A DNA stretch of 64,000 bases from Syntrophales bacterium (GTDB lineage: Bacteria > Desulfobacterota > Syntrophia > Syntrophales > UBA6807). The notes under the pieces were generated by a model that was given only the letters and a program-made list of their open reading frames with translations, did not search any database and was not told the origin of the DNA. Position 1 is the stretch's first letter. Each line of letters begins with the position of its first letter. Shown here one piece after another: positions 1-64,000 of this stretch. Location: positions 704,001 to 768,000 of the forward strand of contig JAXGPA010000001.1 of the NCBI GenBank assembly GCA_040767195.1, written 5' to 3'. Both the position numbers and the translations under genes were made by a program.

Positions 1-2
1 CG

Positions 3-410
3 GACATCGCCGCAGAAGGAAAGCCTGCCGATGAAAAGACCCTGGCCTTCATTCACTCCCGAAAGACGGAACGGCTCATCACCGTGTCGCTCCGGGCGGG
101 CGCCCTCATCGCCGGGGCCGGGGAAGACATCCTGAAAGACCTTACCGAATACGGCCGACGGATTGGCCTTGCCTTTCAGGTCTCCGACGACATCCTGAAC
201 GTGGAAAGCTCGGCGGCCGTCCTGGGGAAAGGAACGGGAAGCGACGCCGCCCGGGGCAAATTGACCTATCCCGCCCTTTACGGGTTGAAGGCCTCCAGGG
301 AAAAGGCCCGGCTTCTCGTCGAAGAGGCCGTCCGCTGCCTCGCGGCCCTCGGCGAGAAAGCGGACCCCCTCCGGGAACTGGCTTATTTTATCGTCCAGCG
401 GAAAAGCTGA
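3..410 (+). CDS. ispA: polyprenyl synthetase / farnesyl diphosphate synthase, 5'-truncated by window edge
   Basis: [12 protein letters not shown] and GKGTGSD..GKLTYP motifs; directly upstream of dxs. Confidence 0.92.
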
Positions 411-432
411 AAGGAAACCCATCTTTTTGAAT

Positions 433-2325
433 ATGGAAGAGCAAACGAAACAGGAAATCATCGACCGGATCGACTCACCGGAGGACTTGCGCCGACTCAC
501 CGTCGACGAACTGAACCTGCTGGCCGTGGAAATCCGCCGCCGGATCATCGACACGGTGGCCGCAAACGGCGGGCACCTGGCGCCGTCCCTGGGGACGGTG
601 GAACTCACCCTGGCCCTTCACTATGTCTTCGACACGCCCCGGGACAGGCTCATCTGGGACGTGGGGCACCAGGCCTATGCCCACAAGCTCGTCACGGGCC
701 GCCGCGACCGGTTCCACACCCTGAGGCGCAAAGACGGCATCAGCGGGTTCCCCAAGCGCAAGGAAAGCCCTTACGACGTCTTCGACGCCGGGCACAGCAG
801 CACCTCCCTGTCCGCCGCCTCCGGCATCGCCGAGGCCCGCTGTCTCAAAGGGGAAAAGCACAAGGTCATCGCCGTCATCGGCGACGGGTCCATGACGGCG
901 GGGATGGCCTACGAGGCCATGAACTGGGCGGGAGACCGGGAGAAGGACCTGATCATCGTCCTCAACGACAACGAGATGTCCATTTCCCCCAACGTGGGGG
1001 CCATGTCGGCGTACCTGAACCGGGTCATGACGGGAAAAGAGGTGACCCGGCTCAAATCGGGAGTCCTTCACGTTCTGAAATCCCTCCCCGGGGGAGAGCA
1101 GATGATCAAGTTCACCCGGCAGGTCGAGGAGTCCCTGAAGGCCTTCGTCGTCCCGGGGATGCTTTTCGAGGAGCTGGGGTTCCAGTACGTGGGCCCCCTG
1201 GAAGGTCACCGTCTCGACTATCTCATCAGGAACCTCCAAAACGTCGCCCAGCTGAACCGGCCCGTCCTGGTCCACGTGGTGACCCGGAAAGGCAAGGGCT
1301 GCCCCTTCGCCGAGGCGGAGCCCTGCCGCTACCACGGCGTGGGCCCTTTCGACCGGGAGACGGGGGCCGTCTTCGTTAAGCCCGACGCCCCGCCCTCGTA
1401 CACGGAGATTTTCGGGCGAACCATGATCCGGCTGGCCTCGGAAGACCCCCGGATCACGGCCATTACGGCGGCCATGGGGACGGGCACGGGCCTGGACGAA
1501 TACGCCGCCCGGTTCCCGGACCGGTTCTTCGACGTGGGCATCGCCGAGCAGCACGGCGTCACCTTCGCCGCCGGGCTCGCCGTGGAGGGGTTCATCCCCG
1601 TCGTCGCCATTTACTCCACCTTCCTCCAGCGGGCCTTCGACCAGGTCCTCCATGACGTGTGCCTCCAGAATCTTCACGTCGTCTTCGCCCTCGACCGGGG
1701 CGGTTTCGTCGGCGAGGACGGACCCACCCACCACGGGCTTTTCGACCTGGCCTATCTCCGGTCCATCCCCAACATGGTCGTCATGGCCCCGAAAGACGAA
1801 AATGAATTTCAGCACATGCTGAAAACGGCAACGGAACACCGGGGACCCATCGCCATCCGTTATCCCCGGGGGGCCGGCGCGGGCGTCCCCTTGGACACCG
1901 ACCTTTCATCCCTTCCCATCGGCAAAGGCGAAATCGTCATGGACGGGGGGGATGTCACCATCGTGGCCCTGGGAACGACGGTTGAGCCCGCCAGGGCGGC
2001 AGCGGAAAGGCTGAAGGCGGAAGGGATCGGGGCGACAGTGGTCAACGGGCGGTTTGCGAAACCCCTGGACCGGGAGCTCCTGTGCGAAACCGCCGCCAGG
2101 ACGGGGCGGGTCCTCACGGTGGAGGAAAACGTCCTCATGGGCGGTTTCGGAAGCGCCGTTTTGGAGTGTTTCCAGGAGGCGGGGCTCCGGGACGTGAGGA
2201 TCCGGCGTCTCGGCATAGGGGATGAATTCGTGGAGCAGGCCACCCAGAAGGAGTTGAGGCGTCTTCACGGAATCGACGAGGAGGGGATCTACCGGGCCGC
2301 TCTCGAAATGGTCCGGGCTTCCTGA
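433..2325 (+). CDS. dxs: 1-deoxy-D-xylulose-5-phosphate synthase
   Basis: [33 protein letters not shown] and DGPTHHG motifs. Confidence 0.98.
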
Positions 2326-2348
2326 AGGACGTCCGGGATCGGACTTTC

Positions 2349-3098
2349 ATGGAACCCAAAAAAGGCAGGCAACGGCTGGACCGGCTCGTCGTGGAACGGG
2401 GACTCGCCGACTCCCGGGAAAGGGCCCGGGCCCTGATTCTAGCCGGGTCGGTGACAGTGGACGGCGAGCCCGCGAGCAAGGCGGGGGCCCTGGTTCCCGA
2501 AAACGCCCCCATCACCCTCCGGGAAGCCGATCACCCTTACGTGAGCCGGGGCGGGTTGAAGCTCGCCGGGGCTCTCGAGAGCTTCGGTCTCGATGTGACG
2601 GGCTTCGTGGCCCTTGATGCCGGCGCCTCCACCGGGGGGTTCACCGACTGCCTTCTGAAGAAAGGGGCCCGGAAGGTCTACGCCGTTGATGTGGGATATG
2701 GTCAGTTCGCCTGGAAACTCAGGCGCGACGAGCGGGTTGTTCTTCTCGAAAGGACGAATATCCGTCATGTAACGGGCGATCTCATCAAGGAGGCTGTCGA
2801 CCTCGCGGTCATCGATGTTTCCTTCATCTCCCTGCGGCTCGTCATTCCCGCCGTCCTTCCCTTCCTCCGGGCGGGGGGGTGGCTTCTCCCCCTCATCAAG
2901 CCCCAGTTCGAGGCGGGCAGGGACCAGGTCGGAAAGCGGGGGGTCGTCAGGGACCCCGCCGTTCACCGGGACGTCATCGAAAAGGTCAGCGCCTTTGTCG
3001 GGGAACAGGGTCTCCGGGTCATCGGGACCTGCGATTCCCCCCTGACGGGGCCCGAGGGAAACCGGGAATTTTTTCTTCTCGGGAAAAAGGAAAAATGA
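2349..3098 (+). CDS. tlyA: TlyA family rRNA 2'-O-methyltransferase
   Basis: S4 domain (RLD), YVSRGGLKL, DAGASTGGFTD, LIKPQFE; usual dxs-tlyA synteny. Confidence 0.95.
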   Translation: MEPKKGRQRLDRLVVERGLADSRERARALILAGSVTVDGEPASKAGALVPENAPITLREADHPYVSRGGLKLAGALESFGLDVTGFVALDAGASTGGFTDCLLKKGARKVYAVDVGYGQFAWKLRRDERVVLLERTNIRHVTGDLIKEAVDLAVIDVSFISLRLVIPAVLPFLRAGGWLLPLIKPQFEAGRDQVGKRGVVRDPAVHRDVIEKVSAFVGEQGLRVIGTCDSPLTGPEGNREFFLLGKKEK

Positions 3099-3141
3099 GA
3101 GCCGGCACCGGGGAACCAGGGTGCCCGGTCTTGAGGGTGTC

Positions 3142-4860
3142 ATGGGCGTCAAGCTTGCCAGAACGGCCGGGTTCTGCATGGGGGTTCGCCGGGCCGTGGA
3201 CATGGTCCTCGACATCGCCCGCAAGGGCGGAAAGGGGCCGATTTACACCTACGGCCCGCTCATACACAATCCCCAGACCATCGCGCTTCTGAAAAAACGA
3301 GGCGTCCTTCCCGTCGAGAATCTCGACGAGATCGACTCCGGAACGATCGTCATTCGGGCCCACGGCATTCCCCCGGCGGAGCGGTCCAGGCTGAAGGAAA
3401 AGGGCCTTGAAATCATCGACGCCACGTGCCCCAAGGTAGCCCGGGTCCAGGGAATCATACGGAAACATCATGGGCAGGGGCACACCATCCTGATCCTTGG
3501 AGACCGGGACCACCCCGAGGTCACCGCCCTCCTCGGCTACGCCGGCGACCGGGGGTTTATCGTCAACGGGATGGAGGATCTGATGAACCTTCCCGACTTC
3601 GACCGGGTGTGCGTGGTTGCCCAGACCACCCAGAACGTCGAGGAATTCGAGAGGATGGCCCGGGCGATCCAGGGAAAGTATCCCGGGGCGGTGATTTTCA
3701 ATACCATCTGCGATTCCACGGTTAAAAGGCAGGACGAGGTTCGCGACATGGCGGGCAAAATGGACGCCATGATCATCGTGGGCGGGAAAAACAGCGCCAA
3801 CACGGAGCGGCTGAGGACCATCAGCGAAGACTCGGGAACACCGACCTTTCTCGTGGAAACAGCCGGAGAGCTTCAGAAAATCGACCTCGATCCCTTTGAA
3901 AACATTGGTGTGTCCGCCGGGGCCTCGACACCCAACTGGATCATCAACGGGGTTCTGGACCACATCGCGGGAAAAGGCCGTGAAAAACGGGGCCGACTGG
4001 GGACGTTCCTCTATTCCCTGTGGCTGTGGACGGTGAAAACGGACGTGTTCAAGGCCGTCGGCGCCTCGAGTCTCACCCTGGCCGCCCAGATCCTCCAGGG
4101 TCTGCCCCCGAACCCCCTGAACCTTCTCATTTCGGCTTTCTACGTCCATGCCATGCACAGCATCAACCGGATCCAGGAAAAATCTCCCCTGGAAGACCGC
4201 TTCAGGGAAGGTGAAAAACCGCCGGCCCGCCACAGGAAAGCCTTTGTGGGCCTGGCGAGCCTGGGGCTGGCCCTTTTTCTGTCCGCACTGACCGGCCTGT
4301 CCTCCTTTCTCCTCCTCCTGTTCATCTCTTTCGTGGGACTTCTTTACGATATCCCCCTTCTTCCCTCGCACTGGTCCATAAGAAAGATCAGCGCCATTCC
4401 GGGCTCGAAAAACTTTCTCATGGCCGTCGCCTGGGCCACCGTGTGCGCCGCCCTTCCGCAGGTCGAGGCCATCCGGACCGCCGCACCGGCAACGGCGGTC
4501 GCCTTTATCTTCGTGTTCGCCCTCGTCTTCATCGTCTCCTCCCTTGCGGACCTGATGGACATCCAGGGCGATCGGCTGGTGGGACGGGAGACGATCCCCG
4601 TTATCATGGGCGAAAAAAAAACCCGGGCGATTCTCCAGGGTGGAAGCCTCCTTCTCGGTATCCTCCTGGTTCTTTCCTACGGGACGGGGTTGACGCCGTC
4701 CTTTACCCTCGCCCTCCTCACCTCTCTGATTTACCTGTGGATTTGTTTCCTCATTTATGATAGAAGGTTTTCGCTTTCCGCCTTGGCCGTGGAGGGTTTC
4801 CTGGAAAGCAACCTTGTTCTTCCGGGAGCCCTGGCGGGCCTGTGGTTGTATTTTTCGTGA
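3142..4860 (+). CDS. ispH: 4-hydroxy-3-methylbut-2-enyl diphosphate reductase fused to a UbiA-like multi-pass membrane domain
   Basis: AGFCMGV, DATCPKV, NTICDST, SANT, SAGASTP in the N-terminal ~280 aa; hydrophobic C-terminal half with DLMDIQGD motif. Confidence 0.93.
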   Translation: MGVKLARTAGFCMGVRRAVDMVLDIARKGGKGPIYTYGPLIHNPQTIALLKKRGVLPVENLDEIDSGTIVIRAHGIPPAERSRLKEKGLEIIDATCPKVARVQGIIRKHHGQGHTILILGDRDHPEVTALLGYAGDRGFIVNGMEDLMNLPDFDRVCVVAQTTQNVEEFERMARAIQGKYPGAVIFNTICDSTVKRQDEVRDMAGKMDAMIIVGGKNSANTERLRTISEDSGTPTFLVETAGELQKIDLDPFENIGVSAGASTPNWIINGVLDHIAGKGREKRGRLGTFLYSLWLWTVKTDVFKAVGASSLTLAAQILQGLPPNPLNLLISAFYVHAMHSINRIQEKSPLEDRFREGEKPPARHRKAFVGLASLGLALFLSALTGLSSFLLLLFISFVGLLYDIPLLPSHWSIRKISAIPGSKNFLMAVAWATVCAALPQVEAIRTAAPATAVAFIFVFALVFIVSSLADLMDIQGDRLVGRETIPVIMGEKKTRAILQGGSLLLGILLVLSYGTGLTPSFTLALLTSLIYLWICFLIYDRRFSLSALAVEGFLESNLVLPGALAGLWLYFS

Positions 4861-4937
4861 CCCCGACCGGACCTTCGGGGCCGATTGCTCTCAATGGGGA
4901 GAGCCCGATTGTAACAAAGCCGAGAGAGACGAAAACC

Positions 4938-5525
4938 ATGAAAAAGGCAGGGATCCGTTTCTTTTTGTTTATCACGATAGCCCTTCTTTCCGCTTGCGGG
5001 GGGCTTCGCTATGCCCAGGTCAACCCGGAGGCAAAGGACTTCCATCCCCGCAGCATCGCCGTCCTTCCCGTGGATGTGAGGACGAGCTACGAGGCCACCG
5101 GTCAGGCCGACGACATCCTGACCCGGACTCTCGAAAAATCGGGCAAGTTCAGCAAGGTGGTTTCCCCCGGTGAAATAAGAAAAGAAATGGAAAATGACGC
5201 CGGCCTTTCACGGAACATCTCCGACTACGTCGCCAAGTTCAGGGCGGTCAACTTCTCCGACCCGTCTTTGACCCTGTCCCTGGGAGAGCACTTCGACGTG
5301 GAGGCGCTTCTCCTGGCGACGGTGGATTTCTGGACTTACACCGTCGAAGGGGAAGACAAGGTCGCCAAGGTGGGATTCGCTGTCGATCTCATCGACACCG
5401 CCACCGGTCGTGTTGCCTGGAAAGCAGCCCATCACGAAACAAAAACCTATTGGCTCATCAAGCCCGACCTCCCCGATGTTGCCGAATCGGTGGCCCAAAT
5501 GATCGTCGCCGACATGCCCCATTGA
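4938..5525 (+). CDS. putative lipoprotein (GNA1162/LpoB-like alpha/beta fold)
   Basis: signal peptide with lipobox LSAC; IAVLP and LIDTATGRVAWKA patterns. Confidence 0.75.
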   Translation: MKKAGIRFFLFITIALLSACGGLRYAQVNPEAKDFHPRSIAVLPVDVRTSYEATGQADDILTRTLEKSGKFSKVVSPGEIRKEMENDAGLSRNISDYVAKFRAVNFSDPSLTLSLGEHFDVEALLLATVDFWTYTVEGEDKVAKVGFAVDLIDTATGRVAWKAAHHETKTYWLIKPDLPDVAESVAQMIVADMPH

Positions 5526-5597
5526 TTTTCCCGCCCGCCGCGGAAGGGGCCGGCGCTTCGCGGGGAGTAACACATCCTTAAAAATGCAGGAGGCTCC

Positions 5598-5819
5598 ATG
5601 AAAGAGAAAGTTCAGGCATTGATCAATGACGTCCGTCCGAAACTGCAGGCGGACGGCGGCGATATCGAGCTCATCGACGTGACCGGGGACGGTGTCGTGA
5701 AAGTCAAGCTCCTCGGCGCCTGCGGAGGCTGCCCCATGGCCCAGATGACCCTGAAGATGGGCGTGGAGCGGTATCTCAAATCCAAGCTTCCCGAGGTTCA
5801 GAAAGTCGAATCGGTCTGA
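5598..5819 (+). CDS. NifU/Nfu-type Fe-S carrier protein
   Basis: VRPKLQADGGDIEL and GACGGCP; RBS AGGAGG. Confidence 0.93.
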   Translation: MKEKVQALINDVRPKLQADGGDIELIDVTGDGVVKVKLLGACGGCPMAQMTLKMGVERYLKSKLPEVQKVESV

Positions 5820-5872
5820 CAAATCGACACGCTTTACAGGTCGATTGGATCGGATATCTTTCAGTACGTTAA

Positions 5873-6097
<225 letters not shown>

Positions 6098-6135
6098 ACC
6101 GTCGCGGAATGGAGGATCGTCCCCGAAAGGGCGCC

Positions 6136-6780
6136 ATGGGTTCTTTCATCACCTTTGAAGGGATTGAAGGTTCGGGGAAAACGACCCAGATCAGAAAAGC
6201 CGCGGATTTCCTCACCCGAAGAGGGATTCCTTTCCTGCTCACGGAAGAGCCGGGCGGGACGGCCCTCGGACACATCTTGAGAAAAATCCTCCTGGACAAG
6301 ACGACCCTTCGGATCGGGGACAGGGCTGAACTTCTTCTGTTTGCGGCGGCACGGGCCCAGCATGTGGAAGAGAAAATCCGGCCCGCCCTGAAAGCGGGCC
6401 GCGTCGTTCTCTGCGACCGCTTTTCCGACGCCACGGTAGCCTACCAGGGCTTCGGCCGGCGACTGGAACTCGAATCCATCCGCTGGCTCAACCGTTTCTG
6501 CACGGCGTCGCTCAGGCCCGACTGGACGTTTCTCTTTGACATCCCCGCTGAAAAGGGGCTGGAAAGGGTTCAAGAGCGATCCCGGGTGTCCGGGGCGGCG
6601 GCATCGGAAACAGATCGTTTCGAAGGTGAAGATACGGCGTTCCACAGGAGAATCCGTGAGGGATACCTGAAAATCGCCGGAGAGGAACCGGACCGGTTTC
6701 ACCTTTTCAACGGCACCCTGCCCATCGAGACAATCCATGGTCATGTGTCGAAAACATTGACGGAGATCCTTCACCTCTGA
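6136..6780 (+). CDS. tmk: thymidylate kinase
   Basis: FITFEGIEGSGKTTQ, EPGGT, LCDRF, AYQG. Confidence 0.96.
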   Translation: MGSFITFEGIEGSGKTTQIRKAADFLTRRGIPFLLTEEPGGTALGHILRKILLDKTTLRIGDRAELLLFAAARAQHVEEKIRPALKAGRVVLCDRFSDATVAYQGFGRRLELESIRWLNRFCTASLRPDWTFLFDIPAEKGLERVQERSRVSGAAASETDRFEGEDTAFHRRIREGYLKIAGEEPDRFHLFNGTLPIETIHGHVSKTLTEILHL

Positions 6781-6786
6781 AAGGCC

Positions 6787-7767
6787 ATGTCGTTCAAAGA
6801 CATTTTAGGACAGGAAAAACAGAAGTCCGTCCTCAGCCGTTCCCTGGAACGGGACCGGATATCCCACGCCTATCTGTTTCACGGCATACGGGGCATCGGA
6901 AAATTTGAAACGGCCCGTGTTTTCGCCAGGGCCCTGAACTGCCTCACCCTCACCGGGGACGCCTGCGATGGTTGTTCCTCGTGCCGGAAAAGCATGGCGG
7001 GGAATCACGCCGACATCACGGAGATCCGGCCCGACGGGGCTTTTATCAAAATGGCCGCCATCCGGGAGCTCCAGCACCAGATCCAGTTCAGGCCCTACGA
7101 GGGGAAAAGGAGGGTTTTTCTCATCGATGAGGCGGAACGTATGAACGGCCCGTCGGCGAACGCCCTTCTCAAGACCCTGGAAGAGCCCGGCCCCGGGAAC
7201 GTTCTGATTCTCGTCTCCTCGAGTCCTCACGGGCTTCCCCGGACCATCCCCTCCCGGTGCCAGCCCCTGCGCTTCGATCCCCTCGGGGATGACAAAATCT
7301 CCGCCTTTCTCGCGAGCCGCCATGCCATCGACTCCGCCCGGGCGGATCTCATCGCCGCCGCTTCCGGAGGCAGCCTGGAAAAGGCCCTGGAAATGCTCCA
7401 GGAAGGCTATCACACCCGAAAAAACGATCTTATCGCCAGGATTGCCGCCTGCCTGGAGCGGAAAGATCCTGCCGATTTCTTTTCCCTCCCTGTTCTTTTC
7501 GGGGAAAACAGGCAGGAGATCATCGGAAAACTGCACATCCTGGAAACCTGGTACCGGGACATGCTCGTGACCCGCGAGAAGGGCCCCCCGGGGACGCTGA
7601 TTCATCCCGATCTGGCTGACGAAACGGAAAGCATGTCCCTGAAATTCTCCACCCGGTCGATCCTCTCCGCCATTGACGCGGTGCGCCGGGCCCGGGAGGC
7701 CGTCGAACAGAACGGGAACCGGCAGTTGACTTTGGAATCAATGCTGTTTAAACTCGTCGCCATATGA
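6787..7767 (+). CDS. holB: DNA polymerase III delta' subunit
   Basis: HAYLFHG, Zn module C..CDGCSSC, ANALLKTLEEP, SRCQ; tmk-holB synteny. Confidence 0.95.
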   Translation: MSFKDILGQEKQKSVLSRSLERDRISHAYLFHGIRGIGKFETARVFARALNCLTLTGDACDGCSSCRKSMAGNHADITEIRPDGAFIKMAAIRELQHQIQFRPYEGKRRVFLIDEAERMNGPSANALLKTLEEPGPGNVLILVSSSPHGLPRTIPSRCQPLRFDPLGDDKISAFLASRHAIDSARADLIAAASGGSLEKALEMLQEGYHTRKNDLIARIAACLERKDPADFFSLPVLFGENRQEIIGKLHILETWYRDMLVTREKGPPGTLIHPDLADETESMSLKFSTRSILSAIDAVRRAREAVEQNGNRQLTLESMLFKLVAI

Positions 7768-8648
7768 AAACGTTAAAAGCGCCTATAACCACTGAAAATG
7801 ATGAAGACATCATCCCGGCGGGGCAGCCCGGGCCGGAAATCTGGGTGGCCTGTGTCCGGCTGAAGCACCGGAGCCAGGTCTTCCTTGTCCATCTCGGGGA
7901 GGATCCCGTCCGGAAAGGTGACAAGCTCATCGTGGAAGCGGAAAACGGCCTGTCGGTGGGCGAGGTTACCACCGCGTGGCCCTTCGACCCGTCCGACCCC
8001 GTTCCGGGAAAAATGAAAATGGCCCTTCGGAAAGCCCGGGAAGACGATCTGCAGGTGGAAGAGGAAAACCGGGGGATCGAAGACCGGGCCTCCATTTTCT
8101 GTTCCCGCTGCATCGAGAGCCGGGGCCTGCCCATGAAGCTTGTCGAAGTGGAGTATCTTTTCGACCGGAGCAAGATTATTTTTTACTTCACAGCGGAAAA
8201 CCGCGTTGATTTCCGGGAACTTGTCAAGGATCTCGTGCAGCAGTTCAAAACCAGGATCGAACTTCGCCAGATCTGGGTGAGGAGCGAGGCCCAGCTTCTC
8301 GGGGGTGTCGGAATCTGCGGCAGGGATCTCTGCTGCACCCGGTTCCTCACCACCTTCGCCCCCGTTTCCATCAAGATGGCCAAGGAACAGCAGATGCTCC
8401 TGAACCCGGAAAAGATATCGGGCCTGTGCGGAAGGCTCATGTGCTGCCTGGCTTATGAATACGGCCACTACGCCAAGACAAAGAAGAGACTGCCCAAGTG
8501 CGGCGCCGTGGTGGACACGGAATCGGGAAAAGGCACTGTGACAAGGCAGAATCTCATGGAAGGGAAGGTCACCGTTGCGCTCCAGGACGGGAAAGAAACG
8601 GAAATCGCCCTGGAGGAACTGAAAGTCGACCCTTTCACCAGCCTGTAA
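7764..8648 (+). CDS. ricT: PSP1-domain / RicT (YaaT) family protein
   Basis: RVDFRELVKDL, RIELRQI, GICGRDLCC, KISGLCGRLMCCL. Confidence 0.9.
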   Translation: MKTLKAPITTENDEDIIPAGQPGPEIWVACVRLKHRSQVFLVHLGEDPVRKGDKLIVEAENGLSVGEVTTAWPFDPSDPVPGKMKMALRKAREDDLQVEEENRGIEDRASIFCSRCIESRGLPMKLVEVEYLFDRSKIIFYFTAENRVDFRELVKDLVQQFKTRIELRQIWVRSEAQLLGGVGICGRDLCCTRFLTTFAPVSIKMAKEQQMLLNPEKISGLCGRLMCCLAYEYGHYAKTKKRLPKCGAVVDTESGKGTVTRQNLMEGKVTVALQDGKETEIALEELKVDPFTSL

Positions 8649-8709
8649 GACAAGGAAGTCGCCGGCACCCGGCAAAAAACATTTCGTCCACAGACGGGAG
8701 CAGAGAACC

Positions 8710-10605
8710 ATGAAAAAGGCCTTTTACGTGACCACGCCCATTTATTATGTCAACGCCTCCCCCCACATCGGGCACGCTTACACCACCATCGTGGCCGACG
8801 TCATGGCCCGGTTCTATCGCCTCCTCGGTTATGAAACGTTTTTTCTTACCGGAACGGACGAACACGGCGACAAGATAGCCGAAGCGGCGGCCAAGGCGGG
8901 GGAAACCCCCAAGGCCTATGCGGACCGTTACAGCGGCCAGTTCAGGGCCCTGTGGCCGGAGCTCTCCATCACCAACGATCACTTCATCCGCACCACCGAT
9001 GACGATCATGTAAAAACGGTCCAGAACATCCTCCAGGCGGTCTACGAAAAGGGCGACATCTACTTCGGCCATTACGAGGGCTTTTACTGCGTGGGGTGCG
9101 AGCGTTTCTACCGGGAAAGCGAGCTCGCCGACGGGAAATGCCCGGATCACCAGACGGAGCCGGAATACCGGAAGGAGAGCAACTATTTTTTCCGCATGAG
9201 CCGTTACCAGGACTGGCTCATGACGCATATCCGGGATAATCCGGATTTCATCCGCCCCGAGCGTTACCGCAACGAAGTCCTGGCCTTTCTCCGGGAGCCT
9301 CTTGAAGACCTGTGCATCTCCCGTCCCAAGACAAGGCTCACCTGGGGGATCACCCTTCCCTTCGACGACAAGTATGTCACCTACGTCTGGTTCGACGCCC
9401 TCATCAACTATCTGACGGGAATCGGCTTTCCCGGCGGCTCCCGGTTCGACACGTTCTGGCCCGTCTGCGAGCACCTCATCGCCAAGGACATTCTGAAGCC
9501 CCACGGCATCTACTGGCCCACCATGCTCAAGGCCCTGGGGATCACCCCCTATCATCGCCTGAACGTACACGGCTACTGGAACATCGACGAGGGCAAGATG
9601 TCCAAAAGCCGGGGGACTGTCATTAAGCCACTGGATTTAAAGGATAAATACGGACTTGATGCCTTCCGGTATTATCTCCTTCGGGAAATGGTCTTCGGCC
9701 TCGACTCCAATTTCAGCGAGGAGGGATTCGTCCTCCGGCTGAACTCGGACCTGGCCAACGATCTGGGCAACCTGGTGAGCCGGTCCCTCACCATGGCCAG
9801 CCGGTACTGTGACGGAAAAGTCCCCCCGGCCTCCGCGCCGGCCGATGAAGACCACATCCTCATCGACCGGGCCCTGAAGCTTCTCCCCGAGGTGGAAGAG
9901 TCATTCCGGGGCCTTCAGTTCCACAAGGCCCTCCTCTCGATCTGGGAATTCGTGGGCATGACAAACAAGTACATCGTGGCGCAGGAACCGTGGACGCTGT
10001 CCAAAGACCCGGATAAGAAGGATCGGCTCCAAACCGTCCTCTACACCGTCCTGGAAGCGATCCGCTTCATATCCGTTCTCGTCAGTCCCGTCATGCCCGA
10101 CGGGGCGGCGGCCCTTCTCCGCCGCCTGGGCATCCAGGACCCGTCCGGGCAGGATTTTGAAAGTATTCGTTCCTGGGGCGTCCTCGAACCGGGAAACCCC
10201 CTCACCGTGGGGGAGGCCCTGTTCCCCCGCGTCCAGTGGACAAAGAAGGAAGAAGAGAAGGTCCGGAAGCTGAAAGACGTGAAACCGGAAATCTCCCTGG
10301 AGGATTTCGCCAGGGTGGATCTCCGGGTGGCCCGGGTTTTAGAAGCGGAACCCGTCCCCCGGTCGGACAAGCTCGTTAAGCTGAAAATCGACGTGGGGGA
10401 AGAGCGGACGATCGTCGCCGGCATGGGAAAGGACTACAGGCCGGAAGACCTGGTGGGACGGCAGATCGCCGTGGTGGTCAACCTGAAGCCGGCGAAGCTC
10501 ATGGGCGTCGAATCCCACGGGATGCTTCTCGCCACGGACAGGGAGGAAGGCCTCGCCCTCGTCGCCTTTGACGGCGATGTCCGGGACGGCGCGAAAATCC
10601 GTTAA
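8710..10605 (+). CDS. metG: methionyl-tRNA synthetase with C-terminal tRNA-binding domain
   Basis: YVTTPIYYVN, HIGH, KMSKS, C-terminal OB fold. Confidence 0.98.
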   Translation: MKKAFYVTTPIYYVNASPHIGHAYTTIVADVMARFYRLLGYETFFLTGTDEHGDKIAEAAAKAGETPKAYADRYSGQFRALWPELSITNDHFIRTTDDDHVKTVQNILQAVYEKGDIYFGHYEGFYCVGCERFYRESELADGKCPDHQTEPEYRKESNYFFRMSRYQDWLMTHIRDNPDFIRPERYRNEVLAFLREPLEDLCISRPKTRLTWGITLPFDDKYVTYVWFDALINYLTGIGFPGGSRFDTFWPVCEHLIAKDILKPHGIYWPTMLKALGITPYHRLNVHGYWNIDEGKMSKSRGTVIKPLDLKDKYGLDAFRYYLLREMVFGLDSNFSEEGFVLRLNSDLANDLGNLVSRSLTMASRYCDGKVPPASAPADEDHILIDRALKLLPEVEESFRGLQFHKALLSIWEFVGMTNKYIVAQEPWTLSKDPDKKDRLQTVLYTVLEAIRFISVLVSPVMPDGAAALLRRLGIQDPSGQDFESIRSWGVLEPGNPLTVGEALFPRVQWTKKEEEKVRKLKDVKPEISLEDFARVDLRVARVLEAEPVPRSDKLVKLKIDVGEERTIVAGMGKDYRPEDLVGRQIAVVVNLKPAKLMGVESHGMLLATDREEGLALVAFDGDVRDGAKIR

Positions 10606-12044
10606 TCGTCCAGGTCGCCCACCTCGCGGGCCAGCTTCTCCGCCGATGCCGCGGGGGCCGATCCCCGGGGCCTCGCCAGGGGAACATCCACGGGGCTGAC
10701 CCACTTCCGGGCCACGTCCCCCGTCCCGGTGACGTTCAGCTTCCCGAACAGGAAGGCGAACCGCTCCTCCAGTTCCCCGCCGATGCCGTCGAGGACCTCC
10801 GGCGGCAGGGTCCACAGATCCGCTTTGTAGGGACCGAACCCCTTTTTCCGGGTCTTGTAGATAAACTGCTCCTCCGTGTCCTTTTCCTTCTTCTCCCCGG
10901 CCAGTTCCTTCCGGATGTACCCGTAGATCTTCTCCCGCAGGGACGCCGGGAAAGCGGGGCTGTCGTAGATGATGTTCTGGAACCCCGTGGCAAGGTGGAT
11001 TTCCGCCGTCCCCGTCTCGGGGAACGCGCCGAAGGCCTCCTCGGGGAGGGTCGACGCCCCATGCTGAACCGCCCCGGCCAGTCCGTACTCCCGGCGGGCC
11101 GTTTCCGAAATCTCCCGGAGGGTGTTGAAGTCGATTTTCACCGTGGCGATGGACCCGTCAGGCAGGGGCACGCCGCCGTGGGTGGTCCCCGTCTGAATGC
11201 TGATCTTGCTGATGCCTTTGCCGGAGTCCCGGAGGCTTTTCAATTCCCGGAGGTATCCCGTCATGAACGCGCGGAATTCTTCCACGGTGGTGTTCCGGCC
11301 TCCCACCTCGCCGATTTCGCCGCCCACGGAGACGGTCACCCCCGGCGGCTCGAGTTCCCGGATGAATGCCGTCAGATCGGCGGTCACCCGGTAGTTGGCC
11401 TCCTGCTGCTCCTCCAGGGTCGGACGGTCCAGGTCCACCAGGGTCGACGCGTCGATGTCGATGTTGTAAAACCCGCCCTCCAGGGCCTCCCGGATCAGCT
11501 TTTTCACGTCCCCCTCTTCCCGGGCCGGGTCGGCGGCATATTTCTTCGCATTCATCTGGAAATGATCTCCCTGGAGAAAAATCGGACCCCGGTAGCCCGT
11601 TCGGATGGCCGCTGCCATGACAGCCGCGGTGTATTCGGCGGGCCTCTGGTAGGTGTAGCCGATCTCGGAACGGGCGATCTCGAAGATGAAGGGGCCGACG
11701 TCCTGTTTCAGGGCGGCCCGGAAGACCGCCTGGGCGGCCTGGTAGGTGATCCCCCGGAGGTTGATGGCGGGAACGGTGAACCCCGTGACGTCCTTCCGCC
11801 CCATGGCATCATAGAGGGTCTGGATCGAGGCGGGCAGGATCCCCAGGGATGCCCCGGCCCGGCGGATGATCCAACGGCACAGCGCCTTCAGGTCTTCGTC
11901 GGGGGAAAGGGCAGCCGTGTATATGAGGCCGTCGATCCCTTCCTTTCGAAGTTTCCCCTCATCCAATACCCGAACCTCTTCGTCCTTAACGTCGAGGATG
12001 TCGGCGACGGCCCCGAGCAGGCTTTCCCGATCTTTATGTATCAT
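10602..12044 (-). CDS. class II fructose-bisphosphate aldolase family protein (long form)
   Basis: VPAIN, QGDH, DIDAS, GEIGEVGG, GTTHGG, VQHGAS; downstream of fbp. Confidence 0.88.
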   Translation of the reverse strand: MIHKDRESLLGAVADILDVKDEEVRVLDEGKLRKEGIDGLIYTAALSPDEDLKALCRWIIRRAGASLGILPASIQTLYDAMGRKDVTGFTVPAINLRGITYQAAQAVFRAALKQDVGPFIFEIARSEIGYTYQRPAEYTAAVMAAAIRTGYRGPIFLQGDHFQMNAKKYAADPAREEGDVKKLIREALEGGFYNIDIDASTLVDLDRPTLEEQQEANYRVTADLTAFIRELEPPGVTVSVGGEIGEVGGRNTTVEEFRAFMTGYLRELKSLRDSGKGISKISIQTGTTHGGVPLPDGSIATVKIDFNTLREISETARREYGLAGAVQHGASTLPEEAFGAFPETGTAEIHLATGFQNIIYDSPAFPASLREKIYGYIRKELAGEKKEKDTEEQFIYKTRKKGFGPYKADLWTLPPEVLDGIGGELEERFAFLFGKLNVTGTGDVARKWVSPVDVPLARPRGSAPAASAEKLAREVGDLDD

Positions 12045-12088
12045 GGCTTCCTCTCCTTTTGATGTTTCCCGGTCCCTGCCGGCGAATT

Positions 12089-13036
12089 TTACCTCTCTTC
12101 GGCATTCTTGAGGTAATCACCGGCCTTTTCCACTTCGTACCGGCTTCCGATATAGACGGGGCTTCGCTGGTCCAGGCTTTCCGGCGTCATGGACAGGATC
12201 CTTTTGACGCCGTCGGTAGCCATCCCACCGGCCTGCTCCATGATGAAGGACATGGGCTGGAGCTCGAAGATAAGGCGGAGCTTCCCTTTGGCGGCGTTTT
12301 TCAGGGCGGGGTATGTGAAAACGCCGCCGCGCTTGATGAGAATCTGGTTGATGTCGGGGACGAACCCGCCGCTGTACCGGAGCTTGTATCCCTGGGCCTC
12401 AAGATCGGCCACATACCGGGCATGGGCTTCCGTCCAGTCGTTTCGCAGGCCGCCGATGCTGTAAATGGATCCCTTGTCCTTCATTCGGATATTCTCTTCC
12501 GAGAGAACGTACTCCCCCTCCCGGTTGAGGACGAACTCGTGGGTCCCCTTGCCCGCCGTGTAGACCATGGTGATGAGGGGACCGTAAGTGATGTACAGGG
12601 CGGCGACGATGCTTTTCTGCCCCTCCTCGATGATGGGAACCCGATGAATCCCGATGATCGTCCCGATGGCCAGGTTGGTGTCCACCAGGGAGGAACCGTC
12701 GAGGGGGTCGGCGGTGATGAAGTATTTCTCGTCCCCTTTCCCGCACTTCAGGATCTCCGGCTGCTCTTCCGAGGCATATTCCCGGACAAACCCGGAAAAC
12801 TGGAGCTGGCTCTTGAGGATCTCGTCGGCAACCCGGTCCAGGGCCAGCTGTTCCTCCCCGTATATGTTCCGAAAACCCGCCAGTTTCCGGTTCGACTCAT
12901 GGATTTTTGCCGATATGTATTTTCCCGTCACGGCGATCTGCCAGATGAGCCGGCGGAGTTCCATCTCGATCCCGGCCATCCACATGTGCCGACGGAGATC
13001 GACAAGATATCGGGTCGGATCGGAAATGTTCGTCAT
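12089..13036 (-). CDS. fbp: fructose-1,6-bisphosphatase class I
   Basis: SEE, DPLDGSS, RYSGGFVPD, GKLRLIFE. Confidence 0.96.
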   Translation of the reverse strand: MTNISDPTRYLVDLRRHMWMAGIEMELRRLIWQIAVTGKYISAKIHESNRKLAGFRNIYGEEQLALDRVADEILKSQLQFSGFVREYASEEQPEILKCGKGDEKYFITADPLDGSSLVDTNLAIGTIIGIHRVPIIEEGQKSIVAALYITYGPLITMVYTAGKGTHEFVLNREGEYVLSEENIRMKDKGSIYSIGGLRNDWTEAHARYVADLEAQGYKLRYSGGFVPDINQILIKRGGVFTYPALKNAAKGKLRLIFELQPMSFIMEQAGGMATDGVKRILSMTPESLDQRSPVYIGSRYEVEKAGDYLKNAEER

Positions 13037-13260
13037 CGCATGCCTCCCCTGAACGATCTTCTGAACTTTAAAAAAAGCGGTTAAAAATTCACGAAAAAAG
13101 ACTGGCTTGAAGGGTCCCCTGAAGGAAGCCGTGTTCTATCCCGCCTCCTTCCTCAAAATATCAGCTCGGGGCCTTTGCCGCAAGCGGTTTGTGTCCCGGA
13201 CGTCAGTCAGGGACATCTCAGAAAGCATTCATGACCCTTTTTGTCGTTTCTCCACAGCGC

Positions 13261-14187
13261 CTAGGGACCGGTGGTCAGCGTGAAGGAGGCTTCGTAAAAC
13301 TCGGCACCGGGAGACCCGGCCGAAGCGCCGCTCCCTGTCACGGCGATCCCCCGGCTTTTCACCCCGAGGGAGCTCGGGCTTCCCCGGTAAATCCCCAGGC
13401 CCGCCCCTGCCGGTTCGAGGCTCACGTCGCCCAGGGGAACTTCGCTGGCATAGACGACGATCCGGTCCTCACCGAAGGGGGGGACCACTTCCAGCTGAAA
13501 GGCATCGCCCTCCCCGGGAATCCGGTAGATCTCGCCGGCCCGGAAAAACGCGTCTTTTCGATAGCCGTTGGGAAGAAGCTGAACGATATTTCCCGAGGCG
13601 TCCATATCGACGACCCGGGCATAAAAATCCCGGTTCCCCTGGAGAAAGATCTCGATCCGGTCCCCCTTGCTGTAGTGCTTCTTCGAAGACCAGACCCTGA
13701 CCTGGAGGGGAAGCCCCGGGTCCATGGCCGTCCCCGCCCCGGGGCGGCTGTCCTTCGGCTTCAGGCTGTATTCCACCTCCGCCCGGACCCACACGTGGTA
13801 GCGGCTGTTCTCCTCGATTCCCAGGTCCTTCTGCTCCAGGACCGTGACGGCCCCCTCGGCATCCGTCCAGATCAGGTCGTACTGAACCTCGAAATCCTTC
13901 ACCCGGGTCTTCGACGTGACGTAGGTCCGGGCCATCTCCAGGGCCTGCCGCTTCGCCGTGGCCAGAGCCGCCGCCCGGACCTGGGAAAGGGTCATGTCTT
14001 CGGAGAGATAGGCATACCCGTCCACCTCGTGGATGGAGGATCGCTTCTCCTCGTCGGGAGCAGCGGCAACCCCCCGGCCCTCCTGCCTGGAAGAGACGGC
14101 GGGAGCCGAAACCGTTCCGGCGGGGAGAATGAAAAGAAATAAAAGCCCATAGATCAGGGCACGACACAATGAGATGGATGGCTTCAT
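13261..14187 (-). CDS. secreted DUF4384-domain protein with N-terminal LPP20/FlgT-like region
   Basis: signal peptide; AAALATAKRQALE; YSKGDRIEI..DASGNIVQLLPN..PPFGEDRIVVYAS typical of DUF4384. Confidence 0.75.
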   Translation of the reverse strand: MKPSISLCRALIYGLLFLFILPAGTVSAPAVSSRQEGRGVAAAPDEEKRSSIHEVDGYAYLSEDMTLSQVRAAALATAKRQALEMARTYVTSKTRVKDFEVQYDLIWTDAEGAVTVLEQKDLGIEENSRYHVWVRAEVEYSLKPKDSRPGAGTAMDPGLPLQVRVWSSKKHYSKGDRIEIFLQGNRDFYARVVDMDASGNIVQLLPNGYRKDAFFRAGEIYRIPGEGDAFQLEVVPPFGEDRIVVYASEVPLGDVSLEPAGAGLGIYRGSPSSLGVKSRGIAVTGSGASAGSPGAEFYEASFTLTTGP

Positions 14188-14505
14188 GAAAGGCTCCTAT
14201 GAAAGGGGACGCGGCATCCCGTCCCGGTGTCGATGACCATCATACAGAAAAGACCGGCCCGGCGTCAATGGATCCCCGGCGGTTCAGGAAGTTCTTGCCC
14301 CCCTTCGAACCTCCTGTTGCTCATGCCGGAACTTCCCCTGCAAAAATACAGGGAGTATACCGGCGTTCACACCATGGTCCGAGACCCTTTTTAAACCCTG
14401 TCACAAAGGAAGATTTTAGGTACTGGACTCATTACGACGATCAGCAAGTGGCCTCTTTGCGGTGAATATCTGCTGGCTCCATTGCGGCAATCCGTAACAC
14501 ATAGC

Positions 14506-14697
14506 ATGGGGACATTCCACCTTCCCACTCAGACGCGGTTTCCGGGGCTTGTACTTGATATAGAAATGCCGTATTCTCAAGTCTTTCTGATGACAGTAAA
14601 ACTTTATCTGGTACAGATGGCCATTATCCATACTGACTGTATGAATGGGGAATGGAAAATTTGAAACAACGTGGTCACTGAGTCTTACCGCAACGTC
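14506..14697 (-). pseudogene. degenerate IS481-family (integrase core) transposase fragment
   Basis: minus frame reads DHVVSNFPFPIHTVSMDNGHLYQIKFYCHQKDLRIRHFYIKYKPRKPRLSGKVECPH, resembling the IS481 core as I recall it (FPF.IH..RTDNG.EF...GIRH.YIKP.TP.LNGKVERSH); in-frame stop just upstream. Confidence 0.7.
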
Positions 14698-14806
14698 TTA
14701 GCGAAAAAGCAACATAAAAATGGAATGTCTTTAATCGGTCTTTAATCTTAGCCAATTGATCTCTGATATATTATCGACGTTATGGATATCGTCTCTTCTG
14801 GACGGA

Positions 14807-16027
14807 CTAAACAAAAATACTTGCTACTTCAAAAAGGATTTTTTTGAAGTAGTTGGCGGCGCCGATTTTCAATCCAGTGTGACAACAATGCGGTATATTC
14901 CATAATAAGACATAGGGTAATATCAGGATTATCGGCAGCTTAATGCGGGGCTTTAAATAGCCCATGTCCGCCAAAGCGAAGACCAATACAGACAAGAAAA
15001 ATATGTAAATATGGATCCATCTCCCCCAATCGACGGCAAAGACATACAGTGGCAACATAAAAAGAAGGGCTATTGTCGGAAAAGCATAGACATATTTCTC
15101 CGGAATATCGACACTTTTCAAAAAGTAAAAAGGGAGAAGGGATAGGATCAACGCGAATATGTAAGTGGCTAAATAATCATTTTGAAAAAAAATATTGGCG
15201 ACCCAAAGCATTCCGTCATAGCTGTTTTGTTCTAAGCAATTTATCGCCCCATCACAAATTTTTGAATCCAACCCGTTCGATACCAAATGATTGCAAATGG
15301 CAGAGGCTTTGCCTATTCCCAAAAAAATACTTGAAAAGATCAAGGCAATGCCGGCGAGAATAACAAATGATGCCGCCAAGACATACATCGGACGCGCCTC
15401 TATTATTTTCAAATAGAAAAACAGGATCGTCACAATAATAAAAAACGGAAGGACAAACACGGCAAGTTCATGTGAAAAAAGGGCAAATGCATAAAAAGCA
15501 AGAACCAAAAAAATACCATGTTGAGGAAGACGCCCCTTCAAAAGGTACAAGACGTAGATGAGAAAAGGGATATAAACGAGGATCTCCTTTCTGAATCCCC
15601 CTTGTATGTCGTAAAAGGGAAAAAGCAAGAAGGCCGGAGAAAGAAAGATCATCAATTCCACACGGGATCGGTCCGTCCTGAAAAAAATCACCACTACGAG
15701 GAAAAAGACGAGAAACAGAAGCAGAAACTGAAGGGTAAAGACGGTCCACAACAAGTCAAATCCTGATATATGGGACAGGAAAAGAGCGACTTCACCGAAA
15801 GCCCCCCTGCGGATAAAGCCTGAAGAATAGTTGATCAACCAGTCGCCTGTCTTCCAGGTATTACCGCCATGAGAGACCTCAAAAAAATACATCAAAACAG
15901 TGCAGGCCAATCCTATCGAAACAACGGAAGCCGCGAGAATCTTTGAAGCCGTGGTCACCTGGTCTTTTTCGACGACCCCCTTCATAGTCACAGTTACTTC
16001 AGCTTCTTTATGGTCTCTTTTTCTCAT
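14807..16027 (-). CDS. AT-rich multi-pass membrane protein, possibly GT-C-like glycan modification enzyme
   Basis: about 10 hydrophobic segments; DWLINY..GFIRRG, RKE, HE and DWGRW motifs; composition differs from flanks. Confidence 0.7.
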   Translation of the reverse strand: MRKRDHKEAEVTVTMKGVVEKDQVTTASKILAASVVSIGLACTVLMYFFEVSHGGNTWKTGDWLINYSSGFIRRGAFGEVALFLSHISGFDLLWTVFTLQFLLLFLVFFLVVVIFFRTDRSRVELMIFLSPAFLLFPFYDIQGGFRKEILVYIPFLIYVLYLLKGRLPQHGIFLVLAFYAFALFSHELAVFVLPFFIIVTILFFYLKIIEARPMYVLAASFVILAGIALIFSSIFLGIGKASAICNHLVSNGLDSKICDGAINCLEQNSYDGMLWVANIFFQNDYLATYIFALILSLLPFYFLKSVDIPEKYVYAFPTIALLFMLPLYVFAVDWGRWIHIYIFFLSVLVFALADMGYLKPRIKLPIILILPYVLLWNIPHCCHTGLKIGAANYFKKILFEVASIFV

Positions 16028-16473
16028 GGTCTCTTTTAACTTTGATTTTCCTCCAGAAATCTTTTTGGTAATCCCACCGGATGAGAATCGTCACAAACGT
16101 TCCTGTTAACATCTAAACTTGGGAACCGTACTTTCATTTCATCATTTATTCAGTTGCGCTCGATATTTCAATATCAAAATACTTTAATCCTAAAACACCT
16201 ATCTTTTCTAACTTAATGATATTTTGCTGTTTATTCTTCGTCGGGTGGGTTCGATTGCCATGCTGTTCCGCCATTTTTTCCTGTAATCCAATATTTCTCA
16301 ATAGAATGCTTTAACAAAACTTTTGGATATGAGACACAGCGGTCAACTAACAGTTTAAGCTTAACCGGGCTAACGAAGGAAGCTGCGGAAAAAGGATCAG
16401 GGCGATATGTTGTACGGGATGAGGGGCTCTTTTCAGGCCAGCCAATGACGTTGAGTAATAGGGCCCCCCTGTT

Positions 16474-18663
16474 TCACCGATCCCGGGCCAGCCGGAAGCC
16501 CGTTCCGTTGTTGTTCATGTCGGGGACAAGGCAGTAGCGGTTCGCCGAGCGGACGCTTGCCGGCATGGATTCCCAGGATCCGCCCCGGAGGACCCGGGAC
16601 ATCCCCGAGGCAGGACCCCGGGGGTCGATCTGGGCGAATGTCGTATAGGGGGCGCACCAGTCCTGGCTCCACTCCCAGGCATTTCCGAGCATGTCGTAAA
16701 GTCCGTAGGCATTGGGGCTGTATGAGCCCACCGGGGCGGTGAAGGCATGCCCGTCGTCACACTCGACCACGGTCCACCCTGTGAAAACGCGCCGCGCCGA
16801 CTGGTCGGCCATGTTGGCATGTCGGCAGGAAGCGAAAATGTCCTCCCCCCAGTAGCGGCTCGTCACCGTGCCGGCCCGGCACGCGTATTCCCACTCCGCC
16901 TCCGTGGGAAGACGGTATTTCGACGTTCCTTCCCGACCGTTGAGCCAGCGGATAAAGGCCTGGGCGTCATTCCACGAAATACAGGTAACGGGGTGAAGGT
17001 CCGTCTGGGCGAATCCGGGGTTATCCCAGTAGACACCGGGCCTCCGGTTCCACTGGCCCCCGTCGATGAACCACGTCCCCCCGTTTCTTTCCGCCTCGGT
17101 CCGGTATCCCGTTTCCGCGGCAAAGGCCCGCCACTGCCCGACGGTCACCTCCGTGGACTGAACGTAAAACGACGTGGAAATCCTTACCTCGTGAGGCGAT
17201 TCATGTTCCGTCCTCCCCCACTCGTAAAGGGGGCTTCCCATGGAATACGTACCCGAGGAGAGAAGAACGAAGTCCATGCCGAAAGAATTGGTGTAGGATC
17301 TTCCGCCGGCAATCCCTCCCGGTTTAAAGAAGGATTCCGCTTCCCCTGTTTTTTCCAGGGTGATGTCCACGTACCGGTCTTCACCCGCCGCCAGGTCGAC
17401 CCATTCCGTCCGGGTTTCATATCCCGGCGCCGAAACTTCGAGGTGGTAAGGTCCCCCATCGAGGTCCATGCCCCTCTCGTACGGGGGCTTGATATTGAGA
17501 ATGCGGATACGGGCGTCGCCCGGTTTTGCATCCACGAACAAGCGGGATTTCCGGGGTTCTTCAGGGGACAGGAAGACGGAACGGGCCAGGCTTCTGCCTG
17601 TTTCAAGAACCACCGTCTTCTCGTAGGGCTTGAACCCCTCTTTTTCCACCCGCAGCCGGTACCTGCCCGGCTCGATTTCCCTGTTTTTCAGAGGTGTCCT
17701 GCCGATCTCCCCCCCGTCGAGGAGGACCCGGGCCCCGGACAGGTTGGCGTCCACGGAAAGAGAGGCCTTTTCCCGGCCATCCGTCCCCGCCGGTCCCGGC
17801 ACATCCGCCGCGCCGCCCGCCAGGGTGAAGATGAAATCGCCCTTGTCGAGGCGGGGGTCCCGGATCTTGCCGTACTGGGGATGCTGGCTTCCCCTGGAAT
17901 AGTTGATCACCGCGCTGTCGAGATACATGCCCAGCTCCGAGGCCGTGACATACCCGTCCCCGTTGAAATCGGCCTCCCCCTGGATACCGTCGACAAAACA
18001 CCGCCGGAAGACGCTTTCGTCGGGAACCTGCTCATCCTCGTTTCCCGCCGTGATGAACTGGCGGACGTCCCGGGCGCTCTTCTCGGAAATGTCCGTCGGG
18101 GCGCTTCTCACGGAGCTGAACACGGTGCCGGAAAAACAGGAGTCGAAGACCATGAGGACATGCTTCGACTGGATCCTCAGGGCGTAGGTCTCAAGCTGGT
18201 TCATGCTCACGGCGCTGTTCACGAAACCGACGTGGTCCCGCGAGGGAAGGGGGGCGTCCCTCGGGACGATGTAGCCGAGCTTCTCGCCGTTTGCCAGGGT
18301 TTCCGTCTCCCCGTGACCGGAAAAGTAAATCAGGATGGCCCGGTCCTTCTCCCGGGCGGGTCCGTAAACGAGGCGGTCCAAAGCAGCCTTGAGCTCTCCC
18401 GAAGCGGGATTCAGGAGGGTCGTCACGACCATCCCCATGCTCTTCAGGGAGCGGCTCACCTCTTCGGCATCCCGGACGGCTCCGGGAAGGTCGGGCCAGA
18501 AATCGTAGTCCCCGACACCGATGACCAGCGCGTGATAGTCCCTGTAGAGCCTGATTTCCCCGCCGTCGGGGCTTTTCACGGTGATCGCCCCCTCCAAAAG
18601 ACCGGGAAGAAGAACAAAGATAAAGACAGGCAGGATAATGAGAATGGTAAGCCTTTTTTTCAC
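16474..18663 (-). CDS. secreted caspase-like (peptidase C14) + PEGA repeats + FGE-sulfatase (SUMF1/C-lectin fold) protein
   Basis: signal peptide; ALVIG, YFSGHG and DSCFSG catalytic dyad; PEGA-like repeats; RLPTEAEWEYACRAG, PNAYGLYDMLGNAWEW, RGGSW, GFRLAR. Confidence 0.92.
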   Translation of the reverse strand: MKKRLTILIILPVFIFVLLPGLLEGAITVKSPDGGEIRLYRDYHALVIGVGDYDFWPDLPGAVRDAEEVSRSLKSMGMVVTTLLNPASGELKAALDRLVYGPAREKDRAILIYFSGHGETETLANGEKLGYIVPRDAPLPSRDHVGFVNSAVSMNQLETYALRIQSKHVLMVFDSCFSGTVFSSVRSAPTDISEKSARDVRQFITAGNEDEQVPDESVFRRCFVDGIQGEADFNGDGYVTASELGMYLDSAVINYSRGSQHPQYGKIRDPRLDKGDFIFTLAGGAADVPGPAGTDGREKASLSVDANLSGARVLLDGGEIGRTPLKNREIEPGRYRLRVEKEGFKPYEKTVVLETGRSLARSVFLSPEEPRKSRLFVDAKPGDARIRILNIKPPYERGMDLDGGPYHLEVSAPGYETRTEWVDLAAGEDRYVDITLEKTGEAESFFKPGGIAGGRSYTNSFGMDFVLLSSGTYSMGSPLYEWGRTEHESPHEVRISTSFYVQSTEVTVGQWRAFAAETGYRTEAERNGGTWFIDGGQWNRRPGVYWDNPGFAQTDLHPVTCISWNDAQAFIRWLNGREGTSKYRLPTEAEWEYACRAGTVTSRYWGEDIFASCRHANMADQSARRVFTGWTVVECDDGHAFTAPVGSYSPNAYGLYDMLGNAWEWSQDWCAPYTTFAQIDPRGPASGMSRVLRGGSWESMPASVRSANRYCLVPDMNNNGTGFRLARDR

Positions 18664-18700
18664 GTTAGAACCCTCTGAATCCGACTTTCAGGAGGCAGCA

Positions 18701-19135
18701 TCACGGCGGTACCCATTGCTCGGGCAACCCATGGGAAAGGTCATGGGATATCTTCTCGCCTCTCAAGCGCCCATGGGCCTTCCCGTCAAAGGTCAGCCAG
18801 AGCCCGCCCAGTTCCCGGGCCAGCGCTGCGTAACAGGCATCATAGCCGGTGAGTCCTCTTTCCAAAAACAGCATGGTACCCCGGACAAGGTTCTCCGTCA
18901 TGGGCTGCCTGAGAATCCCGCTGTTCAGAATCGGCAAGACACCCTCCAGAAAGACATCGGGTCCTGAAGGGTGGACCCGGCAAAGAACGGAAAATACCTC
19001 AAAAGAAAAAAGCTCCGGCACGGCAAATCGGGTCGGGTTTTTCACCATTTCGGCGAGGACCTCTTCCGCCGCGGGGTGATATTCTTCATCCAGAAACCAC
19101 CGGACGGCCACGGAAGCATCCACGACCCACATCAC
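18701..19135 (-). CDS. vapC: PIN-domain toxin (VapC family)
   Basis: VVDASVAVRW, YDACYAALA, LTFD. Confidence 0.88.
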   Translation of the reverse strand: MMWVVDASVAVRWFLDEEYHPAAEEVLAEMVKNPTRFAVPELFSFEVFSVLCRVHPSGPDVFLEGVLPILNSGILRQPMTENLVRGTMLFLERGLTGYDACYAALARELGGLWLTFDGKAHGRLRGEKISHDLSHGLPEQWVPP

Positions 19136-19404
19136 TTTTCGTAACCTCTCAGCTCCCTGAGGATATCGAGGCTCGTTTCCCGATCTTTTCGCCCGGCCTT
19201 CAATCCCCGGATGGTCGCAAGGAGAGCCTTTTTCTTCTCATCAGCCTGAAAATCCACGAACCTTTTTTCAAACTGCTCCGCCGTAATCAGAGCTGCCCGG
19301 ATTTTCCCGCCTTTGGTGACAAGAATCGGTTCACCCGTCTCATCGAGGGTATCGAGTACTTCTCCAAGCCTGTTCCTCAGTTTTAAAGCATTAACTGTTT
19401 TCAT
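19132..19404 (-). CDS. Phd/YefM family antitoxin
   Basis: MKTVNALKLRNRLGEVLD..GEPILVTK; stop overlaps toxin start. Confidence 0.88.
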   Translation of the reverse strand: MKTVNALKLRNRLGEVLDTLDETGEPILVTKGGKIRAALITAEQFEKRFVDFQADEKKKALLATIRGLKAGRKDRETSLDILRELRGYEK

Positions 19405-19430
19405 CACCCGCCAATCCCGCATTTTTATCG

Positions 19431-19459
19431 ACAATAAAACAAAGAAACATCAATGTCAA
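19431..19459 (-). promoter_or_regulatory. sigma70-type promoter of the TA operon
   Basis: TTGACA-17 nt-TATTGT on minus strand; small palindrome ACATcaATGT overlaps the -35. Confidence 0.65.
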
Positions 19460-19487
19460 GTGTAGAGGTGTATATACACATCTTCAT

Positions 19488-21380
19488 TCACTCTTTCGAT
19501 TCATCCTGTGCCGCCACCCGGTCCAGCAATTCCCGGATCATAAGGGCCCGCCTCGGTCCGATGCCGGCCGTGGCGGCCAGGTCTTCCGTCCGGGCCCGGC
19601 GAATCCCATCAAGGCTTCCAAACCGGGAAAGAAGCTCTCTTTTCCGGGCGGGGCCGATGCCCGGAAGCGATTCGAGGGGGGATTCGAAAGCCGTCCGGTC
19701 CCGCATTTTCCGGTGGCCGGCCAGGGCGAATCGGTGGGCCTCGTCCCGGACCCGCTGGAGAAGGTGCAGAAGGACCGGAACCCGGGTGAGGTACAGGGGG
19801 TTCTTTCTTCCCGGCAGATAGACCCGGTCCGACTCCCGGGAGACCTTCCCGGATACCCCGGTGTCCTCGTCGCCCCGCTCGTCGTCCCCGGGCCTTTTTT
19901 TTGCGAGGCCGATAACGTCGACACCGGTGATCTTCATATCCTTCAGGACGGACAGGGCCACGGCGAGCTGTCCCTTGCCCCCGTCCATGACGATCATGTC
20001 CGGAGCGCTCCCGGCGGGGTCCGAAAACCGGCGCCGGAGAACCTCGGCCATCATGGCGAAATCGTCCGACCCCGAAACGTCCCGGATCCGGTAACGCCTG
20101 TATCCCCCACGATCGGGGCGGCCGTCCAGAAAGGTCACCCGGGACCCGGTGGCATGGTCTCCCCCGACATTGGAAATGTCGTAACACTCGATTCGGCGGG
20201 GCACATTCTTCAGATGGAGATTTTCCTGGAGAAGGGACAGGACCGTCTCGTCGGACAGGTCGGATTTCAGGTCGGCCCGGTAAAAATTTTCCGCGTTCCG
20301 TCCGGCCATACTCAAGAGGCCCGCCCCTTCCCCGCGCCGGGGCAGCCGGATGCTCACGGTCCCGCCCTTTTTTTCCCCGAGCCACTCCTCCATGGCCCTG
20401 CGGTCCTCGATGTCCACGGGGATGAGGATTTCCCTGGGCAGGGAGATTTCCCGGTCGTAGTACTGTTTCATCACGGCGGAAAGAATTTCCCCGGAATCGG
20501 CCCGGCTTTTGAGAGGGGTGAAGGGCATCTGACCCTGGATGCGGCCCCCGCGGGCGAACAGGACGGACACCTGGACCCGGTCGCCGGCGCGGTAAAGCCC
20601 GAAAACGTCCCGGTCCTTCCCGGTGAAGGAAAAAACTTTCTGCTTCTCCAGGGTCGCCTCGAGAGCAACGATGCGGTCCCGGAGGCGAGCGGCGTCTTCA
20701 AAGCGCATCTCCCGTGACAGGCGGGCCATCCGCGTCCGGAGGGCGGAAAGAAGCCCCCGGCCCCTCCCCTCGAGGAAGGAAACGGCTTCCCGGACCACGT
20801 CCCCGTAGTCCTCCTTTCCCACCAGGCCCAGGCACGGCCCGAGACAGCGTTTCAACTCGAACTCGATGCACGGGCGGATCCGGGTCTTCAGCTCCAGGTC
20901 CCCGCAGGTCCGGAGAGGGAAAACGGGCTGAAGGACCCGCAGGGCTTCACGGACGGCGGCGCTGGAAGCATAGGGCCCGAAATACCGGGCCCGGTCCTTT
21001 TTCACCTTTCGGACAAGCTGGAACCGGGGGAAATCCTCCCCGGGGTCGATGCGGATGGTAAAGTAATTCTTGTCGTCCCGGAGGTTGACGTTGTAGCGGG
21101 GCCGATGCTCCTTGATGAGGGTGTTCTCCAGGATGAGAGCCTCCTTCTCCGTTTCCGTTACGATGAACGCCACCTGGTCCACCCGCCGGAGGAGATAGGG
21201 AATCATGGCCCTCCCGTCGGTCTTCCCGGCGTAGGAACGGATGCGGGCCCTCAGGTTCACCGCCTTCCCCACGTACAGGACACGGCCCTCGGCATCCTTC
21301 ATGAGGTAGACGCCCGTTGCTGGCGGGGCCTTTTCCCGGGCCTCCTCTAAGGGGTTCCGTCGGCATTCCACGACTGCCAC
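19488..21380 (-). CDS. uvrC: excinuclease ABC subunit C
   Basis: [39 protein letters not shown], HhH. Confidence 0.97.
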
Positions 21381-23380
21381 TCCATTTCGAATTTCGAAAG
21401 TTCCCGGATACGGTCCCGCAGGACGGCGGCCCGCTCGAATTCGAGGTTTTTCGCCGCCCCTTTCATTTCCTTCGTCAGCTGGCTGATAACCCCCCGGATC
21501 TCCCGGACGGACCGGAAGGACTCCCGGTCCTCCGCCACCGCCGCCGGGACGGTGACATAGTCGGATTCGTAGATCGAGGACAAGATGTTATCCAGGGACT
21601 TTCGGATCGTCGTCGGGGTGATGCCGTGCCGGTCGTTGTAGGTCTCCTGTATCTCCCGGCGGCGCCTGGTTTCCTCTACGCAGGCCTGGATGGACCGGGT
21701 CAGGGTGTCCGCGTAGAGGATCACCTGGCCGTTCACATTCCGTGCCGCCCGCCCGATGGTCTGAATGAGAGACCGCTCGGACCGGAGAAAACCCTCCCTG
21801 TCGGCATCCAGGATGGCCACGAGGGACACCTCGGGGATGTCGAGGCCTTCCCTGAGGAGGTTCACCCCCACGAGGACGTCGAATTCCCCCCGGCGCAGGG
21901 CGCTCAGGATGCTCACCCGCTCGAGGGTTTCGATGTCCGAGTGGAGGTAGCGCACCCGGATCCCCAGGTCGAGATAATACTCGGTGAGATTTTCCGCCAT
22001 CCTTTTCGTCAGGGTCGTCACGAGGACCCGTTCGTCCCGATCCACCCGTTTCCGGATTTCCCCCACCAGATCGTCCACCTGGTGGCGGGCCGGCTTGATC
22101 CGGATTTCCGGGTCCATGAGTCCCGTGGGACGGATGATCTGCTCCACCACCCGGGGCCCGGACCGCTCCAGCTCGTAAGTTGCCGGCGTGGCGGACACGT
22201 AGATTCGTTGAAAGGGGTAAGCCTCGAACTCGTCGAACCGCAGGGGCCGGTTGTCCAGGGCGGAAGGCAGGCGGAAGCCGTATTCGACCAGGGTTTCCTT
22301 CCGGGACCGGTCCCCCCGGAACATCCCCGTGAGCTGGGGAAGGGTCACGTGGCTCTCGTCAATGAAAAGAAGGGTTTCCGGGGACAGGTAATCCATAAGC
22401 GTGGGCGGGGGCTCCCCGGGGCGGCGTCCCGTGATGTGCCTCGAGTAGTTCTCGATGCCCTGGCAGTACCCCATCTCCCGGAGCATTTCCAGGTCGAACC
22501 GGGTGCGCTGTTCCAGGCGCTGGGCTTCGAGCCCTTTTTTCTGTCCCTCGAGGACCTTCAGGCGGTCCTCCAGTTCTCCCTCGATGTCCCTGGCCGCCCG
22601 CTTCAGGTTCTCTTCCGTGGTCACGTAGTGGCTCCCGGGATAGACGTCGATCCGCTTCAGGTCCCTGATCCTGTGCCCCCGGAGAGGATCCATGAGGGAA
22701 AGGCGCTCGATGACATCCCCGAAAAATTCCACCCGGATCACCCGCTCGTCCTCGTAGGGAGGGAAGATCTCCACCAGGTCCCCCCGGACCCGGAAGGTTC
22801 CCCGGTGAAAGTCGATGTCGTTCCGGTCGTACTGGATGCCCACGAGATTCCGGAGGAGTTCGTTCCGGTCCACCTCCAGGCCCGTCTCCAGAGAGACCTT
22901 CAGCGTCGAATAGTCTTCCGGCGCTCCGATGCCGTATATGCAGGACACGCTCGCCACGATGATCACGTCCCTCCGTTCGAAGAGAGACCGGGTGGCCGAG
23001 TGCCGGAGCTTGTCGATGTCCTCGTTGATGGACGAGTCCTTCTCGATGTAGGTGTCCGTGGCGGGCAGATAGGCCTCCGGCTGGTAGTAATCGTAATAAC
23101 TCACGAAATACTCTACGGCATGGTCGGGGAAAAGCATTCTGAACTCGTTGTACAGCTGGGCCGCCAGGGTCTTGTTGTGGGCGATGACCAGGGCGGGACG
23201 GTTTGTCCGGGCGATAACGTGGGCCATGGTGAAGGTTTTCCCGGAACCTGTGACGCCGACAAGAACCTGGTCCCGGTAATTTTTCAGCACACCCCCGGCC
23301 AGGCGCTCGATGGCCTGGGGCTGATCCCCCCGGGGCTCGAAATCACTCACCAGATGAAACAGCCTTTCGCGATCCGTCAT
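21347..23380 (-). CDS. uvrB: excinuclease ABC subunit B
   Basis: [34 protein letters not shown]. Confidence 0.98.
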
Positions 23381-23542
23381 GGCCTGCCCAAACCCTTTCC
23401 CGACCCTTTACTCTTAACAAAATATGCACAAAAATCCCACCGGGCAAGTGGCGCGGGCAGGGACGATGGTGAGTTTCGTCTTGACAACCAAGGACTTCTG
23501 TGATCTAAAAGCGAGTTCATAGATTTCAACTGGAGCAGGCCG

Positions 23543-23680
23543 ATGAAAAAAAATCTCACCAACACGACCAACTTGAAAAGAAAGCGGGACCACGGGTTTC
23601 GCGCCAGAATGGCCACCAAGGGCGGGAGGCTCGTCCTGAAACGGAGAAGGGCCAAGGGGCGGAAGAGACTCGTCGTTTAG
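23543..23680 (+). CDS. rpmH: 50S ribosomal protein L34 (not in ORF track)
   Basis: manual translation [52 protein letters not shown]; upstream of rnpA. Confidence 0.95.
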
Positions 23681-23741
23681 CCCCGGTGAAAAACAGGCGT
23701 TCTCGACCGGACTCACAGCATCGAAACCATCTCCTTGACTC

Positions 23742-24092
23742 ATGGAACCTCGAACATTACGGAAGCAGGAGAAACTCCGGAAGAGAAAGGAATTCAACCA
23801 GGCGTTTCAAACCGGAACAAGATACGACTCGAAGAACTTCATCGTCTTTGTGAGCCAGAATCCGCTGGGACTCCGAAGACTCGGTCTGACGGTCAGCAGG
23901 AAAGTAGGGAAAGCGGTCAAGAGAAATCGGATGAAGCGGCTCCTCCGGGAGTTTTTCCGTTTGAATAAGGAGAAGATGCCCGATTCCAAGGACATTCTCG
24001 TCGTCGTCAGAAAACGGGCCTCTCACCGGCTCGGGTATGAGGATGTCCGTAGGGAACTGGAACAGCTCTTCAGGGAAAAGGTGTGTTCCTGA
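23742..24092 (+). CDS. rnpA: ribonuclease P protein component
   Basis: [25 protein letters not shown]. Confidence 0.96.
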
Positions 24093-24096
24093 CACC

Positions 24097-24321
24097 ATGG
24101 TACAGCACGCCGTCACCAGGATGTTTATCTGCCTGATCCGCTGTTACCAGGTTGTCCTGTCGCCCCTTTTCCCGACATCCTGCCGTTTTTTCCCCACCTG
24201 TTCGGAGTATGCCATCGAAGCCATCGGGCGTCATGGCCCCATGAAGGGGGCTTGGCTCGGGTTCCGGCGAATTCTCCGATGTCATCCCTTTCACCCCGGC
24301 GGATTCGATCCCGTGGCCTAA
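24097..24321 (+). CDS. yidD: membrane protein insertion efficiency factor
   Basis: [26 protein letters not shown]. Confidence 0.95.
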
Positions 24322-24352
24322 CCCGGCGGGATCGCATTTGGGAGGTTTTTTC

Positions 24353-25981
24353 ATGGACAAACGCACACTCATAGCGATCGTCCTGTCGCTCGCCCTCGTC
24401 ATGCTTTACCAGTATCTGTTCGTCAAGCCCGTGGCGGTGCAGAAGCCCGCCGACCAGGCGAAACAGGAAACCGCCGTGTCAGCCACAACGACCCCCGGAG
24501 CCACCCCCGAGGCGACCTCCGGACCGGAAACCCCGATCCGGCAGAGAAGCCTCTTCAAAAGAGAGGAAGCCGTCGTTCCCGGGAAGGACATCACCGTGGA
24601 TACCCCCCTGTACACCGCCGTGTTCAGCACCCGGGGCGGGGCGCTCCGCTCCATGAAACTCAAGAATTACAAAACCGAAACAGGCCCGTCGGGTGTGCCG
24701 GTAGAAATGGTCTCACTGATACCGGAGATGTCCTATCCCCTGACGACGGGATTCTCCGATTCCACCGTGGAAATAGACCCCAACGTCCTTTTCGAAGCGG
24801 ACCGGGAAAAACTGACGCTCGCCCGGGAGGAAGGTCCGGAAACGCTGACCTTCTCCTGGACGTACCCGGGAGAAATAACGTTGGAGAAGCGTTACACGTT
24901 CCATGCCGACAGTTACCTCTTTGACCTGGACCTGACCGTCCGGAACCTGTCCGACGGCGTCATTCGGCAGACGGGCCTTCTCTCCTGGAATCACTACGTT
25001 GACCCGAACCGCGAGGAGGACAGTTACGGATTCGAAGGCCCCGTTTACTACTACAAGGATGACGTGGACACCCTGGCGGTAAAGAAAATCAAAAGTCCCC
25101 AGACGATCGGGCCGGATATCTCCTGGGGGGGGTACGAGAGCAAGTATTTCATCGCCGCCATGATCTCCCAGCAGCCCCCCCTGACCAGCCTCGTTCTCTC
25201 CAAGGAGGGCGACGACCGGGTTTCCGTGGATCTGGAAGGGCCGAGAAACGTCATCCCTCCCCAGCAGGCGGGAAGTTTCCGATACACCCTTTACGTGGGA
25301 CCCAAGGACCACACCATTCTGAAGTCCGTGGGCGCGGGCCTGGAGAATGCCATCGACTTCGGCTCCTGGATCAAGTGGCTGGCCCTGCCTCTTTTGAAAG
25401 CCCTCAAGTTCATCTATGGTTTCGTCCACAACTACGGCCTAGCCATCATCATCCTGACCCTTTTCGTCAAGATCCTCTTCTGGCCTTTGGGAAACATGAG
25501 CTACCGGTCCATGAAAGGGATGCAGAAACTTCAGCCGAAAATCAACGAACTTCGGGAAAAATACAAGGACGACAAGGCCCGGCTGAACCAGGAGGTCATG
25601 TCCCTCTACAAGATACACAAGGTCAACCCCATGAGCGGTTGCCTGCCCATTTTTATACAGATCCCCGTTTTTTTCGGTCTCTACAAGGCCCTTCTCTATG
25701 CCATCGAATTGAGGCACGCTCCCTTCGTCTTCTGGATCAGCGACCTTTCCGCCAAGGATCCCTATTACATCACGCCGATTCTCATGGGTGCCACCATGTT
25801 CCTCCAGCAGAAGATGACCCCTTCTTCGGGAAGCGACATGCAGCAGAAGATGATGATGTGGATGCCCATCATTTTCACGTTCCTGTTTCTCAGCTTCCCG
25901 TCGGGTCTTGTCCTCTACTGGCTTTTCAACAACGTCCTGAGCATCGGCCAGCAATACTACGTCAACCGGCAAAAATCATAG
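24353..25981 (+). CDS. yidC: membrane protein insertase
   Basis: IDFG, NYGLAII, LQPKI, GCLPIFIQIP, PSGLVLYW. Confidence 0.97.
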   Translation: MDKRTLIAIVLSLALVMLYQYLFVKPVAVQKPADQAKQETAVSATTTPGATPEATSGPETPIRQRSLFKREEAVVPGKDITVDTPLYTAVFSTRGGALRSMKLKNYKTETGPSGVPVEMVSLIPEMSYPLTTGFSDSTVEIDPNVLFEADREKLTLAREEGPETLTFSWTYPGEITLEKRYTFHADSYLFDLDLTVRNLSDGVIRQTGLLSWNHYVDPNREEDSYGFEGPVYYYKDDVDTLAVKKIKSPQTIGPDISWGGYESKYFIAAMISQQPPLTSLVLSKEGDDRVSVDLEGPRNVIPPQQAGSFRYTLYVGPKDHTILKSVGAGLENAIDFGSWIKWLALPLLKALKFIYGFVHNYGLAIIILTLFVKILFWPLGNMSYRSMKGMQKLQPKINELREKYKDDKARLNQEVMSLYKIHKVNPMSGCLPIFIQIPVFFGLYKALLYAIELRHAPFVFWISDLSAKDPYYITPILMGATMFLQQKMTPSSGSDMQQKMMMWMPIIFTFLFLSFPSGLVLYWLFNNVLSIGQQYYVNRQKS

Positions 25982-26002
25982 CACGGACAAGGTAGGGCAA
26001 AA

Positions 26003-26734
26003 ATGGAGAGGAAAACCATAGAATTAGAAGGAAAAACCATAGACGACGCCATTGAAAAGGCCTGCCGCGAATTTGATCTTCCCCGGGAAAGGCTGAACAT
26101 CGAAATCCTCTCGGAAGGGTCCTCGGGGTTTCTCGGCCTCGTGGGGACGAAGCGGGCGAAAATCCGCGCCAGCCTCATGACACTGAACCTGAACTTCGAT
26201 GAACCGAAGGAACCGCCTGTCGACGCCGCTCCCGAAACATCCGGCCTCGAGGAGGAAGAACCCGAAAAAGTTTCCTCGCCCCAGGCCCTTCGGGCGGAAA
26301 CCTTTCTGACCGGCCTTTTGGAGTCGATGGGATTTTCCTTTCCCGTCCGGCACGAGGAAGGAGAGGATTACATTCTGCTGAAAATCGAGGGGGACGGCAG
26401 CGGGCTTCTCATCGGAAAGGGCGGACAGACCCTCGACGCCGTCCAGTATATCGTCAACAAGGCCGTCCTCCGGGAAGGGGAGGGGCAGGAAAGGAAGAGA
26501 ATTCTCCTGGACACGGAGAATTACCGGAAAAGACGGGAGGAATCCCTCATTGAACTGGCTGAAAAACTGGGAGACAAGGTCAAAAGAACCCGCAGGCCGG
26601 CCACGATGAACCCCATGAACGCCCATGACCGCCGCATTGTACACATGGTCTTCCAGAACGACCGGCAGCTCACGACGAAAAGCCGGGGTGAAGGCACCTT
26701 CCGGAAAATTGTCATCATGCCGGTGAAAAAATAA
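26003..26734 (+). CDS. jag: Jag/KhpB RNA-binding protein (Jag_N, KH, R3H)
   Basis: GKTIDDAI, LLIGKGGQTLDAVQY, RRIVH. Confidence 0.94.
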   Translation: MERKTIELEGKTIDDAIEKACREFDLPRERLNIEILSEGSSGFLGLVGTKRAKIRASLMTLNLNFDEPKEPPVDAAPETSGLEEEEPEKVSSPQALRAETFLTGLLESMGFSFPVRHEEGEDYILLKIEGDGSGLLIGKGGQTLDAVQYIVNKAVLREGEGQERKRILLDTENYRKRREESLIELAEKLGDKVKRTRRPATMNPMNAHDRRIVHMVFQNDRQLTTKSRGEGTFRKIVIMPVKK

Positions 26735-26758
26735 GGCCCCCCCAAGGAGCGTTCTCTG

Positions 26759-28147
26759 GTGGCGCGGGATGTGGAAACCATAGCGGCCGTCGCAACCCCG
26801 CGGGGAAAGGGAAGCGTCGGCATCATCCGGATCAGCGGCCGGGACGCGGAAGCCATTCTTCGCAGGCTGTTTCAGCCCCATGGGGAAACGCACCGGCCCC
26901 TGGAAAGCCACCGCCTTTATTTCGGCCGGATCACCGTCCCGGAATCGGACAGGGTTCTCGACGAAGTCCTCGTCACGGTCATGAGGGCCCCCCGATCCTT
27001 CACGGGAGAAGACGTGGCGGAAATCCACTGCCACGGAAGCCCCCTCATCCTGGAACGGATCCTCGACGAAATCCTCCGTCAGGGCGCCCGGCCCGCCGAG
27101 CCTGGAGAGTTCACCCGCCGGGCTTTCCTGAACGACCGGATAAATCTCGCCCAGGCCGAGGCCGTCCTCGACCTCGTCGAGGGAAAGACGGAAAAAGGGG
27201 CGGACATCGCTCTCGCCCACCTCCAGGGCGTTTTTTCAGACCGGATCCAGTATCTTCGATACCGGATACTGGAGGCCCTGGCCCTCCTGGAAACGGCCCT
27301 CGATTTTTCCGATGAGGACCTTCCCGACGACCCGACCGTAACGATCCCCGAAATACTGAACCATTGCGCCGAGAGCCTTTCCGGGCTTCTCGCCACGTAC
27401 CAGGAAGGAAAGATATGGCGGGACGGCCTTTCCCTGGTCATTACGGGAAAACCGAACGTGGGGAAATCGAGCCTCCTGAACCGTCTGCTCGGGGAAAACC
27501 GGGCCATCGTCAGCTCCCTGCCGGGAACCACGCGGGACTTCATCGAGGAAGCCTTCACCGTGGGGGGTATTCCCGTCCGCCTCACCGACACGGCCGGCAT
27601 CCGGGAAGGACGGGACGAGGTCGAGGAAGAGGGGGTCCGGCGGGTCTGGGAGAAGACGGCCGAGGCCGACGGCGTCATCGTTCTTCTCGACGGCAGCGTC
27701 GCACTCTCTCCGGAAGATGAACTCATCATGGAAAAGCACGCAGGCAGGAAGATCCTTGTTGCCGTCAACAAGAGCGACCTCCCCCAGAAGCTGGATGACG
27801 GTGTCCTCCGAACCCTGGTTCCCGGTGCGGATCCTCTGCGCATCTCGGCGAAATACGGTGACGGCATGGCTGATCTGAAAGAGGCGATCCGCCGGATGGC
27901 CTCTTTGGATGACCGCGGGGACATCGCCGATGACGGCATCGTGACAAACCGCCGCCACAGGGACGTACTGGAACGGACACGGGCCTCTCTTAAACGGGGA
28001 AAAGAGGCCTTCCTGGAGGGCCGTCCGCCGGAGCTTCTCGCCCTGGATCTCCGGGAAGCCCTCTCCGCTCTGGGTGAAATAACCGGTGAAACGGCCACCG
28101 AGGAGGTCCTCGACATCATCTTCTCCCGGTTCTGCATCGGCAAGTGA
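26759..28147 (+). CDS. mnmE: tRNA modification GTPase
   Basis: TIAAVATP, GKPNVGKSSL, GTTRD, DTAG, NKSD, FCIGK end. Confidence 0.97.
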   Translation: MARDVETIAAVATPRGKGSVGIIRISGRDAEAILRRLFQPHGETHRPLESHRLYFGRITVPESDRVLDEVLVTVMRAPRSFTGEDVAEIHCHGSPLILERILDEILRQGARPAEPGEFTRRAFLNDRINLAQAEAVLDLVEGKTEKGADIALAHLQGVFSDRIQYLRYRILEALALLETALDFSDEDLPDDPTVTIPEILNHCAESLSGLLATYQEGKIWRDGLSLVITGKPNVGKSSLLNRLLGENRAIVSSLPGTTRDFIEEAFTVGGIPVRLTDTAGIREGRDEVEEEGVRRVWEKTAEADGVIVLLDGSVALSPEDELIMEKHAGRKILVAVNKSDLPQKLDDGVLRTLVPGADPLRISAKYGDGMADLKEAIRRMASLDDRGDIADDGIVTNRRHRDVLERTRASLKRGKEAFLEGRPPELLALDLREALSALGEITGETATEEVLDIIFSRFCIGK

Positions 28148-28254
28148 CGACGGCCGGCAGTGGCGCCGACGGAGACCGGTCCTTTTCCCCTGTTGATTAT
28201 TTGAAAGATCTCGTCTATTTTTCACCATGATCCCATTTCCCGGAAGAAATCGCC

Positions 28255-29250
28255 ATGTCCGAGATGTATCGAAAAGTCGCGGCCCTCATATCGCCTCTCT
28301 ATGAGGTGGGCGGGTCCGTTCGGGACGCCCTTCTCGGCCTGGAACCGAAAGACTTCGATTTCACCACGCCCCTGTCGCCGGACGACATCGAAAACAGGAT
28401 CCGGCAGGCGGGGAAACGTCCGTTTCTGACGGGAAAAAGGTTCGGCACCGTCGGCGTCCGCATGGACGGTCATCTCGTGGAAATCACCACGTTCCGCGCC
28501 GAAAGATACGAAGAGGGAAGCCGGAAACCCGATGTCACCTTTGTCGACGACCTCACGGCGGACCTCTCCCGGCGCGATTTCACCATAAACGCCATGGCCC
28601 GGGATGGGGAACGTCTCATCGACCCCTTTCACGGCCGGGCGGACCTGGCCCTGAAAACCCTTCGGGCCGTGGGGGCCCCGTCCACCCGCTTCCGGGAGGA
28701 CCCGCTCAGGATGCTCCGGGCCGCCCGCTTCAGCGCCCAACTCGGTTTCGCCGTTGAAGAACGGACCTTCCGGGCCGTCTCGAAGATGAGCCACCGGATC
28801 CTTCAGGTCAGCAAGGAGCGATGGACGTCTGAACTGGACCGGCTTCTCCTTTCGGAACATGTCAGGAAGGGGCTCGAGGTGCTCATGGAAAGCGGCCTTT
28901 GCCGCTTCATTGTCCCCGAAATTTCCCTTCAGAAGGATTACGGGCAGAATTCAAAATACCACCGGTTCACCCTCTGGGAGCACACCCTCCGGGTCACCGC
29001 TTCCGTTCCCCGGGACATCCACCTCCGCTGGGCCGCCTTCCTCCACGATGTGGCCAAGCCCTTTGTCCGGCTGAACAGGGAAGACCGAAGCACTTACGCC
29101 GGCCATGACCTTCTCGGTTATGACCTGGTCGTGCGCCTGGGCGGGCACCTGAGATGGTCGAAGGAAAGGACCCGGGCGGTGGCCGGGCTCGTCCGGGATC
29201 ACCTGAAAGCCGGAAGCCCCCTGAAGAGGGCCGATGACGGGGCGAAGTGA
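28255..29250 (+). CDS. class II tRNA nucleotidyltransferase (CCA-type) with HD domain
   Basis: VGGSVRD, DFDF, RRDFTINAMA, EDPLRMLRAARF, LHDVAKP. Confidence 0.9.
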   Translation: MSEMYRKVAALISPLYEVGGSVRDALLGLEPKDFDFTTPLSPDDIENRIRQAGKRPFLTGKRFGTVGVRMDGHLVEITTFRAERYEEGSRKPDVTFVDDLTADLSRRDFTINAMARDGERLIDPFHGRADLALKTLRAVGAPSTRFREDPLRMLRAARFSAQLGFAVEERTFRAVSKMSHRILQVSKERWTSELDRLLLSEHVRKGLEVLMESGLCRFIVPEISLQKDYGQNSKYHRFTLWEHTLRVTASVPRDIHLRWAAFLHDVAKPFVRLNREDRSTYAGHDLLGYDLVVRLGGHLRWSKERTRAVAGLVRDHLKAGSPLKRADDGAK

Positions 29251-29792
29251 CTATTTTCGAGAAAATAAAAATGGGAGAGAAAGAGAAAATGCCTGATAAG
29301 AAGGAAAACGATCGTCCCGTTCTGGCTTTCGCGCCTATCGGCGTTATCCGAAGCCCCTTCCGGGACCTCCGGGACATGCCCATCCAGCCGGCCGGGGCGG
29401 CGGGCGTCCGGGGAGAAGTCATCGTCGATCCCCCTTACCAGGAAGGCCTCCGGGACCTCGACGGGTTTTCCCACCTGTTCCTTATTTACCTGTTCCACCG
29501 GGTGGAAAGATGGAAGCCCCTCGTGGTGCCCTTCCTGGATTCGCAACCCCGGGGCATATTCGCCACCCGCGCCCCCGTGCGGCCCAACCCCATCGGCCTT
29601 TCCGTGGTGGAACTCCTGAAAGTGGAGGACAACGTCCTCGTTGTCCAGAACGTGGATATTCTCGACGGGACACCCCTTCTCGACATCAAGCCCTACTTTC
29701 CCGACTTCGATCACTACGCGACGAAGAAAAACGGCTGGCTTGAATCGCGGAAAGGACACGTGAAAAACCGCCGATCCGACGGGCGGTTCTGA
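29247..29792 (+). CDS. tsaA: tRNA m6t6A37 methyltransferase TrmO/TsaA (start uncertain)
   Basis: PIGVIRSPF, GIFATRAPVRPNPIGLS, LDGTPLLDIKPY. Confidence 0.92.
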   Translation: MTIFEKIKMGEKEKMPDKKENDRPVLAFAPIGVIRSPFRDLRDMPIQPAGAAGVRGEVIVDPPYQEGLRDLDGFSHLFLIYLFHRVERWKPLVVPFLDSQPRGIFATRAPVRPNPIGLSVVELLKVEDNVLVVQNVDILDGTPLLDIKPYFPDFDHYATKKNGWLESRKGHVKNRRSDGRF

Positions 29793-29798
29793 CAGCTT

Positions 29799-30686
29799 TC
29801 AGGGAATGGGATCTCCCATCTCCCGGTGAAGAGCCGTCAGCGCCTCCCGGCTGAAGGCATACGACGTGCCGCAGAATTCGCAGGTAACGGCAACATCCCC
29901 CTGCTCTCGAATGAGGCGCGCCATCTCCTTTTTTCCCAGGGAGAGGAGGACCCTCTCGATTCGTTCCCGGCTGCAGGTGCACCGCCAGAAAAGGGTCTTC
30001 GTCTCCAGGGTCCGGACGGGAATCCCGTCAAAAATCTCCTCGAGAAGGCTTTCCGGCGTTCCCCCGGCCCGGAGAAACGCCGTCACGGGCGGGAGCTTCT
30101 CAATCCGACGGATCAGCTGATCCACCACCTCCCCGTCCTGTGGCGGGAGCGTCTGGACGAGGAATCCCCCCGCCGAACTCACCGCGCCGTCGGGTTCGAC
30201 GAAAACGCCGAGACCCACCGCCGAGGGCACCTGTTCCGATTCGACAAAATAAGCCGCCAGGTCTTCGGCGATTTCGCCGGTGCGAAGCTTCACGACGCCC
30301 TGGTAGGGTTCTTCCAGACCGGTATCCTTGAACACGGTCAGGAAACCTTCTTTGCCGAGAACGCCGGACACGTTCAGTTTCCCGTCCAGGGAAGGGGCAT
30401 CGGCCCCGGGATTGCCGACGAACCCGCGCAGGGCCCCGGAGTAATCGGCCTCCACGATAATTTTTCCCAGGGGGCCGTTTCCCTCGAATTTCAAGCCGAT
30501 CTGCTGGCCCGACTTCATGAGGTTTCCCATGAGGGCTCCCCCGGTAAGGGCCCGTCCCAGGGCCGCCGACGCGGCGGGCGAGGTCCCGTGAATTCGGCAG
30601 GCCCGGTCCACCAGGCCGGTGGTGACGCAGGCAAGGCCCAGGACGCCGGCCTTTTCCCCGATAACCCGGACAAGATAATTTTTCAT
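29799..30686 (-). CDS. hslO: Hsp33 redox-regulated chaperone
   Basis: [16 protein letters not shown]...CEFC zinc motif. Confidence 0.94.
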
Positions 30687-30748
30687 TTTATTCCTTTCCA
30701 TCCCTCCAACAATTTCAAGACATGAAAAGCCGCCCGCCCCGGCCGGCG

Positions 30749-31735
30749 TCACACCTGGAGTTCAACCACGTCGCCGTCCTCGAAGACGTAGTCTCTCTGG
30801 ACCATCTGGCCGTCCCGGACCGCCTTTCCCCAGATCCGGGCAGTTTTCAGCTTTCCAATGAAATCCTTGTGAATTTTTTCCGCCAGGGCCTCCACGGTGC
30901 TGCCTTGGGGCAGCATGTAAGGCTCGTCCAGGTCCGGGGGTTTCCCCGGTGTCTTGGTGTAAACCCGGATGACCCCGGAAAGGCGGAAGATCCGTTCCAT
31001 GAACGCATCGAGATGGCGCTTTTCCCGGACGGAAATGGCCACCGCGGGAAGGGGCGTTCCCGTGAGCTCCAGAAAGGTCCTGTAATCCTCTTCGTCTTTT
31101 GGTTCGTCCACCTTGTTCACCGCGATGAGCGTCTTCTTGATGAAAGGGGTTTTTCTCAGGTCCCCTGGGATACGGCACCCCTCCGGAAAGACACGGTAAT
31201 CCTTAAGGATTTCTAGAAGATCTTCCAGGTGCTGAAGGAGATCTTCCTTGAGATCGAGGAGAAGGACAAGGAGGTCCGCCCTCCTGATCAGGTCCGCCAT
31301 GAGGGGGTCCACGTAGGTTTTCGTGAGGGGCGGCGTGTCCAGGAGCTGAAAGGGGACATTCTCGAAAGCCGCCATTCCGGGAAGGGGAACCTGGGTCGTG
31401 TGGGGAAAATCGGCTACATCGGGTGTCGCGTTGGTCAGCCGGGCCACCAGGGAGGATTTTCCCGAATTCGGGGGACCGAGAATCGCCACCTGGGCCGCGC
31501 CCTCACGACTGATTGAAAAGGCCGTCCCCTTCCGGGCTCCCCCTTTTTTCGTCTGGGCCTGATCCTTGTGCTTGGCGATCCGCCGCCGGAGCTCGGCCTT
31601 CAGCTTGTCCGTTCCCTTGTGCTTGGGCATGATGGCCAGCATCTCTTCCAGGGCCTCGACCTTGGCCTCCGGGGTTCTGGCCTCCCGGTAACGTTTCTCC
31701 GCTTCCTGGTACTGGGGCGGCAGGTTCGCCGGCAT
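30749..31735 (-). CDS. DRG/OBG-like GTPase with C-terminal TGS domain
   Basis: [31 protein letters not shown] end. Confidence 0.88.
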
Positions 31736-32032
31736 GCGCCTTACTCTCTCTTCAGGAAAAATTCAGGATCCGTGAACACTTTGCAAAATCTCAAATATCA
31801 GTGCAGTATCACATTTTTGTACACAAAACCCCTCGATAATTCAACTGTCATCAAGAAAAGGACCTTGCACGCCGGTCCCCCGGGAAGGACGTCGAAGCCC
31901 TCGATTTCCGGACCCAGTCCCTCATCGCCGGGTGGCGCCTTTTCGTTCAGGCCTGAGAGGGTTCCGGGAACTCTTGACAAAAAGAGTCATTATGGCTCAC
32001 ATTAGGCAAAAAAGACGAAACGGAGAAAATTA

Positions 32033-32440
32033 ATGACCGGTAAATTTCATTTCAAAGGCCCCGAAGCGGGATGGACATGGGGCGGAATCGGCAGTCTCAT
32101 CTGGCTCCCCCTTATCGCCGTCCTTTTCCTCTGCCAGGGAAAAGCGTTCGCGGGAGTAGCCACCCTGCTGATTTTCGGGTGAGGCGTTTGCGCCGTGGTC
32201 CGGTACGGACCCTGGAAATATCCCCATACGCCCCTGTGGAAAATTTACTCGGGCCTCGCGGCCTTTTACGCCCTTTCCGTCGTTGTCGTCTACAGCCTGT
32301 GGGTTTTCGGAACCGCCCACGGATACCGGGGCCTGGGGCAGATCCTTTATTTCCTCTCGATCCTCCTCATCCCTGTTTTCGTTTTCGGCAACCGGACGTG
32401 GAATGACCTGCACGGCGAAAAAAAAGAAAAGCCTGAATAG
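32033..32440 (+). CDS. small multi-pass membrane protein with in-frame TGA at 32180-32182 (selenoprotein candidate or pseudogene)
   Basis: RBS GGAG + ATG 32033; MTGKFHFKGPEAGWTWGGIGSLIWLPLIAVLFLCQGKAFAGVATLLIFG*GVCAV continues in frame into the 32195-32440 ORF. Confidence 0.7.
32193..32215 (+). promoter_or_regulatory. candidate bacterial SECIS element
   Basis: CCG-U-GGUCCG-GUA-CGGACC-C-UGG hairpin beginning at the 11th nt after the TGA; G-leading apical loop. Confidence 0.45.
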
Positions 32441-32445
32441 AGGAC

Positions 32446-33195
32446 ATGAGGAAAGCGGAAGAAACGGGGCTCGAAGGGGAACTCAAAGGGCTTCTTTACG
32501 AAAAAGGCGCCTCGGCGGCCGCCTTCGCCGACCTGGGACACCTTCCCGGCGGCCCTCCCCGGGGAATGAACCGGGCCGTTTCCCTGGCCGTCGCCCTGGA
32601 CCGGGACATTTTAGCGGGGATCCATGACGGGCCCACCAGGCCCTATTTCAGGGAATACGAACGGGTGAACGAACGGATTGACGGCCTGTGCCGCCTCGCC
32701 GCTGCACGGCTCGAAGGGGCGGGATACCGGGCCATCCCCCTTTTCCCGACGACGGAAAACTGGGACCGCGAAACCCTCGCCGCCGATTTCCCCCACAAGA
32801 CGGCAGCGACCCGGGCGGGTCTTGGCTGGATCGGAAAATCCGATCTTCTCATCACGGAGCGTTTCGGAGCGGCCATCCGGCTGGGAACGGTCCTCACCGA
32901 CGCCCCCCTGGAACCGGCGGAACCGGTGGACGTTTCCCGCTGCGGGCGCTGCCGGGCCTGTGTGGACCGCTGTCCCGCCGGCGCCATTCAAGGTCCGGAC
33001 TGGCAAAAGGGGGTGCCCCGGGAGGTTCTCTACCGGGCCGCATCGTGCGCCGAAACGGCCCGCCGTTTCTCCGACGCTCTCGCCATACCCGCGACGATCT
33101 GCGGCATCTGCATCGTGGCCTGCCCCTGGACACAGAAGTACATGAAAGGCGGGCCTCACCCCGGGGAGGCTGAAAACCCCGAAAAACCCCTTTAA
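32446..33195 (+). CDS. QueG/reductive-dehalogenase-like 4Fe-4S protein
   Basis: HKTAATRAGLGWIGK, RLGTVLTD, CGRCRACVDRCP, CGICIVACPW. Confidence 0.85.
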   Translation: MRKAEETGLEGELKGLLYEKGASAAAFADLGHLPGGPPRGMNRAVSLAVALDRDILAGIHDGPTRPYFREYERVNERIDGLCRLAAARLEGAGYRAIPLFPTTENWDRETLAADFPHKTAATRAGLGWIGKSDLLITERFGAAIRLGTVLTDAPLEPAEPVDVSRCGRCRACVDRCPAGAIQGPDWQKGVPREVLYRAASCAETARRFSDALAIPATICGICIVACPWTQKYMKGGPHPGEAENPEKPL

Positions 33196-34016
33196 GACTC
33201 CCCTGTGTCGGCCCCGCCCCGCCTGAAAACGGGCTTTCGCCTTTCCCGCTGGGCCCGGACACCCTCCCGGGCTTCCTCACTGGAGAAAACGGGCATCCCC
33301 AGCTCAAGCTCCTTCTCCAAGGCGTCCTCCAGGGAAAGCCCCCGGATCCGCCGGGATAGACGGACCATGGTGCGCACCGACATGGGGCCGTTTGAGGCGA
33401 TACGTTCCGCCAGGGTCATGGCCTCCTCCATGAGCTTTTCCCGGGGAACCACCCGGTTCAGGAACCCCCAGTCACAGAGGGTGGCGGCGGAAAAGTTGTT
33501 TCCCGTGAGCAGGATCTCCAGGGCCCTCGCTTTTCCCACTTCCATGGGAAGAAAGACGTTGCTGCCGCCGACGGGCATGATTCCCAGGGTGGTCTCCCGC
33601 ATCTGGAAGACGGCATCTTCAGATGCCACCCGCAGGTCACAGCCCATGACCATCTCGAATCCCCCGGTGAGGCAGCAGCCGTTGACGGCCGCGATGACGG
33701 GGCGGTCCAGGTCCCGTATTTTCAGCATCGCTTTGCCCACGGCCCCGCCCCAGGATATGATCCACCGTTCCGCTTCCGTCTCCGGTTTCCGGGCCGCCGT
33801 GAGAACGGGGATGGCCGTGCGCAGATCCATTCCGGAACAGAAGATGTCCGGGAGGGCGGAGTAAAGGATCACCACCCGGATCCCGTCGTCTTTCTGGCAC
33901 CTCTCCCAGATCCGGTGAAGTTCCAGGAGCACCTCGGGGCTCAAGGCGTTTCTTGTCTCGGGGATATTCAGGCCCACCCGGGCCACCGCCCCTTCCACCG
34001 TAAAATCGACACCCAT
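33192..34016 (-). CDS. enoyl-CoA hydratase/isomerase
   Basis: RNALS, FCSGMDL, PVIAAVNG..GGFE, CDLRVAS. Confidence 0.92.
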   Translation of the reverse strand: MGVDFTVEGAVARVGLNIPETRNALSPEVLLELHRIWERCQKDDGIRVVILYSALPDIFCSGMDLRTAIPVLTAARKPETEAERWIISWGGAVGKAMLKIRDLDRPVIAAVNGCCLTGGFEMVMGCDLRVASEDAVFQMRETTLGIMPVGGSNVFLPMEVGKARALEILLTGNNFSAATLCDWGFLNRVVPREKLMEEAMTLAERIASNGPMSVRTMVRLSRRIRGLSLEDALEKELELGMPVFSSEEAREGVRAQRERRKPVFRRGGADTGES

Positions 34017-34210
34017 TTTTCACCCTCCTTTCGCCCCGCTCCCGACCGTCCCGTTGGACAGGAGAGGACGATCATGGTATAGTTCATCCGTGCCTTGGAA
34101 AGACAAAGGGGCTCCGCAAAAGGAAAATCCCCCCTCACCGTCGTGCCCGTCCCCTTAACAGACCCTTTTCCCCCGGAAGCGGAAAAAACGATTTGAGTGA
34201 AAGGTATACC

Positions 34211-34636
34211 ATGAGGCTCGCCGTCCTTGAAACGGAAAAATGCGTGGGCTGTCAGAGCTGCATGTTCGCGTGCTCGAGAAGACAGGACGAAGGGGGCCTG
34301 TCTAAAACCTGTATCGGCGTCCGGTCCATCGGGGGCATGGAACGGGGATTCACCGTCGTCGTCTGCAGGGCCTGCGAGGATCCCCCCTGCGCCAGGGTGT
34401 GCCCCACCGATGCCCTTGTTCTGCGGCCGGGCGGCGGGGTAACCCTGGACATGGAACGCTGTATCGGGTGCGGACACTGCCGGGAGGCCTGTCTCATCGG
34501 GGCGGTCTACTGGGATGACGAGATCAACAAGCCCATGATCTGCGTCCACTGCGGGTTCTGTATACGCTTCTGCCCTCACGGCGTCCTGGGTCTTCAGAAA
34601 AGGAAGGAGGTATCCCGTCTTGCTGGAAAAGGATAA
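34211..34636 (+). CDS. 4Fe-4S dicluster protein (AOR partner)
   Basis: four Cys clusters CVGCQSC, CRACEDPPC, CIGCGHC, CVHCGFC. Confidence 0.92.
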   Translation: MRLAVLETEKCVGCQSCMFACSRRQDEGGLSKTCIGVRSIGGMERGFTVVVCRACEDPPCARVCPTDALVLRPGGGVTLDMERCIGCGHCREACLIGAVYWDDEINKPMICVHCGFCIRFCPHGVLGLQKRKEVSRLAGKG

Positions 34637-36413
34637 CCTCTCACGGGTCCTTCATGTCGATCTCACGAAGCGGACCTTCCATGTGGAACAGAGAAAAGAT
34701 CTTTTCTCCCGCTTTCTCGGAGGTACTGGTGTCGCCGCCCATCTTCTCCGGGAAGCCTGTCCCCCGGGGGCCGACCCCCTGGGTCCCGACAACCCCATCA
34801 TTTTTTCGGTAGGTCCCCTGACGGGGCTTTTTCCCCTGGCCTCCAAGACCGTGGCCTTTTTCAAGTCCCCCCACACGGGAAACCTGGGGGAAAGCCACTG
34901 CGGGGGCCGGAGTGCCGTCGCCCTGCGCATGGCCGGCTACGGGGCTGTGGTCATAAAGGGCGCCAGCGACATGCCCGTTTATCTGTCCGTGGACGGCACC
35001 GGCGTCCGTTTCCGGGACGCCTCGTCCCTGTGGAACATGGGCAGCTTTTCATCGGGAAGAATCATCAGGGAAAAGGAACCGGGCTCCGGTTTCCGGACCA
35101 TCATGCGGATCGGCCGGGGAGGGGAGAACCTCGTCTCCTATGCCTCGGTGATGACGGAAACCTACCGCCACTTCGGCAGGCTGGGCCTGGGCGCCGTTTT
35201 CGGGAGCAAAAAGCTGAAGGCCGTGGTCATCTCAGGGCGGAGTTCCCTTCCCGTCCGCGATCCCCGGGAGTATCGGAAGCTCTACTCGGAAATTTACGAG
35301 GCGGCGGTGAAATCGCCGGTCATGAAGAAATACCACGACCTGGGAACGGCTGAAAACATTCTCCCCTTGAGCCGGTTCGGGGGACTGCCCACGAGAAACC
35401 TGCAGGCGGCCCGTTTTGAAAAGGCTGACGCCGTTTCCGGGGAGGCTTTCGCCAATGAATTTTTAGGGCGGAGGCTGGCCTGCTCCCATTGCCCGGTGGG
35501 GTGCATCCACATCGCCGCCCTCCGGGAGCCCTATGAGGATGAAGCTTACTTCTACAAGACATCCATGATCTCCTATGATTACGAACCCATCTACGCCCTG
35601 GGAACCATGCTCGGCATCGCAAGCCCCGAGGGATTTCTCAAGCTCATGGACCGGGTGGAAACCTTGGGTATCGACGCCATGAGCACCGGCGTCGCCCTGG
35701 CCTGGGCCACCGAAGCTCTCGAAAAGGGCCGGATCACGGAAGAGGAGACGGGGGGGATTCCGCTTCGATGGGGGGACTTCGGCGCTTACATCCGCGCCGC
35801 TGAAGCCGTCGTGGCCCAGGAAAATGAATTCTACCGGCTTCTTGCGCGGGGTGTGGATGCCGCCTCTTCCGCCTACGGCGGGGAGGAATATGCCCTGGCC
35901 TTCGGAAAGAATGAAATGCCCGGGTACCACACCGGACCGGCGGGCTACCTGGGATATCTCATCGGGGCGCGGCACAGCCACCTGGACAACGCCGGATACA
36001 GCCTGGACCAGAAAGAACTGGCCCGGAGGGAAATGCCCCCGGAAGACGTCGTGGACGCGCTCATCCGTGAGGAGGGCTGGCGCCAGATCCTCTCGAGTCT
36101 CGTCATCTGCTTCTTCGCCCGGGGCATCTACACGCCGGAGGTCGTCTGCCGTCTCCTCGGCCAGGCGGGTTTCGACAGGGACCCCAACGCCCTCGACACC
36201 CTGGGGCAGAGCATTCTCGCAGAAAAGTACCGCTTCAAGACGCGGGAAGGATTCCGGTGGGAATCCCTTCGTCTGCCGGCGCGGATCTTCGAGACACCCT
36301 CTCCGGTACCCGGAATGAGCGAATCCTTTCTCCGGCAAGGGCTAGCCCACGCCCGGAAGAAACTTGAAAAGTCCCTGGGGGAAATCGGAAGTCCGGTCTC
36401 ACCGGATTCATGA
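34620..36413 (+). CDS. aldehyde:ferredoxin oxidoreductase family (W/Mo-pterin)
   Basis: KSPHTG..ESHCGG, GRLGLGAVFGSKKLKAV, CSHCPVGC, YEP, GIDAMSTG. Confidence 0.94.
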   Translation: MLEKDNLSRVLHVDLTKRTFHVEQRKDLFSRFLGGTGVAAHLLREACPPGADPLGPDNPIIFSVGPLTGLFPLASKTVAFFKSPHTGNLGESHCGGRSAVALRMAGYGAVVIKGASDMPVYLSVDGTGVRFRDASSLWNMGSFSSGRIIREKEPGSGFRTIMRIGRGGENLVSYASVMTETYRHFGRLGLGAVFGSKKLKAVVISGRSSLPVRDPREYRKLYSEIYEAAVKSPVMKKYHDLGTAENILPLSRFGGLPTRNLQAARFEKADAVSGEAFANEFLGRRLACSHCPVGCIHIAALREPYEDEAYFYKTSMISYDYEPIYALGTMLGIASPEGFLKLMDRVETLGIDAMSTGVALAWATEALEKGRITEEETGGIPLRWGDFGAYIRAAEAVVAQENEFYRLLARGVDAASSAYGGEEYALAFGKNEMPGYHTGPAGYLGYLIGARHSHLDNAGYSLDQKELARREMPPEDVVDALIREEGWRQILSSLVICFFARGIYTPEVVCRLLGQAGFDRDPNALDTLGQSILAEKYRFKTREGFRWESLRLPARIFETPSPVPGMSESFLRQGLAHARKKLEKSLGEIGSPVSPDS

Positions 36414-36446
36414 ACATGGCCCGGTAAGACAGGCTGCCGGGAAATT

Positions 36447-36473
36447 AAAAAGTGGAAGGCCGGGGCCTTCCAC
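36447..36473 (-). terminator. rho-independent terminator for a minus-strand transcript
   Basis: GTGGAAGGC-cggg-GCCTTCCAC 9-bp stem; A-run on plus 5' side gives a U-tract on minus. Confidence 0.7.
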
Positions 36474-36534
36474 CGGTGTATGAAAACTGCAAGGCTCCAC
36501 CAAGGCGGATCCTCCCAGGTTGCCCCGAGGGGGG

Positions 36535-36572
36535 CTGGTGGGTGGATAAGGAGGGGGGGAACCACCCACCAG
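36535..36572 (-). ncRNA. hairpin exposing an anti-SD loop (candidate sRNA module 2)
   Basis: CTGGTGGGTGG/CCACCCACCAG perfect 11-bp stem; loop reads CCCCUCCUU on minus. Confidence 0.4.
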
Positions 36573-36617
36573 GGCAGGAAAAACCACTCGCAAGAGGAAA
36601 AAGGCTGTCGTCTTGCC

Positions 36618-36836
36618 TCAGATCTCCCCGGTTTCCGTTTTATTGGAAACCACCATGTGAGGTTTCAGAACGACTACAAGATTCTGCCAGATCTCCTCCA
36701 GTGAAAAAAAACGATCGATCTGCAAAACGATATAATCACCGTTCTTGCCGACTCTCTGTACCGGACCGGCCCGGTACCCTTGCCGCACCCACCGGTCTTC
36801 CTGATTCCGCGCATGGATCTCGCCGCTTAAAACCAT
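36618..36836 (-). CDS. small hypothetical protein (72 aa)
   Basis: GAGGG upstream of ATG; lies between putative sigma54 promoter and terminator. Confidence 0.5.
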   Translation of the reverse strand: MVLSGEIHARNQEDRWVRQGYRAGPVQRVGKNGDYIVLQIDRFFSLEEIWQNLVVVLKPHMVVSNKTETGEI

Positions 36837-37038
36837 GGACTTACCCTCAACAAAACTTCCTCGAAAACACAAACAGGCCCGGTGCCCTTTTTTTGAGAGG
36901 GAGATCATCAGGTCACGACCCTGAACAGGCGGTAAAGAAAGGCACCCAATCGCTTTTTTGAACTGTCAGGATGTGAAGCTCAATGGAAATGGAATCGCCA
37001 ATCCCCTCTTATTTTAGAGGAAGCCAGGGAAAGGGGCC

Positions 37039-37076
37039 CGGCGGATGGAAAGGAGGGGCCCGTAAACCATCCGCCG
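37039..37076 (-). ncRNA. hairpin exposing an anti-SD loop (candidate sRNA module 1)
   Basis: CGGCGGATGG/CCATCCGCCG perfect 10-bp stem; loop reads CCCCUCCUU on minus. Confidence 0.4.
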
Positions 37077-37100
37077 CAATGAGAAACGTTTTTATTCTGA

Positions 37101-37116
37101 TACAGGAATCGTGCCA
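37101..37116 (-). promoter_or_regulatory. sigma54 (-24/-12) promoter candidate
   Basis: TGGCACGATTCCTGTA: GG-N10-GT with a perfect TGGCACG -24 box and a non-canonical -12. Confidence 0.55.
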
Positions 37117-37215
37117 GAAAGAGAAAACGGAGGCAGGGTGCCGTCAGCCCCTGTTCCGGGGCCCGGAAACATGTCTCCCGTCTCCCGGCAGGCCCGTCAG
37201 AAAAGGGAAATCGCC

Positions 37216-37318
37216 TGCCCATATGGCACGGAAGGGCTCTTCGAATCGTGATTTGTTTAAAGAATACGGCCTTCAGGACCAACTGCGCCAAAATGGCCCA
37301 TTGATGCCATTATGACGT
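37216..37318. promoter_or_regulatory. candidate enhancer (UAS) sites for the adjacent sigma54 activator
   Basis: TGCGCCAAAATGGCCCA (37284-37300) resembles the NtrC-type TGCACCAnnnTGGTGCA; related TGCCATTATGACG and TGCCCATATGGCAC nearby. Confidence 0.4.
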
Positions 37319-37320
37319 GA

Positions 37321-38694
37321 TTATTTCAGGTCCTTCAGTTTTCGATGGAGTGTCCTCAATCCGATTCCAAGAATCTTCGCCGCTCGGGTCCGGTTCTGTC
37401 CCGTCGACGCCAGGACACGAAGAATGTGTTCCTTCTCCACTTCCGCCAGGGTCATTTCCCGAGAAGGCTCCTGCATTTCAACCCGGGGGGACCGGAGATG
37501 CCCCTCCATGGAAAAAAGGGTAAGTTCCTTCTGTTTCTCGAGGAGCACCGCCTTGGCCACGATGTGTTCCAGTTCCCGGACATTTCCCGGATAGTCCCAT
37601 TCCACGAGAGCTTTTTCCAAATCATCTTTTATCTTTATAATATTTTTGTTATTTTTCTCTCCATGAAGACGGAGAAAGTGGTAGGCCAGGGGCAGGATGT
37701 CGTCTTTTCTTTCCCGAAGAGGCGGAATGTGAATGTGAAACATGTTCAGCCGGTAAAAGAGGTCCCGGCGAAGGCGCCCGTTCTCAATGGCCGTGCGGAG
37801 GTCCGCGTTGGTGGCCGAAACGATGCGGACATTCACGTCTCGAAGTTCCGTGCTGCCGAGACGATAAAATTCCCTCTCCTGGATGACCCGGAGGAATTTT
37901 CCCTGGAGAGCCGGGTCCAGTTCCGTAATCTCGTCCAGAAACAGGGTTCCTTCCCGGGCCGCCTCGAAAAAACCTTTTTTTTCGTGGGTGGCCCCCGTGT
38001 AGGCTCCCCTGACATGGCCGAAGAACTCGTCTTCGAAGAGATTGCGGTTGAATGACGCCATGTTCACGGCGATAAACGGCCCCTCCCGCCTCACGCTGAG
38101 GCGATGGATGATCCGGGCGAGAAGTTCCTTTCCCGTCCCCGACTCGCCTGTAATGACGACATTATAATCCGTGGGGGCGGCGATTTCAGCCTGGCGGAAA
38201 ACCATGGCCATGGACGAATCCCGGGCGACCATCTCCCCGAATGCCTCGGGATTCCGGATATCGGAAAAAGAAGGGGGTTTCTCATACAGGGCCAGGCTGT
38301 TCCGCAGGCTGTGCCTTTCCAGGGCCCGGTGAATGGCGATCATCATCTTTTCGCCGTTGACCGGCTTGACCAGGTAGTCGTAGGCGCCGAGCTTCATGGC
38401 CTGAACGGCGCTCGCCACATCGTCGACGGCGGTCACGACAATGCACTCCACCGAAGGAAATTCCTCCTTGATCCGCTGAAGGACCTCCATGCCGCTTATA
38501 TGGGGCATGATCAGGTCCTGAAGCACCAGAGCAAACCGGAACCGGCGAAGAAGCTCGAGAACCTTCCGGCTGTCCGACAGGAGGGCTGGTTCGGGTAGAC
38601 CGGCACTCATCAGGGTCGCCCGGATACTTAAAAGAAGCCCCTCGTCGTCGTCGACGACGAGGACGGAAGCGCCATTTTGCGGTATCGATTCCAT
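37321..38694 (-). CDS. sigma54-dependent response regulator (REC-AAA+-HTH, NtrC family)
   Basis: VLVVDDD, GESGTGKE, GAYTGA, LFLDEI, PGNVREL, Fis-type HTH. Confidence 0.96.
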   Translation of the reverse strand: MESIPQNGASVLVVDDDEGLLLSIRATLMSAGLPEPALLSDSRKVLELLRRFRFALVLQDLIMPHISGMEVLQRIKEEFPSVECIVVTAVDDVASAVQAMKLGAYDYLVKPVNGEKMMIAIHRALERHSLRNSLALYEKPPSFSDIRNPEAFGEMVARDSSMAMVFRQAEIAAPTDYNVVITGESGTGKELLARIIHRLSVRREGPFIAVNMASFNRNLFEDEFFGHVRGAYTGATHEKKGFFEAAREGTLFLDEITELDPALQGKFLRVIQEREFYRLGSTELRDVNVRIVSATNADLRTAIENGRLRRDLFYRLNMFHIHIPPLRERKDDILPLAYHFLRLHGEKNNKNIIKIKDDLEKALVEWDYPGNVRELEHIVAKAVLLEKQKELTLFSMEGHLRSPRVEMQEPSREMTLAEVEKEHILRVLASTGQNRTRAAKILGIGLRTLHRKLKDLK

Positions 38695-38701
38695 CCTGTC
38701 C

Positions 38702-41272
38702 TCATTGTGAAATTTCCGGACCGCCAATGGGAAAGGAAACAGTAAAAACGGTTCCCTGGTCATTTTCGCTCCGGAACGCAATGTTTCCCCCATGGGCCTC
38801 TACCAGGTTTCGGGTGATGGAAAGGCCCAGCCCCGTTCCTCCGTCGGCCTGCCGGGTTGTCATAAAGGGATCGAAAATCCGTTCTCCGATGGAAGAATCG
38901 ATCCCCCCCCCGTTGTCGGCAATGGAGACAAATACCTGATGAGGTGCCGGAGTCAAACCCGTGACGATGGAAACCCTGCCCTCCTCATGCTTGATGGCCT
39001 GAACAGCATTCAGTAGAATATTGACAACCATCTGCTCGACACTGGGAAGATCGCCTTCGATCAGAGGCAGATCCGCAGCCAGTTCCAGATCCAGGACAAT
39101 TTCTCTTTTTCGAATAGTCGTCTCAACAAGACGGACGGCGTTTTCCACGGCCATGTTCAATGCAACAGGCTTCTTCTCCATGAGAACGCTGGATTTTCTG
39201 GTGTAGTCCTTCAGGTTCTGGACGGTCCGGCAGATCCGGTTTGAGGCCATTTCCATGTCCGAAAGCAGCTGCGGGAGATTCTCCTTCAGAAACGCCATGG
39301 GAAGACCCCCGTACTTCGCCCCTTGAAACGCTTCCTCCTTCCCCTCCAGAACGGGCATGGCGTCGTTCCAGATCTTCCGGAGAAGAGGAATGTCAAAAAG
39401 GATCTTATTGACAGGATTGTTTATTTCATGGGCCACGCCGGCGACGAGGCTCCCCAGGGTCTCCATTTTCTGGGCATGAAAAAGCTGGTTTTCCAGGTTT
39501 CTTTTTTCCTCTTCCGCGATTTTTCGATCCATGATGTCTTCCATCATGGCCAGGAAGTACCGTGGGTTTCCCTCTTCGTCCCGGATCAGCGACGCCGTGA
39601 CATGAACCCAGACAGCCTCACCGTTTTCCCGGAGGTAACGCTTTTCCGTTTTGTAATAGGGAATCTCACCCCTCAGGAGCCTGTCCACCTGTGTCCTGTC
39701 ACTCTCCCGGTGATCCGGGTGGGTGATGTCGAGATACGTGCGGCCGATGATATCCTCTTCTTCCGCTCCCAGAATCCGGCACAGGGTCTCGTTGACCCGG
39801 ACGAAACGGAAATCCAGCCCGAGAACGGCCATTCCGAGCACCCCGCCCTCGAAGATCTTCCTGAAACGTTCCTCGCTTTCCCTGAGCCGATCTTCCGCCT
39901 GTTTCCGTTCCGTGATGTCCTCTCCGTGGGCGATCGCTGTATAATGGTCCGCATCGTCGTCTTCAAGTATTCTGGCAGCCCTCCACCGCGCCGTGCGGAT
40001 TTCCCCGTTTTTTCCCAGAACGGGGATTTCGACGCCGGGAGAAGGAATTTCCCCGCGGGACGCTTCCTCCATCGCCCGGAGGCATTCCCGACGGTCTCTT
40101 TCAGGAAAAATAATCTCCAGGGAGCGCCCGGCCATATCACCGGCCCGGCGGCCGACCATTTTTTCAAAGGCTTCATTGCAGAGCACGATTATCCCGTCAG
40201 GGTTCCAGGCAACGATGGGGGCATTGGCACATCGGATCAGGCTGTCCAGGAAATCCGTTTTTTTTCTCAATTCCGCTGTCTGACGGTCCACTTCCCTTTC
40301 CATCGACCTCGACCATCGGAAGGCGGTGCCCGTGGTCCACCACGCCGCGGTAAGAAGAATCGCCAGAACGAATCCCGATCCGAAAAGAACCTGACGATTC
40401 GCCTGCCATATCAGATCCTGAAAACGTGCCGCCGGCGAAGCAACGATGACGGTCCAGGAAGACGCCCCCATGGAAAGGGGGGAAAACACCGTCATCGTGT
40501 CCGCTCCCGCCAGGTTGAAGCGTCCCGTTCCTTCCCGGCTGTCCAGGATCGATTGGATCATGGTTGCCGGAAGGGCCATGGGATCCAGCGAGCGGGATGC
40601 CCGTTCCCCATCTTCAAAGGCTATGTGCCGGCCCTCGCCGCTGACAAGCCAGACCTGAATCGGCTGCCCTGTCACCAGGGGGTGGACGAATGTCCGCATC
40701 ACCTCCTGAAAATCGAAGGATAGAGCGAGAACGCCCGCGAAAGTATCCGTTTCCCCCTTTCGGGAAAGAACAGGGGCGGCAAAGCGGATCCTCTCTTCCC
40801 CCTGCTCGTTGACGATGACGGCGGATACGGCGGGGTTTTCCGTTTCCCGGACCGTCCGAAAATAATCTTCGCCGCTGTAATCCCGGGAGAGGAGATTTTT
40901 CCGCCAGCCCGAAGAGGGATAGATGGCCCGGAGGATTCCCCGGGAATCGATGAACCGGACAGAGGTCCTGGGCAGAAACCCCTGGAAGACCTGCTCCAGG
41001 TCCGGCACCGTGCCGTCCTGCCCGGGCAGGACGCGGGCCGGAGCCGAAAAGGTTTCCAGAGAAACGAAGATTTCCCGGAAATAGGTTTCCAGGCCCAGGG
41101 CGATGGATCGAGCCAGAAGGAGCTGCCTTTCGTTGAACCCGTCCAGGATCCTGTTTCGATTGTCGTCGTAGGCCCGCCATGCGAAATAAAAAACGAGAAA
41201 CATCATCACGAGGGCCACCGTGGCGACGATAACGTAAGACCGGGCGGCGGGTTTTCCGGAAGGGAAGGACAT
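38702..41272 (-). CDS. membrane sensor histidine kinase (Cache-like periplasmic domain, 2 PAS)
   Basis: two TM helices, PAS/PAC motifs, AHEINNP, NAVQA, DNGGG, GTGLGL. Confidence 0.95.
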   Translation of the reverse strand: MSFPSGKPAARSYVIVATVALVMMFLVFYFAWRAYDDNRNRILDGFNERQLLLARSIALGLETYFREIFVSLETFSAPARVLPGQDGTVPDLEQVFQGFLPRTSVRFIDSRGILRAIYPSSGWRKNLLSRDYSGEDYFRTVRETENPAVSAVIVNEQGEERIRFAAPVLSRKGETDTFAGVLALSFDFQEVMRTFVHPLVTGQPIQVWLVSGEGRHIAFEDGERASRSLDPMALPATMIQSILDSREGTGRFNLAGADTMTVFSPLSMGASSWTVIVASPAARFQDLIWQANRQVLFGSGFVLAILLTAAWWTTGTAFRWSRSMEREVDRQTAELRKKTDFLDSLIRCANAPIVAWNPDGIIVLCNEAFEKMVGRRAGDMAGRSLEIIFPERDRRECLRAMEEASRGEIPSPGVEIPVLGKNGEIRTARWRAARILEDDDADHYTAIAHGEDITERKQAEDRLRESEERFRKIFEGGVLGMAVLGLDFRFVRVNETLCRILGAEEEDIIGRTYLDITHPDHRESDRTQVDRLLRGEIPYYKTEKRYLRENGEAVWVHVTASLIRDEEGNPRYFLAMMEDIMDRKIAEEEKRNLENQLFHAQKMETLGSLVAGVAHEINNPVNKILFDIPLLRKIWNDAMPVLEGKEEAFQGAKYGGLPMAFLKENLPQLLSDMEMASNRICRTVQNLKDYTRKSSVLMEKKPVALNMAVENAVRLVETTIRKREIVLDLELAADLPLIEGDLPSVEQMVVNILLNAVQAIKHEEGRVSIVTGLTPAPHQVFVSIADNGGGIDSSIGERIFDPFMTTRQADGGTGLGLSITRNLVEAHGGNIAFRSENDQGTVFTVSFPIGGPEISQ

Positions 41273-41548
41273 CGCTTTTTTTCTTCTATTTCATATTTCC
41301 GGCAGGCAATGCCCGCTTTTTTAATATTATCAATTTTTATCCCGTCATTCCATAGATGCCTGACCATGAATCCCCGAAACCCGACTATCCCGGCTTTGAA
41401 CCCCGCCCCATCTGTCACGGACTGGCCACGCCGAGGCTGAAAGTTCGGTGAAACCGCTCAAGGCCGGATGCCTCATTGATTTACCGGGAAAAAGTCCTTA
41501 TGATTGTTCAGTGAACTCGGTTCAATTGTCAAAGGTAGCCCCAGCGCC

Positions 41549-43285
41549 ATGTTCCGTATACGCCAGATTTTCGACGACTCGATTCCTGTGAACAAGACAG
41601 CCATCGCCCAGGTCCAGGCGATTCTCCGGGTTCGGATTCCCGGTCTTCGGGAAGATGAGATAGCCAGCATTCCGGAGCGATTGAAAAATCCGCTGAAGCA
41701 CCGGTTCCGTTCCATTCTTTTCGTTGCCGAGGGCAGCAAGGGAAGCATCGAGGGGTTCGCTTTCCTTCTCCACGAACCGGACCTTGACTTCGCATTCCTC
41801 GATTATCTGTCCACGGCAAGACAGCTTTCCGGCCGCGGTTTGGGAGGGGCCCTCTACGAAAGAACCCGGTTTCACGCCGTCGAATCGGGGTGCCGGGGGC
41901 TCTTTTTCGAGTGCCTTCCCGACGACCCCCGGCTCAGCCCGGATCCCGGGATACTGAAACAGAACATCACCCGGCTGAAATTCTATGAACGCTACGGCGC
42001 CCGGCCCGTTGCCGGGACGGCCTACGAAACCCCTCTCCGTCAGGGGGACGACAACCCGCCCTATCTGGTCCTCGATCCCCTGGGGCGGGAAGGAACCGTT
42101 TCCAGGTCCCATGCCCGGGAAATCGTCCGGGCGATCCTGGAGCGGAAATACGGAGACCTCTGTCCGGCGGGCTACATTGAAAAAGTGGTTGCGTCCTTCC
42201 AGGATGACCCCGTCCGTCTTCGTCCGCCCCGATATGTCCGCACGGTACCGCTCGCCGTATCCAGGACCATCCCCGACGATCGGAAAATCATCCTCATCGT
42301 GAACGACCGGCACGACATTCATCACATCAGGGAGCGGGGTTACGTGGAAGCGCCGGTTCGTATCCCAACCATCCTGAAAGAGATCGAGCCGACCCGTCTT
42401 TTCAAAACGGTCCCGGTTCGTCATTTTTCGGAAAAGCACATCCGCCAGGTCCACGACTCCCGTTTTTACGAATACTTCAAGAAAGTGTGCGAATCCCTGG
42501 AACCGGGCCGATCCCTCTATCCCTATGTTTTCCCCATCCGGAACGCCGCGAAACCTCCCAGGGAACTCCCCGTCCGGGCGGGATACTATTGCATCGACAC
42601 GTTCACGCCCCTCAACCGGAACGCGTACCTGGCCGCCAAGAGGGCCGTGGACTGCGCTCTCACCGGGGCGTCCCGGATCCTTGAAGGAAACAGGATCGCC
42701 TACGCCCTGGTCCGTCCCCCGGGACATCATGCCGAACGTTGCGCTTTCGGAGGGTTCTGTTACTTCAACGCCGCCGCCGTCGCCGCCCATTATCTCAGCC
42801 CCTTCGGAAAAGTGGCCATCCTCGATCTGGACTATCACCACGGGAACGGCCAGCAGGACATTTTCTACGAGCGTTCCGACGTTCTCACCATTTCCATTCA
42901 CGGCCACCCCCGGTTCGCCTATCCTTATTTCAGCGGTTTCGAGGATGAAAAAGGCTCGGGGGCCGGCGCCGGCTTCAATGTGAACTTTCCCCTCCCGGAA
43001 AAGACAGACGGGGAAAAATATCGGGAGATCCTGGAAAAAGCTTTGAAAGTCGTTCGAAAATTCGATCCCGATTTTCTCGTTGTCGCCCTGGGGCTGGATA
43101 CGGCCCGGGGGGATCCCACGGGCACGTGGTCTCTGCAATCCCGGGATTTCGAGATAAACGGGAAGATGATCGGCCGCCTGCACCTGCCCACCCTGATCGT
43201 CCAGGAAGGCGGCTACAACTCGAGAAATTTAGGCGTTAACGCACGGCACTTTTTTCTGGGCCTCTGGAGTGCCATGAACCCCTGA
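41549..43285 (+). CDS. GNAT-like acetyltransferase fused to HDAC/acetylpolyamine amidohydrolase domain
   Basis: N-terminal SGRGLGGALY and RLKFYERYG; C-terminal RPPGHHA, GFCYFN, DLDYHHGNG, GLD, QEGGY. Confidence 0.88.
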   Translation: MFRIRQIFDDSIPVNKTAIAQVQAILRVRIPGLREDEIASIPERLKNPLKHRFRSILFVAEGSKGSIEGFAFLLHEPDLDFAFLDYLSTARQLSGRGLGGALYERTRFHAVESGCRGLFFECLPDDPRLSPDPGILKQNITRLKFYERYGARPVAGTAYETPLRQGDDNPPYLVLDPLGREGTVSRSHAREIVRAILERKYGDLCPAGYIEKVVASFQDDPVRLRPPRYVRTVPLAVSRTIPDDRKIILIVNDRHDIHHIRERGYVEAPVRIPTILKEIEPTRLFKTVPVRHFSEKHIRQVHDSRFYEYFKKVCESLEPGRSLYPYVFPIRNAAKPPRELPVRAGYYCIDTFTPLNRNAYLAAKRAVDCALTGASRILEGNRIAYALVRPPGHHAERCAFGGFCYFNAAAVAAHYLSPFGKVAILDLDYHHGNGQQDIFYERSDVLTISIHGHPRFAYPYFSGFEDEKGSGAGAGFNVNFPLPEKTDGEKYREILEKALKVVRKFDPDFLVVALGLDTARGDPTGTWSLQSRDFEINGKMIGRLHLPTLIVQEGGYNSRNLGVNARHFFLGLWSAMNP

Positions 43286-43348
43286 AGATTTCGAAAGGCG
43301 ACGGAAACGGGGCCTGTTTCGTGAAGGGGTCATAAAAAAGGAGACGGG

Positions 43349-43771
43349 ATGATGAAAACGAGAATCCACGTAAGCAACCGGCTTGTCAAGGGCGCGGACC
43401 TGAACCACCACGGAACCCTTTTCGCCGGCCGGGGGGCCGAGTGGTTCGTCGAATCCGGCTTTATCGCCGCGGCCGGCCTGACATCCGCTCACCGCATTCT
43501 GTGTGTGAACATTCACGGCATGGTCTTCAAGAAACCCGTGCCGCCGGGCAGTGTCCTCCGGTACACGAGCCGGGTCGTCTATGCCGGCAGAACCCGTCTC
43601 GTCTCCCACGTGAGAGTTTTTCTCGACAAGGAAGAGGCATTTCTCCTGGAAGGATTTTTGAGTTTCGTTCATGTGGACGATCAGGGCCGGCCTTCTCCCC
43701 ACGGCGTTGTCATCGATTATGAAACCCCGGAGGATGTCGACACCCTTGAAAAGGTCAGACGCCTTCTGTAA
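43349..43771 (+). CDS. hotdog-fold acyl-CoA thioesterase
   Basis: DLNHHGTLFAG, FKKPV, FVHVD..GRP. Confidence 0.88.
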   Translation: MMKTRIHVSNRLVKGADLNHHGTLFAGRGAEWFVESGFIAAAGLTSAHRILCVNIHGMVFKKPVPPGSVLRYTSRVVYAGRTRLVSHVRVFLDKEEAFLLEGFLSFVHVDDQGRPSPHGVVIDYETPEDVDTLEKVRRLL

Positions 43772-43914
43772 TATTTTCTTCCGTCAGTTGATTTTGCGCC
43801 GGATAATTCGTATGCTGTAAGCGATAAAGCCGCACGCGCCGAGGGACCCCCGGGCGAAGCCGCCGGGCGGTTTTTCACGACCGGGGCATGGAGGGCGGCT
43901 TTGAGGAGACCGTC

Positions 43915-44670
43915 ATGAAGATTTACGGATTCGTTCTCGCCCTTGTTCTTCTTCTCGCCGTTTTTGCTTCGCCGGCGGCGGCTGAAGAAGGAAATGCAGC
44001 GGTGGCCAGGCAAGCCACCCGGGCCGCCGATACATCATTGACTATGGATGAGCGCATCCAGGCCGTTCAGACCCTGGGCCGATCCGGGGACGGCCGGGCG
44101 GCGGCCCCGCTTCTGGGAATCCTGAAAGACCCGTCGGAAGAGCCGGGCCTTCGGGCCTGCGCCGCCCGGGCCCTGGCAAAACTCGACACGGCCCGGCCGG
44201 AAGTCCTGGCCGCCCTGGAGTCGGCCTACCGGGAAACGGCCGCCGAAGACAATCTCCGCTACACCGTCCTTCAGACCCTGGGAGACCTGAAGGCCCTCGA
44301 GGCCTTGGCACTCCTCCAGGAAGCCCTGGAAGACCCCGATGACACGGTCCGCTTCAAGGCCGCCCAGGCCCTGGGGGAACTGAACGACCCGGAGGCCGTG
44401 AAGCTCCTCATGGGACGATACGACCAGGAGCCCGATAAAACCGTTCGGGCGGAAATCATCCGGGCCCTGGGCAGGCTTCGGGACCCGGCTCTCGAACCGT
44501 TCCTCGCCGGCGCGCTCCTGAAAGACGAAGAGGCCCTGGTGCGGTGGAATGCCGCCCTGATGCTCCAGGGGTACGACGAACTCGGACCGGAGGCCCGGGA
44601 GGCCCTCGCTGTGGCGGCACGCGATCCGTCCCCCATGGTCCGCCAGGCGGCGTCGGGAGGTGCCCCATGA
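43915..44670 (+). CDS. secreted HEAT/PBS-lyase repeat protein
   Basis: signal peptide (AAA-E); repeated VRxxAAxALG units. Confidence 0.88.
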   Translation: MKIYGFVLALVLLLAVFASPAAAEEGNAAVARQATRAADTSLTMDERIQAVQTLGRSGDGRAAAPLLGILKDPSEEPGLRACAARALAKLDTARPEVLAALESAYRETAAEDNLRYTVLQTLGDLKALEALALLQEALEDPDDTVRFKAAQALGELNDPEAVKLLMGRYDQEPDKTVRAEIIRALGRLRDPALEPFLAGALLKDEEALVRWNAALMLQGYDELGPEAREALAVAARDPSPMVRQAASGGAP

Positions 44671-45587
44671 AACGGGTCTGCCTTTTCATCATCCTTGTAC
44701 TTCTGACCTCGGCAGGCACCGCCTTTTCCCTGGAAAAGGGAGCCCTTCTCTACCACTCGAGCCAGGGAGACACGCTCTACGGGCGGACGGATGCTCTCGT
44801 CCTCCCCTGCTCCCCCATCGACGCTTTTTACGGCGCCCTGACTTCAGGCCACGCCGGCCTGTACATTGGCGGCGGCGAGATCATTCACGCCATAAGAGAC
44901 GGTGTCGTGGAGGCGCCTTCCGAAAATTTCCTCACCCGGGAGGATCTCGAAAAGGGATGCCTGTACATCGGCGCCAAGCTTCCCGTGAACTATGGCGACC
45001 CGGTGGTGTGGCCCCCGGAACGAAAGGATCAGATCGTCGTCATCGCCCGGGAACAGCTGGGAAAAGATTACGACTTCACCTTCCATCGCCAGAAAGGCAA
45101 CGGGTCGGGAGACTTCACCTGCGTTGGATTCGTGGAATATGTTTACGAGGAAGTGGGTTACGATGTCACCCCCGGGGGATACTATGCCACCGGGGCCGGC
45201 GGCAAGACCTACGCCCAGACGTACAACTGCGCCGAAACCCTTTTCCAGGACTGGACGGGAATAAATTCCTTCACGGAGAAGGTCGAGTTCTCCCGGGTCC
45301 AGCATCCCCTCACAACGGTCCTGAAAATCCCCCTGGGACGGGAGTATGAAGGGGAACGATACATCTTCTTCCCCTACAGTCAGTATCGTCAGTCCACAAC
45401 GGTCGCCGTTCCCACGGACATTCCCGTTTCCGGGGGCGCTTCAGGTTCCGGGGGAGGCGGCTCCTGTTTCATCGCCACGGTTTCCCCGGACCGGACCGCA
45501 TCCCTGGCCCTTCTGATCCTTGTCTTTTCCCTGGCTGGCTTCCTCGTTGTTTTGTACCGGTCCCGAAGGTCCGGCAACGGTTCATAA
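44667..45587 (+). CDS. secreted permuted NlpC/P60 (YiiX/YebB-like) enzyme with C-terminal Gly-rich CFIAT + TM anchor
   Basis: His before Cys: GHAGLYIG..IIHA ... GKDYDF..FTCVGFVEYVY; ATGA overlap with the HEAT gene. Confidence 0.75.
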   Translation: MKRVCLFIILVLLTSAGTAFSLEKGALLYHSSQGDTLYGRTDALVLPCSPIDAFYGALTSGHAGLYIGGGEIIHAIRDGVVEAPSENFLTREDLEKGCLYIGAKLPVNYGDPVVWPPERKDQIVVIAREQLGKDYDFTFHRQKGNGSGDFTCVGFVEYVYEEVGYDVTPGGYYATGAGGKTYAQTYNCAETLFQDWTGINSFTEKVEFSRVQHPLTTVLKIPLGREYEGERYIFFPYSQYRQSTTVAVPTDIPVSGGASGSGGGGSCFIATVSPDRTASLALLILVFSLAGFLVVLYRSRRSGNGS

Positions 45588-45622
45588 ATAAGGCCCTTTT
45601 CGAGGGAAAAGCCAAACCCTGC

Positions 45623-45663
45623 AAAAAGCCGGGATCCCTGAATGGCTGGAATCCCGGCTTTTT
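45623..45663. terminator. bidirectional rho-independent terminator
   Basis: AAAAAGCCGGGAT...ATCCCGGCTTTTT between convergent genes. Confidence 0.8.
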
Positions 45664-45739
45664 CGTTCAGCCCCCGACCGTCAACCTGTATGGTCCTTAT
45701 TTTCGGACCTTGGATAACGTTGAAAATTGTCCTTTTTCG

Positions 45740-45861
45740 GATCGCTTCGTAAAAAATCCCTTAAAGCAGGCCGCTTGAATTCGGACAAATCCGCCGTACC
45801 CTTCGATGCGCCCTTGCTACGGGGGACGTAGGGCCCCGGTATGGGGAATTTTCACGGCGTC
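45740..45861. repeat. degenerate copy of the ~125-bp inverted-repeat element
   Basis: GATCGCTTCGTAAAAAATCC...GGAATTTTCACGGCGTC; interior aligns by eye with 59743-59868. Confidence 0.6.
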
Positions 45862-45862
45862 T

Positions 45863-46081
45863 TCATCTTTTCCGGATGACCATCCTGTACCCGTCGTCCT
45901 CCGGGCTTACGGAAACCATTTCCCAGCCCTGGCTGGAAGCCGCCCGGGAGACGTTTTCCCTGGACGTTTCGGTGTCAACGAGGACCTCCAGTTCGGTTTC
46001 CTTCCCCGCACGAATGGCGTTAAGCGCCAGGATGACCGGCTGGGGGCAGGACAGACCTCTCGCATCGACAATCTTGCTCAT
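45863..46081 (-). CDS. TusA/SirA-like sulfur/selenium carrier (YedF-like)
   Basis: VDARGLSCPQPV motif; follows YedE. Confidence 0.9.
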   Translation of the reverse strand: MSKIVDARGLSCPQPVILALNAIRAGKETELEVLVDTETSRENVSRAASSQGWEMVSVSPEDDGYRMVIRKR

Positions 46082-46093
46082 GGCGTGCCTCCC

Positions 46094-47188
46094 TTAAGAT
46101 ATTTTCCGCCGCATGGTGAAACCGATGAAAAGACAGGCGGCAAAGCCGACGATCACCGACGCGACACCGTGGGGACCCACACCGGCGGGCGAACTGGCCA
46201 GGCCGAAATTGTGGGCGACGGCCGCCCCGGTAATCATGCCCAGGACGAAGACGGCGGCATCCCCGTCCCCCTCGCCGGCCAGGAACAGCTGTCGACCCGG
46301 ACACCCCCCGGCAAGAGCAAAAGCGAGGCCCGCCAGGGCCATCCCCAGAAAATTCCAGAGTTGCATGGTGTGGGCCACCGGCTGGCCGGCAAAACCGGGA
46401 TGAAACTGCCTGAAAACGAGATTCGTTACAAAGGCCGCCGCAATGAGGGCGACAAAGCCGGATAGAAGATGGGTTTGCCGGAACAGAATGAAATCCCGAA
46501 TGGCGCCCATGGTGCAGAATCGGCTTCTCTGGGCGACAAAACCGACGACCAGGCCGATCCCCAGGGAAACAGCCAGGGACGCGTGCATCGCCCCGGGACC
46601 CTTTAGGCTGTAAAAGAGAACCCCGCTTTTCTCCTGTCCTTCCAGGGGAGGGAAAAGGACCCTGAGAGTCAGAAGGCCCACGATGATGAGGGGAAACATC
46701 CATCCCGCCGCCGTGTAGGACGCATTGTTCCGTCCCAGGCTGTATCCGCCCCGGAGAAAAAGGGTTCCCAGCCAGATCCCGCCGATGAGGCCGAGAAGGC
46801 CGAATACGGCGCTTCCGTCCCCGCCGGCAAGACGCAGGGCCGCCCGCCAGGGACAGCCGAGGAAGACCAGGGCACCGATCATGGCGAAGACGCCCAGGAC
46901 GAACCGGACCACCGGGGCCGATCCCATGCGGGGCCGGAATTCCCGGAACAGATAGGCGGCGCCGAGCGATCCCAGGACAAAACCGAAGATTTCCGGCCTC
47001 AGGTACTGGACCACGGCGGCCCGGTGAAGCCCCAGTCCGCCGGCAATGTCGCGCTCGAAACAGGCGACACAGATACCCATGTTCCCGGGATTTCCCAGTT
47101 TCTGGAGCAGGGAAGCAAGGATCCCGATCAGCACCCCGACCCCCACAATTCCCCAACGCGTGGAAAACAGATTTTTCAGACCTTCCAT
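46094..47188 (-). CDS. YedE family putative selenium/sulfur transporter
   Basis: GNPGNMGICVACFERDIAG, GCPWR, RSRFCTMG, GGCPGRQL. Confidence 0.9.
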   Translation of the reverse strand: MEGLKNLFSTRWGIVGVGVLIGILASLLQKLGNPGNMGICVACFERDIAGGLGLHRAAVVQYLRPEIFGFVLGSLGAAYLFREFRPRMGSAPVVRFVLGVFAMIGALVFLGCPWRAALRLAGGDGSAVFGLLGLIGGIWLGTLFLRGGYSLGRNNASYTAAGWMFPLIIVGLLTLRVLFPPLEGQEKSGVLFYSLKGPGAMHASLAVSLGIGLVVGFVAQRSRFCTMGAIRDFILFRQTHLLSGFVALIAAAFVTNLVFRQFHPGFAGQPVAHTMQLWNFLGMALAGLAFALAGGCPGRQLFLAGEGDGDAAVFVLGMITGAAVAHNFGLASSPAGVGPHGVASVIVGFAACLFIGFTMRRKIS

Positions 47189-47309
47189 TCTTTCCTCCTC
47201 CCGGCCAAACAGCGGTTTCGACAACCTGCTTATGGTTTGCCACCGGGGGATATAAATGGAGTTTTATTTATAAGTCAAATTCTAAATATGAATAATAGTC
47301 GGGAAGGTT

Positions 47310-47999
47310 TCAAAAATCGGAGGGTGGCGGAGCGCCGAGGTCATCGAGAACGGCCATGAAATCCCGCCCCGGGGGACAGGAAACCGCAAAGGCTTCCTTT
47401 CCGCCCCAGGGAAAGACCAGTTTCAAGGCATGAAGCATGAGCCGGGAAACGCCGCCCACGGGAAAGCCGCTCCCGTAGCGTGTTTCTCCCAGGAGGGGAT
47501 GTCCCAGGGAGTACAGGTGGACCCGGATCTGGTGGCGCCTCCCCGTGAACGGTTCCGCCTCGACCCAGGCCGCCCCGGGGAACCCCTTCCGGACCCGGTA
47601 CCGGGTTTCCGAGGGTTTCCCGCGCCCGTCCACGCCCATCCGTCCGGAACCGAACGCATGAATGGGGCTCGTAATGACACCGTCCCCGGCCATCTCCCCC
47701 TGCACGACCGCCCAGTAGGTTTTACGAACCCGTCTTCCGGCAAAAAGCCCGGACAGGTACCGGTGGCTTTCCCGATCCCGGGCAAAAAGAACGACACCGC
47801 TTGCCTCCCTGTCGAGACGGTGAACAATGAAGAGCTTCTCCTTCCGTTCCCGCGACAGGCGATCCACCAGGGATTCGCCGCTCGAACCCCGTCCGGGGAT
47901 GACAAGATCGCCGGCGGTCTTGGAAACGGCCAGAATCCCCTGGTCTTCAAAGAGGATTTCCGATTCCGTACCGGGTTCAGGCGTCGAAATAGTTTTCAT
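47310..47999 (-). CDS. RluA-family pseudouridine synthase
   Basis: VHRLDREASG, TGRRHQIRVH, LMLHA. Confidence 0.93.
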   Translation of the reverse strand: MKTISTPEPGTESEILFEDQGILAVSKTAGDLVIPGRGSSGESLVDRLSRERKEKLFIVHRLDREASGVVLFARDRESHRYLSGLFAGRRVRKTYWAVVQGEMAGDGVITSPIHAFGSGRMGVDGRGKPSETRYRVRKGFPGAAWVEAEPFTGRRHQIRVHLYSLGHPLLGETRYGSGFPVGGVSRLMLHALKLVFPWGGKEAFAVSCPPGRDFMAVLDDLGAPPPSDF

Positions 48000-49410
48000 G
48001 GCCTGCCTGCCGGATTTTTCGGTTTACCGCCTCCCGGTCCTTCAGATAAAGTCCCCGGGATTTCATCCGCTCAAAATACACGGATCCCGAAAAGGTGTAT
48101 GGATGGGAAATTGTCCGGCCCTTTACCATTTCTTCTGTCGAAAACCGGACCATATCCCCCACGGCAAGATCACCGGGAAGCTCCACGGACTGAAGACGGC
48201 GGGCGACCCTGGCGGCATTGAATCCCGCCAGGGTTCCCGTGACGATGGCTTCCGTATGACCGAGGAGACCGGCCTTTTCCCCGCAGCAGAAAAGATTCCC
48301 GGCCCCCTGGACGGCCATTTTTTCATCCCGGGGCGACAGGGCGAGAAATCGCACCGAATTGGCGCGGCTTCCCCCGGCAGGCGACAGGAACCGGGCCTTT
48401 TCCAATCCGGGAATTCTGTTGAGGGACGGAAGGTCGAAGTAGGAAACCATGGCCTTCACATGACCGGTATCCAGGAGAATGAGATTTTCGGAAAATTCAG
48501 GCAACGCGTATTGCCGGCATACCTTCGCCGAAAGGGAGCCCTTCACCGCTGGCCCTCCTTGCGTCCGCGTCCATGTGACGCTCGCAAAGGACAGGAGATC
48601 GTCGAGAAATCGTCCCCGGGAACCTGTCATTCCTTCCATCGGAGAAAGCAGCCGATGAAATCCCGTTCCCTCTCTTTTCTTTTCCCTGACGGCATCGGCC
48701 AGGCCGGACTCTTTCAGTTCTGGAGGAAGGGGGACAATCGCGGCGCCGGAGCGATCCAGTTCGTCCCGCAACCCCGCCGACAGAGACTCCCGAAGAAAAT
48801 GACAGGAGCCGCTCAAGGCTCCCACGCCGCCATCCGGCCGGACGTGCCGTTTTTCCCGGATGCCCGCCAGGGCGGTGAGGCTGACCCGGCCTCCGAAAGA
48901 GGGACAGCGAAGAACGCACATGGCGCACCCGGAACCGTGGACGGTGCATCGCCACAAGGGGCCCGCCGTTCCCGTCGCGTCGACGAAGGCATCCCCCACG
49001 AAGGAAAGGCCCTCCTCCCCGAGAACGGCCAGGATACGATCCCCTTTCTTTTTCACCCGGACGATCCGGCTGTTCCAGGAAATAACGATGCCCCGATCCT
49101 CCAGGAGTGACCGGAGGTCTTTTTCCACGGCAGCCATCTCACACAGGCTGGCGTGTTCGTGGCCGGGGAAACGGACCTGTCGATGACGGGCATGTCGGTC
49201 GCACAGCTCGAAGAGCTCCCCGGCACCGAGACCCATCATCTCCTCCGCCGCCGTCTGCCGGCCGTTGTTCCTGAAAATGCCCCCTGCGAGTCCCGTTCCG
49301 AGGAGAAGATCGGTCCGCTCGACGAGGATGACCTCGGCCCCTTTCCGGCGGGCCATGAGGGCTGCCGCGCAGCCGCCCCACCCCCCCCCGACAACAACAA
49401 CGGTCGCCAT
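47977..49410 (-). CDS. GidA/TrmFO-related FAD-dependent oxidoreductase with Cys cluster
   Basis: VVGGGWGGCAAA, VDATGTAG, GCAMCVLRC, NLFCCGEKAG..GHTEAIVTG. Confidence 0.85.
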   Translation of the reverse strand: MATVVVVGGGWGGCAAALMARRKGAEVILVERTDLLLGTGLAGGIFRNNGRQTAAEEMMGLGAGELFELCDRHARHRQVRFPGHEHASLCEMAAVEKDLRSLLEDRGIVISWNSRIVRVKKKGDRILAVLGEEGLSFVGDAFVDATGTAGPLWRCTVHGSGCAMCVLRCPSFGGRVSLTALAGIREKRHVRPDGGVGALSGSCHFLRESLSAGLRDELDRSGAAIVPLPPELKESGLADAVREKKREGTGFHRLLSPMEGMTGSRGRFLDDLLSFASVTWTRTQGGPAVKGSLSAKVCRQYALPEFSENLILLDTGHVKAMVSYFDLPSLNRIPGLEKARFLSPAGGSRANSVRFLALSPRDEKMAVQGAGNLFCCGEKAGLLGHTEAIVTGTLAGFNAARVARRLQSVELPGDLAVGDMVRFSTEEMVKGRTISHPYTFSGSVYFERMKSRGLYLKDREAVNRKIRQAGHENYFDA

Positions 49411-49530
49411 CTTTTTTCCTTTTCTACACAATGTAAATTACGACTTGTTTATCTACCTTCCGGCTGCCGTGAAGGCCGGTACGTCGTCACCATTAGTCGT
49501 CCCAAAAGATCCCGAGGAAAACGTGAGAAT

Positions 49531-50988
49531 TCAGTAGTAATAGGACAAGCCTTCGGGAATGACTTCGCTTTCGAAAATGGTATGCCATTTTTCCCCTTCC
49601 ATCCCTTCATCCCGCCCCGGCGGTGTCCCTTCCCGGAGATCCCGGCCCACCTCTGAAGAGGCTGCGTCGCCGCCCAGGAAACGGCCCTTGAAGAAATCGA
49701 TTTCCCGGGGTGACAGGGGGATATCCCGGGCGACGGTGTTCCGTTCGATCACCACGGACCTCTTCCTCGTGAGGGTAACGTCGTGATACGGATTCCGGTA
49801 GGTGACCGAGGGGTGGAGGGAACAGGCCGTGTAGGACACTTTCACGGTGCCGCCGGAAAAATCCCGTCGGGACAGGACAGGGCCCGAAAAAAGAAGGCGA
49901 TTCTTCCCCGACAGGGTCCAGGAACCGGGGGCCGCCTCATCGGCCTCGAGTTCCCCGGCGATCCGGCCAATGTATTCCGGGGACCCTTCAACGGAAAAGC
50001 TCCTGATAAGCCCCGCCTCGGTGATGTCTTCCCAGGGCTTCCGGATGAGCCGGGCGTTTCTCCGTCTCGCCCCGGCGGTCTGAAAACGGCTCCGGTAGAC
50101 GGAAGAACAGTAATTCACGGGGAAATCGATTCCCTTTTCCCGAAGGCCCGCCAGAAGCCGAAGCGCCGTGAGTTCCGATTCCAGGACAGCCACCCGGGGA
50201 CCGTGAAGGAGCGTGTAGTTCCGGGCCAGGAGCTGTCTCCCGTTGTAGGGCGTGCAGCGGATCTGGTGAAGATTGAGATGGGTCACCCCCGAACGGGCCA
50301 TCTCCAGGATCTTCTCTTTCAAAAGATCTTCTTTTTCCGGAACGGCGGGGATTTCCACCGTCACGACCGGAATGATTCCCACGGCTTCCCGGACCGGTTC
50401 GAGGCGATAGTTCCCGGCGCCGATGTTGAAGCGCACCTCGTCCACGCCCGCATCCCGGAGACGGCCCAGGTTTTCCCGGTTCGTCAGAAGACCGTTGGTG
50501 TAAAGCCAGATGTAAAGGGACGTATCGAAGTGTCTTCGGATCTTTGTCACGAACGCCAGGGTCCGGTCCAGGGTGAGGAGGGGTTCGCCGCCGCTGACGC
50601 TCATGCCCCGGAACCCGAATTTTTCCAGATAGGCGATGTATTCCCGGGGTTCGGGAAAGGACAGGGTGCCGGTCATGGGAACGTCCCGGCTCTTCTGCTC
50701 CGTGGGACAGTAAAAACAGTGTCCGTTGCAGACACCGTTTATGAAAAGGCAGGACCAGGCCCCCTCCCCGCAGAGCCGGCAGCCCGGGGAAAGGTTCCTC
50801 ATGTCCACCTTGGTCCCCCGGAAACCGAAGACCGCGTGGTTTTTGAGCATTTCCAGAAGGCGCTGCCGCTCCTCCCGGGCCTGTTCCGCCGTCTTCGGAT
50901 TCACCCACGGGAGTTCTTCATAGAGAGGGCCGAGGTCCCGGCGATTCGCCTCCCTGACGGCCGGACGGTCATATTCGAAAAGGCTCAT
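49531..50988 (-). CDS. radical SAM protein (COG2108-like)
   Basis: CNGHCFYC, SGGEP, LYTNG, DEVRF, additional GCRLC motif. Confidence 0.9.
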   Translation of the reverse strand: MSLFEYDRPAVREANRRDLGPLYEELPWVNPKTAEQAREERQRLLEMLKNHAVFGFRGTKVDMRNLSPGCRLCGEGAWSCLFINGVCNGHCFYCPTEQKSRDVPMTGTLSFPEPREYIAYLEKFGFRGMSVSGGEPLLTLDRTLAFVTKIRRHFDTSLYIWLYTNGLLTNRENLGRLRDAGVDEVRFNIGAGNYRLEPVREAVGIIPVVTVEIPAVPEKEDLLKEKILEMARSGVTHLNLHQIRCTPYNGRQLLARNYTLLHGPRVAVLESELTALRLLAGLREKGIDFPVNYCSSVYRSRFQTAGARRRNARLIRKPWEDITEAGLIRSFSVEGSPEYIGRIAGELEADEAAPGSWTLSGKNRLLFSGPVLSRRDFSGGTVKVSYTACSLHPSVTYRNPYHDVTLTRKRSVVIERNTVARDIPLSPREIDFFKGRFLGGDAASSEVGRDLREGTPPGRDEGMEGEKWHTIFESEVIPEGLSYYY

Positions 50989-51055
50989 GTCACCGCTCTT
51001 GAAACGCCTTATGGGATGACTTGTCAAAAATCCCTGATTTGAAAATCTTCGTGTC

Positions 51056-52411
51056 TCAGAAAGACGCCACCTTCCGGATGTAGGCGTCCACGTCGAATTT
51101 CCGGCGGGCGCCCCGGTCGTTCATGTAACGGACGTTTCCAAAAACAGGCCGGGCGGGCCACGCCCGGTCGTGAAGCCCCCCGATGGACCAGAGGCACCCC
51201 ACGTAGCCGTTGGGATCCCGGCCGTCGAGTTCATACCGGTCATTCAGGCGAACGGCGATGGCGAGGGCGTCCTCCGGTGATCCGGTCCACTCCAGGATTT
51301 TCTTGGCCCAGTACATGCGCATGTAGCCGTGCATCTTTCCCCGTTTGGCCATTTCCATCTGGGCGGCGTTCCACAGGGAGTCGTGGGTTTCGGCGGCCTC
51401 GAGAATCTCGGGCCGGTAACGATAGGAGCGTCTGTCCCTTCGATGGTCACGGAGGGTTTTCCGCGCCCAGGCCGGCGCGCCTTCCAGGGAATCGTAGGCC
51501 TCGTTGTGGAGGCAGAAATTGTCTGACAACTCCCGCCGGACAACGGCCTCCTCGAGGAAAGCCTTCTTAGCCTCCGGCGAGGCGTGGGCGTCCCTCACCG
51601 CAAGGGCGACCCGCTGGGGGCCGACCTGTCCGAAATGAAGATAAGGCGAAAGCCCGGACTGACCGTCCCGGACGGGGTCGTTCCGGGACTCGGGATAGGC
51701 ATTGAGACCGCTCTTCACGAATTCTGCGAGAGTCGCCAGGCCGGCCGCCGTGCCCGGCCGAATCCAGGAGGCTTCCCCCACCGCCCGGTCGATTCGAAGG
51801 GTGGGCAGGATATCCACCCCTTTCTGAATCTTCCCCTTCTTTCCGGGCCAGGGGAACGGGTGATCGGCAAGTTCGGGGAACGGGTCGAGAAATTCGTCCA
51901 AAACCCGCATGACCCGGGGCCGGAAGGTCCGGGCGGCGTATTCCTGGCGCGGGGTGACGGCGAAGGCGGGCGCCACGTTGTGCGCGTCCACCTCGTAAAA
52001 GGGCACGGACACCCCTTCCACGACGGCCTTTTTCCAGGGTTTCCTGATCCGCAGAGGATCAAAATCCGTCACCAGGGCGCCGATGCCGTGGGCCTTGACG
52101 AAGCGGACGATTTCCGTGCCCGGCTCGCCCCGAAGGAGAAAAAAAGGAATGCTTTTCTTTTGCAGGACACCGCGTACGTCATCGAGCCCCCGAAGCATGA
52201 AGCCATACTGTCTCAAGGTGGCCCCGAGAAAATTCTCCACGAGACAGAAGGCGACGCCCAGGGGAACCCCCCTTTCCAGGGCCAGGGATTGGGCGAATAC
52301 GAGGGCCCAGTTGTCCACCGCCCGCTGATCCCGGCTCATCCAGTACAGGACGGGCCCTCTTTTAGCCTCCCCCACCTTGAGAACGCGAACCCTCTCTTCA
52401 CGCATCCGCAT
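51056..52411 (-). CDS. phr: class II CPD photolyase
   Basis: YWMSRDQRAVDNWAL, SGLSPYLHFGQ, RRELSDNFC, MHGYMRMYWAKKILEW, DGRDPNGY. Confidence 0.95.
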   Translation of the reverse strand: MRMREERVRVLKVGEAKRGPVLYWMSRDQRAVDNWALVFAQSLALERGVPLGVAFCLVENFLGATLRQYGFMLRGLDDVRGVLQKKSIPFFLLRGEPGTEIVRFVKAHGIGALVTDFDPLRIRKPWKKAVVEGVSVPFYEVDAHNVAPAFAVTPRQEYAARTFRPRVMRVLDEFLDPFPELADHPFPWPGKKGKIQKGVDILPTLRIDRAVGEASWIRPGTAAGLATLAEFVKSGLNAYPESRNDPVRDGQSGLSPYLHFGQVGPQRVALAVRDAHASPEAKKAFLEEAVVRRELSDNFCLHNEAYDSLEGAPAWARKTLRDHRRDRRSYRYRPEILEAAETHDSLWNAAQMEMAKRGKMHGYMRMYWAKKILEWTGSPEDALAIAVRLNDRYELDGRDPNGYVGCLWSIGGLHDRAWPARPVFGNVRYMNDRGARRKFDVDAYIRKVASF

Positions 52412-52424
52412 CCCCCTCCCGGCC

Positions 52425-53372
52425 TCAGCTGTGGTTCCGGAGCTGAAGCTCCAGGGGATGGGGTTGGAGATAGACCTGTTCTTTCAGGTAAGGTTCATCG
52501 TATTTCCGGACATAGTGGGACAGAAGCGTCACGGGAACGATGAGGGGAAAATCCCCCCGGCGGTAAATCCCGATAACTTCCAGGAGTTCTTTTTTTTCGT
52601 CCCCGGTCAGAACTTTTTTGAAATACCCCATGATGTGATCGAGGACGTTCACGTGCTTGGCCGTTGTCGTCTTCAGGCTGAGGGACTCCAGGAGGGCCGC
52701 CTGGTAGCGTTGGAAAAGCTCCTCCTGACCGTGTTTTCCAGGGTCCGCCACGAGCTTTCCCATTTCCCGGGCATGCTTCGGGCTGTGGGCCATGAGGAAC
52801 AGCTTGTGCCGGGTGTGAAAATCCACAAGGACGCGGCGGGTTTTTTCCTTTGCCGTCGCTTTCCGCCACCGGTGAAGGGTAAAGATACTCTCGATGAAGT
52901 TCTCCCGGAGCTTGATGTCGTGCAGCCGGCCGTCCTCCTCCACCGGCAGCAGGGGGAAACGGTCCATGAATGCCCGGGCGAAAAGTCCGACCCCTGTTTT
53001 CCGGGGCATCCCCCGGTCGTCGTAGACTTTGACCCGTTCCATGCCGCTGCTGGGGGAATCGCTCTTGAAAATGAAGCCGTCCAGGTTTTCATTTTCCAGT
53101 TCCGCGACTCGGCGGCTGGCCCAGGCCGTCATCTGGTCCGTCATGTCCCGGCCGGTTCTGGAGGTCATGAGACGGGGGGCCTCCACATCCCCAACGAGAC
53201 GCATGGTCTCCCGGGGAACCCCGAAGCCGGCCTCCACTTCCGGGCAGACGGGCACGTATTCCACGTATTTTCCCAGTGTATAGGCGAGGAAACGGTCAAG
53301 TTTGTGCTCCCCGTTCCAACGGACCCTCTCACCGAGGAGACAGGAACTGATCCCGAGCCTGATTTTCGACAT
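52425..53372 (-). CDS. DUF523 (TudS-like) + DUF1722 protein, YbgA family
   Basis: GISSCLLGERVR, VCPEVE, KSDSPSSG, EEDGRL, YLQPHP. Confidence 0.92.
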   Translation of the reverse strand: MSKIRLGISSCLLGERVRWNGEHKLDRFLAYTLGKYVEYVPVCPEVEAGFGVPRETMRLVGDVEAPRLMTSRTGRDMTDQMTAWASRRVAELENENLDGFIFKSDSPSSGMERVKVYDDRGMPRKTGVGLFARAFMDRFPLLPVEEDGRLHDIKLRENFIESIFTLHRWRKATAKEKTRRVLVDFHTRHKLFLMAHSPKHAREMGKLVADPGKHGQEELFQRYQAALLESLSLKTTTAKHVNVLDHIMGYFKKVLTGDEKKELLEVIGIYRRGDFPLIVPVTLLSHYVRKYDEPYLKEQVYLQPHPLELQLRNHS

Positions 53373-53684
53373 GATTTCCTCCCTTCTCCCGATTTCCATT
53401 TTCTCGAAGATTTCACCGGCATCGGCGGGCCCGACCCGCTTTCCCGCAATCCGCCTCTCCCCTGGAAATCGATTTTTTGCGTATCTTACCAGATTTGCAG
53501 GAAGCCTGCTTCCAGCGTTCTCACGTTTTATTTATCATAAATGACAGGCAACCGTCGACGGCGGCTTCAAAAGTTCCGGTTGCTTGATTTTCACGGCGGT
53601 GATATCAAAAAGATCACACAGGTACATGGAAAAGACGCCCGGAAACCGCTATGGCGGCCACGATGGGGGAAGACGAGGGAATCC

Positions 53685-54695
53685 ATGAAAAAGAAAGCGA
53701 TCGTTCTGGTTTTTCTGACGCTGTTCCTGGCGGTGGCTCTTTTTGTCTACGTGGCCAAGGAGAAAAACGCCGGGGACGAGCTCTATTTTTCCGGAACCAT
53801 CGAGGCAACGAATTCACAACTGGCTTTCCAGGTGCGGGGAATCGTCACGGCCGTTCATGTTTCTGAAGGACAGGCCGCCAAGCAGGGGGACCTCCTGGCC
53901 GAACTCGACCGCTCCGAGTTCGAGGCCGCCCTGGCCCAGGCGGAGGCCAACGTTGAAACGGCCCGAAATAATCTCACCAGGATCGAAACGACCCTGGACA
54001 TGCTCCAGGAGACCCTCCCGGCCGATGTCGAACGGGCCCGGGCAGGCGTCGCAAGTGCCCAGGCGGCCTTCACGGAGGCGGCCCGAAACCGGGAGCGGTA
54101 TGACGTCCTCTTTCGCAAAAATGTCGTTTCGCAGCAGGAGTGGGACGCCGTGAGGCTGAATTTCGAAACCGCCGAGGCCCGGCTTGTGGAGGCCCGGGCG
54201 GTCTTGAGACAGGCCGAAAGCGGCCTGAAAAAACTGGAGACGGTTAGCGAAGAGAAAAAGGTGGCGGAGGCCCAGGTGAGGGCTCTCGAAGCCTCCCGGA
54301 AACTGGCCGAGATCCAGAAGGACCACGGGAGCCTGACGGCGCCCTACAACGGGATTGTCACGAGCCGAAACGTGGAGCCGGGAGAAGTGATCACCCCCGG
54401 ACAGGAAGTGCTGACCCTGAGCGATCTTTCCCGGGTGGACCTGAAAATCTATGTGGGCGAGACCGATATCGGAAAAGTTTACCCGGGTCAGCCTGTGGAT
54501 GTGCGGATCGACACCTTCCCTGACCGGGTCTTCCGGGGTACCGTATCCTACGTTTCCCCGGAAGGTGAATTCACACCCAAAATCATACAGACCCACAAGG
54601 AACGGGTGAAACTCGTCTATCTCGTCAAGGTCTCCATTCCCAATGGCGGGCTGGAACTGAAAACGGGGATGCCCGCCGATGCCTGGCTCCGCTGA
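53685..54695 (+). CDS. HlyD-family efflux periplasmic adaptor
   Basis: N-terminal TM, SGTIEA, coiled coil, EFTPKIIQT, LKTGMPAD. Confidence 0.92.
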   Translation: MKKKAIVLVFLTLFLAVALFVYVAKEKNAGDELYFSGTIEATNSQLAFQVRGIVTAVHVSEGQAAKQGDLLAELDRSEFEAALAQAEANVETARNNLTRIETTLDMLQETLPADVERARAGVASAQAAFTEAARNRERYDVLFRKNVVSQQEWDAVRLNFETAEARLVEARAVLRQAESGLKKLETVSEEKKVAEAQVRALEASRKLAEIQKDHGSLTAPYNGIVTSRNVEPGEVITPGQEVLTLSDLSRVDLKIYVGETDIGKVYPGQPVDVRIDTFPDRVFRGTVSYVSPEGEFTPKIIQTHKERVKLVYLVKVSIPNGGLELKTGMPADAWLR

Positions 54696-55488
54696 AGGAC
54701 CCCGGATCCCCACGGCAACGGACCGGGCCGGCACCGGGGAACCGCTCGTCCGCGTTGAGGGGGTTTCCCTTTTTTTCGGCGAGATTCCTGCCGTGAAAAA
54801 CATAAGCCTCACTGTCGACCGGGGAAAAATCTTCGGCCTTATCGGGTCCGACGGCGCCGGGAAATCCTCCCTCCTGCGCATGATCGCCACGATGATCCGA
54901 CCGACGGAGGGGCGGATTTTGCTCAACGGTTACGACGTCCTTTCCGCCCGCCGAAAGATAAAGAGGCTGATCGGATACATGCCCCAGCGATTCGGTCTCT
55001 ACGAAGATCTGACAGTGGGGGAAAACATGGATTTCTTTCTCGACATCTTCGCCGTCCGGGGACCGGAAAGAAAAGAGAGGCGGGAGCGTTTTCTCGGGTT
55101 TTCCAATCTCGACCCTTTCGTGGACCGCCTGGCGGGAAACCTCTCCGGGGGAATGAAACAGAAGCTCGGCCTCGCCTGCGTCCTCGTCCACCACCCGGAA
55201 ATCCTCCTCCTCGATGAGCCCACCAACGGTGTCGATCCGGTCTCCCGGGAGGAGTTCTGGGACATCCTCTTCCAGATGCGGGACGAGGGCATGACGATCC
55301 TCGTTTCCACGGCCTATCTCGACGAGGGGGAAAAGTGCGACCTTCTCGCCCTCATGCACCGGGGCGTTTTTCTGGACCTGGGCCCGCCGGCGGACATCCA
55401 GGGAACCTCTCCGACCCTCGAGGACGCCATGATCGACCGTATCGGAAAGGCCGACAGGGAGCTTGCCCATGACCAATTCAAGATCTGA
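54679..55488 (+). CDS. ABC transporter ATP-binding protein
   Basis: GSDGAGKS, LSGGMKQK, LDEPT. Confidence 0.93.
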   Translation: MPGSAEGPRIPTATDRAGTGEPLVRVEGVSLFFGEIPAVKNISLTVDRGKIFGLIGSDGAGKSSLLRMIATMIRPTEGRILLNGYDVLSARRKIKRLIGYMPQRFGLYEDLTVGENMDFFLDIFAVRGPERKERRERFLGFSNLDPFVDRLAGNLSGGMKQKLGLACVLVHHPEILLLDEPTNGVDPVSREEFWDILFQMRDEGMTILVSTAYLDEGEKCDLLALMHRGVFLDLGPPADIQGTSPTLEDAMIDRIGKADRELAHDQFKI

Positions 55489-56224
55489 GGCGATTTCCGT
55501 GGAGGAGCTCGAAAAACGCTTCGGCGACTTTGTCGCCGTGGACCGGATCTCCTTTACCGTCGAAAAGGGGGAAATCTTCGGTTTTCTCGGGCCCAACGGT
55601 TCGGGGAAATCGACGACCATACGAATGCTCTGCGGCATCCTGTCTCCCACATCCGGAAGAGGGTTCGTCGCCGGTCACGACATCGCCGGGGAACCGGAGA
55701 AAGTCAAAGCCTCCATCGGGTACATGTCCCAGAAGTTCTCCCTTTATGAAGACATGACCCCTTTCGAGAACATCCGCTTTTACCTGGGCATCTACAGCCT
55801 CCCGGAAGACACATGGGCGGAACGGACGGCATGGATCATGGAGGTCACCCGGCTCACCGACGTCCGGAACCGCCTGACCCGGGATCTCCCGCCGGGATGG
55901 CGGCAGCGACTGGCTTTGGGCTGCGCCCTGCTCCACCGGCCGAAGATCATCTTTCTCGACGAGCCCACCTCCGGTGTCGACCCCCTGACGAGACGCCATT
56001 TCTGGGACTTTATCGAAAAGCTGGCGGGAGAAGGGGTCACCGTTTTCGTAACCACCCATTACATGGACGAAGCCCGGAACTGCCGGCGCCTGGCCCTCAT
56101 CAACGAGGGCCGCATCGCCGCCATGGGCAGCCCCGACGACATCGTCCGGGAGGCTCTTCCCGGCAAAAAGAGGGGCACGCTGAACGAGGCGTTCATTGCC
56201 CTCATGGACAGGAAAACCCCGTGA
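55469..56224 (+). CDS. ABC transporter ATP-binding protein
   Basis: GPNGSGKST, LDEPTSGVD, TTHYMDEA. Confidence 0.93.
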   Translation: MTNSRSEAISVEELEKRFGDFVAVDRISFTVEKGEIFGFLGPNGSGKSTTIRMLCGILSPTSGRGFVAGHDIAGEPEKVKASIGYMSQKFSLYEDMTPFENIRFYLGIYSLPEDTWAERTAWIMEVTRLTDVRNRLTRDLPPGWRQRLALGCALLHRPKIIFLDEPTSGVDPLTRRHFWDFIEKLAGEGVTVFVTTHYMDEARNCRRLALINEGRIAAMGSPDDIVREALPGKKRGTLNEAFIALMDRKTP

Positions 56225-57354
56225 ACCTTCGAAAGGTCCAGGCCGTCGCCCGCAAGGAATTCTACCATCTCATCCGGGACTTCCGAAGCCTCTACCTGGC
56301 CTTTGCCTTACCGCTTCTCCTCATCCTTCTTTTCGGATATGCCCTGAGCCTCGACGTTGACCACGTCAAAACGGTGGTCGTCGATTTCGACCGCACCGAC
56401 CTGAGCCGGGATTTTCTGTCCAGGTTCGAGTCCTCCCCATATTTCGATATCATCGCCCATGAAAAAAACATCGAGGCGGTCACCCGGTATCTCGACCACG
56501 GGTGGACCACCATGGCCGTTCTCATTCCGCCCGACTTCACCGAAAACATCCGGTCTAACCGGGACGCCCCCATCCAGATTCTCTTCGATGGAAGCGACCC
56601 CAACGTGGCTGGCATCTCGTCGGGATACGCGACAAAGCTCGTTTCCGACTACAATAACGATCTCATGGAGGCGTTTCTCAACAGAAGCGGCCGAAACCCC
56701 ATCCCCCCGCCGGTAACGGGAGAAATACGGGTCTGGTTCAACGAGGACCTGGAAAGCCGCAATTTCATCGTTCCGGGCATCATCGCCATCATCATCATGA
56801 TCGTGGGCGCTCTCCTGACATCCCTCGTCATCGCGAGAGAGTATGAAAACGGGACCATGGAAACCATTTTTTCTCTTCCCCTTCACGCTTCCGAGTTCCT
56901 CGCCGGAAAGGCCGTGCCGTATTTTTTCATCGCCATGACCGATGTCCTCATCGCCGTCCTCATGGGGCAGATTCTTTTCGGCGTCGTCGTCAAGGGCAGT
57001 TTCTGGCTTTTCATCGCCGCCTCGTCCCTCTATATCGCCGTCGCACTCTGCCTCGGCTTCGTCATCTCCGTCGTCACCAAGTCCCAGCTCGTGGCCAACC
57101 AGATGGCCATCCTGCTGACCTATCTCCCCTCACTCCTCCTTTCCGACTTCGTGTTTCCCATCGCGAACATGCCCAGGGTTCTCCAGGCCTTCACCGCCGT
57201 CGTCCCGGCCCGATATTTCATCGATATCCTGAACGGTCTCTATCTGCGGAACGTGGGGTTTTCTTACCTGTGGCCGAGTTATGCCGTCCTGGCCCTCATG
57301 GCTCTCCTTCTGGGGACCCTGGCTTTCATGATTCTCAAGAGGGAGGGCCTGTAG
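56221..57354 (+). CDS. ABC-2 type permease (YbhS-like)
   Basis: KEFYHLIRD, AREYENGTME; GTGA overlap with upstream ATPase. Confidence 0.92.
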   Translation: MNLRKVQAVARKEFYHLIRDFRSLYLAFALPLLLILLFGYALSLDVDHVKTVVVDFDRTDLSRDFLSRFESSPYFDIIAHEKNIEAVTRYLDHGWTTMAVLIPPDFTENIRSNRDAPIQILFDGSDPNVAGISSGYATKLVSDYNNDLMEAFLNRSGRNPIPPPVTGEIRVWFNEDLESRNFIVPGIIAIIIMIVGALLTSLVIAREYENGTMETIFSLPLHASEFLAGKAVPYFFIAMTDVLIAVLMGQILFGVVVKGSFWLFIAASSLYIAVALCLGFVISVVTKSQLVANQMAILLTYLPSLLLSDFVFPIANMPRVLQAFTAVVPARYFIDILNGLYLRNVGFSYLWPSYAVLALMALLLGTLAFMILKREGL

Positions 57355-57356
57355 GA

Positions 57357-58478
57357 ATGAACCGGCTTCGCATTCGGGAACTCATCCGTAAAGAATTCAT
57401 TCAGCTTTTCCGGGACCGGAAAAACCGGCCCCTTCTCGTCATCGCCCCGCTCATCCAGCTCCTCGTTTTCGGCTACGTGGTCACCACGGACATACGGACC
57501 ATCACCGTGGGTTTCCTGGACCAGTCCAAAACCCGGGAGAGCCGGATGCTCATGGACCGGTTCGAGGGAAGCCGGACTTTCCGGATCATTCAGATGAGCG
57601 ACGATCCCCGGAAACTGGAAAGCCGGCTTCTGCAACGGAAAGTCGACCTGGTGATCAAGATCGGACCGGACTTCAGTGAACGGATCCGCAAGGGGGAGAC
57701 GGCCGCCGTCCAGATCCTGGCCGACGGAAGCATGAGCAACATGACCGTCAACCGGATCGCGTACACGTCCTTTGTCCTCGAGAGGTTCAACCGACTCCTC
57801 CTGCGGGAGCTCTACCCTTTTTTCATGGACTACGGGAATATCGACGCCCGGCCGCGAACCTGGTACAACCCAAACCTGTACAGCCAGAATTTTTACGTTC
57901 CCGGCATTGTGGCGTTTCTCATCATGATCCTGACCCTCCTTTTCACCTCCATGGCCATCATCAAGGAAAAGGAGCGGGGAACCATGGAGCAGCTCATCGT
58001 GACGCCTCTCAGGCCCGCCGAGCTCATTCTCGGGAAGACGATCCCTTACAGCATCATCGCCCTTGCCCAGATGATCGTCGTCACCGCCTTCGCCGTTTAC
58101 TGGTTCGAGATCCCCCTGGCGGGAAGCCTCATTCTCCTCGGGACGGCGACGATCTTCTTTCTCTTCAGTACCCTGGGGGTCGGGCTTTTCATTTCCACCA
58201 TCTCGGCTACCCAGCAGCAGGCCATGATGACCACCTTCTTCTTCATTCTCCCTTTTTTCATGCTGAGCGGCTTTGTCTTCCCCGTGGCCAACATGCCCGA
58301 ACCAGTCCAGTGGCTCACCTATCTCAACCCCCTCATGTATTTTCTCATCATCATCCGGGGCATTTTTCTCAAGGGCGTGGGAATCGGCATCCTCTGGCCC
58401 CAGCTTACGGCCCTTCTGATCATCGGCGTCATCCTTCTCGGCGGGGCTGTCCGCCGCTTCCGAAAACGGCTCGATTGA
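57357..58478 (+). CDS. ABC-2 type permease (YbhR-like)
   Basis: KEFIQLFRD, KEKERGTMEQL, LSGFVFP. Confidence 0.92.
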   Translation: MNRLRIRELIRKEFIQLFRDRKNRPLLVIAPLIQLLVFGYVVTTDIRTITVGFLDQSKTRESRMLMDRFEGSRTFRIIQMSDDPRKLESRLLQRKVDLVIKIGPDFSERIRKGETAAVQILADGSMSNMTVNRIAYTSFVLERFNRLLLRELYPFFMDYGNIDARPRTWYNPNLYSQNFYVPGIVAFLIMILTLLFTSMAIIKEKERGTMEQLIVTPLRPAELILGKTIPYSIIALAQMIVVTAFAVYWFEIPLAGSLILLGTATIFFLFSTLGVGLFISTISATQQQAMMTTFFFILPFFMLSGFVFPVANMPEPVQWLTYLNPLMYFLIIIRGIFLKGVGIGILWPQLTALLIIGVILLGGAVRRFRKRLD

Positions 58479-58553
58479 CCGAGGCGGTGGTTGACCGCGT
58501 CACCCTTTTCCTGCTAAATTGGCAAAACAAAAAAAGGAGGAACCCCATCGGTC

Positions 58554-59294
58554 ATGAAAATCATTTACCATCCCGACTTCATTGGGTCCTACTGTTCCGA
58601 CCCTGCCGCTTCGGAAGGGCGGGTCGAAGCCATTCTCGATGTCATCCAGGATCGGTTTGACGTCATGAAACCGTCGCCGGCCTCACGGGAAGACATCGCC
58701 GCCTGCCACAGCGATTATCACATTGAACACATCCGGCATCTCGGTCTTTACGACATCGCCGCCCTGGCTGCCGGGGGCGCGATCCTGGCGGCGGAAACGG
58801 GACTCACCGAACCGGCTTTCGGGCTGATCCGGCCGCCGGGACACCATGCCTCCTTCAGCAGCGCCTGGGGATTCTGCTTCTTCAGCAACATGGCCATCGC
58901 CATTTCGAAGCTGAAGCGGGAGGGGAAAATCGGGAAGGCCTTTGTGCTCGATATCGATCTTCACTTCGGCGACGGGACCATGAACATCCTGGGCAGCACC
59001 GGTTACGTGAAAATTTTGAACCCGACAGCCCATGACCGGGCGGGATACCTGCGGGAAGTGGAAGGTGCTCTCCCGGAAGATGCCGACATTATAGGTATTT
59101 CAGCGGGATTCGACCACCACGAGGCGGACTGGGGCGGGCTGCTCACGACATCCGATTACCGTGAGATCGGCCGCCTGGTCCGGGAAAAGAGCCGCAAGGC
59201 CGGGGGGGGCTGTTTTGCCATCCTGGAAGGGGGGTACAACCATCGGGTGCTGGGTCACAATGTCCTGGCCCTGCTGGAGGGGCTCGACAGCTGA
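58554..59294 (+). CDS. histone deacetylase family protein (short form)
   Basis: RPPGHHA, GFCFFSN, DIDLHFGDG, SAGFD, LEGGY. Confidence 0.93.
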   Translation: MKIIYHPDFIGSYCSDPAASEGRVEAILDVIQDRFDVMKPSPASREDIAACHSDYHIEHIRHLGLYDIAALAAGGAILAAETGLTEPAFGLIRPPGHHASFSSAWGFCFFSNMAIAISKLKREGKIGKAFVLDIDLHFGDGTMNILGSTGYVKILNPTAHDRAGYLREVEGALPEDADIIGISAGFDHHEADWGGLLTTSDYREIGRLVREKSRKAGGGCFAILEGGYNHRVLGHNVLALLEGLDS

Positions 59295-59299
59295 GTCAA

Positions 59300-59677
59300 T
59301 CAGGCCGCCGAGGGAAATTCTCCCGGGGACATCCAGGAATCGGGGGTAAGCGGAAGGAGTCCCCAGGCCGCCCGAGCCTCATCGCATCGCCCGTTCGGTC
59401 TCCCGTCGAGCCACGACGGGGCGAAGTCGCGACACACGGACGCCCGCCTTTCATAAATGGCGCACAGGACACGCTTTCCGATGTCGCCGGTCAAGGCGAC
59501 GCACCGGGGCCTGTTCCCTCCCGTCCCCTTCATGAACCGCCGGAAGGAATCCATTTTCTCCGTCAGTTCCACGGGAACGCCGCCTTCCGTCACATCGTCG
59601 CCTTCGCCCCAGTAGAAGGAAGCCCGGTAGAAAGCGCAGCAGGCGCCGCAGGACAGGCAGGGGTTCGTTCGATTCAT
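59300..59677 (-). CDS. YkgJ-family CxxCxxCC cysteine cluster protein
   Basis: [25 protein letters not shown]. Confidence 0.9.
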
Positions 59678-59742
59678 ATCCTTAAGAAAAATTTTCCTGA
59701 ATTTTGATGAACTCGTAAAAACTGGAAAAATGTTCCGTTACA

Positions 59743-59868
59743 GACGGCTTTGTAAAAAGATCCAGAGGCAAGGCGCCCGAATCTCGAGGAATGAGACGTA
59801 CTTATTGGTACGTCGCAATGACGAGGGATGAAGGGCAACAAAGCCTATGGACTTTTTACGAAGCCGTC
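59743..59868. repeat. 126-bp MITE/REP-like element with terminal inverted repeats
   Basis: GACGGCTTTGTAAAAAGATCCA ... TGGACTTTTTACGAAGCCGTC; internal GACGTAC/GTACGTC hairpin; extra end-like TTGATGAACTCGTAAAAA at 59704-59721. Confidence 0.8.
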
Positions 59869-59927
59869 AATTTTGGAAACTATGGGGCCGGGAGGGAAAA
59901 AAATCAAGAGAAAATCGTTCCTCTGTA

Positions 59928-60431
59928 TCAGGTGTTTCTCCTGATTTCAGGGGGTATCCGGGAAATCCAGCCCGCCTGGCAAACCCCCCACAGGCCCGCC
60001 AGGACGGCCTCGGCGGCATCGTCCTTCAGGGACGGGGGAAGGGGCAGCCGGGACCAGGAGATGACCCGCCGGGCCAGTAAAAGGGCATGGCGTTTCGCAT
60101 CGGCCCCGCTTTTTCTTTCCCTTCGGTAAAGCAACAGGTCGCGCCACGCCTCCGCCGAAATAACCACGGCCGGAATTCCGAGCCGGGCGGCTTCCCGAAT
60201 CCAGATCTCTCCCAGCCTCCCGCCTCCCTCCACAACAACCCGGGACAGGCCGGGAAGACCGGAAAGGAGGGATCGGACGGCCCGTTTCAAGCTGTTCCGG
60301 TCCCCGAAATGCTTGGACCGGAACCACACGAGACGGCCTCGGCGGTCGAAGAGGGCAAGACCCGTTCTCAATCCCGTGTCCACGGCGAGGAGGCATTCCG
60401 AAAAAGCCTTCCCATCCGACGGGTCATTCAT
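59928..60431 (-). CDS. RNase H/RuvC-like fold hypothetical protein
   Basis: LLAVDTGLRTGLA, VVVEGG, DDAAEA acidic pattern. Confidence 0.65.
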   Translation of the reverse strand: MNDPSDGKAFSECLLAVDTGLRTGLALFDRRGRLVWFRSKHFGDRNSLKRAVRSLLSGLPGLSRVVVEGGGRLGEIWIREAARLGIPAVVISAEAWRDLLLYRRERKSGADAKRHALLLARRVISWSRLPLPPSLKDDAAEAVLAGLWGVCQAGWISRIPPEIRRNT

Positions 60432-60810
60432 ACCGCTCCCCTGAATCCCCCCTTTTTCCTCTCCGGAAGAGAAGGCCGTAAAGAAGAAGATTCCAGAAAA
60501 GAACGGCGGTTCCCAAAAACATCTGCGCCCCCCGGGAAAGGGAGGACGGGTAAAGAAGAGGAAGAAGGAAGGGCGCTGTAAGCTCTCCCGGGGACCCCGC
60601 CTCGAGGGCCTTCATCCCGAGCCATTCCTCCAGGGGCGTCAGGGGACAGAACCAGCCTGTCCACTCCACGAGCACACCCCAGATGAAGGCGGGAAGATGC
60701 CACCAGAGAACTTTTTTCCACCGAAAGGCGAGAAGGCCGCCGAAAACGACAAACAGGACAAAAGCACCGTGAACGACGAGAACAAGATCCCGAAGGATTC
60801 CGTATAGCAT
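60424..60810 (-). CDS. DUF2784 family membrane protein
   Basis: HGAFVLFVVFGG, HLPA..WG, CPLTPLE. Confidence 0.88.
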   Translation of the reverse strand: MLYGILRDLVLVVHGAFVLFVVFGGLLAFRWKKVLWWHLPAFIWGVLVEWTGWFCPLTPLEEWLGMKALEAGSPGELTAPFLLPLLYPSSLSRGAQMFLGTAVLFWNLLLYGLLFRRGKRGDSGERYE

Positions 60811-60891
60811 GGGCTTTCACCTTCCCTGCGCCGTCACTGGATCTCGTTGGAGTATATCGGGAATAACGGCGAATTAAAAGAACCTTCTTCC

Positions 60892-60920
60892 TTGACAGGG
60901 AAAGGGCAACGTTTTATAAA
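60892..60920 (+). promoter_or_regulatory. sigma70-type promoter
   Basis: TTGACA-17 nt-TATAAA. Confidence 0.75.
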
Positions 60921-60983
60921 AAAGTTGTCTTGCCTGTCGTGAAGGGGGCGTGGGCGGGATTCCCGGTTCCGCGAAATCGAGGT

Positions 60984-61214
60984 ATGACAACCATGAGTCG
61001 TTTTGATTCTTCGCCTTTTTCCGCCACGAAAAACTCAATCTCGACAGACTGCCCGCACTGTCTTTACTTCAGCATGGACGAGGAAGGTACCCGGTGTCAT
61101 TGCCTCCGGTTCGCCCGTTTCGTCGACCACGTCCTCCCGAAACGGACCGGGACCTGTGAATACTGGACGGGAAGAGATTTTTTCGACGAGGCGGCCGGGG
61201 TGAAAAACCTTTAG
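60984..61214 (+). CDS. small Cys-rich hypothetical protein
   Basis: CPHC..CHC..CEYW; downstream of a near-consensus promoter and GAGG. Confidence 0.6.
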   Translation: MTTMSRFDSSPFSATKNSISTDCPHCLYFSMDEEGTRCHCLRFARFVDHVLPKRTGTCEYWTGRDFFDEAAGVKNL

Positions 61215-61328
61215 CTGCGGGTCTTGACGGACCGGGAGTCACGCTCCGTCTTTACCGATCAAGCACGGGCAGGAAGCGGCACGATGCCGCTTCGATCTGA
61301 AAACGAAGAAAGAAAAGGAGGTTACTTC

Positions 61329-62297
61329 ATGAAGCGTATTCTTTACGTTCTGTTCATCACGGCCCTGGCCGTCGGTCTCGTCTTCGGGGGACAGGCCCTG
61401 GCGGCGAAAAAAATGTTCCTCACCCTCGCTTCCGGAAGCCCCGGGGGCGTTTATTATCCCCTTGGCGGCGGGATGGCCGTGGTCATCGAAAAAACCATCG
61501 AGGATCTCCGGTGCGCCGCCGAGTCCACCGGGGCATCCGTGGAAAACTGCCGGCTCGTGGGCAAAAGGGAATCGGACATGGGCATGGTCATGGGAAGCGT
61601 AGCCTACAAGGCTCTGAACGGCCTGGACCCTTTCGAGGAAAAATATGACCTCGTGGCCCTGTTCCAGATGTATCCCGCCCCGGAGCACATCGTCACGACA
61701 TCCCAGTCGGGCATCAAGACCATGGCGGATCTCAGGGGAAAGAAGATTTCCATTGACGTTCCCGGCAGCGGCTGCTCCACCATGGCGAAGGTCATGCTGG
61801 AAGAGGCGGGCTTCGACCTGGAAAAGGACGTGACCATCGCCAATCTCTCCCAGACCGAATCGGTCCAGGCCCTGAAAGACGGGGTCGTTGACGCCGTCTT
61901 CTTCAACTTCGCCTACCCCGGCGCGGCGGTCATGGATCTGGCGGCCACCCGGGACATTGTGCTCGTTCCCATCGAGGCGGCCCTGGCGGACAGGATCATT
62001 CAGAAATACCCCTACTACCTGAAAATCACGATCCCCGGAAACACATACAGTGACGTGGATTACGATGTCCTGTGCCTCGGGGATTCCAACGTTCTCATCG
62101 CGAGCAAGCGCATGCTCCAGGGCGTGGCCTACAAGGTCGTCAAGGCTATTTTCTCCAATGTCGACCAGGGGAAATACGCCCTGACCTACATTCACCCCAT
62201 CGCCGCCCAGCTGACGCCGGCCAATGCCGTGAACAGCCCCATCGCGCTCCATCCGGGAGCCCTCCAGTATTTCAAGGAAGTGGGCGCCGTAAAGTAG
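61329..62297 (+). CDS. TAXI-family TRAP transporter solute receptor
   Basis: signal peptide; SGSPGGVYYPLG, STGASVEN, LHPGALQYFKE. Confidence 0.95.
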   Translation: MKRILYVLFITALAVGLVFGGQALAAKKMFLTLASGSPGGVYYPLGGGMAVVIEKTIEDLRCAAESTGASVENCRLVGKRESDMGMVMGSVAYKALNGLDPFEEKYDLVALFQMYPAPEHIVTTSQSGIKTMADLRGKKISIDVPGSGCSTMAKVMLEEAGFDLEKDVTIANLSQTESVQALKDGVVDAVFFNFAYPGAAVMDLAATRDIVLVPIEAALADRIIQKYPYYLKITIPGNTYSDVDYDVLCLGDSNVLIASKRMLQGVAYKVVKAIFSNVDQGKYALTYIHPIAAQLTPANAVNSPIALHPGALQYFKEVGAVK

Positions 62298-62311
62298 CAA
62301 CAAATCGTTTC

Positions 62312-62345
62312 GCCCGGCCGGCCTCGGAACCGGCCGGGCTTTTTT
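62312..62345 (+). terminator. rho-independent terminator
   Basis: GCCCGGCCGG-8 nt-CCGGCCGGGC followed by TTTTTT. Confidence 0.85.
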
Positions 62346-62398
62346 ATCTTCCTTCATGACAGCTGGACTTTTAAAAAGTCTTCAAGATGTTCTTTTCC

Positions 62399-62524
62399 GA
62401 CGGCTTCGCGAAAGGCTCCCCAGGCCGTTGCCCGGGTATTCGAGAAATGAGGGGAATCGGCCGCTCCGAAACATTGACAGGACACGGAAAGCCTCGAAAC
62501 AGCCGGGCTTTTCGTGAAACCGTC
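62399..62524. repeat. diverged 126-bp copy of the inverted-repeat element
   Basis: GACGGCTTCGCGAAAGGCTC...GGGCTTTTCGTGAAACCGTC; aligns without gaps to 59743-59868. Confidence 0.7.
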
Positions 62525-63037
62525 ATGACAGGAAAACGGGTTTTACCGGTTCTATTCCTTTTGTGTCTCTCTCTTATTTTTCCCGGAGAGGAGGGACAAG
62601 GCGGGGAAAGTTCCTTTTTTTCTCTCCGGGTTGTCCGGGAACCGGGGGGGTCGTGCCTGCTCAACCGCCCCGTGAGGGCCGGTGACCGTTTCTACCTGGA
62701 ATACACCCACTCTTCCGACCTGACCCCCGTGCGCGACACCTTCGTCATCGATGAAGGGGGGGGGATCCGAATCGTCTCGGAAGAATACGACTGGTATGGC
62801 GCCGGCCTGGAGTTTCAATCCCATGGCGGACGGACTGTTCGTTTCGGGGAAAAGAAGACCGTCGTGACCCTGGACCGGCCCATGGACCCCTTTTACCTCC
62901 GGGTGGGCAGAACGGCGAACCATGTTCTGACCGTGGGCGGCAAAGCCTATCCCCTGAAGACCATCGCCGAAGGCGGGGACCGGGTGCGCATTTTCGCAGT
63001 CGCTGAAGAGAAACCCGGGAGAAAGGAAGTGCCATGA
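62525..63037 (+). CDS. DUF1850 family protein
   Basis: FYLEYTHS..PVRD, GAGL; typical position between TAXI receptor and permease. Confidence 0.85.
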   Translation: MTGKRVLPVLFLLCLSLIFPGEEGQGGESSFFSLRVVREPGGSCLLNRPVRAGDRFYLEYTHSSDLTPVRDTFVIDEGGGIRIVSEEYDWYGAGLEFQSHGGRTVRFGEKKTVVTLDRPMDPFYLRVGRTANHVLTVGGKAYPLKTIAEGGDRVRIFAVAEEKPGRKEVP

Positions 63038-64000
63038 CCATCGACCCGAGGAAGCCGGCGGAGAGCCACGATGGGTCCGACGCCGCCAGGGCCCAGGAAA
63101 TCCTGAAAAAATTCGAGAGAAAGAGGGAATATGGGGGAGCGGCGGGAAAAGCCGTCACGGTCATCGCTGTCGTCACCTCCCTGTACCACCTGCTTTATGC
63201 CTATATTCACCCTTTTTTCGCTCTCGATCACAGGGCCCTCCACTGGATGTTCATGTCCATCCTCGCCTTCGCCCTCTACCCCCTTTCCCGAAAGCGGTCT
63301 CCCAAAAACCGGATGTCCCTTTTCGACGGCATATTCCTGGCCGTTTCCTGCGGCATCTGCGTCTGGATTTTCATCTATTCCACCCCCATCCTGAACCGGG
63401 CGGGTGCCTTTCAACCTCTCGACGTAGCCCTGGGAACCCTCCTCGTCCTCATTGTTCTCGAGGCCTCCCGGAGAACCACGGGACCGGCGGTTCCCCTCAT
63501 CGCTGTTTTCTTTATCCTTTATGCCATTTTCGGCCCCTACCTTCCCGATTATTTCGCCCACCGGGGGTACAGCATCAAGCGCCTGTCCACCTACTTGGCC
63601 CTGTCGACGGACGGGATTTTCGGTGTTCCCCTCGGGGTGTCGGCGAACTTCATCCTTCTTTTCATCCTCTACGGAGCCCTTCTCCGGAAGACGGGAGCGG
63701 GTCAGTTTTTTACCGATGTGGCCTTCGCCCTCACCGGTGGGACCCGGGGGGGACCGGCCAAGGCCGCCGTCGCCTCCAGCACGTTTTTCGGCATGATATC
63801 GGGGAGTTCCGTGGCAAATACAGTCACCACCGGCTCCTTCACGATTCCTCTCATGAAAAGAACGGGATACCCGGACTACTTCGCCGCCGGGGTGGAAGCC
63901 TCATCGTCCACCATGGGGCAGATCATGCCGCCCATCATGGGGGCGGCGGCGTTCATCATGGCCGAGTTCCTGGCCGTGCCGTACATCAAGGTCTGCATCG
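63034..64000 (+). CDS. TRAP transporter fused 4TM/12TM permease, 3'-truncated (not in ORF track)
   Basis: ATGA overlap; frame encodes GIFGVPLGVSA, GGPAKAAV, GSSVANTVTTGSFTIPLMK, GQIMPPIMGAAAF. Confidence 0.95.
   Translation, partial: MTIDPRKPAESHDGSDAARAQEILKKFERKREYGGAAGKAVTVIAVVTSLYHLLYAYIHPFFALDHRALHWMFMSILAFALYPLSRKRSPKNRMSLFDGIFLAVSCGICVWIFIYSTPILNRAGAFQPLDVALGTLLVLIVLEASRRTTGPAVPLIAVFFILYAIFGPYLPDYFAHRGYSIKRLSTYLALSTDGIFGVPLGVSANFILLFILYGALLRKTGAGQFFTDVAFALTGGTRGGPAKAAVASSTFFGMISGSSVANTVTTGSFTIPLMKRTGYPDYFAAGVEASSSTMGQIMPPIMGAAAFIMAEFLAVPYIKVCI

Follow-up and report, generated by a model that had tools for sequence, protein, structure and literature searches.

The SelB/bSECIS selenoproteins of bacteria fall into 119 families in Table 1 of PMC13188914, and the current view, as given there and in PMC12013277, is that selenoproteins arise by a Cys to selenocysteine (Sec) swap at a catalytic site. 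PMC12013277 states that every known selenoprotein appears to have Cys homologs, and the prior for Sec at a non-Cys site is therefore low. Selenoprotein search pipelines, as described in the same two sources, may filter out candidates without Cys homologs (PMC12013277, PMC13188914). The candidate described here shares with these proteins an in-frame UGA in a conserved frame, a hairpin with GG in its loop, selA and selB, and a genome with many probable Sec genes. However, it differs from them, as far as they are described, in having no Cys homologs, a UGA in one species only and a variable hydrophobic membrane site. Neither its family nor the lipoprotein signal peptidase LspA, the second case considered below, is in the 119-family table (PMC13188914).

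Likenesses can also be found outside the selenoproteins. In Methanosarcina acetivorans Thg1, pyrrolysine (Pyl) is encoded by an in-frame stop at a non-essential position, in a single species with an existing recoding system, and in these respects it resembles our case (PMC2933860). Thg1-Pyl, as reported, uses UAG and was seen in protein, whereas here the codon is UGA and the residue would be Sec, an apparent cis hairpin was gained in each gene, and the candidate is known from genes alone (PMC2933860). The deltaproteobacterial selC* tRNA-Cys(UCA)/SelB* pair, from the same broad lineage, is described as opal decoding beyond Sec, but it would insert Cys (PMC5389517), and we found a tRNA of this kind beside a second selB-like gene in a sister species only and not in the gapped assembly of the source genome. 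Finally, in-frame stops under purifying selection are reported to be common in bacteria, which counts against a Sec reading (PMC7918605). Like the candidate's, these presumably leaky stops persist in different strains, and dN/dS downstream of them is below 1. As characterised in the available text, most are short-lived polymorphisms with fairly high dN/dS, and that text gives no SECIS analysis (PMC7918605); the candidate stop, in contrast, is fixed, has a pN/pS of ~0.2 and is followed by a derived hairpin. Our literature search, which left supplements and BSepDB aside, found no work treating selenocysteine, SECIS and lipoprotein signal peptidase together, and none of the papers listed reported the candidate family or placed Sec at a membrane site without Cys; the term 'signal peptidase' is absent from the main text of PMC13326102 and PMC12013277.

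The candidate lies in a 64,000-nucleotide stretch (the window) of the 2.39 Mb, 13-contig genome of an anaerobic-digester bacterium (G000; the sister species is G001). Its features are collected in the table. The sequence-only reading of the window had described a frame with a TGA at codon 50 that runs on as hydrophobic sequence to give a protein of 135 aa with roughly four transmembrane segments, and all of this was reproduced: the frame opens with ATG at 32033, meets the TGA at 32180-32182 and is then open to a TAG at 32438-32440, with four hydrophobic segments. Decoding of the TGA would place FG-U-GV-C inside the protein. The ribosome-binding site, which had been called good, contains GGAG but lies near the median in strength (duplex -6.6), a weaker one being present in 49% of genes. 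Promoter and terminator scans at the locus found none. A GTPase gene is divergent on the upstream side, and the gene on the downstream side, which encodes a QueG/reductive-dehalogenase-like protein scoring under both profile cut-offs, is likely co-transcribed with the candidate; the two are also coupled in the sister species. The selenium-use genes noted earlier in the window are present in part, in that yedE is confirmed over its cut-off while the yedF-like gene falls below its own.

Table. Features of the candidate locus and of lspA; positions are those of the window unless a contig is named.
Feature	Position	Strand	Remark
Shine-Dalgarno-like GGAG	32022..32025	+	Ribosome-binding site of the candidate membrane-protein gene
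Read-through ORF	32033..32440	+	Membrane protein of 135 aa with four hydrophobic segments; family unnamed
In-frame TGA, codon 50	32180..32182	+	Sister species G001 has GGC (Gly) here; all strains examined have the TGA
TGC, Cys53 of the apparent UxxC	32189..32191	+	Closest homologs Phe; Cys in 5/155
SECIS-like hairpin	32193..32215	+	Upper stem GGUCC/GGACC 32197-32211; loop GG 19 nt after UGA
GTG, gene callers' start for the 81-aa C-terminal fragment	32195..32197	+	Buried within the hairpin
QueG-like 4Fe-4S protein gene	32446..33195	+	Below TIGR00276 cut-off; 5 nt downstream of the candidate ORF
yedE and yedF/TusA-like genes	45866..47146	-	yedE over TIGR04112 cut-off; selenium-use context, unlinked to the candidate ORF
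lspA with in-frame TGA at codon 19	G000:C1:688404-688904	-	TGA at G000:C1:688850; ~15 kb before the window

The TGA is fixed. No variant at 32180-32182 was present among the matches listed, which comprised contigs from 8 runs of 7 studies (one of the 8 may be the source of the assembly, and another shares that run's study). Moreover, the TGA is kept in haplotypes that carry 9 differences in 147 nt on both flanks, the closest of them at 32171 and 32193. The protein collection has the N-terminal piece as a cluster of 10 distinct sequences, 10/10 of which end at residue 49, and the C-terminal piece as one of 25, the 15 listed being 63-81 aa long. This 49-aa cluster was the only set of shorter relatives found; no full-length protein above 68% identity was found, the top three having 68, 64 and 54%. 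Selection was estimated from 41 strain variants (run contigs plus locus L024), of which 25 are synonymous; we excluded two one-base indels that cancel each other within the final codons of one contig. Upstream of the TGA there are 9 synonymous and 6 replacement variants (pN/pS 0.22-0.26, p 0.004-0.009), and downstream 16 and 10 (pN/pS 0.20-0.24, p 7e-5 to 4e-4); no further stop codon was seen among the 41.

The sequence-only reading had kept a plain nonsense mutation or sequencing error as a real alternative. Sequencing error is rejected, as the TGA is present in independent runs, and so is a fresh nonsense mutation, as the TGA is fixed across strains with a pN/pS of ~0.2 on each side. A decaying pseudogene is unlikely for the same reasons. 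It is true that the family is patchy (30/339 genomes of the order, 20/401 sampled from the phylum), so that its loss is tolerated. Nevertheless, given purifying selection on both halves, the lack of other stops among strain variants, an RNA-library contig spanning 32033-32456 (for which DNA carry-over may account) and the same pattern in lspA, we regard pseudogene or error together as very improbable.

The protein belongs to a family without a name. No Pfam or NCBIfam profile was matched over its curated cut-off by any of 8 family members tested, the atlas neighbours are unnamed clusters, a PDB sequence search gave no match and Foldseek with the predicted model gave none at E 0.001. The best VIA match had a Z of 8.2 (VTC complex, rmsd 3.2 over 94 residues), which is in the range of ordinary helical bundles. 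The sequence-only reading had not recognised the family either. A profile search returned 182 representatives at E 0.001 or better; 148 of those listed, with 7 close homologs, made up an alignment of 155. Its conserved residues are G13, W14, G17, G20, W24, P60, W61, P114 and W123, with no conserved Cys. There is no conserved gene partner among the 57 of 92 neighbour ORFs scanned, the commonest being SAM methyltransferases (6/57). Conserved G/W/P motifs, the lack of a conserved Cys, a patchy distribution and the absence of fixed neighbours together suggest, as the most likely role, that of a small helical bundle with an accessory place in the inner membrane.

Column 50 holds A in 42 homologs, L in 38, V in 23, I in 20 and G in 15, with Cys in none. 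The closest homologs read F-A/V/I-G-G/S-V-F-Y, with Gly at 50 and Phe at 53, and codon 50 is GGC in the sister species. Among the loci fetched, no stop at position 50 was found outside the source species. The AF2 model (pLDDT 90) is all-helical, and so not thioredoxin-like, and puts residue 50 within helix 38-57; on this model the variable hydrophobic site at position 50 lies midway along a predicted membrane helix. Cys or TGA at codon 50 of homologs, as had been expected for a selenoprotein family, is therefore not what the alignment holds (0/155 Cys), and the Sec/Cys pair is a mark of SECIS selenoproteins that the candidate lacks. Likewise the UxxC that had been read as a redox motif is not conserved as UxxC or CxxC. 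Thioredoxin-type redox motifs sit at the N-terminus of a helix. We considered that a redox selenoprotein may nonetheless have arisen de novo in this species, Gly50 to Sec and Phe53 to Cys together making a working membrane UxxC. Cys53 is derived (Cys in 5/155 homologs at that column) and shows no variant among the strain matches listed, and a 4Fe-4S protein gene directly 3' would fit a redox role. However, the motif is mid-helix and so unlike thioredoxin-type motifs, the family has no conserved Cys, no UxxC was found in a second lineage among the loci fetched and the lspA UGA has no Cys nearby, and we consider such an origin improbable.

Downstream of the UGA, the hairpin CCG-U-GGUCCG[GUA]CGGACC-C-UGG begins at 32193, the 11th nt after the stop, just as it had been described. 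Its upper stem GGUCC/GGACC has no variant among the strain matches listed; in the lower stem, one haplotype has G at 32193. The folding energy is not exceptional against chance (z -0.93). A gap in synonymous variants over codons 46-69 (p 0.007 raw, 0.19 after scan correction) was not counted. The published bSECIS geometry is a loop of 3-9 nt starting G(G/U) on a stem of 4-16 bp, 16-37 nt from the UGA (PMC13188914); applied loosely and with no energy term it takes in 13/15 sites of the source genome but also 493/1,347 (37%) ordinary TGA stops. A strict rule, which asks for a stem of at least 5 pairs and for GG in the loop at 17-23 nt from the UGA, recovers 10/13 reference sites versus 42/1,348 ordinary stops, and with a limit of -6 kcal/mol 8/13 versus 20/1,348, the candidate passing at -7.0. 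An MFE-based rule recovers 11/15 sites of the source genome, 5/8 SelD genes of relatives and 102/1,347 ordinary stops. The candidate hairpin agrees with all three rules as implemented in our own scripts rather than bSECISearch, and the G001 ortholog fails both of those applied to it. These rules were fixed after the reference sites were known, the range being extended to 23 nt once lspA had been seen, and they miss 3/13 to 4/15 probable Sec sites; the chance of the lineage's SECIS geometry at an ordinary stop is 1.5-9%.

The motif GGTCCGG occurs 12 nt after the UGA in the SelD genes of 8/8 relatives and 14 nt after it in the candidate. The G001 ortholog has the same C-CGG-U without a stem; this loop is inherited from the Arg57 codon, which counts against the Sec reading. 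The stem depends on Val56 and Gly59, and Gly59, whose codon is the 3' arm and lies beside a near-invariant PW, is found in 0/155 homologs. Contrary to what conservation of a SECIS across the family would predict, the hairpin is absent from the sister species; judged from the homologs, it is derived and arose together with the UGA.

By its gene content the source genome uses selenocysteine. It has selA and selB (the latter at G000:C1:416570-418462) over profile cut-offs and, in the window, yedE. There are about 15 probable Sec genes, including 4 FdhA genes with UGA and hairpins; other UGA genes match MsrA, HesB, UXX-star, CoA-disulfide reductase, UshA-like and SelL-related profiles, several below cut-offs. 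Two UshA-like genes (G000:C11:76010-77119 and C1:524493-525647) carry a UGA and near-identical SECIS hairpins; both score below the cut-offs of the UshA-like selenoprotein profiles, and one has R-G-U instead of C-x-U. A search for the Sec machinery thus succeeded for selA and selB, while neither selD nor an intact selC turned up in this gapped assembly. Among relatives selD is over cut-off in 14/20 and tRNA-Sec present in 16/20, the sister species having both. The assembly, though rated 98.8% complete, also lacks uvrA and moeA despite carrying uvrB, uvrC and nine molybdopterin enzymes, and absence calls from it are unreliable. Since uvrA and moeA flank selC in G001, the absence of selC and selD is likely an assembly gap. 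A low-score 73-nt 'SeC' call under relaxed ARAGORN settings was not treated as a tRNA. At 16241-16279 (+) of the window there is a 39-nt remnant of a tRNA-Sec 3' end, 90% identical to G001 selC and adjoining a low-GC (41%) membrane-protein gene (14807-16027); it looks like the attachment site of an island formerly integrated in selC. In the sister species, a second UCA-anticodon tRNA, ending U-CCA, lies directly upstream of a second selB-like gene (L052:7918-8010, G001:C15).

We surveyed orthologs for interior stops in 2.26 Mb of the ~3.3 Mb G001 genome (about two thirds), giving 2,040 predicted proteins, 1,232 of them with orthologs in G000. Eight stops were flagged, 5 at gene edges or in wrong frames and 3 interior. 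The three, all TGA in G000, are in the candidate (Gly in the sister), a peroxiredoxin (Cys, the canonical case) and lspA (Leu). Genome-wide reassignment of UGA to Gly or Trp is rejected, with TGA ending 1,356/2,113 predicted genes and only these 3 interior TGAs in 1,232 orthologs. The reverse comparison, covering 1,154/2,113 G000 proteins, gave 5 flagged stops, of which two are UGAs of FdhA genes, two lie at gene edges and one is an interior TAG. The TAG (L161:13203, minus strand, G001:C50) falls at a Ser position ~30 residues short of the C-terminus in an ortholog of 209 aa, which we take to be Sua5/YwlC-like. It is probably a plain nonsense change, from which it follows that such changes do occur.

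The candidate locus was picked in the sequence-only reading for its hairpin, and lspA is therefore the sole independent test. The assembly has one copy of lspA. A strong ribosome-binding site and 18 conserved codons are followed by the UGA and, 23 nt on, by a 6-bp hairpin with a GGUC loop, which fits the SECIS rules and is absent from lspA of the sister species; the chance of an accidental hairpin of SECIS type here is 1.5-9%. All 15 lspA records of at least 97% identity begin at residue 20 or later. Residue 19 is Leu in 11 and Phe in 2 of 13 full-length relatives (70-78% identity), and no stop at this position occurs in the 149 relatives of the order listed, a further 157 matches lying beyond the listing. 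A model of moderate confidence puts residue 19 within helix 2-31. LspA is an essential enzyme of Gram-negatives, and its 14 conserved residues are reported to include Asp21 and Lys25 (S. aureus numbering) (PMC6952399); by motif, the DxxxK right after our UGA would be their equivalents. Taken together, lspA is likely an independent second instance of a non-Cys UGA with a hairpin.

An in-frame stop with both halves under selection would also fit a split gene, in which translation stops at the UGA and restarts at GTG 32195, the 49-aa and 81-aa pieces reassembling in the membrane. Gene callers annotate the candidate in just this way, and a Shine-Dalgarno-like GGGUGAGG overlaps its stop (duplex -8.4). 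Yet the start region at this GTG, within the hairpin, exceeds that of 98% of genes in stability, and on the model the split would cut through the middle of helix 38-57 and lose four residues. In lspA, restart at a GTG or ATG would lose the conserved Asp (and Lys), and at a CTG most of helix 2-31. We therefore think a split gene rather unlikely.

A somewhat better prospect, though still an unlikely one, is read-through without selenium, in which a near-cognate Trp-tRNA or a selC*-type opal tRNA for Cys would yield enough full-length protein, the hairpins being chance or mere help. Trp or Cys would suit a hydrophobic Gly/Leu/Phe site, selC and selD are unassembled in G000, UGA is leaky (6% in B. 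subtilis according to PMC7918605), and the tRNA beside the second selB-like gene of the sister species is arranged as for selC*/selB* (PMC5389517). Against this, the gapped G000 assembly yielded neither selC* nor a second selB; its tRNA-Trp looks ordinary, and a suppressor-type tRNA-Trp is rejected on that ground. General leakiness would be costly where so many genes end in TGA, and read-through of the E. coli fdhF UGA without selenium is given as negligible by western blot (PMC4513850). Moreover, both non-Cys UGAs gained hairpins of SECIS geometry.

To species-specific insertion of Sec at non-catalytic membrane positions, here through a fixed internal UGA in a continuous 135-codon frame, we give about an even chance. 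The broader form, that ordinary membrane positions without Cys ancestry, including that of the only LspA, hold Sec by way of hairpins evolved gene by gene, we put a little short of even. We hypothesise that a Gly codon in the ancestor of the species became UGA, via GGA or a Cys codon, and that Ile/Phe56 to Val and Ala59 to Gly closed a stem under the pre-existing C-CGG-U loop, which would yield a SECIS at the right distance. The resident SelB/SECIS machinery would then decode the UGA as Sec at a tolerant hydrophobic site, where the selenium would likely be non-catalytic. SECIS-bound SelB is reported to recode 30-40% of ribosomes on E. coli fdhF and to need selenium (PMC4513850). Such a share could suffice where the product is a small membrane protein or, as with LspA, a processing enzyme, and in a cell that already makes ~15 selenoproteins a worthwhile fraction of ribosomes would be rescued by SelB-bound Sec-tRNA. 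Full-length protein would still be made, and both halves would stay under selection. The same may well have happened independently in lspA, through Leu/Phe19 to UGA and a new hairpin. The predicted cost is a lower, selenium-dependent protein output. Of the selenoprotein first proposed, what stands is a fixed UGA with a SECIS of the lineage's type in a Sec-using genome; what does not is a selenoprotein family. We infer that the protein is likely a selenoprotein in one species only, outside any conserved UxxC redox family.

Read-through would account for the database annotations of both genes, the membrane protein being entered there as split and LspA as cut at its N-terminus. If the Sec reading is true, Sec can enter non-redox sites, much as pyrrolysine did in Thg1, the original paper on which reportedly has 'by neutral evolution' in its title. 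There would then be a class of Cys-less, species-specific selenoproteins that searches for Sec/Cys pairs discard by design, and these genes would show the speed at which a bacterial SECIS can arise. Moreover, an essential housekeeping enzyme, LspA, would be tied to selenium supply in a digester syntroph.
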